Below, piece by piece: positions 1 to 44,354 of a DNA stretch of 44,354 nt. This DNA is from an uncultured Muribaculaceae bacterium (GTDB lineage Bacteria; Bacillota_I; Bacilli_A; RF39; UBA660). Position 1 is the stretch's first letter. Every line of letters begins with the position of its first letter. Both the position numbers and the translations under genes were made by a program. The stretch spans positions 1-44,354 of the forward strand of contig CAYWQQ010000002.1 of the NCBI GenBank assembly GCA_964461005.1. Direction: 5' to 3'. Below the pieces are notes generated by a model. It was not told where the DNA came from, did no database searches, and worked only from the letters and a program-made list of their open reading frames with translations.

Positions 1-322
1 GAGTTTTTCTCATAACCATTGATATACCGTTTTTAGCAATCGAATCATGAATAAAATTTAAACGCAATTCAGCACTTTCGGCATCTAGAAATGGATGAGC
101 CATATTAAATGTTTTACCCATAATATTTGAACATTGAAATGCTATTTTTTCAATAATTGCATTGTTTGCGTCTTGTTTTTCAGCTCTATAAACGCCTTTT
201 GATAAACTCTTAATCCATAATTGACCATTATTACCATAGTCAACATCCGTAATATCGTCATCATTAAGATATTCTTTTAAAGGGCCAAAATCTATATTAT
301 TAAACAAATTGTCCTCGTACAT
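1..322 (-). CDS. CpaF/TadA/VirB11-type secretion/pilus ATPase, N-terminal 107 codons only (gene continues beyond left edge)
   Basis: Own translation of the minus strand from ATG at 322 (SD AGGGGTG 5 nt upstream): MYEDNLFNNIDFGPLKEYLNDDDITDVDYGNNGQLWIKSL...AESAELRLNFIHDSIAKNGISMVMRKT. The ITDV-x3-NG-x3-W and R-x-N...ISMVMRK pattern matches the N-domain of CpaF/VirB11-like ATPases. The Walker motifs would lie outside the window. Confidence 0.55.
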   Translation of the reverse strand, partial: MYEDNLFNNIDFGPLKEYLNDDDITDVDYGNNGQLWIKSLSKGVYRAEKQDANNAIIEKIAFQCSNIMGKTFNMAHPFLDAESAELRLNFIHDSIAKNGISMVMRKT

Positions 323-347
323 ATCTGCACCCCTTTTTTACTTCTTA

Positions 348-1187
348 CTATTCTGTTTTTTCAACTTCTTTAGTTATTTCTTCTCCAATTTCAGGTAATT
401 GGTCTTCAGGCACAACAGCTGTCTTTAATTCAATAAATGTTTTCAAATATTGATTTGAAACATTAATTGCTCCAACTTCTGTATAATATGAAGAAGTATT
501 TGGAACTGGAATTAATTCGGCTTTAATTTCATCATTTTCTTCTAGAAAATAACCTTTTCTTAATAACAAATGCATGTCTTCAGGTAATGCGAAAATAATA
601 CTATTTGATATTCTTTCTTCATCTGTGTTTTCAAAAACATGCTTTCCATTACGATCTTTAACATCCAAAACTTGAATATTTTCTACTAATTTACCAACCA
701 TTACTTTACCAGTATCGTCTATAGCTTTAAAGTAAACATCGATATAATTACCTGGAAAAATTGAATTTCCATATGAAGTATTAACATCTACATTTAAACT
801 GAAAGGAACAAAACCAACTGGAACATTTACTAAATATGAATCCGGTAAATCATCAGCTGTAACTATAGTCCCATCATAAAACAAACTTCCTTCAGGTATC
901 ATTGTGTTGTAATTTGAATATTTATCAATAATCAAATTTGCATTTTGAATTACTTTACCTTGGATCATTGCTGGTGGTATATCTGCATAACCAATCATTT
1001 TATCCGTAATTTTTGTTCTTGGTTGGATAGTTTCCAATGCGTAAGGCATCCTTTGTGGTTTTATTGCTTGATTTACTCTAAAATTGTAAGCAAAATATAA
1101 TACTACTATTCCCAAAATAACCCCTAAAATTGTTACTGTGTTCTTATTACTTAAGAACTTCTTAATGTTAAAAGCAAAATTTTGCAT
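348..1187 (-). CDS. CpaB/RcpC-like Flp-pilus assembly protein (N-terminal TM anchor plus SAF-like domain)
   Basis: 279-aa ORF, ATG with SD AGGAGG. One N-terminal TM (TILGVILGIVVLYFAY), then a SAF-like stretch (PYALETIQPRTKITDKMIGYADIPPAMIQGKVI...MIPEGSLFYDGTIV). The C-terminal part (NIQVLDV...IIFALPEDMHLLLRKG) resembles the RcpC/CpaB C-domain. It lies immediately upstream of the ATPase. Confidence 0.5.
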   Translation of the reverse strand: MQNFAFNIKKFLSNKNTVTILGVILGIVVLYFAYNFRVNQAIKPQRMPYALETIQPRTKITDKMIGYADIPPAMIQGKVIQNANLIIDKYSNYNTMIPEGSLFYDGTIVTADDLPDSYLVNVPVGFVPFSLNVDVNTSYGNSIFPGNYIDVYFKAIDDTGKVMVGKLVENIQVLDVKDRNGKHVFENTDEERISNSIIFALPEDMHLLLRKGYFLEENDEIKAELIPVPNTSSYYTEVGAINVSNQYLKTFIELKTAVVPEDQLPEIGEEITKEVEKTE

Positions 1188-1199
1188 CTTTTTTCCTCC

Positions 1200-1634
1200 T
1201 TATTTCTTTATTTTATTATTTTCATAAACTCTAAAATTGGATTCCAATACAGAATCAATTTTATTTACAACATTGAAATCATCGATTTCATAATTGTAAA
1301 TTTTGACTTCATTTCCAATAATGACTTCCACACTAACCTTTGGTGGTATCTCTATTATATCATAAATATTTATTGTATAGTCAGTTGTTTTTGTATAAGA
1401 ATTAGCAAATCTTCTCGTCAAGTTCTCAACAAACTCTTCTTTAACAATTCTTAATTCTCCTTTTGTTCGATAATAACCCAAATCAATTGAATCAAACATT
1501 GCAGCCTCTGTTGATTCTTTCAGCACATAATATACATCTTCATTTGTCGTTACAATTGTTTGAAAGAAAACCAAAATTGCTAAACCAATTAAGCCCATAA
1601 CAAATACCGCTAATGCAAAATACGATTCTTTCAT
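1200..1634 (-). CDS. Hypothetical N-terminally membrane-anchored 144-aa protein of the Tad-like operon
   Basis: ATG with strong SD (AGAGGGGGA). N-terminal hydrophobic helix ALAVFVMGLIGLAILVFF followed by a soluble domain. No G/xxxxEY or GFTLIE prepilin motif. 1-nt gap to the upstream gene. Confidence 0.6.
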   Translation of the reverse strand: MKESYFALAVFVMGLIGLAILVFFQTIVTTNEDVYYVLKESTEAAMFDSIDLGYYRTKGELRIVKEEFVENLTRRFANSYTKTTDYTINIYDIIEIPPKVSVEVIIGNEVKIYNYEIDDFNVVNKIDSVLESNFRVYENNKIKK

Positions 1635-1635
1635 C

Positions 1636-4221
1636 TTAGTTCCCCCTCTTATATTTATCTAAATTACTATTTATAAACTTGCTTTGTTCTTCTTCTGTTA
1701 AATTAAATTGTCCATATTTATGTGTTAAATTATATAACTTAATAGCAACATTTTGAAAAACACCTGCTCTAAATGAATAAATTGGAGTTTGATTATATAA
1801 AGTATAACCTTTTTTCTCAATATTAGCTGCTACTTTTAAACCTTCTTCACTAAGCCAATTATTTCCATAATAATTATTTTTTAATTTAGATGGAGTAGGG
1901 AAAACTTTGTTTAAAGATATTTGACGATATTTAACATTTATACCTTCTTTACATTTTGTACAACAAGTAGTATTGCTACCAACACAACATGTGCTTTTTT
2001 CTTGTTCTTCTGTACAGCTGCCACCAGGAGGCGTTGGTCCAGGACAAAAAGCATCTTCTTGAGAATATGTTATTAATCCCTTTTTAACTTCATATTCACA
2101 TGTGATTTCTACATCTTTCCTTCTCTCCCAATATTCACCAATATTACGGGCAATACCATCTATAAAAATTTTAAATGGATATTTGCATGTTGCATCTCTC
2201 ACATCAGAGAAAAATACTCTTCCATCTTCTCCAGCTAAATAATATTTTTCAGTTGGACTCATTTCACTTTCAGTAACAATTCTACCTGTTGATTGTTCTG
2301 AATAATATACATTAGCTATATCATAAACGGCATCTTTTATATTTGAATTTAAATTCCATGTGATTGGTACTAAAACTCTGTTATCGCCCTCTTCTCCTTT
2401 GTTACAAGGAGAAAAATTAAATGTATCTTTATCAACGCAGATGTAAGATTCGTTTGAAAAAGAATTTGTTAAAATACCATCATTTGTTTTTTTATACCCA
2501 ACTTCTTTTTGTATTCCACCAGACATTTCAAATTTTCCACTAACTTTAGCATCAAAGGTATATTTGTTAGGACCAGTTGAAAAATTATCTTTTAAATCAA
2601 TACAATTTTCTAGCGCTTCTTTTATAATCCAAGTTGCAATATCTGTTTTAACATTGTAAGTGTTGTCGCAAGCCGTACACTTATAAGCCTCTTTAATTAT
2701 TTTTAAATCTTCAAATATTTTTTTATAGTTATAAAAATCAAATTCACAAAATCTTTTACCGTCTACATTAATTGGATATTTAAACCACATACCGGCGGTA
2801 ACGTATTTCTTACCATCATATTTTACAGAAACATCTTCTTCACATTCTACCTTACAATAACTATTATCAAAAATTATTTCTTTTTTTAATTTAGGTATAT
2901 TGCTTGTTCTCGTTTCGGTATTTTCTGAAACATCACAAGTATAACTGTAAGTTTCTTTACTATCGGGATTTGTTGAAACCATAACAGATCCATCTGGAAA
3001 TTCTTTAACCTTGTCAACCGCATTTTCTAAAGAATCAAGGAGTGCTATTATTGAAGGACAATTATTTACACATTCCGACCCATATCTTGACGTAGTGTTT
3101 CCACCTGTTAATGTTACCCAAAAAGCAGGGACCCAAACATCATCAGCAGGAGTACCATCTTCTTCTGAATACCAAGGTCTTATCCACTTATTACTGCCAA
3201 TACTATCGACTGCCCAGCAACCACTCTTATTAGTGTTATTCCATGTATATGGTGCCCCACATGTTGATTGACCATTACTCATGTAATTTCCAGCACTTGG
3301 AATATGATTATCTTTTTGATAAAAAACTCTATACATTTTAAAATATTTTAGACTAATTGGAAAGCCGCTGCTAGCTCCATCTTGAACTGCTGCTACTTTA
3401 TATGTATAATTAGTCAATATATTAAGATCAAAAGCTTTTGCTGTTCCACGAAACGTAGCCGAATTCCTAGGGTGACCTCCCTGTACTATTGATAAAACTC
3501 GATCTGTACTAGAAAAATTAAAACTAACATCTCCAGATTTAGTGTTTATTTCTGAAAGCACTGATTGTTTTAAAAAATTTATATCATTAATTGTTCTTGT
3601 CGTTCCATTAGATAGAGTAACTGTTAAATCTATTGAAAAATAAAGAGGCTTGTACGTCACTTTATACCAAGTTTCAAATCCATTTCTAAAGACAACTTCT
3701 TTTTTTCTAGAATCTTCTGATTCTAGATATTTTCCAATTATATCTTGCATATTTGTAACAAAACTTGCATCTTCAAACAAAAAATAATTGTTTCTATATT
3801 GTTTATCATTAGACCACCCTTGATTTGAAGCACTATTACAAATATCTTTTTGACTGTCAGCTTTATAAGCATAGCAAACTGTTGCATCATTAATTAAAGA
3901 GGGATTTTTTTCATAAAAAATATTTGTTGTATAATTAAATTCGATTTTGCTACCATTATCATCGCGCAATGGCTGACTTTTTGCACTATCTTTATATAAT
4001 GAGATTGTTATTTTAAATGACGGATTAATATTATCTACCTCTGCACCAACGTCGCCTGGTCCTTTGATTACTGCCCATCCCTCTATAATAAATTTGTTGC
4101 TGTTATCAACACCTATTCTATTTATTCCATATACAGAATTTCCAACCCACGCTGAAAAGGAAATTATAAAAGCAAAAAAAGAAATACTAAAAGCAAATAT
4201 AAATCCAATTATTTTTTTCAT
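1636..4221 (-). CDS. Large exported/anchored cysteine-rich protein (861 aa, 24 Cys), no recognisable family
   Basis: Long uninterrupted ORF. N-terminal signal/anchor MKKIIGFIFAFSISFFAFIISFSAWVG. 24 Cys, all after residue ~113. C-terminal cluster C-x9-C-x8-CC-x6-CC-x2-C at 1951-2046. The ATG overlaps the upstream stop (ATGA at 4218-4221). Confidence 0.8.
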   Translation of the reverse strand: MKKIIGFIFAFSISFFAFIISFSAWVGNSVYGINRIGVDNSNKFIIEGWAVIKGPGDVGAEVDNINPSFKITISLYKDSAKSQPLRDDNGSKIEFNYTTNIFYEKNPSLINDATVCYAYKADSQKDICNSASNQGWSNDKQYRNNYFLFEDASFVTNMQDIIGKYLESEDSRKKEVVFRNGFETWYKVTYKPLYFSIDLTVTLSNGTTRTINDINFLKQSVLSEINTKSGDVSFNFSSTDRVLSIVQGGHPRNSATFRGTAKAFDLNILTNYTYKVAAVQDGASSGFPISLKYFKMYRVFYQKDNHIPSAGNYMSNGQSTCGAPYTWNNTNKSGCWAVDSIGSNKWIRPWYSEEDGTPADDVWVPAFWVTLTGGNTTSRYGSECVNNCPSIIALLDSLENAVDKVKEFPDGSVMVSTNPDSKETYSYTCDVSENTETRTSNIPKLKKEIIFDNSYCKVECEEDVSVKYDGKKYVTAGMWFKYPINVDGKRFCEFDFYNYKKIFEDLKIIKEAYKCTACDNTYNVKTDIATWIIKEALENCIDLKDNFSTGPNKYTFDAKVSGKFEMSGGIQKEVGYKKTNDGILTNSFSNESYICVDKDTFNFSPCNKGEEGDNRVLVPITWNLNSNIKDAVYDIANVYYSEQSTGRIVTESEMSPTEKYYLAGEDGRVFFSDVRDATCKYPFKIFIDGIARNIGEYWERRKDVEITCEYEVKKGLITYSQEDAFCPGPTPPGGSCTEEQEKSTCCVGSNTTCCTKCKEGINVKYRQISLNKVFPTPSKLKNNYYGNNWLSEEGLKVAANIEKKGYTLYNQTPIYSFRAGVFQNVAIKLYNLTHKYGQFNLTEEEQSKFINSNLDKYKRGN

Positions 4222-4874
4222 AAAACACTCTCTTTTCTTTCTTTGATCTTAATTATTATTATTGTTGTTAGTCCTCCAACTATTATTGGTATTGTTATAA
4301 AAAGATAATATTTTTCTAAAAATTTTAACATTTCAGTAAAAAGATCTTTTTTTATTTCTTCTTTTGGATTTTCAATTGGAATTTCTTCTTTTTTTAAACC
4401 TTTAATATAACTATTTAGTCTTAATTTAAATTCCTCATAGGAATTAACTTTATAATAAACAAATTTTTTACACAAATCATAACTTTCATGGTTAACACAT
4501 AATTCATCTTTATAGTATTGATTAAAAAAAGGTAAGGTAATACTTTTTGAAGTTAGTTTTTTATGATAACAAGAACTGCTTTCGCCAGAAATAAATTCTA
4601 AAATATATGTTTTTCCAGGTAATAAATTAGATATTGATGTTTCTTTATTTCCATCCCAATTAATTACGCCTTCATTTTTTACATAACCATTTATATTTGA
4701 ACTTAAACCTTCTGCAATAATTTTAAATGTATTTGCTTTTTCGTTATAAGTATAATTAATAGTTACTTGGCCTACTTCTTTCATTAAACTATTTAATTCT
4801 TCAGAAGTACATTGAGCATTTACTTTAATTGAAAATATAAAAAAAGCAAATAATAATAAACTTATTTTTTTCAT
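4218..4874 (-). CDS. Exported protein with Sec signal peptide and C-terminal TM anchor (218 aa), first gene of the operon
   Basis: I moved the start to ATG 4874 (SD GGGGTG 6 nt upstream); the track's 4883 start is a GTG inside the SD. MKKISLLLFAFFIFSIKVNA|QC is signal-like. C-terminal helix ITIPIIVGGLTTIIIIKI followed by KERKE. 4 Cys. The TGA stop overlaps the next ATG. Confidence 0.7.
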   Translation of the reverse strand: MKKISLLLFAFFIFSIKVNAQCTSEELNSLMKEVGQVTINYTYNEKANTFKIIAEGLSSNINGYVKNEGVINWDGNKETSISNLLPGKTYILEFISGESSSCYHKKLTSKSITLPFFNQYYKDELCVNHESYDLCKKFVYYKVNSYEEFKLRLNSYIKGLKKEEIPIENPKEEIKKDLFTEMLKFLEKYYLFITIPIIVGGLTTIIIIKIKERKESVL

Positions 4875-4906
4875 TCTATGCACCCCGTTATACTATATAT
4901 GTTAAT

Positions 4907-4935
4907 ATTATATCATAAATAAATAAAAAAAACTA
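4907..4935 (-). promoter_or_regulatory. Putative sigma-A promoter (extended -10 ATGATATAAT) of the Tad-like operon
   Basis: The minus strand reads TGATATAAT at 4915-4907. The -35 is weak (TAGTTT, 17-nt spacer). It lies between the trmL terminator hairpin and the SD of the 218-aa gene. Confidence 0.4.
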
Positions 4936-4950
4936 TTTTTTTAAATAGTT
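4921..4950 (-). terminator. Weak AT-rich intrinsic terminator at the trmL 3' end
   Basis: Perfect 8-bp stem aactattt/aaatagtt (4931-4938 / 4943-4950) with a 4-nt loop, followed on the minus strand by TTTTTTATTT. It overlaps the trmL stop codon. Confidence 0.4.
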
Positions 4951-5439
4951 TTTTCCTTTTATTGTTTCATATTTTGATAATCCGAAAAAATATTTTTGGC
5001 GAAGAACTTCATAAAGAATTAAAGCAACACAATTGGACAAATTTAATGAACGAATATCCTTTTTCATCGGTATTCTAAAACAATGATCTAAATTATCTTT
5101 TAATATAGTTTTATCAATACCTGTGCTTTCTTTTCCAAAAACTAAATAGATATTTTCTTTTATTTTATTATATTCAACTTCACTATAAGTTTTTTGGCCA
5201 TATCTAGTAATATAAAAATATTGGCCTGAATTTTTTGAAGCAAAATCTTGATAATTTTCATATACAAAATATTCTAATTCATCAATATAATCCATACCAC
5301 TTCTTTTTAATTGTTTATCAAACAATTCAAAACCTAACGGCTTTATCAAATGAAGTCTAGCCCCAGTCGCAACACAAGTCCTCATAATATTGCCTGTATT
5401 TTGAGGAATCTCAGGTTCAAATAACACAATATTTATCAT
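4933..5439 (-). CDS. trmL: tRNA (cytidine/uridine-2'-O)-methyltransferase TrmL (SpoU/TrmH family)
   Basis: 168 aa. MINIVLFEPEIPQNTGNIMRTCVATGARLHLIKPLGF... and C-terminal RSLNLSNCVALILYE are typical of TrmL/CspR-type SPOUT enzymes. Confidence 0.8.
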   Translation of the reverse strand: MINIVLFEPEIPQNTGNIMRTCVATGARLHLIKPLGFELFDKQLKRSGMDYIDELEYFVYENYQDFASKNSGQYFYITRYGQKTYSEVEYNKIKENIYLVFGKESTGIDKTILKDNLDHCFRIPMKKDIRSLNLSNCVALILYEVLRQKYFFGLSKYETIKGKNYLKK

Positions 5440-5440
5440 A

Positions 5441-5938
5441 CTATTCCTCGATTATTTTGTTAGCTCTTAAAAAGTCATCAACTATTTCAATTGTTAAGTC
5501 ATTACTACTTAAAAAAGCTTTTAATGTATTGTGATTATATAACAATAATGCCGGAACATTTTTTAAATATTGACCCTTTTTACGAAAATCACTGGTGTTA
5601 TAAAGTTTATCTAAACTAACATTCAAATCATAATTTATTAAACCATTAACATTTATATAAACTATTTTATCGTTTAAATTCTCTTTTTCTATATATTGTG
5701 AAAATATTTTTTCAAAATCTTGGCAATTTTTATCATTAGTAATACCTAGATAAACTAATGATACAGGATTTTCTTGAAGATAATTAGTTAATTCAGAAGC
5801 ATTAATTTCACTAATATAGTTAACAATAATAGTTTTGTTTTTTTCGTTTTCTAAATAAACTTTATGCCATTTCAATCCATATACGCAACCTAATATAGTA
5901 ATTATACATAATAAAATAAATAATATTTTTTTCTTCAT
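5441..5938 (-). CDS. Membrane-anchored thioredoxin-fold-like protein lacking a CxxC motif
   Basis: N-terminal TM (ILFILLCIITILGCVY). The soluble part has a Trx-like layout (SLVYLGITNDKNCQDFEK...VPALLLYNHNTL) with only one Cys at the active-site position. The assignment is tentative. Confidence 0.45.
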   Translation of the reverse strand: MKKKILFILLCIITILGCVYGLKWHKVYLENEKNKTIIVNYISEINASELTNYLQENPVSLVYLGITNDKNCQDFEKIFSQYIEKENLNDKIVYINVNGLINYDLNVSLDKLYNTSDFRKKGQYLKNVPALLLYNHNTLKAFLSSNDLTIEIVDDFLRANKIIEE

Positions 5939-5940
5939 AA

Positions 5941-7386
5941 TTACTCCTTCTCAATCTCTTTATTAATATTTAGCCAGTCATCAACATTGAAATATTCACA
6001 TTCAATTCTTTTTAAAGGTTCTATTACTTCAAGTTCATCAAATTTAATTAAAGTTAAATATTTCTTGGCAGAATATTTTTTAATTTTAACTGCAGATAGA
6101 TTTAATTCTGCTTGATATTTTAATAAGAATTCCAAAGCGCTTTCTGGATTTAATTTTTCACTTTTTATTATTTCTTTGGTTATAGCTTTGCATTCAATAT
6201 ATCTTTTACCTTTAGTTACAAAATATAATATATCTCCTTTTTTAGTATTAGAGTAAATTGATTTTTTACTATTAGAGCCTCTTACAATAGCTGTCTTTTT
6301 ACCAGCAATAATTTTATCCATTTCTTTATCCGTTTTTTCTAAAAAGACTAAATGATTACATAAATCTTCTTGATATATTTTTAAATAAAAATCTTTCCAT
6401 ATTTTTAAAACGTTTTCTTTTGAATAAAAATCACTAATATTTTTTGATTTTCTGCTATATTCTTCATATTTTTTATCTTTGGATTTTAAAAGGTTAATTT
6501 GCTTAATGAAATCTGCATTATCAACACCTTTTAAATAATTATCAAAAAGTATATTTTCATATAATTCTAAATCTCTCAATAAGATTGGTACCTCTGTATT
6601 AGATGCTTCAAGAATAGACATAGGAAAGAGCTCGTTATATGAAGGCATAAATAAAACGTCAGCAATATTATACATATCATTCATTTTATCTCTTGGAATA
6701 ATACCTAAGAATTTAACATTTGTTGGAGGTGTTTCAAAAACCTTTTTTAAGTCTTTGTAGCCGTCTGTTATTGCTCCAAAAGAAAAGCCGCCACACCAAA
6801 TAAAAGTTGTCTCTGGCATGCTTTTAGCTACTTCAACAAAGTCTAAAACTCCTTTTCTAGTTTGAACTTGTCCAACACCTAAAACAACAAAGTCATTTTT
6901 AGTAACTCCTATTTCCTTTCTTAGTTTATCTATTTCATTCTGTGATTTTTTATAAAAATCCACCTTTGATACATAATTAGGTATATATTTAATTCTTTCT
7001 TTGGGAATTTTATATGCTTCTAATGCCGGAATAAATATCGGATTAACTACAACTAAATAGTCAGCACTTTTATAAAAATCTATTAAATATTTTTTAAAAA
7101 CTTCAAAAGCTGGCTTTGGTAAATTTATTGATCCATCCAAAGTCTCTGGTAAAAAATGAACGTAGCAAACATTAATCCCTTTACTTGTTTTCATCTTTAA
7201 ATAATTCATCGGTTCAATTGTATGATGATGAATAATGTCAGCATCTTTCCAATCGTTTATACGAACTTCAAAAATATCACTAGCACCTTCTGTAATTAAT
7301 TTAACTTGTTCTAAATAAGCGCTTCCAACCCCTTGGCCTTCTACTGAATCGGCTTTTGAAAGCATATTAATTGATATTTTTTCCAT
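5941..7386 (-). CDS. GT4-family (GT-B) glycosyltransferase with C-terminal ASCH/PUA-like extension
   Basis: 481 aa. Residues 1-~340 have the GT4 layout (NMLSKADSVEGQGVGSAY...; LGIIPRDKMNDMYNIADVLFMPSYNELFPMSILEA with E-x7-E-like motif). Residues ~345-481 (nt 5944-6354) carry IIAGKKTAIVR, close to the ASCH G-x-K-x-x-E-x-R motif, plus GDILYF. Confidence 0.7.
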   Translation of the reverse strand: MEKISINMLSKADSVEGQGVGSAYLEQVKLITEGASDIFEVRINDWKDADIIHHHTIEPMNYLKMKTSKGINVCYVHFLPETLDGSINLPKPAFEVFKKYLIDFYKSADYLVVVNPIFIPALEAYKIPKERIKYIPNYVSKVDFYKKSQNEIDKLRKEIGVTKNDFVVLGVGQVQTRKGVLDFVEVAKSMPETTFIWCGGFSFGAITDGYKDLKKVFETPPTNVKFLGIIPRDKMNDMYNIADVLFMPSYNELFPMSILEASNTEVPILLRDLELYENILFDNYLKGVDNADFIKQINLLKSKDKKYEEYSRKSKNISDFYSKENVLKIWKDFYLKIYQEDLCNHLVFLEKTDKEMDKIIAGKKTAIVRGSNSKKSIYSNTKKGDILYFVTKGKRYIECKAITKEIIKSEKLNPESALEFLLKYQAELNLSAVKIKKYSAKKYLTLIKFDELEVIEPLKRIECEYFNVDDWLNINKEIEKE

Positions 7387-7454
7387 AAAAAAGAACCACC
7401 TTTTTAGTTATATTTAGTAGTTCTATTATACTCTATAAAAAATATAGGGTCAAT

Positions 7455-8684
7455 TTAAAAGTTAAACATCAGCCATTCAGGTTTAAGTATCATTAATATT
7501 CCTATTAGTACCATTAAAATACCACCTATTAAATGAGAATATTTTGCATACTTATTTGATAATCCAGTTACTTTAAAAGTTTTCATTGCTATGAAAAAAA
7601 TTATTAAATCATCTATTAAGAAAAACAATATATATAGGAATAAGTAAAAACCATATTCTAGAAATGATAAATTGTTTAGTGCTAAAATATTAGTAAATAC
7701 AACTGGTAAACCAGCAGAACATGTTAATTCAATAAAATTAACTGAAACGGCTAAACCAATTATTCCTATAATTGCTAAAGAAAGTTTTGAGCCTGTTGTT
7801 ACTTTTTTAACTTTGTTTAATACCTTAATTCTTTTTTTCTCATCAACAACTTCACAACCATCTTCTTTATTATTAAAGAAGGATTTTAAATTCCAAGCTC
7901 CCCCTATTAATGCTATTAGAGCTATTAAAAGTTTTATCCAAAAAATTGTTCCTAAAAAAACAGTAATATTTAACCAAGCAACCATAAATAGCAAATATAT
8001 TATGGCGGAAGTTCCTAAAAATATCGATCCTAGAATCCACATTTTTTTTCTGTCTTTCATACCAATTAAAACACTTATTAAAAATAGTAAAACCCACATG
8101 GCACAAGGGTTAAAACCGTCTATAAAACCAATTAATATAGATACAATTGGTAAAGATAAATTTTTAGTTGAAATACTACCGAAAAAAGGTATTTCTATTT
8201 TGTTGTTTTCATCATCTTTTTCTTCAGGAAAATATTTTTCTTTTAGTTCTTCGTATGTTGCCGTTCCATTAGTTAAGTCTTTACCAACAATTTTTCCAAC
8301 CGGATCGCTATAAGAATCAGCCTTACTATATACTTTTATAGCATATTCAATAAGTGGTTTGCTTTGAGCACTTGAATAACCAATAAAATACTTTGTACCA
8401 ATTACAGTAAAAGGAACGGACCCAGAATCAACATTCAATTGAGTAGCAACACGACTAAATAAAACGGAGTTATTATAATTATATGCAACTTCATATTTAT
8501 AAACTTGAATATTGGCAAAATCTTTTTTTGTTTCTTCAATATCTTGTAATAAAACCTTACAGTGTGGACAATCACGACTATAAAATATATATATATTAAC
8601 TTTATTATTTAAAGCTTTTCCAAATAAAGGAAATAAAAAAAATATAAATAGTGTTAAAATAATAATTCTGTTAATTTTTTTCAT
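7455..8684 (-). CDS. Extracytoplasmic thioredoxin/DsbA-like domain (CPHC) fused to a CcdA/DsbD-like membrane electron-transfer domain
   Basis: 409 aa. Signal/anchor, then CPHC at residues 39-42 (nt 8559-8570), then a polytopic domain with two membrane-embedded Cys motifs, FNPCAMW and ELTCSAGLP, as in CcdA/DsbD-type transporters. Confidence 0.65.
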   Translation of the reverse strand: MKKINRIIILTLFIFFLFPLFGKALNNKVNIYIFYSRDCPHCKVLLQDIEETKKDFANIQVYKYEVAYNYNNSVLFSRVATQLNVDSGSVPFTVIGTKYFIGYSSAQSKPLIEYAIKVYSKADSYSDPVGKIVGKDLTNGTATYEELKEKYFPEEKDDENNKIEIPFFGSISTKNLSLPIVSILIGFIDGFNPCAMWVLLFLISVLIGMKDRKKMWILGSIFLGTSAIIYLLFMVAWLNITVFLGTIFWIKLLIALIALIGGAWNLKSFFNNKEDGCEVVDEKKRIKVLNKVKKVTTGSKLSLAIIGIIGLAVSVNFIELTCSAGLPVVFTNILALNNLSFLEYGFYLFLYILFFLIDDLIIFFIAMKTFKVTGLSNKYAKYSHLIGGILMVLIGILMILKPEWLMFNF

Positions 8685-8686
8685 AA

Positions 8687-8953
8687 TTACTCCTTAATTA
8701 AATAATTTTCAATATTTTGAATAAGAAAATCTTTCTTTTGCTCTCCGATAATTCTTTTTAATTCAATATTATCTTTGATTAAGATATAAACAGGTAATTT
8801 AGAAGTTATTTGATACGCTTTAGATTCTTCATCAAAATCTAAATCATAAGTAATAAATTCTATTTGTGGATATTGTAATTCCAGCTCTTTTATATTTTTT
8901 TTCATAATTAAACATGAAGAACACCACAAGGCACTAATACTAATAAATTTCAC
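8687..8953 (-). CDS. Small cytoplasmic thioredoxin-like protein (WCSSC)
   Basis: 88 aa. GTG start with SD GGAGG 7 nt upstream, abutting the cysteine desulfurase stop. Active-site-like WCSSC at residues 10-14. Trx-sized. Confidence 0.6.
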   Translation of the reverse strand: MKFISISALWCSSCLIMKKNIKELELQYPQIEFITYDLDFDEESKAYQITSKLPVYILIKDNIELKRIIGEQKKDFLIQNIENYLIKE

Positions 8954-10078
8954 TTATTTGCCTCCAAATTCTTGATAAATTGAGGCAAATTCTTTTTCAA
9001 AAATAGTTAATTCCTCTTCTGTTGTTATATGAGACAAACTAACTCTAATACTTGTTGAAGCTCTTTCTTCGCTGTTAGTTAAACTTAGCACTGATAAAGA
9101 TTGAGGCTTTTCACTAGAACAAGCACTTTTGGTAGAAATATAAATGTTTTTTTCACTTAATGCTTGTAATATTTTATCTGAATCAATTCCCAAAGTGCTA
9201 AAATTTAAAACATGAGGAACAGAAGCAGAAGGACTATTAATAATAATTTGAGAATATTTAGATAAAAATTCTCTCAATTTATTGTTATATCTATCTACTA
9301 AAGAAATTTTTTCTTGAAGATTGGTATTAACTAATTCTAAAGCTTTTGATAAAGAACAAATTAATTCTTGAGATGGTGTACCACTTCTATAAATCGAAGT
9401 ACTCTTGCCTCCTAAAATAATTGGTTCAATAGATATTTCTTCTTTTTTAATTAGTCCACCAATACCTTTTACGCCATAAATCTTATGACCAGAAAAAGAT
9501 GCTAAATCTATATTGGTTAAATCTATATTAGATTTTCCTACACATTGTGTCATATCTACATGAAAATAGCAATTACAACTTTCTTTTAATAATTTACCAA
9601 TTTCTTCAACTGGTTGCCTAATACCTATTTCGCTATCAACAGCTGTAATAGTTACCAAAATTGTATCTTTTCTTATTAAACTTTTTAAATGTTCAAGATC
9701 AATTAAACCTTCTGAAGTTAAATTAACAAAATCTATTGCAAAACCATTTTTTTCAAGATAACTTAAAGGTGCAATAATAGAAGAATGTTCTAATTTGCTA
9801 GTTATTATGTGTTTTCCTTCTTTATAGTGATTTAAGGCTATCCCTTTTATAGCTAAATTGTTTGACTCGGTTGATCCACTAGTATAAATTATTTCTTCAG
9901 GTTTTACTTTAAATATTTCGGCTATTTTAATAGTTTCTTGTTCAATTAATGCCTTTGCACTTTTACCTAAAGCATGTGAAGAATTTGAATTTCCACCAAA
10001 ATTTTTAGATACAAAATTAAATGTATCTAATACTTCTTGATTAATTGGAGTTGTTGCTGAATAATCTAAATAAATCAT
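8954..10078 (-). CDS. Cysteine desulfurase, NifS/IscS-like class V aminotransferase
   Basis: 374 aa. PLP-lysine context SFSGHKIYG, catalytic loop STKSACSS, N-terminal IYLDYSATTP. Confidence 0.85.
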   Translation of the reverse strand: MIYLDYSATTPINQEVLDTFNFVSKNFGGNSNSSHALGKSAKALIEQETIKIAEIFKVKPEEIIYTSGSTESNNLAIKGIALNHYKEGKHIITSKLEHSSIIAPLSYLEKNGFAIDFVNLTSEGLIDLEHLKSLIRKDTILVTITAVDSEIGIRQPVEEIGKLLKESCNCYFHVDMTQCVGKSNIDLTNIDLASFSGHKIYGVKGIGGLIKKEEISIEPIILGGKSTSIYRSGTPSQELICSLSKALELVNTNLQEKISLVDRYNNKLREFLSKYSQIIINSPSASVPHVLNFSTLGIDSDKILQALSEKNIYISTKSACSSEKPQSLSVLSLTNSEERASTSIRVSLSHITTEEELTIFEKEFASIYQEFGGK

Positions 10079-10104
10079 TTTTTCACTTCCTAAAAAATAT
10101 TATA

Positions 10105-11352
10105 TCATTTTTTGCCGTTTTCCAATATATTTAACATCTCTTTTTTATATATTTCTACTCCTGGTTGGTCAAAAGGATTTACATCCAAAAGAATCGCACT
10201 TAAAGCACAAGCTTTTTCAAAAAAATATACAAGATAGCCAAAATAGTAATCACTAATCTCAGGAATGCTAATCATAATATTTGGAACTTCACCTATAGTA
10301 TGAGCTTTTAAAGTGCCTTCTAACGCTATATTGTTTATTTGATTTAAACTCTCTCCATTCACATTATCTTTAGAATTTATTATTAAGTCTTGTTTAGGTT
10401 TATTTATTTTAATAATAGTCTCAAACATATTTCTTGGGCCTTCTTGAACATATTGTCCTAAAGAATGCAAATCAGTTGAATATATGATAGGAATAGGAAA
10501 AAGGCCTTTTTTATCTTTTCCTTCCGATTCACCAAAAAGTTGTTGATGCCAATAACCAAAACTTCTAAAAGCTGGTTCATAACTACAAAACAATTCAAAT
10601 TGTTTTTTATTATTATACAAATGATTTCTAATCAAGACATATTGATAACAATAATTATCATAAATTGAATTTATTGAACAATCTTCATAAGCAGCTCGAG
10701 CACCTTTTAATACTTCTTCTATATCTATTCCGCCACATGCCAATGGCAAAAGCCCAACACTCGTTAATACCGAATATCTCCCACCAATATCAGAAGGTAT
10801 TTCAAAAGATTCATAATTCTCTTGATTGACCATTTCTCTTAATGTACCAGTATTCTTATCGGTTATAACATAAATTCTTTCTTTAGAAGATAATTCTCCA
10901 TATTTATTAATTAAAAATTCTTTTATGAAACCAAAGGCTATTGAAGTTTCTAAGGTTTTGCCTGATTTAGAAATAACAATTAATGATACTTCTTTATTTT
11001 TAATATAGTCTAATACTTCTTTTAAATAATTCGAGCTAAAAGAATTACCAACAAAAATTATTTCTAAATCTTTGGGAAAATAAGACCTTAACATTTTTAA
11101 TCCGGCTTCACTTCCTAAATATGATCCACCAATACCAGCGATAATTAAAACTTCGCTATTAGTTTTTATTTTATTTGATACTTTTTTTATTTTCTCTATT
11201 TCTAAAACGTTTATATCATTCGGTAAATCAAGCCATCCTATATTTTTTTTATATTCTTCTCTTAATTTTTTTTCAGCTAAAGCAATTTTTTTTTGATAAT
11301 CATTTAATTTGTCAATATTATTTCCATAATATTCTAATTTTATTTTTTCCAT
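10105..11352 (-). CDS. pgi: Glucose-6-phosphate isomerase
   Basis: 415 aa. GIGGSYLG, SKSGKTLET, GGRYSVL and GESEGK motifs of short Firmicute-type PGI. Confidence 0.9.
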   Translation of the reverse strand: MEKIKLEYYGNNIDKLNDYQKKIALAEKKLREEYKKNIGWLDLPNDINVLEIEKIKKVSNKIKTNSEVLIIAGIGGSYLGSEAGLKMLRSYFPKDLEIIFVGNSFSSNYLKEVLDYIKNKEVSLIVISKSGKTLETSIAFGFIKEFLINKYGELSSKERIYVITDKNTGTLREMVNQENYESFEIPSDIGGRYSVLTSVGLLPLACGGIDIEEVLKGARAAYEDCSINSIYDNYCYQYVLIRNHLYNNKKQFELFCSYEPAFRSFGYWHQQLFGESEGKDKKGLFPIPIIYSTDLHSLGQYVQEGPRNMFETIIKINKPKQDLIINSKDNVNGESLNQINNIALEGTLKAHTIGEVPNIMISIPEISDYYFGYLVYFFEKACALSAILLDVNPFDQPGVEIYKKEMLNILENGKK

Positions 11353-11460
11353 AATACCAACTCCTATTTTAATAATTATACTATAAAAGAATGCAAAAAT
11401 AAAATTTTTTAGTTATATGTACTTATATTTTTTTATTATCCTTAAATATCAGATTTATAA

Positions 11461-11491
11461 ACAAAAAAACTGATGTTTGAAATCAGTTTTT
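11461..11491 (-). terminator. Intrinsic terminator downstream of tRNA-Gly
   Basis: 9-bp stem aaaactgat/atcagtttt (11466-11474 / 11482-11490) with a 7-nt loop, followed by a T-run on the minus strand. Confidence 0.6.
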
Positions 11492-11527
11492 AATAATTAA
11501 GTCAGAATGTTCTGGCTTTTTTTCTTC

Positions 11528-11601
11528 TGGAGCAGGTGATGGGAATCGAACCCACGTGGTCAGCTTGGAAGGCTGACGTTCTACCATTAAACTACACCTG
11601 C
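11528..11601 (-). tRNA. tRNA-Gly (anticodon UCC), CCA encoded
   Basis: The reverse complement GCAGGTGTAGTTTAATGGTAGAACGTCAGCCTTCCAAGCTGACCACGTGGGTTCGATTCCCATCACCTGCTCCA folds as a cloverleaf. Anticodon loop CTTCCAA, T-loop GGTTCGATTCC. Confidence 0.93.
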
Positions 11602-11681
11602 ATAATCAAAGAGTACGTATATAATTATACTTATTTTATAAAGATTGTCAACTTATATCAAAAAGTAAAGAGAATAGTTTT

Positions 11682-12032
11682 TTATCTCTTTACTTTTTGA
11701 TATCCCTCTTTTTCGATATGTAAATTATATATTGTTTCTTGTTGCTCCAATTCTTTTAATTCTTCAATTCTATTATCGTTTTTATTCCATTCATAACAAA
11801 AAACTAATGGTTCTTCTTGATTTTCTTCAAGTAAATAAGAAAATTTTATTGTTTCACCAAAAAAATCATTATAATAAGTTTTTAATTCTTGTAAAATTTC
11901 TTTATCATTACAAATAACCATTAAACTTTCATTTTTAATATAGATTGTTTTTACTTTATGACTCTTATAATAGTAATAGTCTACTCCCGTATTAGGATTT
12001 TTTATAAAAATTAAATTCAAATTTTTTTTCAT
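11682..12032 (-). CDS. Hypothetical protein (116 aa)
   Basis: ORF with a strong SD (AAGGGGGAAG). No recognisable motif. Confidence 0.5.
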   Translation of the reverse strand: MKKNLNLIFIKNPNTGVDYYYYKSHKVKTIYIKNESLMVICNDKEILQELKTYYNDFFGETIKFSYLLEENQEEPLVFCYEWNKNDNRIEELKELEQQETIYNLHIEKEGYQKVKR

Positions 12033-12090
12033 ATAATCTTCCCCCTTAAAGAAGAGATTATTATAACATATTTGTTTAAAATTTCAATAG

Positions 12091-12549
12091 TTATTTGTGA
12101 TATTTTTCATTATTTAATATTTTTAAAGAGCGATATATTTGTTCTAAAATAATTAAACGAAATAATTGATGTGGAAAAGTTAATTTTGAAAAAGAAATTA
12201 GCTTTTTACTGATTTTTTTAATATCTTCATGTAATCCATTAGAACCACCAATAATAAAATTAATATTACCTTGAGATTTAACAAAAGCACTTTCAACTTC
12301 TTTAGAAAATTCTACAGAAGTTAATCCGTTTCCATCTATATCTAAAACAATATTGTAATCATTATCTTTAATGTTTTTTAAAATCTTTTCTTTTTCTTTT
12401 ATCAAATTTTTTTGTTCTTCATCGAAAGATTCATCAGCTATTTCAATGATTTCTATTTTCATATATTTATTAATTCTTTTTAAATAATCTTCAATACCCA
12501 CTTTTAAATAACTTTTGGTTATTTTACCAACACAGATAATTTTTATCAT
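12091..12549 (-). CDS. rlmH: 23S rRNA (pseudouridine1915-N3)-methyltransferase RlmH
   Basis: 152 aa. MIKIICVGKI..., IIGGSNGL and SFSKLTFPHQL are typical of the SPOUT RlmH/YbeA family. ATGA overlap with the upstream MBL gene. Confidence 0.85.
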   Translation of the reverse strand: MIKIICVGKITKSYLKVGIEDYLKRINKYMKIEIIEIADESFDEEQKNLIKEKEKILKNIKDNDYNIVLDIDGNGLTSVEFSKEVESAFVKSQGNINFIIGGSNGLHEDIKKISKKLISFSKLTFPHQLFRLIILEQIYRSLKILNNEKYHK

Positions 12550-13292
12550 ATTTCAATGACCTCACTCATTTCACTCTGTGATGTAACTATTAATTTAAAT
12601 TGAGGCTCTTCTATTATTTCCAAATATGTTTCTAAAGCTTTTTCTTTGGTATTGTTTTCTTGACTTAAATGGGCTAAAAATATGTATTTTGTTTTATCAC
12701 CGGCAAATTTTTTCATATATTTAGCAGAATCTATATTAGATAAATGACCTTCATCACTAGCAATTCTTTGTTTTAAATGAAAAGGATATTCTCCATTATA
12801 AAGCATTTCCAAATCATAATTACTTTCGATGATATATACTTCTTTATTTTTTAGTTTAGAAAAATATTTTTCATTTATATAACCAGTATCAGTTATATAA
12901 ACAACTTTATTATTAATAATAAAACCTACTGAATCATCTACATCATGAGATGTTTTAATAATTTTAATATTAAAATTAAAAATATCAAAATCTTCCTCAT
13001 AATAACTCAATTCAATGTTTTGAACATAATTATTAAGATTCTTTTTCATTTTTGGTGTTATAAATACTTGGGGTTGGTATTTTTCATAAAAACGTTTCAA
13101 GCCACAAACGTGATCAGTGTGCGTATGGGTTACTAATACCGCATCGATGTCTTTAGCTTCTACATTTATTTCTTTCAAACTATTTTCAATATAATTACAA
13201 GACATTCCAATATCTAAAAGAAGACGCTTGCCTGCATCTTCAATATACGTAACGTTTCCTTTACTTCCACTACTTAATACGACTATTTTCAT
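12546..13292 (-). CDS. MBL-fold metallo-hydrolase, YycJ/WalJ-like
   Basis: 248 aa. LSSGSKGN, HTHTDH motif. Syntenic with the yycJ-rlmH arrangement of Bacillota. Confidence 0.8.
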   Translation of the reverse strand: MKIVVLSSGSKGNVTYIEDAGKRLLLDIGMSCNYIENSLKEINVEAKDIDAVLVTHTHTDHVCGLKRFYEKYQPQVFITPKMKKNLNNYVQNIELSYYEEDFDIFNFNIKIIKTSHDVDDSVGFIINNKVVYITDTGYINEKYFSKLKNKEVYIIESNYDLEMLYNGEYPFHLKQRIASDEGHLSNIDSAKYMKKFAGDKTKYIFLAHLSQENNTKEKALETYLEIIEEPQFKLIVTSQSEMSEVIEI

Positions 13293-14635
13293 TATTCTTC
13301 CTTGTCTTCTTTTTTATAATTTAAGAATGTTCCTGTATTTCTTTTAAACAATAAATCAACTGATCCTGTAGGTCCACTACGGTTTTTATTAATTATAAAT
13401 TCACTTTCACTAGTAAAGTCATCCGATCTAGCCTCTTTATTATAATAGTCTTCACGATATAAGAATGCAACAATATCAGCATCTTGTTCTATTGAACCAG
13501 ATTCTCTTAAATCACTCATTAACGGCCTTTTGTCATCTCTTTTTTCAACTTCACGAGAAAGTTGTGCTACTGATATAACTGGAATATTTAATTCTAAAGC
13601 CATTGTTTTTAAAGAACGAGAAATTTCTGATACTTCTTGTTGACGATTACCAAGAAAATTACTTCCCGTTGAAACTAATTGTAAGTAATCAATTACAACT
13701 AAATCTAATCCGTCTGGCATACTTGATAAACGGCGACATTTAGATTTTATTTCTCCTACTGTAATCCCCGGAGTATCATCAATATATATATTTGCATCAG
13801 CCAATTGACTAATTGCTTCATTAACTCTTTTCCAATCACTATGTTCTAACTTACCTGTTCTCAATTTGTTTAATGGAATTTGTCCTAATGAAGAAATCAT
13901 TCTGGTTGCTAATTGCTCAGCATTCATTTCTAAGTTAAATATGGCTACTGTTTTTTTATTTGCTGCTGCAAAAGTCGCAACGTTTAACGCAAAAGCAGTT
14001 TTACCCATACCAGGCCTTGCAGCTATAACTATTAATTCTGTTTCGTGAAATCCAGATGTCATTTTATCCACATTACCAAAACCAGTTGCTAATCCCGTTA
14101 TTTCATTTGCATTACTTGCTAATGCTTCTAAATCTGCTTGTGTTTTTGTTAAAATATCTTGAATATTTCTAAATTCACTACCTTTTCTTAGTTTAGAAAC
14201 ACTAAATATTTTTCTCTCAGCTCCATCAATTAAATCATTAAAATTTAATGCTTCATCATAAGCACTTGTAGCTATTTCATTGGCTGTATCAATTAATTTT
14301 CTTACTAATGCTTTTTGATTAACTAAGCTAATATAGTAATCAACATTAGCGGCAGTAGGAACTGAATTTACAATTGTTAATAAATATTCAGTATCACCAA
14401 TCGCCTTTAATTCTTTTTTGTCTTTTAGTTTAGCACTAACTGTTGTCATATCGATAGGTGTATTTTCATTTTTTAATTCAATTAAACAATCATATATTTT
14501 AGCATGTGCTTCAGAATAAAAAGAATCACGAGAAATTTCATCACTTATTTTTTGCAAAGCATATTTTGATAAAAAAGCTGCCCCTAAAACAGATTGCTCT
14601 GCAGATAAATTATGTGGTACTACTCTTTCGTTCAT
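13292..14635 (-). CDS. dnaB: Replicative DNA helicase DnaB (DnaC in Bacillus nomenclature)
   Basis: PHNLSAEQSVLGA N-domain, Walker A ARPGMGKT, DYLQL, SRSLK and QLSR motifs. I moved the start to ATG 14635 (SD AAGGTG); the track start 14644 is the GTG within that SD. Confidence 0.93.
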   Translation of the reverse strand: MNERVVPHNLSAEQSVLGAAFLSKYALQKISDEISRDSFYSEAHAKIYDCLIELKNENTPIDMTTVSAKLKDKKELKAIGDTEYLLTIVNSVPTAANVDYYISLVNQKALVRKLIDTANEIATSAYDEALNFNDLIDGAERKIFSVSKLRKGSEFRNIQDILTKTQADLEALASNANEITGLATGFGNVDKMTSGFHETELIVIAARPGMGKTAFALNVATFAAANKKTVAIFNLEMNAEQLATRMISSLGQIPLNKLRTGKLEHSDWKRVNEAISQLADANIYIDDTPGITVGEIKSKCRRLSSMPDGLDLVVIDYLQLVSTGSNFLGNRQQEVSEISRSLKTMALELNIPVISVAQLSREVEKRDDKRPLMSDLRESGSIEQDADIVAFLYREDYYNKEARSDDFTSESEFIINKNRSGPTGSVDLLFKRNTGTFLNYKKEDKEE

Positions 14636-14645
14636 ATATATCACC

Positions 14646-15089
14646 TTATTCCTTAATTATTTCTATTTTTAAATCAGCTTCAACTTTTTGATCTAAAGCT
14701 ATTTTAACACAATGTATTCCTAAAGTAGATAAATTATTAATAATATTAATTTGTTTCTTTTCAATTTGATAGCCTTTTTCAATTAATTCTTTTTCTATCT
14801 GTTTAGAAGAAATACTACCAAAAACTTTATCTTTATCCCCTGTTTTAATTCTAAACAATAATTTTTCGGTTTCTATTTCTTTTTTTAATTTTAAACTATT
14901 TTCTAATTCAATTTGTTTCTTTGTTTCATTGTCTTTAATTTGTTTATCTAACATTTTGAGATTAGATTCAGTAGCCGCTACAGCTAATTTTTTAGCAATC
15001 AAATAATTATTTGCATAACCTGAACTTACTTCTTTTATTTCGTTTTTCTTTCCTTGACCTTTTACATCAACTAAAAATATTACTTTCAT
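14646..15089 (-). CDS. rplI: 50S ribosomal protein L9
   Basis: [30 protein letters not shown] is the canonical L9 N-terminus. Confidence 0.92.
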
Positions 15090-16057
15090 TATTTAACCCC
15101 CAATATATTTTTTAAATTTTCAGCCACTTCAGCAATTGACTTATTATCGATTTGAGTAGCAGCCTCATTATTATGGCCACCTCCACCCATTTTTCTCATG
15201 ATTTCTTGAACATTAATTTTACCAATTGATCTGGCACTAATTCCTATTTGCTCATGATCTAATTTTCCAATTGTAAATGCAAAATCAATATTTTTTAATA
15301 AAACTATACTCTCAGATATTTTTGCTAAGTCTTCAGCTTTATATAACTTATTTTCTTTTCCTAAAGCAATTAAACAATTGTCATATTTCTTAGCATTGAT
15401 AATGACTTCCGTTCTATCAACATAATCATTAAAGTCCTCTTCCATTAAATAAAACAATTCATCTGATAATGCACCACATTTATATAAATATGCTGCTCCT
15501 TCATGGGTTTTTTGACTTATTCTACTTAAAAAACTATTGCTATCAACATATATTCCAGACAGCATAATAGTAGCTATATAAGGTGGAATATATATATCAT
15601 AGTATTTCAACATTTCTATAACTATTTCAACTGAACTTGACTGTTCACTACAAATATATCCGTATTTATAGCTGCTATCTTCTAAATCATTGTTTATATG
15701 ATGATCAATTATAATTATATTTTCGATTGTTTTAGCTGCTAATTCACTTTGAGTTAATAATAGATTACTTGTATCTACAATGATTAACAAACTTTCTTTA
15801 TCAATATTAATTTGATTATATTTTTTTATTTCAATATCAATGTTATTTTTTTTGATGTTTTGTAAAGAGAGTTTTACGCCATCTTCAAAAGAATCCTCTT
15901 CAATCAATAAAGTGGCTCTTTTACCTAATGATTTAACAAAATAATATAAACCTAAAGAAGAACCCAAGCCATCTAAATCCAGTCTTTTATGAGACATAAT
16001 TATTACTTGAGAGGAGTTTAGTACTAATGATTTTATTTTTTCAATATCTATTTGCAT
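15089..16057 (-). CDS. Stand-alone DHH/DHHA1 phosphoesterase (NrnA/GdpP-catalytic-domain-like)
   Basis: [15 protein letters not shown] (DHH) and GGGGH (DHHA1) motifs. Start taken at ATG 16057 (SD AAGGAG 8 nt upstream) rather than GTG 16066. No TM, PAS or GGDEF-like N-terminal part. Confidence 0.8.
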
Positions 16058-16090
16058 TGTATCCACTCCTTTTTCTATATTATACTATAA

Positions 16091-16120
16091 AATAAATAAA
16101 AAAAGATAATTGCTTATCTT
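16091..16120 (-). terminator. Intrinsic terminator after rpsR
   Basis: Stem aagataa/ttatctt (16103-16109 / 16114-16120), loop ttgc, then a T-run on the minus strand. Confidence 0.6.
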
Positions 16121-16121
16121 T

Positions 16122-16337
16122 TTATTTTGAAAATGGTACTAAAGCCATAAAACGTGCTCTCTTAACTTGAGTTGAAATAAATCTTTGATGTTTTGCACAT
16201 GCTCCTGAAACTCTTCTAGGAACAATTTTATTTTTTTCGTTAATATATTTTCTAATGATTTCAACATCTTTATAATCTACTGTTTTTCCAGCACACATTT
16301 GGCATATCTTTTTTCTACGTCTAAAATTTTCAGCCAT
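16122..16337 (-). CDS. rpsR: 30S ribosomal protein S18
   Basis: 71 aa. RRRKKICQMC...DYKDVEIIRKYI...RFMALVPF is canonical S18. Confidence 0.95.
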   Translation of the reverse strand: MAENFRRRKKICQMCAGKTVDYKDVEIIRKYINEKNKIVPRRVSGACAKHQRFISTQVKRARFMALVPFSK

Positions 16338-16355
16338 TTATACTTCCTCCTTTAA

Positions 16356-16811
16356 TTAAAAGGCAATGTCATCTTCGCTTAATTCTACTGTTTCACCAAA
16401 ATCTGCAAAAGGTTCATCACTAATATCTGTAGAAGTAGGAACCTCTTGATTTTCATATCCACTAAAATCTCTTGGACTAACATTATCTTTTTGATTTTTT
16501 GATTCTAAAAATTGCACATTATCTGCTACAACTTCTGTTATATATACTTTTTTACCTTCAGGATTATCATAACTTCTAGTTTGGATACGGCCATCAATTC
16601 CAACCAAACTACCTTTAGATAAATATTTTTTTGCATTCTCAGCTTGTTTTCTCCAAACAACTATATTAATAAAATCTGCTTCTCTTTCTCCAGATTGATT
16701 AGCAAAAGTACGATTAATTGCAATAGTAAAATTTGCTACTGCTATATTATTGCTTAAATATTTCAATTCAGGATCTTTTGTCAATCTTCCAACTAAAAAT
16801 GTTTTATTCAT
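16356..16811 (-). CDS. ssb: Single-stranded DNA-binding protein
   Basis: MNKTFLVGRLTKDPELKY OB-fold N-terminus and acidic C-terminal tail ending DDIAF. Confidence 0.93.
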   Translation of the reverse strand: MNKTFLVGRLTKDPELKYLSNNIAVANFTIAINRTFANQSGEREADFINIVVWRKQAENAKKYLSKGSLVGIDGRIQTRSYDNPEGKKVYITEVVADNVQFLESKNQKDNVSPRDFSGYENQEVPTSTDISDEPFADFGETVELSEDDIAF

Positions 16812-16820
16812 ATCTTACTC

Positions 16821-17105
16821 CTATTCTTCTAATTTAATAATCATATGGCGAACGATTTCTTCGCTTAATAATGCTAAACGATCAAATTCTTTAACAGCTT
16901 CTTTTGAAGCTTCAATTTGATATAAATAGTAATAACCATGTTTAAACTTTTTAATTTCATATGCTAGTTCTTTTTGACCTAGTTCTTTTGAAGAAATAAT
17001 TTTGGCTTTATTGTCAGTTAAAACTTTTTCAAAGTTACTAACAGTTTCCTTTATTTTTCCTTCTTCTAGATCAGGTCTAACAATATACATGATTTCATAT
17101 TTCAT
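16821..17105 (-). CDS. rpsF: 30S ribosomal protein S6
   Basis: MKYEIMYIVRP... Start moved to ATG 17105 (SD GGAGG 8 nt upstream); the track start is the GTG inside the SD. Confidence 0.93.
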   Translation of the reverse strand: MKYEIMYIVRPDLEEGKIKETVSNFEKVLTDNKAKIISSKELGQKELAYEIKKFKHGYYYLYQIEASKEAVKEFDRLALLSEEIVRHMIIKLEE

Positions 17106-17168
17106 ACCTGACACCTCCTTCTGGTCTAATGGCTTTCTCTAAGAAAGCAAGGAGTAAATTAATACTCG
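17106..17168 (-). promoter_or_regulatory. rpsF 5' leader with SD-sequestering helix (candidate S6:S18 autoregulatory leader)
   Basis: On the minus strand, CTCCTT (17149-17154) can pair with the SD AAGGAG (17115-17120). This helix is stacked on the hairpin GCTTTCT-TAG-AGAAAGC (17132-17148), with an 11-nt 3'-side internal loop CATTAGACCAG (17121-17131). Confidence 0.4.
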
Positions 17169-17174
17169 AACACA

Positions 17175-17203
17175 ATTATAACAATTATTTAAAATAAAGT
17201 AAA
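17175..17203 (-). promoter_or_regulatory. Putative rpsF-ssb-rpsR promoter
   Basis: -35 TTTACT (17203-17198), 17-nt spacer, extended -10 TGTTATAAT (17183-17175). Confidence 0.55.
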
Positions 17204-17229
17204 TGAAAAAAACATTTTTTAAATATTAT

Positions 17230-17258
17230 TTGAAATTAAAGATATTTTTTGCTATACT
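17230..17258 (+). promoter_or_regulatory. Putative promoter of the plus-strand LemA-like gene
   Basis: -35 TTGAAA (17230-17235), 17-nt spacer ending in TGC, -10 TATACT (17253-17258). SD AAGGTG precedes ATG 17283. Confidence 0.55.
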
Positions 17259-17282
17259 CAATTATAGAATTAAGGTGAAAAT

Positions 17283-17813
17283 ATGATTTGGTTTTTAATA
17301 TTTATTCTAATAATATTTGGTTTTTGCTTCTATTATGCCTATATTTATAATTTATTTCAAAATTTGATAATTAAAATTAATGAAGCTGAAAATCAAATAG
17401 ATATAACATTAAGAGAAAGATTTGATTTATTAGTAAATGCCGCAACATTTATTAAAGAAAAAATCGAAATTGAAATAATGACTGAATTAAAAGAACTAAA
17501 TAAAGAAGAATTATCTAGTTTTAGTTTAGAAAGAAAATTGATTAATTTATCAAAAGAATTTTATGAATCTAAATACAAATATAAAAATTTAAGTAAAATC
17601 GAAGATTATATTAAAATTGAATTTGAATTAAAAGAAAACGAAGCTAGCTTAGATGGTTTTATTGAACACTATAACAAAAATATTACTTCTTATAATAAAT
17701 TAATAAAAATTTTACTTAGTAATATAATTGCAAAAATTCATAAATTTAAAATTAGAAATTATTATGATGGTAAAAACTTAGAAGATAAAAACGTTAATGA
17801 TTTTAAATTATAA
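17283..17813 (+). CDS. LemA-family membrane protein
   Basis: N-terminal TM, then YNLFQNLIIKINEAENQIDITLRERFDLL and ...HYNKNITSYNKLI, following the LemA pattern (YN.L...id.qL.rR.dL ... YN..v..YN). One of only two plus-strand genes. Confidence 0.6.
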   Translation: MIWFLIFILIIFGFCFYYAYIYNLFQNLIIKINEAENQIDITLRERFDLLVNAATFIKEKIEIEIMTELKELNKEELSSFSLERKLINLSKEFYESKYKYKNLSKIEDYIKIEFELKENEASLDGFIEHYNKNITSYNKLIKILLSNIIAKIHKFKIRNYYDGKNLEDKNVNDFKL

Positions 17814-27356: not shown

Positions 27357-27948
27357 ACTTAGTATTTTTTAAATCATCTAAATTTAATTTTTGAAGTTTT
27401 GTTCTGAATTTTGAAAAAATTACATTATATGGCCAATATCTGCCATAACTCTCGACTATTCTTATATTATATGTGGGAACTTGCATGCTTGAAAAGTCTG
27501 AATTTATTTTGTTTTTCTTAAACACAATTTTAAACTCTTCATTGGCTTTTTCAATTTCTAAAACACTTGCTAAATCATAAGGATCGTAGTCTTCGCTATG
27601 TATAACAATTTTATTATCTTGAATCAGCCCAATCTTTTGAGCAACACCTTTATAATACAAACTGCCCTTTCTTTTTACTTCTTTTGATGATTTATTAATA
27701 GTATCATTTATATTTGTAAATATATTACCTTCTTTTATATTTTGATATAATTCATCAAATAAAGTATATATTTCATTATCTTCTTTTTTTATAACAAAAG
27801 AAATATCCACATCATTTGTATAATAATCTATTTCCGGATACCAACAAGGATCAGGTAAATAATTTCTTGCAATCACAAATGAATTTATTCCATCATGTAT
27901 TCTAATATCTGGGTTCTCTTCATCCCAAAGCTTTTCTAAAGTAATCAT
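27355..27948 (-). CDS. Hypothetical protein (197 aa)
   Basis: ATG with strong SD GAGGGGTG. No TM, no recognisable motif. Confidence 0.6.
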   Translation of the reverse strand: MITLEKLWDEENPDIRIHDGINSFVIARNYLPDPCWYPEIDYYTNDVDISFVIKKEDNEIYTLFDELYQNIKEGNIFTNINDTINKSSKEVKRKGSLYYKGVAQKIGLIQDNKIVIHSEDYDPYDLASVLEIEKANEEFKIVFKKNKINSDFSSMQVPTYNIRIVESYGRYWPYNVIFSKFRTKLQKLNLDDLKNTK

Positions 27949-27993
27949 TTTTCACCCCTCTTTTTTAATCAAAGAAAAAAATATAATATAAAT

Positions 27994-28488
27994 TTATTTT
28001 AAGTATTGACTAATATTTCTAACAAATTCTTCTATACTCACTTTTATTCTTATTAATAATTGTTCTAAATCATCATAATTATAGATTCCACTAATTTCAG
28101 ATTTCAATATATAATCCGTTTTATTTGGATTATTAGTTAAAATATATAATAGTGATTTTTCTTTTAAAAATTCAAAATAATTTAATTGTACTTTTCTATT
28201 AATACCAGATAACCAAATCTCATATTTAAATTTTTTATGTATGAAAGCTATAACTATTTTAAGATTTCTTGATTTTAGATTTTGATTTGTAAATTGAAAA
28301 TATGAATAGTCCATATTATTTTCTACAATATTGTTTGTAAAATCATAATTATTCATTTCTTTCTCTAAATAAGTTCTTAAATAACGAAAAAATTTAATAA
28401 ATTCTTGATATCCGTTTTGTAAATTAGTAGTCTGAACAATGTTTTTGTAATCATTAATATATTTACTATTTATTTCTATAATAAACAT
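27994..28488 (-). CDS. Hypothetical protein (164 aa)
   Basis: ORF only. The SD AAGGAG abuts the ATG, which is an unfavourable spacing, so the exact start is uncertain. No recognisable motif. Confidence 0.5.
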   Translation of the reverse strand: MFIIEINSKYINDYKNIVQTTNLQNGYQEFIKFFRYLRTYLEKEMNNYDFTNNIVENNMDYSYFQFTNQNLKSRNLKIVIAFIHKKFKYEIWLSGINRKVQLNYFEFLKEKSLLYILTNNPNKTDYILKSEISGIYNYDDLEQLLIRIKVSIEEFVRNISQYLK

Positions 28489-28501
28489 CTCCTTTACTAA
28501 A

Positions 28502-28996
28502 CTATTTTTTCTTTAAATCATTTAAACTAACCACTTTAGCGCCTTTACTTATATAGTATTTTATCATTTCTGGAATTTTATTTTTTGACCAGCTAGAAAT
28601 GCAATCAGATAAAACACTAACATTGTAATTTGCCTTACATAAATTATAGCATGTTGATTTAACACAAATAGTTGCATCTGCTCCCGCCAAATAAAAATCA
28701 TGTATTTCATTTTTATTAATAAAATTTACAAAACCTTCACTTTCTAAAGCACTCCCTTTATATTTTGTAAAAATATTTTTTGATTCTATTTTTAAATCTG
28801 AAGCCAATTCAGAACCGCGTGTGTTGGCTTTAAAAACCTTTGTTCCTTCTGATAAGTTTTCATGTCTTATATATATAACATAAATTTTATTCTTAACTGC
28901 CCAATCCACAGCACTATTAATATTATCTATTATTTCTTTATAATTTTTAGGTGTGTCATTTTGAATATCAATTATTACTAAAGCTTCTTTTTTCAT
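28502..28996 (-). CDS. Isochorismatase-family cysteine hydrolase (nicotinamidase-like)
   Basis: LVIIDIQND (Asp), TKYKGSA (Lys) and GADATICVKST (Cys) form the D-K-C catalytic triad pattern of the family. Confidence 0.75.
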   Translation of the reverse strand: MKKEALVIIDIQNDTPKNYKEIIDNINSAVDWAVKNKIYVIYIRHENLSEGTKVFKANTRGSELASDLKIESKNIFTKYKGSALESEGFVNFINKNEIHDFYLAGADATICVKSTCYNLCKANYNVSVLSDCISSWSKNKIPEMIKYYISKGAKVVSLNDLKKK

Positions 28997-29095
28997 GCTT
29001 TTCTCCTTTTTTCTTTACTTAATATTTAAGGAACTTCGAATCATCAAAAATTGTTATAAGCGCTTTTTATTATTATAGAATAGAACGTTTTATGT

Positions 29096-29629
29096 CTAAA
29101 TATTATACCTTAAAATTTTTTTCAATATTTCTCTTTGCGTTTCTTTATCATCAAAATGCATACAATTAATATCTTCTCTTCTGTTTTCAGGAATTATCTT
29201 TGCTAAATCTTCAATATTCATGTGTGCTGAAGTTTCATATCTCGACACATCTTGATAAAAATAATCTATTTGTCCATTTATAAACATATATAAAACATTC
29301 TCATTTATATTTTTAGAATCTCCACTATAATATATTTTTTTATCAGCTATCTCTATTATATATCCGTATGCATTTATATAATCACTATGTAATTGCTGTA
29401 CAGCTTCGATTCTATAATTTTTAAATTCATCTGGTTTGACAATGTTAAACCATTCTGGATGATTTCCTGAAAGTTTTAAAAATTGTTCCATTTTTTCTTT
29501 TTCGGGATATATTATTGTTGGTTTAATTCTATAAAAAAATTCAACATAAAATAATAATGATGGCAAACTTCCTATGTGATCAGAATGAAAATGAGTTATC
29601 AATATATTGACCTCTTTTATTCCACTCAA
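29096..29629 (-). pseudogene. 5'-truncated MBL-fold hydrolase remnant
   Basis: HFHSDH sits only 13 residues from the putative TTG start, versus about 55 in the intact MBL at 12546-13292. There is no SD in the 23 nt upstream. The frame stays open upstream (KQIVDTNIL...) into the 3' end of the neighbouring gene and then hits a stop. Confidence 0.45.
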
Positions 29630-29652
29630 TATATTAGTATCAACAATCTGTT

Positions 29653-30222
29653 TTAATGTAGATTTTTCACTACTTTATTTATTAAATCTTTCTGAGTTTC
29701 AAAGTTTTTTTTGGTTATAGGGATCCTTCCGACCATTTTAGTTTGTAAATAATAATTTAATATATCAAAAGACTTTAGAGTTTCTTCTGTTCCTGTTCCA
29801 CTTCCACCCGCACATGCAATGCAAATTATTTTTTTGTTTTTTATTTTTGAATGATTATTAAACGAATCGCATCGTTTCAATCTGTCAAAAAACGTTTTTG
29901 CGCTTTCGCTCATTTCCCAAAAATAAACCGGTGTAATAAAAACATAATTATCAAATTCCGACATATATGAATACATATCATTAAATTCATCTTTTAAACA
30001 GCAAATATGCTTGCTCCAGCATGTCCCCCATCCGCCTTCTCCACAAGCCAAGCATTTTTGTATATTCTTTTTATTAATACATATATGTTCAAACTCATTA
30101 TCTAAAACTTTCAATTCTTTTTGACATTCTTTAACACAAGTAAAGGTTAATCCTATTTCATTTGGCACAAAACTTTCCTTGTCTATATTATTAGGACTAA
30201 AACTTAAAATTAATGTTTTCAA
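29653..30222 (-). CDS. Flavodoxin-like NAD(P)H-dependent FMN reductase / iron-sulfur flavoprotein-like protein
   Basis: TTG start with good SD (AGAGGTGA, 5-nt spacer). Cys cluster CLACGEGGWGTCWSKHICC and TPVYFWEMSESAKTFFDRL are typical of the flavodoxin_2/Isf-type family. Confidence 0.65.
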   Translation of the reverse strand: MKTLILSFSPNNIDKESFVPNEIGLTFTCVKECQKELKVLDNEFEHICINKKNIQKCLACGEGGWGTCWSKHICCLKDEFNDMYSYMSEFDNYVFITPVYFWEMSESAKTFFDRLKRCDSFNNHSKIKNKKIICIACAGGSGTGTEETLKSFDILNYYLQTKMVGRIPITKKNFETQKDLINKVVKNLH

Positions 30223-30260
30223 ATTATATCACCTCTATTTTAATTATATAACTTTTTAAT

Positions 30261-30289
30261 AAAAAAAGAACCATCCTATTGGAAGGTTC
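30261..30289 (-). terminator. Intrinsic terminator downstream of tRNA-His
   Basis: Stem gaaccatcc/ggaaggttc (one mismatch), loop tatt, followed by T7 on the minus strand. Confidence 0.7.
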
Positions 30290-30303
30290 GACTACTTTCT
30301 TAA

Positions 30304-30380
30304 TGGGGCGACTAGTGGGAATCGAACCCACGAGTACTAGAGCCACAATCTAGCGTGTTAACCACTTCACCATAACCGCC
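30304..30380 (-). tRNA. tRNA-His (anticodon GUG) with encoded G-1 and CCA
   Basis: The reverse complement GGCGGTTATGGTGAAGTGGTTAACACGCTAGATTGTGGCTCTAGTACTCGTGGGTTCGATTCCCACTAGTCGCCCCA has the anticodon loop TTGTGGC and the extra 5' G characteristic of tRNA-His. Confidence 0.93.
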
Positions 30381-30440
30381 ATTTAATACTTTTTTAGAAT
30401 AACATACATATATGTTTTTTTCAACCGAATTGTTGAATTA

Positions 30441-31094
30441 TCACCAATTAATTGGTTTTATATTATTATTGACTAAATAATTATTAGTTTTTGAAAACGG
30501 TTTACTACCTTCAAATCCTTTTTTATAGGAGAAAGGTGATGGATGAGATGATTTTATAATATAATGTCTATTTTGATCAATTATTTTTTCTTTTTCTGCT
30601 GCTGCTTTTCCCCACAAAATAAAGACCACATGCTCTTTATTTTGATTTATTTGACTAATTACTTCATTAACAAATATTTCCCAGCCCATATTTTGATGGG
30701 ATGCAGGTTTGTCTCTTTCCACTGTTAAACAATTATTTAATAGTAAAACCCCTTGTTTTGCCCAATCTTCTAAATCCGAATTTGTTCTTACTATTTTCAA
30801 ATCACTTTCTAATTCTTTAAAAATATTTTTTAGACTTGGAGGTGTTTTTTGATTTTTATTAACAGAAAAAGCTAATCCAATTGCTTCATCTATTCCATGA
30901 TAAGGATCCTGACCAATAATTACCACTTTAATATTGTTAAAACTTGTTAAGTGAAAAGCTTTAAATATATTTTCTTTCTTAGGATAAATATCTTTGTTTA
31001 AATATTCATTATCTATAAAGCTTGTTAAGTTTAAAAAATATTCCTTACTATATTCATTTTTTAATATGTTGTCCCATTCTTTATTTATAATCAT
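30441..31094 (-). CDS. ung: Uracil-DNA glycosylase (family 1)
   Basis: GQDPYH water-activating loop, HPSPFS, LLLNNCLTV. Confidence 0.92.
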   Translation of the reverse strand: MIINKEWDNILKNEYSKEYFLNLTSFIDNEYLNKDIYPKKENIFKAFHLTSFNNIKVVIIGQDPYHGIDEAIGLAFSVNKNQKTPPSLKNIFKELESDLKIVRTNSDLEDWAKQGVLLLNNCLTVERDKPASHQNMGWEIFVNEVISQINQNKEHVVFILWGKAAAEKEKIIDQNRHYIIKSSHPSPFSYKKGFEGSKPFSKTNNYLVNNNIKPINW

Positions 31095-31122
31095 TTTTTA
31101 CCTCATATTAAAAAAACAGATA

Positions 31123-31605
31123 TTATCTGCTTTTTGCTATTTCTGTTGCTAATTCTTTTATTCCAGAAAAAATCTTTAAGTTTTTAATTCTATCAAAAAT
31201 GTTTTCTTTTTCATAAATCGGATATGGAATAGGATTTTTTTGAGTTTCTTTTTCTTCTTTTCCAAAATATTCTTCATACATTTGTTTAGCAAATTTAGGA
31301 AACTTTTCTTTGGTTTCACTAAAAGTTTTTGCATCAGTATTATAAGTAACAAAATGTAAATCATAGCCCATATCTAAGAACTTTTTCTTTTCTAATTCTC
31401 TTTCAGCTTCTTTTTCAGCTTGTCTTTCTTCTAAAGTTTTTGTTATATCAATAGGATTTGTTTGGTAAGTATTTCCTCCAACAGTGGGTAAATATTCAAA
31501 AGGACTTGAAGAAGGCATTTTTTCTCCACCTAAATAAATGAAAGAACCATATTCTAATTCTTCATTTTTGTCATCAACAACTATTAGTTTAATTGCTTTG
31601 TTCAT
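31123..31605 (-). CDS. Hypothetical protein (160 aa)
   Basis: ATG with SD AAGGCGGTGA. Charged, with no TM and no recognisable motif. Confidence 0.55.
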   Translation of the reverse strand: MNKAIKLIVVDDKNEELEYGSFIYLGGEKMPSSSPFEYLPTVGGNTYQTNPIDITKTLEERQAEKEAERELEKKKFLDMGYDLHFVTYNTDAKTFSETKEKFPKFAKQMYEEYFGKEEKETQKNPIPYPIYEKENIFDRIKNLKIFSGIKELATEIAKSR

Positions 31606-31692
31606 TTATATCACCGCCTTTATTATATGAATATATTATAACATCGTTTGAAAAATTTAGAAACTTATTTTATTAAGTTTACTTATATTTAC

Positions 31693-31719
31693 AAAAAAAG
31701 AAGTGATTTTATCACTTCT
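31693..31719 (-). terminator. Intrinsic terminator after the 482-aa gene
   Basis: agaagtgat-ttt-atcacttct followed by a T-run on the minus strand. It overlaps the stop codon. Confidence 0.65.
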
Positions 31720-33166
31720 AACTTAATGTTTTATTTACTTCAACAATATTACTTACCATATCTTGACTACAATAAATAGTATTTAAGTATTCATTTGAGA
31801 AAGATTCCATTTCTCTATGAGAAAGACCTTGCTCTCCTAATTCAGTATCAGTTGTTTGATCTTCTCCTGGTTGAATATTATGTGGTCCACCATAGAATTC
31901 AAAAATTGATTGAATTGTTACATTATCTTTATTTATTCCAGGTAATTGAATTGCAGGAACAATATCAGCTATATTAAACATTGGTTTTTTGTCATTTGCT
32001 GGTTGATTTAATGAGTGAGCTGATAAATTTGCTAGCACTGCTTTTTGACTTGGACTTAATTGATTATAGTATAAAACATATTCTGGCTTTTCAGCACTTG
32101 GATAGATTGGTTGTAAAGTTTGAATTCCATATGTTATTGTTGCAAAATATTCTATTGCTTTTGAAGCTATTACTTCATCTGATTGTCCTTCAATAACTGA
32201 ATTCTTATAATCATACATTGGTTTTGCCATAGCATTAATGAAATCAGCATCTGTTTTACTTGCAATAAATTGAGTAAAATCAGGATTTACACCTTCATAT
32301 TGTGATATAGCCATATTTACTTTATTTATGTATTGATCAACTATAGTAAAATCATAATCTTCAATTCTCATATCATTAGCTGCTAAAAAATATACTAAAG
32401 CTTCTGTTGTAGAAACTGTAGAACCTTCAAAATTTTTATAAAATTCTTGAAATTTAGCTGCTAAAACTGCTGGATCACTTAAATCAAAACTTAATTCTCC
32501 TGCTTCATACTGAAGTTTTAATTCATCCATTCTTGGATCAGGTATTCTTTCAATTAAGTCAGTAGGAATAACAACTTCTGTTTCTGTTATTTTAGCATTT
32601 GTTTCTGTTGGAATTGTTGTCATTTCAGTTGAACTTTCACTAGGTTTAGTTGGAAATGTTTCTTTTGTTTCTTTATCTTTAACACATTTAGTAATACCTG
32701 CTGCAGTTCCTGCTAATACAGCTATAGTTCCAATAGTTGCTAATGTTCTCTTGATTATTTTTTTGGTTTTTTCTCTTTTTACTGCTTCTGGTTTAGCTGG
32801 AAACATAAGTATTTCATTGTTTTGAACTTTTCCTTTTTCTGAAAATTCACTTTCAAATGGGTTTTTCACTTCTTCTACTGGTACAAATCCATTGTCAAAT
32901 GGTTTTTTATCATACATTTTTGAATAACCAAAACGAACAGAATATCCTTCCGATTTAAATTCGTCTATACTTTTGTATTTATATGAATTCAATATATTTT
33001 CATCTTTAATTGAAAATTCTTTTTTAAATTCATTTAAATTATTTGTTTCACTAATATAGATTGCTTTTAAATCTTCAATAATTGCAAAAACATAAAAAAT
33101 TGTTTTTTCTTTTTGAAAAACTAAAAATTTCGTTTCTTTAACTTCTTCCATAAAATCATCATACAT
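31718..33166 (-). CDS. Bitopic membrane protein (482 aa), unknown family
   Basis: Start moved to ATG 33166 (SD AGAGGG); the track's 33220 is a TTG with no SD. About 150 aa cytoplasmic, a TM (TLATIGTIAVLAGTAAGI), a Thr/Pro/Glu-rich linker, then a ~290-aa external domain. Confidence 0.65.
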   Translation of the reverse strand: MYDDFMEEVKETKFLVFQKEKTIFYVFAIIEDLKAIYISETNNLNEFKKEFSIKDENILNSYKYKSIDEFKSEGYSVRFGYSKMYDKKPFDNGFVPVEEVKNPFESEFSEKGKVQNNEILMFPAKPEAVKREKTKKIIKRTLATIGTIAVLAGTAAGITKCVKDKETKETFPTKPSESSTEMTTIPTETNAKITETEVVIPTDLIERIPDPRMDELKLQYEAGELSFDLSDPAVLAAKFQEFYKNFEGSTVSTTEALVYFLAANDMRIEDYDFTIVDQYINKVNMAISQYEGVNPDFTQFIASKTDADFINAMAKPMYDYKNSVIEGQSDEVIASKAIEYFATITYGIQTLQPIYPSAEKPEYVLYYNQLSPSQKAVLANLSAHSLNQPANDKKPMFNIADIVPAIQLPGINKDNVTIQSIFEFYGGPHNIQPGEDQTTDTELGEQGLSHREMESFSNEYLNTIYCSQDMVSNIVEVNKTLS

Positions 33167-33225
33167 ATTAACCGCCCTCTTTTCACGCATTATATTAACA
33201 CTTAACCCGTATAAAGTCAAGTTTT

Positions 33226-35073
33226 TTAACTTCTAGCTTCTTCTGGCATTTTACCATTATCCACTAAATATTCAATATCTTCTTTTGTTAAAGTTTCATA
33301 TTCAACTAAATTGTCTGCTATTAAAGTTAATAATTTCTTATTTGCCTTTAATATTTTTGTCGCTTTTTCATAACATTCCGTAATAATTTTTCTCATTTCA
33401 ATATCTATTTCGTGAGCTACCTCATTAGAAAAATTCCTACTTTTATTATAATCTCTTCCTAAAAAAGCAGCTTCTTGTTGATGTTCTAATTGTATAGGAC
33501 CAAGATCACTCATTCCATATTCAGTAACCATGCTTCTCGCTATTTTGGTTGCTTTTTCAAAATCATTATGAGCTCCTGTAGTTATTTCTCCAAAAGTTAA
33601 TTCTTCTGAAACTCTCCCACCTAATAAACCAATTATTTGTTCAAGCAATTCATTTTTAGTACTTGTATATCTTTCTTCTTTAGGCACCATCATAGCATAA
33701 CCACCAGCATAACTTCTAGGAATAATTGTTACTTTTTGAACATCGTTAGCATCATTTAATTTTAATCCTAAAACAACATGCCCAGCTTCATGATATGCTA
33801 CTAATTTCTTTTCTTTTTCTGTGTATTTTTTACTCTTTTTGGCAGGTCCCATTAAAACTCTATCTGTAGCTTCATCAATTTCTGACATTGTAATTGATTT
33901 TTTCTTTCTTCTTACTGCTAAAAGAGCTGCTTCATTTAATAAGTTTTCTAAATCCGCACCACTAAATCCAACTGTTCTTCTTGCTAAATTATTTAATGTT
34001 ATAGTTGGCACTAAAATTTTGTTTTTAGCGTGAACTTCAAGAATTTCTTCTCTACCTTTAATATCTGGTAAATTAACTGTTACTTGACGATCAAATCTTC
34101 CTGGTCTTAATAAAGCAGGATCTAAAACGTCTGGTCTGTTAGTTGCTGCAATAATTATAATACCCTCATTTGCACCAAAACCATCCATCTCCGTTAATAA
34201 TTGATTTAATGTTTGCTCACGTTCATCGTGGCCACCACCTAATCCGGTTCCTCTTTGACGACCAACTGCATCGATTTCATCAATAAATATTAAGCAAGGA
34301 GCACTTTGTTTAGCTTGTTTAAACATATCTCTTACTCTACTTGCACCTATTCCTACAAATAATTCTACAAAATCCGAACCACTAATAAAGAAAAATGGTA
34401 CATTTGCTTCTCCAGCTACTGCTTTTGCTAATAAAGTTTTTCCAGTTCCTGGAGGACCTACTAATAAAACACCTTTGGGTATTCTTGCTCCCAAACTTTG
34501 AAATCTTTTTGGTTCTTTTAAAAAATCTATTAATTCTTTTACTTCTTCTTTTTCTTCTTCTAAACCAGCCACATCTTGAAATGTTATTTTACCTTTATCA
34601 ACATTTAATTTAGCTTTACTTTTACCAAAATCCAAAGATTTATTAGCACCATTCATTTGTCTTGTAAAAAAGAAAAATCCTAAACCTAAAAGTAAGACAA
34701 TTGGTAAGACATTAACTAAAAATAATAGAAATGCACTTGATTCAGGATCAGCTTCCGTTGTTATCTTAAACCCGTTTTCTTCACGCGCTTTTAAAATTCT
34801 ATTAATTACTTCGTCTGAATATGGTACTCTTACATAAAAAGTTTCTTTTTCTTTATATCCAGCTAATTTACCTGTAATTTCGTATATTTTAGCACGATCT
34901 TTAGGTACTAAAACTATTTCTTTTATTTTATTTCTTACTAGAGCTTTTTCAAATTGATCATAAGACAAATCATTAACTTTTTTATCTGCATATTCTAATC
35001 CAATTAGAATAAAAATTGCTATTATCCCAAAAATTATATAAGGAATAAAATTACTTTTAACTGCTTTTTTCAT
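33226..35073 (-). CDS. ftsH: ATP-dependent zinc metalloprotease FtsH
   Basis: [14 protein letters not shown], second region of homology, and zinc site HEAGH. ATG 35073 has SD AAGGAG 9 nt upstream; the alternative ATG 35097 has none. Confidence 0.95.
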
Positions 35074-36412
35074 GTGCTTTTTCTCCTTCTTCTTCATATT
35101 TTAATATTATATCATGTTTTTCTTTAATTGATTTATTATATTTTGATTTTTTCAACCCAGGTAACCATAAAATTTTATCACTTTTATCAACTAAAATGGG
35201 CCAATTATCTCTATCATCTGAAGAAATTTTAGAATCTATTAAAATATCTTTTATTTTTTTTGAACCATTTAATCCCTTTACTAAAAGTTTGTCTCCTTCT
35301 TTTCTATTTCTAATCATAAGAGGTAATTCTAATTCACTTGAATTTAAACGACAAACATAATTGCTATCGTCTCTACTGGTTGCTAATATTCTAATAATTT
35401 TACCATTTGGTATTTTTGTTAATGGTTTTATTTTTAGTTTATATTTTTTTGTTATGTTTGTTTTTATATTATCTACTATTAAAAATTCATATTCTTTTTT
35501 TATTACAACATCGGCAGGCAAATCAATTGTTAAATTTGGTTTTGAAGAAATTAGTAATTGTTTAATTTGATAAATATGTTGATCATTAATTAAATTTAAT
35601 TTTTCATGATAAATATCTTCTAAAATCATTTCAATAATTCTTTGTTGAATTATTTCTTTTTGCATTAATAATTTTTTAATATCTATTCTTTTTTCTTTAT
35701 AAATCTTTTTTATTTGTTGTTGTGCGTTTTCTTCAATATATTCATTAACTTCCGTTAATATTTGACTAAATTTTAAATATTTAAGGTGGACATCTGAATT
35801 TTCTTTTTTAAGAAAAGGAAGAACATATTTTCTATATCTGTTCCTTGTATATTTTGTTGATTTGTTTGATTTATCAGTAGCATACCAAAGCTTTTTTGAT
35901 TTAGCAAAAGCTAAAATTTCTTTTTTACTTAAAGATATAAGTGGTTTCAATATTGTTATGTTATCGAGTTTTTTTTCTTTTATAAAACCGGCATATCCAT
36001 TTAATGAAGATCCACGATTTATTCTCATTAAAATTGTCTCAATTAAATCATCACCATGGTGTGCTGTTAAAAGATATTTAGAATTGTATTTTTTACAAAT
36101 TTTTTGAAAAAAATCAAATCTTTTATTTCTAGCTTCACTTTGAAAATTATCAGCAGAATATTCTTCGATAATCATTTTTTCAAAAATAATATTGTTTTTA
36201 AAACAATACTTTTCTATTTTTTTAGCTTCATTATAACTAGCTTTTCTAACATTGTGATTAACATGAGCACATACTATTTTAACTTGATTTTTATTTGCAA
36301 AATAAAGAAGCAAATTTAAAAGAACCATTGAATCTGGCCCACCCGAAATTGCAGCTACTACAACAGACTGATCAAGCAATTTTTCGTTTAAAAACAATTC
36401 TACTTCTTTCAT
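35057..36412 (-). CDS. tilS: tRNA(Ile)-lysidine synthase TilS
   Basis: PP-loop AISGGPDS and TAHHGDD. Start moved to ATG 36412 (SD AAAGGAG). The 3' end overlaps the ftsH start. Confidence 0.85.
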   Translation of the reverse strand: MKEVELFLNEKLLDQSVVVAAISGGPDSMVLLNLLLYFANKNQVKIVCAHVNHNVRKASYNEAKKIEKYCFKNNIIFEKMIIEEYSADNFQSEARNKRFDFFQKICKKYNSKYLLTAHHGDDLIETILMRINRGSSLNGYAGFIKEKKLDNITILKPLISLSKKEILAFAKSKKLWYATDKSNKSTKYTRNRYRKYVLPFLKKENSDVHLKYLKFSQILTEVNEYIEENAQQQIKKIYKEKRIDIKKLLMQKEIIQQRIIEMILEDIYHEKLNLINDQHIYQIKQLLISSKPNLTIDLPADVVIKKEYEFLIVDNIKTNITKKYKLKIKPLTKIPNGKIIRILATSRDDSNYVCRLNSSELELPLMIRNRKEGDKLLVKGLNGSKKIKDILIDSKISSDDRDNWPILVDKSDKILWLPGLKKSKYNKSIKEKHDIILKYEEEGEKAHEKSS

Positions 36413-36492
36413 ATTAATTTCTCCTTTTAAACAAAGCATATTATAACAATTATAATTATTAGATGCAATATAAAAAATAAGCATTATAATGC

Positions 36493-37185
36493 TTATTTTA
36501 TAATATATGTTCTTACCACTTCTTCAGAAATGTTGCCAGAGATATCTCGAACGCGATATTTTAAATAATATGTTCCTGCTTTTTGATTATTGATTGTTCC
36601 ACTTCTGACAACTTTTGCTGAAATGTCTCCATCTTTATCATCTGTTGCAGTATATCCCGGATCTGTAATATTGCCTCCTACAGACATAATTATCTCATTA
36701 GAACCTTTTAATATTATAACAGGTTTCTTAACATCTTTTTTTGTATCAAAAATACCACTACAAGAAAAGTCACCAGAAGGTAATACTTCTAATCTTAAAT
36801 ATGTATCAATAGGATATTCTTCATCTGTAGAATAATTATATATAGGCAATCTAATTAATTCTTCACCTACTAATTTAGAAATTGTAAAATATATTACTTT
36901 GCCAGAAATTTCTTTTTCTTTTTTATAATATTTCTCTCCGTAAGTAATCGCCGCATTACATAATTTTTCTTGTTGAACTACTTTTAAAGCTTCTTTGTCT
37001 TCTCTTTCAAAATAACCCGTTTGCCACAAGACTCCTAAAATTACTCCAGCCATTAACAATAAAATTATTATTACTGGCCAAGCTGATTTTCTTGGCTTGT
37101 GATTATAGTAATTTGAATATGATGGCAATTCTTCTTGTGGTTTTTCTATCGGCTGTTGAGGGAAAAAATATGGTGTTTCATTCAT
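36493..37185 (-). CDS. Bitopic membrane protein with C-terminal Ig-like (DUF5011/HYR-like) domain
   Basis: Pro/Gln/Tyr-rich cytoplasmic N-terminus and a TM (WPVIIILLLMAGVILGVLW). The C-terminal GNITDPGYTATDDKDGDISAKV...AGTYYLKYRVRDISGN matches the DUF5011-type bacterial Ig-like domain pattern. Confidence 0.6.
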   Translation of the reverse strand: MNETPYFFPQQPIEKPQEELPSYSNYYNHKPRKSAWPVIIILLLMAGVILGVLWQTGYFEREDKEALKVVQQEKLCNAAITYGEKYYKKEKEISGKVIYFTISKLVGEELIRLPIYNYSTDEEYPIDTYLRLEVLPSGDFSCSGIFDTKKDVKKPVIILKGSNEIIMSVGGNITDPGYTATDDKDGDISAKVVRSGTINNQKAGTYYLKYRVRDISGNISEEVVRTYIIK

Positions 37186-37200
37186 AATAATATTTCCTTT

Positions 37201-38100
37201 CTATACTTTCAAATATTTTTTAACAGCTCTAAAGCTGCTAATCATACCTACGAAAATTCCCAATGCCAGAATTAATAAAGCAATTGTATAAACAAATGGG
37301 TTTGGCTCTATTAATTTAATAAATGGAGAAAAAATTTGACCATCAAAATTTTTATAAAGATAATTGTATCCATAAATAATTGAAGCGATAGGTACTAAAG
37401 AACCAAAAAATCCTAAAATAAACCCTTCAAAAATAAATGGCAATTCAATATTAAAATTGGAAGCCCCTACTAATCTCATAATTTCAATTTCTCTTTTTCT
37501 AGCAAAAATAGTCAATTTAATTGTATTAGTTATTAGTAACATTGTAATTAATACAAATAAAACAACTATTACAATCAAAGCTTTTTCAATTATTTTAAAA
37601 ATATTTAAAAATTTTTCAATTATGCCTTCACCATAATTAACACTATAAACACCCGATATTTTTTCAATCTCCTTAGCAGTTTTAGTAATTTTATCAATGT
37701 TTTTAACCTTTAAAACAAAAGTATCTTTTAGTGGATTTTCATCTTCTGACCAAACTTCCATAATGTTCTTATATACTTCAGATGATTTCATCATTTCCTC
37801 GGCTATTTCTTTTTTTCCTTGAAAAGTATATTCAGCAATATTTTTGTTTTTGATAATATTGTTTTTAATTTCTGCTATTCCTTCTTGATCAATAGCGGTA
37901 TTCAAAAAAGCCACTATTGTGAAATCATTTTTTATATTTTGAGAAAAATTATTAACATTATATGAAGTTATGATTGATAAAGCTACTAAAATCAAAGTAA
38001 TTACTATGCAAGATAAAGAAGCTATACTTAAACTAATGTTTCTAAAAACACTTTTTACTGCATCTCTAAAATCACGACTTATCATTCTAAGCAATTTCAT
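37201..38100 (-). CDS. ftsX: Cell-division ABC transporter permease-like protein FtsX
   Basis: 299 aa. One TM, an extracellular loop domain, then 3 TMs with the EIEIMRLVGA motif. Overlaps the ftsE 3' end. Confidence 0.85.
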   Translation of the reverse strand: MKLLRMISRDFRDAVKSVFRNISLSIASLSCIVITLILVALSIITSYNVNNFSQNIKNDFTIVAFLNTAIDQEGIAEIKNNIIKNKNIAEYTFQGKKEIAEEMMKSSEVYKNIMEVWSEDENPLKDTFVLKVKNIDKITKTAKEIEKISGVYSVNYGEGIIEKFLNIFKIIEKALIVIVVLFVLITMLLITNTIKLTIFARKREIEIMRLVGASNFNIELPFIFEGFILGFFGSLVPIASIIYGYNYLYKNFDGQIFSPFIKLIEPNPFVYTIALLILALGIFVGMISSFRAVKKYLKV

Positions 38101-38782
38101 TTTTATAAGTTCCTTCCATGTAGTCTCCTTCTAATTTTCCATCTTCGATAACAATAACTCTCTTTTTCATTGAATCAACTATATCTCTGTCATGAGTTGC
38201 CATTATTACTGTTGTACCGTTTTTATTAATAGTTTCTAATACTTTAACAATTTCTAAACTTATTTCTGGATCTAAATTACCAGTAGGTTCATCACACAAT
38301 AATAATTTTGGTTCATTAACTATTGCACGAGCTATTGCTACTCTTTGTTGTTCTCCTCCGGATAATTGATTGGGAAATTGTTTTACTTTGTTTTTTAAGC
38401 CTACTAATTCTATAGCTTTAATTGTTTTTTTTCTAACCTCATCTTTAGGTAATCCAAAAATTTCTAAAGCAAAGGCAACATTTTCAAAAACAGTTAGTTT
38501 AGGCAATAACTTATAGTCTTGGAATACTATTCCCAATTTTCTTCTTAATTTATACACTTTTCTATTTCTTAATTTAGCTACATCTAAGCCGCCTAAAATT
38601 ATTTTACCACTGTCTGCTTTTTCTTCTCTATGTAAAAGTTTTATTAAAGTTGATTTACCTGAGCCAGAAGCTCCTATTACAAAAACAAAATCACCTGTTT
38701 TTATACTTAAATTAACATTACAAAGAGCTGTAACACCATTTCTATATCTTTTATTTACGCCTTTAATACTTATTAATTCCAT
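38087..38782 (-). CDS. ftsE: Cell-division ATP-binding protein FtsE
   Basis: Walker A GASGSGKST, signature LSGGEQQR, Walker B LLLCDEPT. Confidence 0.92.
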   Translation of the reverse strand: MELISIKGVNKRYRNGVTALCNVNLSIKTGDFVFVIGASGSGKSTLIKLLHREEKADSGKIILGGLDVAKLRNRKVYKLRRKLGIVFQDYKLLPKLTVFENVAFALEIFGLPKDEVRKKTIKAIELVGLKNKVKQFPNQLSGGEQQRVAIARAIVNEPKLLLCDEPTGNLDPEISLEIVKVLETINKNGTTVIMATHDRDIVDSMKKRVIVIEDGKLEGDYMEGTYKNEIA

Positions 38783-38821
38783 TATTCCACCTCTTTATAC
38801 TATATATGAGTATATCATTAT

Positions 38822-39682
38822 TTATTGTTTTTTTAAACTCTTTGATTGATATTCTAATTCGTATGCATCAGTTACAATAAAAAATGATTTTTCATCGATT
38901 AAATTTATTCCTTCTTTAATTTTAAAATAGTCTTTATTAGAAACAACACACATCAGTACCTTATTTTCTTTTCCAGTATATCCTCCTACTGCTTCTAATT
39001 CTGTAATATGAATATTATAAACATTTAAAATATATTCTCTTATCTCATCAATTTTTGTTGTCATAATATAAAACATTTTACTATATGAAGAACCTAATAA
39101 TATCTTATCAGTAGCTATACCAATAACATATAAGGTTAAAATAGCATACATTACTTTATCAAAACCAAATATTGAGCCTCCTAAAAGAACAATTACACTA
39201 TTAATTATTAAATTTGATGTACCCACTGTCATTCCAAAATATTTGTTAATTATTAAAGAAGCTATATCACTTCCGCCAGTTGAGCAACCTATTTTATAAA
39301 CAATGCCACATGCTATTCCGCTTAACACAGCTCCCAATATTACAATTAAAAAATATTCACTAGTTGTTAAAGATAAGTTACTAATCATATTGCTAACTGG
39401 TCCTGTTAAATAAATGAAGAGTGGGTATAATATTGAACCAAGTATTGATTTTTTAATTTTGTCTTTTCCTAAAAAAATCCAACCAGTAATTATTGCCCCT
39501 CCATAACATAAAAAAACAATAATAGAAGGATTAATTCCAAAAAATTTATTAAATATTAAAGACAGTCCACTACTTCCTCCAATTACAATTTTCAAAGGAT
39601 AAACTGATGTGTTAAAGGCTAAAGCTTGAATAAATGAAGTAATAGTAACGATTAAATAGTCTTTAACAGTCATTTTTTTCAT
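38822..39682 (-). CDS. YitT-family membrane protein (DUF2179 C-terminal domain), copy 2
   Basis: Five to six TMs with GGSSG/STGGSD motifs and a C-terminal soluble domain ITELEAVGGYTGKENKVLMCVV...FFIVTDAYE. Confidence 0.8.
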   Translation of the reverse strand: MKKMTVKDYLIVTITSFIQALAFNTSVYPLKIVIGGSSGLSLIFNKFFGINPSIIVFLCYGGAIITGWIFLGKDKIKKSILGSILYPLFIYLTGPVSNMISNLSLTTSEYFLIVILGAVLSGIACGIVYKIGCSTGGSDIASLIINKYFGMTVGTSNLIINSVIVLLGGSIFGFDKVMYAILTLYVIGIATDKILLGSSYSKMFYIMTTKIDEIREYILNVYNIHITELEAVGGYTGKENKVLMCVVSNKDYFKIKEGINLIDEKSFFIVTDAYELEYQSKSLKKQ

Positions 39683-39683
39683 A

Positions 39684-40553
39684 TTAAGCTCCTCCTTTTA
39701 CCTCATATGCATCAGTTGCAACAAAAAAAGCTTTTTCATCAATATTCTTTATTCCTTCTTTTAAACGAAAATAGTCCTTTGAAGGAACAACACATAACAA
39801 TACATTCTCACTACCGCCTCGATAAGCACCCTTAGCTTTTAATATCGTAACGCCGTGATTTAAATTATCTAAAATATATTCTTTTATTTCTTGATCTTTT
39901 TCGGTAATTATATAAAATGCTTTATTCTCAGCAATTCCTAAAATTACTTTATCGACCATAATGCTATAAATATATAAATATACCAATGCATACATGATAT
40001 TAAAAGGTCCTAAAACAAAACCACCAGCTAAAATGACAAGTGAATCGAAAATAATTGTCCCTTTACCAATTGAAATTTTTATTGTTTTTGAAAAAATTTG
40101 AGCTACTATATCACTTCCACCAGTTGAAAAACCATTTTTAATAATTATTCCACAAGAAGTTCCCATTAAGAAGGCTGCAACTATAACATATAATAATACA
40201 TCTTGATTTTCTAACACAATCAGAGTACCGATTGATTCAGTTAACTTAACAAATATTGGAAATAAGATTATTCCCAAAATAGAACCGGCAGTCTTTTTTC
40301 TTCCTAGAAATATTAAAGAAAGTATTAATAGTAATATATTAGAAAGAGCGATAAAAAGAGCTGGATCAATAAATTTTTTTATTAGAACGGCTATACCACT
40401 TACTCCACCAGTAACTAAATTATTAGGTAAGATTAAAAGATTATAACTTGCCGCTAAAACAAATAAACCAAAAATAAAAGCTATATACCTTTTTATTTTT
40501 TTTCTTTTATTTATCGATTCATTAATTTTTAAAATTTCTAATTTATTATCCAT
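39684..40553 (-). CDS. YitT-family membrane protein (DUF2179 C-terminal domain), copy 1
   Basis: Same architecture as copy 2 (GGVSG, STGGSD, VTILKAKGAYRGGSENVLLCVV...FFVATDAYE). The ATG lies inside the prfB 3' end. Confidence 0.8.
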   Translation of the reverse strand: MDNKLEILKINESINKRKKIKRYIAFIFGLFVLAASYNLLILPNNLVTGGVSGIAVLIKKFIDPALFIALSNILLLILSLIFLGRKKTAGSILGIILFPIFVKLTESIGTLIVLENQDVLLYVIVAAFLMGTSCGIIIKNGFSTGGSDIVAQIFSKTIKISIGKGTIIFDSLVILAGGFVLGPFNIMYALVYLYIYSIMVDKVILGIAENKAFYIITEKDQEIKEYILDNLNHGVTILKAKGAYRGGSENVLLCVVPSKDYFRLKEGIKNIDEKAFFVATDAYEVKGGA

Positions 40554-41623
40554 TATTTACCCTCCATTTCAAATAAGAATCAATAAACATTTCTATTTCC
40601 CCATCTAAAACTTTATCAATATTGCTTGTTTCCTCATCTGTTCTGTGATCTTTTACCATAACGTATGGGCACATAACATATGACCTTATTTGCGAACCAA
40701 AATTTATTGCATTTTGATTACTTTTTAGATTGGTTTTTTCTTCCAATAATTTATTTTCTTCCATTTGTTTTATTTTACTTATTAAAATTTGTAAAGCTTT
40801 TTCTTTATTTTTTAATTGACTTCTTTCATTTTGACAAGTTACTACTATACCTGTTGGCAAGTGGGTTATTCTTACTGCACTATCTGTTGTATTAACGCTT
40901 TGGCCTCCAGCTCCACCACTTCTATATACATCTATTTTTAAATCGTTTTCTTTTATTTCCGTTTCAGTTGCTTCAAAAATAGGTAATACATTTACCGAAG
41001 AGAAAGAAGTATGTCTTCTTTTATTAGAATCAAATGGAGATATTCTCACCAAGCGATGAACTCCTATTTCACTTTTTAAGTATCCATAGGCATTTTTACC
41101 TTTTATTTCAAGTAAAACGTTTTTTATTCCAACGTCTTCTTTTTGAATGTCTAATTCTTCACATTTATAATTGTTTTTTTCACACCAGCGAATATACATT
41201 CTATATAGCATATTAGCCCAATCACAGGCTTCTGTTCCACCTGCTCCAGCATGAATTTCTAAAATGGCATCTTTATTATCATTTTCTTCGCATAACAAAC
41301 TTAAATTGCTAATATAATTTATTTTGTTTTCTAATTCTTCTATTTCTTCCTGTAAAAGTTCATCAAATTCAGTTTCTGAAACAGACGATGCTAAAACTAA
41401 ATAATCATCTATTCTTATTTTTAGATCTTTTAATTCTTCTATTTCTTCTTTTAAGTCGTTTAAAATAGTTATTTGTTTTTGAGCTGACGTTTTGTCATCC
41501 CAAAAATCTATTGCTGATACTTTTTTACTAATTTCATCTATTTGTTTTAATTTTTGATCAACTTCAAAGTATCCTCCATAAATTATCTGTTTTTTCTTTT
41601 ATATCTAATATTCTATCTTTCAT
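40546..41623 (-). CDS. prfB: Peptide chain release factor 2, expressed via programmed +1 frameshift
   Basis: Frame 0 runs from ATG 41623 for 19 codons (MKDRILDIKEKTDNLWRIL) to CTT TGA. Shifting +1 after CTT (41567-41569) reads EVDQKLKQIDEISKK... in continuity with the 250-aa track ORF. SPF and GGQ motifs are present. Confidence 0.93.
41564..41577 (-). promoter_or_regulatory. prfB +1 frameshift signal
   Basis: The minus strand reads GGAGG-ATA-CTT-TGA-A. An internal SD-like GGAGG lies 3 nt before the slippery CTT, followed by in-frame UGA. The spacing is the same as E. coli AGGGGG-TAT-CTT-TGA-C. Confidence 0.85.
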
Positions 41624-41658
41624 AAATTTACCTTTCTCAAAGCTACTATCTATTTTTA

Positions 41659-41687
41659 ATTATATCATATTTAATAAAGAGAAAACT
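41659..41687 (-). promoter_or_regulatory. Putative prfB promoter
   Basis: Extended -10 ATGATATAAT (41668-41659) with a weak -35, located between an upstream terminator and the prfB ATG. Confidence 0.45.
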
Positions 41688-41690
41688 ATT

Positions 41691-41720
41691 AAATAAAAAA
41701 ATCTGTAAAATACAGATTTT
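41691..41720 (-). terminator. Intrinsic terminator after the 133-aa gene
   Basis: aaaatctgta-aaa-tacagatttt followed by a T-run on the minus strand. Confidence 0.7.
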
Positions 41721-41763
41721 AATGACGTCTTATCATTTGTTGTGTGAGAACTTTATTAAATCA

Positions 41764-42165
41764 TTACTTTGTCTTATTTCTTATTAGTGTTTTTACTTTT
41801 GTTGGAAAACATTCTTCAATAGATATTTGAGAATTATATTGTTTTAATTTTTGGTACATATTCATAAAACATATATAATAATTTTGATAATTACTTCCGC
41901 TAGTTCTAAATCGAATTGAATAAGTAAGGGGTGATATAATTTCATGTTCAGGCTTATTTTTTCTAAAACTAATACTAAACCTATCCTTTTCTTTTTTAAG
42001 ATATAATACGCTTGCTTTATCAAATTCGTCGCCATCATCTGAATGCCATTCTATAATGTTATCTTTAAACAAACCGTTACATTCAGAAGAAGAAACTAAA
42101 CTTGTTTCATTTTTTAATTTTTTATTGACATTATCAACTGATATTGTAATATAGTCATTTATCAT
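41764..42165 (-). CDS. Hypothetical protein (133 aa)
   Basis: ORF with its own promoter and terminator but a poor SD (AACGA). No recognisable motif. Confidence 0.45.
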   Translation of the reverse strand: MINDYITISVDNVNKKLKNETSLVSSSECNGLFKDNIIEWHSDDGDEFDKASVLYLKKEKDRFSISFRKNKPEHEIISPLTYSIRFRTSGSNYQNYYICFMNMYQKLKQYNSQISIEECFPTKVKTLIRNKTK

Positions 42166-42279
42166 TCGTTGCTATATTATTTGCTTTGTGCTTTTGGTCG
42201 GGCACATTTCTATTGCTATCTTTCTAAGATAGCTTTTTTTTATGCCAATAAATCTCATAGGATTTTATTAGCTAATTAA

Positions 42280-42308
42280 AATATATCATGACTTTTAATA
42301 TCTGTCAA
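42280..42308 (-). promoter_or_regulatory. Putative promoter driving the 133-aa gene with a ~108-nt leader
   Basis: Consensus -35 TTGACA (42308-42303), 17-nt spacer, extended -10 TGATATATT (42288-42280). Confidence 0.6.
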
Positions 42309-42313
42309 AAAGC

Positions 42314-42340
42314 ACAAAAAAAGCATCTTTTAAAATGCTT
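42314..42340 (-). terminator. Intrinsic terminator after the NDT-like gene
   Basis: aagcat...atgctt hairpin followed by TTTTTGTGCTTTTT on the minus strand. Confidence 0.55.
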
Positions 42341-42360
42341 TTTATTTATATTTAACTATT

Positions 42361-42783
42361 TTATTTTATTAAATTTAAATCGCCTTTAATAATTATTGGG
42401 CCAAATCCTTCAATTTCATCAAATAGCATACCGTTTGGAATATCATTGTACAAATATATTTTTTTACCTAATCTAAATGCATCATACATTTCTAAGAATG
42501 TTGCTCCACCTATATAATTTTTAAATATTTCTCCTTCTTTTTCCTTATCTAAATTTAATACCAATACAGCATCCATCTTTGAAATTGTTTCTTCGCTTTG
42601 TTTATACATTTTAGCTTTAAATTTTTGGTGTTCTTCTTTTCCTAAATCCCACATCTTTTGTTCTGCGGTCGGATCATCATAACAATTAGGCAAAAACACT
42701 TCATTATTTTTCTCTTCTAAAATCTTCTTTACTTCTTCTATTTTTGAATAAAATTTTTTACTACATATTATTAATATTTTCAT
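42361..42783 (-). CDS. Nucleoside 2-deoxyribosyltransferase-like / DNPH1(Rcl)-like small protein
   Basis: 140 aa. MKILIICSKKFY (Rossmann-like first strand), DAVLVLN and GGATFLEMYDAFRLGKKIY follow the NDT-like pattern (G..fE.g.A...gKpiy). Tentative. Confidence 0.5.
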   Translation of the reverse strand: MKILIICSKKFYSKIEEVKKILEEKNNEVFLPNCYDDPTAEQKMWDLGKEEHQKFKAKMYKQSEETISKMDAVLVLNLDKEKEGEIFKNYIGGATFLEMYDAFRLGKKIYLYNDIPNGMLFDEIEGFGPIIIKGDLNLIK

Positions 42784-42843
42784 ATATTATCACTTCCCTT
42801 TTAATTATAACATATTTATTACTATTTAAGCTGAAATGAGTAA

Positions 42844-42865
42844 AAAACGTATCTAAAACGTATCT
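42844..42865. repeat. Tandem direct repeat, 2 x 11 bp (aaaacgtatct)
   Basis: Exact copies at 42844-42854 and 42855-42865, followed by a partial aaa. It lies roughly 45-65 nt upstream of the inferred start site of the NDT-like gene (extended -10 TGTTATAAT at 42812-42804). Confidence 0.8.
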
Positions 42866-42907
42866 AAAGTGCTTTTTTTGATAAAAATTACACATTTTGT
42901 TGAATTA

Positions 42908-42944
42908 TAAAAACCCTCGCAAAGCCTTTATTTGCAAGGGTTTT
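42908..42944 (-). terminator. Intrinsic terminator after secA
   Basis: The minus strand reads AAAACCCTTGCAAA-TAAAGGC-TTTGCGAGGGTTTT (one G-U pair) followed by T-rich sequence, 5 nt after the secA stop. Confidence 0.8.
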
Positions 42945-42948
42945 AACA

Positions 42949-44354
42949 CTATTTACCACAACATTGTTTATATTTTTTACCACTTCCACATGGACATGGA
43001 TCGTTTCTACCTATTTTAGTCACTTTTCTTGGTTGTAGTTTTTTTACTTTGTTTTTATCTTCATTAGTACTTATTTTAGTAACTGGTTTTGTTTCTAAAT
43101 TTTTTCTTATTTCTGCTTTTAATAAATACATTGCTGTTTGACGATCAATTTCGTTTAACATGTTTTCAAATAATCCAAATCCTTCAGAAGTATAAGCCCT
43201 TAAAGGATTCTCTTGAGCATATTGTCTTAAAATTATTCCTTCTTTAAGATGATCCATTGTATTAATGTGTTCCATCCAATAACGATCAATAATGTTTAAA
43301 GCTATAGCTTTTTCAAAACTATTAATTATTTCTTCAGGAACATCTTTGATTTTAGATTCATATTCATTAATAACGCTTGAATATATAATTTCTACTATTT
43401 CTTCTTTCTTTTTGTTTTTAATTTTTTCAACACTGATTTTTTCTTTTCTTAAAAGTGTCTCATTAATTACTTCACAAATTTCTTTATAATTAATGTTATT
43501 TAATTCTTGATTTTCAAAATAATGGCTTTCAATTAGATTAACAATATTATTCATAATTGAATTCAAAATATCAGTATGAATTGATTTCTCATCTAAAATA
43601 TTGTTTCTCTTTTCATATATTATTTCTCTTTGACGATTCATAACATCATCATATTGAAGCACTTGTTTTCTTATATCAAAGTTATGTCCTTCTACTCTCT
43701 TTTGAGCTGATTCCATAGAATTTGTAAATAATTTGCTTCTAATTGCTTGTTCGCCACCAAATCCTAAAGATTGCAATAAGCTTTTTATTCTATCTGTTCC
43801 AAATTTGACCATAATGTCATCTTCTAAAGAAACAAAAAATTGTGATTTTCCAGGATCACCTTGACGACCAGAACGACCTCTTAATTGATTATCAATTCTT
43901 CTTGATTCGTGTCGTTCAGTACCTATAACAAATAGACCCCCTAATTTTCTTGATTCTTCATCTAATTTAATATCTGTTCCACGACCGGCCATATTAGTTG
44001 CAATTGTTATTGCTCCTTTTTTACCAGCGTTCGCTACAATTTCAGCTTCACGGGCATGATTTTTAGCGTTTAAAACTTCATGAGGGATTTTTTTCTTTTT
44101 TAAAAGATCACTTAACAATTCACTTGTTTCTATCGCAATTGTTCCAACTAAAACCGGTTGTTTTTTTTCATATAATTCACTAATAACATTTGCTATTGCT
44201 TTGAATTTGCCTTCCTTATTTGCATATATTAAATCAGGCAAATCTTCCCTAATTACAGGTTTATTTGTTGGAATTTGAATAACATACATATTGTATATAT
44301 TTCTAAATTCTTCTTCTTCTGTTTTTGCTGTTCCTGTCATTCCTGAAAGTTTTT
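42949..44354 (-). CDS. secA: Preprotein translocase ATPase SecA, C-terminal ~467 codons (N-terminus beyond right edge)
   Basis: The frame stays open to the window edge (...KLSGMTGTAKTEEEEF). TNMAGRGTDI and RGRSGRQGDPG motifs. C-terminal zinc-binding tail CPCGSGKKYKQCCGK. Confidence 0.95.
   Translation of the reverse strand, partial: KLSGMTGTAKTEEEEFRNIYNMYVIQIPTNKPVIREDLPDLIYANKEGKFKAIANVISELYEKKQPVLVGTIAIETSELLSDLLKKKKIPHEVLNAKNHAREAEIVANAGKKGAITIATNMAGRGTDIKLDEESRKLGGLFVIGTERHESRRIDNQLRGRSGRQGDPGKSQFFVSLEDDIMVKFGTDRIKSLLQSLGFGGEQAIRSKLFTNSMESAQKRVEGHNFDIRKQVLQYDDVMNRQREIIYEKRNNILDEKSIHTDILNSIMNNIVNLIESHYFENQELNNINYKEICEVINETLLRKEKISVEKIKNKKKEEIVEIIYSSVINEYESKIKDVPEEIINSFEKAIALNIIDRYWMEHINTMDHLKEGIILRQYAQENPLRAYTSEGFGLFENMLNEIDRQTAMYLLKAEIRKNLETKPVTKISTNEDKNKVKKLQPRKVTKIGRNDPCPCGSGKKYKQCCGK

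What the first reader, a model, noticed from the sequence alone, without database searches (positions are those of the whole stretch)
1..4935. Non-canonical Tad-type module: exported Cys-rich proteins translationally coupled to a CpaB-like protein and a CpaF/TadA-like ATPase
Seen in the sequence:
- After the trmL hairpin, an extended -10 (ATGATATAAT, 4907-4916) starts five minus-strand genes with almost no spacing. There is an ATGA overlap at 4218-4221, a 1-nt gap at 1634/1636, a 12-nt gap at 1187/1200 and a 25-nt gap at 322/348. This looks like one operon that continues past the left edge.
- The last two genes read as Tad parts: a TM plus SAF/RcpC-patterned CpaB-like protein, and a CpaF/VirB11-like ATPase N-domain.
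- The first three genes have no family I can recognise. They are a 218-aa protein with signal peptide and C-terminal anchor, an 861-aa protein with 24 Cys, and a 144-aa N-anchored protein.

Established knowledge: canonical Tad loci carry an Flp prepilin, the TadV peptidase, CpaB/RcpC, TadZ, TadA, TadB/C and TadE/F/G pseudopilins.

Here I see no G/xxxxEY prepilin, peptidase or TadE-type motif upstream of the CpaB-like gene.

Inference: this may be a diverged Tad-like machine whose cargo or fibre partners are the cysteine-rich exoproteins. It sits in a genome whose composition and synteny look like a reduced low-GC Bacillota/Mycoplasmatota lineage.
Basis: partly seen in the sequence, partly recalled or inferred. 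Interest (0 to 1): 0.75.

Follow-up and report, generated by a model that had tools for sequence, protein, structure and literature searches.

The report
Tad-like pilus module heading a chromosomal T4SS operon
The five genes open a 21-gene chromosomal operon in an uncultured, small-genome gut or digester bacterium that joins an unusual Tad-like pilus-assembly module to a Gram-positive-type DNA/protein transfer machine, led by a cysteine-rich surface protein that differs sharply between otherwise near-identical strains.

Summary
Five tightly packed minus-strand genes sit at the stated coordinates, and the operon runs off the left edge of the window.

The Tad reading is partly right:
- The 279-aa protein has an RcpC/CpaB domain.
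- The truncated gene is a 360-aa CpaF/VirB11-family ATPase.
- The 144-aa protein is Pfam DUF5411.

The same contig continues with two polytopic proteins, a 51-aa Flp-like pilin with a non-canonical N-terminus (MKEAxG/E), a pilin-like 133-aa protein, then a full monoderm T4SS. That T4SS has VirB2-like proteins, an extended VirB6, a split VirB4, a cell-wall hydrolase and VirD4. I found no relaxase or integrase.

The closest annotated architecture is the conjugation operon of pLS20-family and Enterococcus pZB18 plasmids. Those carry a large surface protein (an adhesin in pLS20-family plasmids), a DUF5411-like protein, a "VirB11" ATPase and two membrane proteins.

The ATPase is 71-95% identical in the 80 best of at least 581 matching stretches in species-representative genomes, in varied chromosomal contexts. 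This does not look like a typical ICE.

The 861-aa protein has no detectable family. It is 58-59% identical between strains whose CpaB is 100% identical, and some relatives lack it. It is best read as a Sec-exported, hypervariable surface or adhesin component rather than cargo. TadB/C homology, a peptidase and the function remain unproven.

The parts
4907..4916 (-). Candidate extended -10 (ATGATATAAT) in the 58-nt trmL/p218 intergenic region. It is the likely operon promoter.
   Evidence: The sequence was read directly. It is not distinguishable from chance in this AT-rich DNA. Its role is inferred from position only.
4218..4874 (-). p218: a 218-aa exported protein with a signal peptide, a domain of about 150 aa with 4 conserved Cys, and a C-terminal TM anchor. 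It has no known family. It is co-conserved upstream of the ATPase but evolves fast.
   Evidence: There were no Pfam, NCBIfam, PHROG or PDB hits. The ortholog alignment A3 has invariant C22, C102, C126 and C135. There are 23 loci in GTDB representatives. The ATPase motif lies downstream on the same strand in 13 of them. Of the other ten, four sit on contigs where one search places the ATPase, four are short or truncated contigs and two were left unresolved. Identity is 82-83% between strains whose CpaB is 100% identical.
1636..4221 (-). p861: an 861-aa Sec-type exported protein with 24 Cys. The N-terminal half is hypervariable and mosaic, and the C-terminal half is conserved. It is the candidate adhesin or target-recognition component, and it is accessory because some relatives lack it.
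   Evidence: Only 7 homologs were found among 5.8e9 proteins, and 47 clusters among 1.84e9 representatives. None has a Pfam domain. The mosaic alignment is A5. Identity is 58-59% between strains with identical CpaB. The C-terminal 130 aa are homologous to the 952-aa protein at the same position in L083 (hhalign probability 95%). The gene is absent at this position in L082 and in several other loci. The AF2 model is unusable (pLDDT 35.5).
1200..1634 (-). DUF5411 protein of 144 aa, with an N-terminal TM helix (MKES...) and a beta-rich domain. It is a candidate minor-pilin-like or assembly component.
   Evidence: PF17424 scores E 2.8e-43. DUF5411-like proteins also sit immediately upstream of the VirB11-like ATPase in pBatNRS213 (E 6e-5) and pZB18 (E 6e-3). 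The N-terminal motif is shared with the pilin candidates. Identity between strains is 99-100%.
348..1187 (-). CpaB/RcpC-like protein of 279 aa, N-terminally anchored.
   Evidence: PF16976 scores 30.5 bits, above the gathering cutoff of 28.8. TIGR03177 gives E 4.5e-9 over residues 18-203. The RcpC core aligns to a canonical CpaB from Sulfitobacter (33% over 52 aa, E 0.005). Synteny with the ATPase was read directly in four relatives: L083, L082, L060 and L072.
1..322 (-). N-terminal 107 codons of a 360-aa CpaF/VirB11-family (T2SSE) ATPase. The gene continues beyond the window edge.
   Evidence: Translation is. The full protein on the identical contig matches PF00437 at E 1.4e-28, VirB11 TIGR02788 at 9e-34 and TadA-type TIGR03819 at 8e-29. 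PDB matches are FlaI 5e-18, CpaF 3e-17 and HP0525 6e-15. The best plasmid relatives are Gram-positive conjugative 'CpaF/VirB11 family' proteins at 30-34% identity.
18467..20065 (-). A 532-aa polytopic membrane protein with a weak DUF4352 match. In relatives its homolog lies directly upstream of the p218 homolog, so it may be a detached member of the module.
   Evidence: Translation is. The Pfam match is weak (E 0.006). The association rests on synteny in relatives only.

Best explanation
The five genes are the promoter-proximal part of a chromosomal operon of about 23 kb and about 21 genes. The host is an uncultured, low-GC, small-genome Bacilli/'Mollicutes' bacterium that looks like GTDB order RF39. 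That assignment is from my memory of the names of its relatives.

The operon has two parts.

(A) A non-canonical Tad-like type IV filament module. It comprises a CpaB-like anchor, a CpaF/VirB11-family ATPase, two polytopic platform-like proteins (299 and 261 aa), a 51-aa Flp-like pilin, pilin-like p133 and DUF5411, and a 326-aa protein. The pilin, p133 and DUF5411 share an M[KR]E[SA]xG N-terminus followed by a hydrophobic helix. The module is preceded by two Sec-exported surface proteins, p218 and p861.

(B) A monoderm T4SS. It comprises three VirB2-like proteins, an extended VirB6, a VirB3-like protein, a split VirB4, a SpoIID+CHAP hydrolase, a lipoprotein and VirD4. No relaxase or integrase was seen.

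Proposed mechanism (inferred):
- The ATPase and platform proteins assemble a short pilus from the 51-aa subunit through the wall.
- CpaB-like and DUF5411 act as envelope or priming components.
- p861 is the variable surface adhesin that sets which partner or surface is contacted. It has disulfide-capable Cys, a hypervariable N-terminal half and a conserved C-terminal docking half.
- p218 is its membrane-anchored partner.
- Contact then serves the co-transcribed T4SS.

Shown: the gene content, domain assignments, synteny, conservation pattern and hypervariability. Inferred: filament formation, the adhesin role and coupling to the T4SS.
For: Domains:
- RcpC, DUF5411 and T2SSE.
- T4SS parts: TrbL_4, TraC-like plus P-loop_TraG, T4SS-DNA_transf and SpoIID+CHAP.

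One operon: 20 genes on one strand with gaps of at most 122 nt.

Pilin candidates: the N-terminus MKEA[TSA]GE..TV[IL]T is invariant across the seven orthologs aligned. Related N-termini occur in the p133 family and in DUF5411.

Platform-like proteins:
- The 261-aa family has 5664 members, and some are named TadB by JGI.
- It is homologous to pLS20-family gene 39 (E 2e-6).
- Its TM topology resembles TadB/C.

Synteny with pLS20 and pZB18 conjugation operons: a large surface protein (Tie adhesin or SpaA-like), then a DUF5411-like protein, a VirB11-like ATPase, two membrane proteins, small TM proteins, VirB6 and VirB4.

The lineage-wide, chromosomal character of the system:
- At least 581 matching stretches in species-representative genomes carry the ATPase, and the 80 best are 71-95% identical.
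- Flanking genes differ between relatives, and no integrase is present.
- There are no junction repeats, and GC is only slightly higher (28.9% against 26.4%).

p861 as a variable surface protein:
- It is 58-59% identical where CpaB is 100% identical, DUF5411 is 99-100% and p218 is 82-83%.
- Its N-terminal half is mosaic.
- Its presence varies between relatives.
Against: - TadB/C (T2SSF) homology of the two polytopic proteins is not demonstrated. Pfam T2SSF reaches only E 0.54. The PDB profile search found nothing relevant: no hit for the 299-aa profile and only chance matches for the 261-aa profile (E 0.86 and above). hhalign against canonical TadB/C was not significant. The AF2 model (pLDDT 68.7) gave no Foldseek match.
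- No prepilin peptidase is in the operon, and the pilin lacks G/xxxxEY.
- The 326-aa protein has no TadZ signal.
- The two modules can occur apart. L082 has the Tad-like module without an adjacent T4SS. L013 has the T4SS core without a detectable Tad-like module. Functional coupling is therefore not obligatory.
- Only 18 of about 41 fully flanked ATPase loci show the VirB4 motif within 10 kb.
- No structure or function is available for p218 or p861.
- No expression data exist.
Confidence: 0.6

Rival explanations
1. It is simply an integrative conjugative element, or the remnant of one. The ATPase is the T4SS VirB11 as annotated in pLS20. The flanking small and polytopic proteins are T4SS channel parts. 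p861 is the mating adhesin, equivalent to Tie. No Tad-type filament is made.
For: - The closest annotated ATPases are 'VirB11-like/CpaF' proteins of conjugative Gram-positive plasmids, and the gene order is the same.
- VirB11 TIGR02788 is the best NCBIfam hit.
- VirB4 and VirB6 resemble Mycoplasma ICE and pLS20 families.
- VirD4 is present.
Against: - No relaxase, integrase, DDE transposase or flanking repeats were found.
- The ATPase is 71-95% identical in the 80 best of at least 581 matching stretches in species-representative genomes, with different housekeeping neighbours.
- A CpaB/RcpC protein is a Tad hallmark, and it is absent from the stretches of the pLS20 and pZB18 operons examined.
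- Conserved Flp-like pilin candidates exist.
- L082 keeps the module without a T4SS.
Confidence: 0.17
2. It is a DNA-uptake (competence-like) or other non-conjugative apparatus. A relaxase-less T4SS plus a Tad-like pilus would import DNA or exchange material. Precedents are ComB in Helicobacter, Ced in archaea, Tad-dependent transformation in Micrococcus, and the co-opted T4SS of Patescibacteria.
For: - No relaxase is present, the location is chromosomal and conservation is high in reduced genomes.
- Literature precedents: PMC12102498 (relaxase-less chromosomal MPF_FATA-like T4SS in Patescibacteria), PMC9905601 (Ced DNA import) and PMC4322843 (Flp-pilus-dependent transformation).
Against: - VirD4, the export-type coupling protein, is present. 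ComB-type importers lack it (PMC12857230).
- No ComEC or ComEA linkage was examined.
- This reading is pure inference from gene content.
Confidence: 0.13
3. One reading: the module is a T2SS-like exporter whose substrates are the Cys-rich proteins p861 and p218.
For: The genes are translationally coupled to the machine genes. Miller et al. 2022 labelled DUF5411/CpaF operons 'secretion-related'.
Against: - Both proteins have Sec-type N-terminal signal or anchor segments, and p218 has a C-terminal TM anchor. A monoderm needs no second-step exporter for them.
- p861 is absent from many relatives that keep the machine.
- Strain-level hypervariability fits an exposed recognition protein.
Confidence: 0.05

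Closest known systems
Conjugation operon of pLS20-family Bacillus plasmids (genes 34-54) and of Enterococcus pZB18
   Same: - The order matches: a large N-terminally anchored surface protein (an adhesin, Tie, in pLS20), a small DUF5411-like TM protein, a CpaF/VirB11-family ATPase (30-34% identical), two polytopic proteins (one detectably homologous, E 2e-6), small TM proteins, an extended VirB6 (E 9e-7), a small protein and VirB4.
- VirD4 and a cell-wall hydrolase are present.
   Different: - The locus is chromosomal, with no relaxase or regulatory Rco/Rap/Phr module.
- It has a CpaB/RcpC protein and a conserved Flp-like pilin.
- VirB4 is split.
- p861 is unrelated to Tie.
- VirD4 is at the operon end.
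- It is conserved in at least 581 matching stretches across species-representative genomes, not plasmid-borne.
Canonical Tad/Flp (type IVc) pilus loci, for example the Sulfitobacter plasmid cpa/tad locus (L098) and Caulobacter Cpa
   Same: A CpaB/RcpC protein, a CpaF-family ATPase followed by two polytopic proteins, a pilin of about 50 aa and small N-terminally hydrophobic pilin-like proteins.
   Different: - There is no G/xxxxEY motif.
- No TadV peptidase, TadZ signal or TadE/G profile hit was found.
- There is no secretin, as expected in a monoderm.
- T2SSF homology is undetectable.
- The module is fused to a T4SS.
Uncharacterised 'secretion-related operon' predicted in Roseburia, Ruminococcus and Eubacterium (Miller et al. 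2022, PMC9523054)
   Same: It shares DUF5411, a CpaF-type ATPase, polytopic membrane proteins that occupy the position of that operon's PilC/GspF protein (T2SSF homology was not detectable here), and a large surface protein. It is unannotated and has no experimental data.
   Different: - The host lineage is different.
- The large protein there has internalin-like features, and here it has none.
- That paper does not report a CpaB or a T4SS linkage.
Chromosomal relaxase-less MPF_FATA-like T4SS of Patescibacteria (PMC12102498), and Mycoplasma ICE T4SS (Mbov_0396/0397 families)
   Same: - A monoderm-type VirB4/VirB6/VirD4 set in very small genomes.
- It is chromosomal, widely conserved and lacks a relaxase, which suggests co-option.
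- The best NCBIfam model for VirB4 is the Mycoplasma ICE family, at 1e-102.
   Different: - The phylum is different.
- A Tad-like module and a CpaB are attached here.
- Scores are below the NCBIfam equivalog cutoffs.
- No DDE recombinase of the Mycoplasma ICE type was seen.

Membership tests
Tad/Flp (type IVc) pilus system | TadA/CpaF-family secretion ATPase | tested here: met
   PF00437 matches at E 1.4e-28. PDB CpaF matches at 3e-17, but FlaI (5e-18) and VirB11 (6e-15) are about as close. All NCBIfam equivalog cutoffs are missed. Membership holds at family level only.
Tad/Flp (type IVc) pilus system | CpaB/RcpC protein | tested here: met
   PF16976 scores 30.5 bits against a cutoff of 28.8. 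TIGR03177 gives E 4.5e-9, below its cutoff of 71 bits.
Tad/Flp (type IVc) pilus system | Two TadB/TadC platform proteins with a T2SSF (GspF) domain | tested here: inconclusive
   Position and topology are right, and JGI names family members TadB. Against this, T2SSF reaches only E 0.54, the PDB profile search gave only chance matches (E 0.86 and above), hhalign against canonical TadB/C gave no significant hit, and Foldseek of the AF2 model (pLDDT 68.7) was negative.
Tad/Flp (type IVc) pilus system | Flp prepilin with the G/XXXXEY processing motif | tested here: not met
   A 51-aa pilin-like protein exists downstream, but its conserved N-terminus is MKEAxG/E(L/A)N(M/I)TV with no EY.
Tad/Flp (type IVc) pilus system | TadV/CpaA prepilin peptidase (A24) | tested here: not met
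   None of the 21 operon genes matches. A narrow A24 motif search of the window's minus-strand ORFs of 100 aa or more found nothing. The rest of the genome was not searched.
Tad/Flp (type IVc) pilus system | TadZ/CpaE and TadE/F/G pseudopilins | tested here: inconclusive
   p326 has no ParA/TadZ signal in Pfam or PDB. p133 and DUF5411 have no TadE hit, but they share a prepilin-like N-terminus with the pilin.
Monoderm conjugative T4SS (MPF_FA/FATA, pLS20-like) | VirB4 ATPase, VirB6-like channel protein, VirD4 coupling protein and cell-wall hydrolase | tested here: met
   - VirB4: TraC-like plus P-loop_TraG/DUF87, split into 182 and 595 aa. NF045975 gives 1e-102 on the ortholog.
- VirB6: TrbL_4 scores 40 bits against a cutoff of 27.
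- VirD4: T4SS-DNA_transf/TrwB_AAD_bind.
- Hydrolase: SpoIID at 1.3e-16 and CHAP at 4e-9.

Monoderm conjugative T4SS (MPF_FA/FATA, pLS20-like) | Relaxase and oriT, that is, self-transmissibility | tested here: not met
   No relaxase domain occurs among the genes between trmL and ABC-F. The unknowns p254, p241 and p326 have no hits. oriT cannot be tested with these tools.
Integrative conjugative element | Integrase or DDE recombinase, flanking att repeats and a variable insertion site with strain-level presence/absence | tested here: not met
   - No recombinase was found.
- The longest junction repeat is a 13-bp AT-rich chance match.
- At least 581 matching stretches in species-representative genomes carry the ATPase, and the 80 best are 71-95% identical.
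DUF5411 (PF17424) | Match to the Pfam model above the gathering score | tested here: met
   147.5 bits against a cutoff of 30, over the full length 1-133 of 134.

The most novel reading that the evidence does not exclude
RF39-type reduced Bacilli carry, as a lineage-wide chromosomal core feature, a hybrid nanomachine. In it, a divergent Tad-like pilus is mechanically or functionally coupled to a relaxase-less monoderm T4SS. The pilus has a new prepilin motif, DUF5411 and CpaB-like parts, and a hypervariable Cys-rich tip or adhesin (p861). The machine would mediate partner-specific cell-cell contact for DNA or protein exchange that these auxotrophic, uncultured bacteria depend on, much like the T4SS of epibiotic Patescibacteria. 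The same Tad-like core would be the overlooked 'VirB11 module' of pLS20-type Gram-positive conjugation systems.
Probability: 0.25. Interest if true: 0.85.

Novelty: new variant of a known kind. Interest (0 to 1): 0.6.

Why it matters
A recent review (PMC12857230) states that Gram-positive T4SSs universally lack VirB11-type ATPases, and type IV filaments are not usually considered part of these systems. This locus, together with the pLS20 and pZB18 operons, points to a conserved module: a DUF5411 protein, a CpaF/VirB11 ATPase, two polytopic proteins and small pilin-like proteins. Here that module also has a CpaB protein and a clear Flp-like pilin.

If it builds a filament, it would be a third way, besides adhesins and VirB2-like pili, for monoderm transfer systems to reach partners.

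The system is conserved in at least 581 matching stretches across species-representative genomes of uncultured, small-genome gut and digester Bacilli, without relaxase or integrase. That suggests a co-opted, physiologically important machine. Its strain-hypervariable surface protein could be a handle on partner specificity, and so on how to cultivate these organisms.

Tried and rejected
- Prophage origin was rejected. PHROGs gave only unknown-function ATPase hits.
- p861 is not a Tie, SpaA or internalin-type adhesin. There was no BLASTP similarity to Tie, and no Pfam, NCBIfam or PDB hit for it or for eight distant family members.
- The structure route for p861 failed. AF2 with the only 7 homologs available gave pLDDT 35.5, so no fold search was run on it.
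- The structure route for the 261-aa protein gave a mediocre model (pLDDT 68.7) and only noise in Foldseek against PDB.
- Profile-profile comparison of the 299- and 261-aa families with canonical TadB/TadC, and with each other, was not significant because the alignments have low diversity.
- PDB profile searches for the p326, DUF5411, p218 and CpaB-like families gave nothing useful.
- DUF5411 has no tblastn hit in PLSDB plasmids. The sub-threshold DUF5411-like proteins of pLS20 and pZB18 appeared only by hmmscan.
- The promoter and terminator scan is uninformative at this GC content.
- A search for att-like repeats found nothing.
- A literature search for RF39 with VirB4 or type IV secretion found nothing relevant.
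- Python could read only loci from the window's own contig at first, and a few others later. Cross-locus statistics therefore had to be done with degenerate DNA motifs, which undercount.


Full report
OBSERVATION

- 218 aa at 4218-4874
- 861 aa at 1636-4221
- 144 aa at 1200-1634
- 279 aa at 348-1187
- a partial ORF from 322 to the window edge

The junctions are a 4-nt ATGA overlap and gaps of 1, 12 and 25 nt. The 861-aa protein has 24 Cys, 2.8% against a 1.0% background. A TGATATAAT element lies at 4907-4915, read on the minus strand, in the 58-nt spacer after trmL. At about 25% GC, promoter-like matches are as common as in shuffled sequence, 34 found against 34.6 expected. The promoter is therefore plausible by position only.

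An ENA metagenome contig of 136 kb is 100% identical over window 1-4935. I used it to read beyond the left edge as loci L001 and L011.

WHAT THE FIVE PROTEINS ARE

- **279 aa:** it has an RcpC/CpaB domain above Pfam's gathering score (30.5 against 28.8 bits). It matches TIGR03177 CpaB at E 4.5e-9 over residues 18-203. Its core aligns weakly to a canonical CpaB.
- **Partial ORF:** this is the N-domain of a 360-aa T2SSE ATPase (E 1.4e-28). It is about equally close to FlaI, CpaF and VirB11 among solved structures. The best NCBIfam hits, all below cutoff, are VirB11 and the TadA-type conjugal ATPase.
- **144 aa:** The only paper in the library that names DUF5411 reports it in an uncharacterised operon with a CpaF ATPase, a PilC-like protein and a large surface protein, in Roseburia, Ruminococcus and Eubacterium (PMC9523054).
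- **218 aa and 861 aa:** neither has a Pfam, NCBIfam, PHROG or PDB relative.

THE REST OF THE OPERON

Downstream of the ATPase the contig carries the following:
- two polytopic proteins of 299 and 261 aa
- a 51-aa hydrophobic protein
- a 133-aa protein with an N-terminal helix
- a 326-aa soluble protein
- three proteins with weak T4SS_pilin (VirB2-like) similarity, of 107, 112 and 458 aa
- an 871-aa extended VirB6 (TrbL_4, pLS20_p028-like)
- a 110-aa VirB3/TcpE-like protein
- a VirB4 split into 182 and 595 aa, whose best model is the Mycoplasma ICE Mbov_0397 family at 1e-102 on the ortholog
- an 895-aa SpoIID+CHAP hydrolase
- a lipoprotein
- a 725-aa VirD4 coupling protein

All lie on one strand with gaps of at most 122 nt. 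No relaxase, integrase or DDE recombinase lies between trmL and the downstream ABC-F gene. The junctions share no repeat beyond a 13-bp AT-rich chance match. GC is 28.9% against 26.4% in the flanks.

PILIN CANDIDATES

The seven aligned orthologs of the 51-aa protein share an invariant N-terminus, MKEA[TSA]GE[LAV][NS][MI]TV[IL]T, followed by about 22 hydrophobic residues. This is Flp-like in size and layout but lacks G/XXXXEY. The p133 family begins MRE[SAG]xG, and DUF5411 proteins begin MKES[FY][WF][GA]A. Three families in the module therefore share a short charged leader, a small residue and a hydrophobic helix, the pattern expected of a pilin and its minor pilins. No prepilin peptidase is in the operon.

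PLATFORM PROTEINS

The 261-aa family has 5664 members, and JGI calls some of them TadB. It is homologous to pLS20-family gene 39 (E 2e-6). The topology of both proteins resembles TadB/C: N-terminal TMs, a helical soluble domain and C-terminal TMs. T2SSF homology could not be shown by any of the following:
- Pfam (E 0.54)
- PDB profiles
- hhalign against a canonical TadB/TadC pair
- Foldseek on an AF2 model of pLDDT 68.7

. This point stays open.

CLOSEST ANNOTATED ARCHITECTURE

By tblastn the ATPase is closest (30-34% identity, E about 1e-40) to 'CpaF/VirB11 family' ATPases of Gram-positive conjugative plasmids. Canonical CpaF (5e-23), VirB11 (about 1e-15) and TrbB are further away.

In pBatNRS213 (pLS20 family) the order is Tie adhesin, small proteins, VirB11-like ATPase, two proteins of about 250-270 aa, DUF4320, small TM proteins, VirD4, extended VirB6 and VirB4. 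E. faecium pZB18 has the same order with a SpaA-like surface protein in place of Tie. The small protein just upstream of the ATPase is DUF5411-like in both plasmids (E 6e-5 and 6e-3).

The pLS20-family paper lists genes 36 and 38-41 as unknown and gene 37 as a VirB11 homolog (PMC8557374). A December 2025 review still states that Gram-positive T4SSs universally lack VirB11 (PMC12857230). The Tad-like nature of this module seems not to have been discussed in the papers I could read.

DISTRIBUTION

At least 581 stretches in GTDB species-representative genomes encode a relative of the ATPase. The 80 best are 71-95% identical. They come from MAGs labelled Bacilli, Mollicutes or Tenericutes, Acholeplasma sp. 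CAG:878, Clostridium sp. CAG:302, Ca. Fimihabitans and a closed 1.26-Mb MAG. From memory, these names correspond to GTDB order RF39.

The loci sit in different housekeeping neighbourhoods. The 182-aa VirB4 N-terminal piece alone has 3756 relatives.

A VirB4 motif lies within 10 kb downstream of the ATPase in 18 of about 41 fully flanked loci. This undercounts, because in the window's own contig the motif is 9.75 kb away.

The two modules can also be separate:
- In Acholeplasma sp. CAG:878 the Tad-like module ends with a 947-aa protein that has a canonical type IV prepilin N-terminus, and no T4SS follows.
- In a very common human-gut species the T4SS core has other upstream partners.

CO-CONSERVATION OF THE THREE 'UNKNOWN' GENES

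DUF5411 and CpaB are syntenic with the ATPase in each of the four relatives read gene by gene.

p218 homologs are only 22-34% identical outside the nearest relative, with four invariant Cys. They were found in 23 loci. An ATPase motif lies downstream on the same strand in 13 of them. Of the other ten, four lie on contigs where one search places the ATPase (three with a motif variant, one about 8 kb beyond the 7-kb flank). Four are short or truncated contigs, and two (L103, L104) I did not resolve.

The spacing between p218 and the ATPase shows that a large p861-like gene is present in some genomes, for example L083. There a 952-aa Cys-rich protein shares only the C-terminal 130 aa (hhalign probability 95%). 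The gene is absent in others, for example L082.

STRAIN-LEVEL VARIATION

This is the most telling result for the Cys-rich proteins. Contigs whose CpaB is 100% identical and whose DUF5411 is 99-100% identical to the window's carry p218 at 82-83% and p861 at only 58-59% identity. Within the seven p861 homologs found among 5.8e9 proteins, the N-terminal approximately 430 residues are mosaic and hypervariable, while the C-terminal half is conserved. A profile search of 1.84e9 representatives found only 47 clusters, with patchy matches to the termini and a central Cys motif.

This is the signature of a surface-exposed recognition protein under diversifying selection or allele exchange. A housekeeping machine part or a conserved secreted enzyme would not be expected to vary like this between strains.

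INTERPRETATION

The best-supported reading is a non-canonical Tad-like type IV filament module, headed by two Sec-exported surface proteins. In this genome it is co-transcribed with a relaxase-less monoderm T4SS.

Rival readings are as follows:
- It is a plain ICE with a VirB11. This is disfavoured by the lack of mobility genes, the lineage-wide conservation and the CpaB and pilin features.
- It is a DNA-uptake or otherwise co-opted apparatus. This is possible and not exclusive of the main reading.
- The Cys-rich proteins are cargo. This is disfavoured by their Sec-type signals, the membrane anchor on p218 and the dispensability of p861.

What is shown is gene content, homology, synteny and the variation pattern. 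Filament formation, the adhesin role of p861 and functional coupling to the T4SS are inferences.

NOVELTY

The components belong to known superfamilies. A reduced form of the module exists, unrecognised, in pLS20-type plasmids, and a related operon was flagged computationally in Clostridia. The new elements are:
- the combination of CpaB, DUF5411, the MKEAxG pilin and a hypervariable Cys-rich protein
- the fusion of that module to a T4SS
- its status as a conserved chromosomal system in a large uncultured lineage

I rate it a new variant of a known kind, with moderate to high interest.

Noticed in passing
window 18467-20065 (-): A 532-aa polytopic membrane protein with a weak DUF4352 match. 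It is the homolog of the gene that lies directly upstream of the p218 homolog in L083 and L082. In the window it sits 13 kb from the operon, which suggests a rearrangement split the module.
   Followed up: partly
L011 10001-12333 (same contig as the window, beyond its left edge): VirB4 is split into a 182-aa TraC-like N-terminal protein and a 595-aa P-loop protein with a 4-nt overlap. The split is conserved, and the 182-aa piece alone has 3756 relatives.
   Followed up: partly
L082 4822-6324 and 13277-16120 (Acholeplasma sp. CAG:878): The Tad-like module here is flanked by two giant proteins with canonical type IV prepilin N-termini. One is 500 aa with an FGE-sulfatase-like domain. The other is 947 aa with repeated Ig-like segments. 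No T4SS follows, so the module may display large pilin-like adhesins in some genomes.
   Followed up: partly
L015 911-5464, compared with L013 and L014: In a very prevalent human-gut species the same T4SS core is preceded, in one variant, by a 1517-aa FHA+FtsK/SpoIIIE protein that looks like EssC. In other variants the preceding genes are unrelated small genes. The upstream partners of the T4SS are swapped between strains.
   Followed up: no
L003-L006 compared with window 1636-4874: Divergence falls off sharply along the operon between conspecific strains: p861 58-59%, p218 82-83%, DUF5411 99-100% and CpaB 100% identical. One p861 allele (P0243) is almost identical to the window's allele from about residue 545 to the C-terminus, but is unrelated in parts of the N-terminal half. 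That points to recombination.
   Followed up: partly
L060 8224-9114 (Clostridium sp. CAG:302): The DUF5411 domain (E 8e-53) is fused to a C-terminal extension of about 160 aa in this relative. The large upstream protein (676 aa) shares only the first roughly 50 residues with p861.
   Followed up: no
whole window: Nearly all long ORFs, including EF-Tu, EF-G and ribosomal protein genes, are on the minus strand, and GC skew is negative throughout. There are two tRNAs at 11531-11601 and 30307-30379. The Tad/T4SS operon is co-oriented with this highly expressed core region.
   Followed up: no
literature (PMC12857230 and PMC8557374): [quoted passage not shown] The pLS20-family paper and GenBank annotations list a VirB11-like ATPase in pLS20, pAW63/pXO2-like and Enterococcus plasmids. 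The discrepancy deserves a proper phylogeny.
   Followed up: partly
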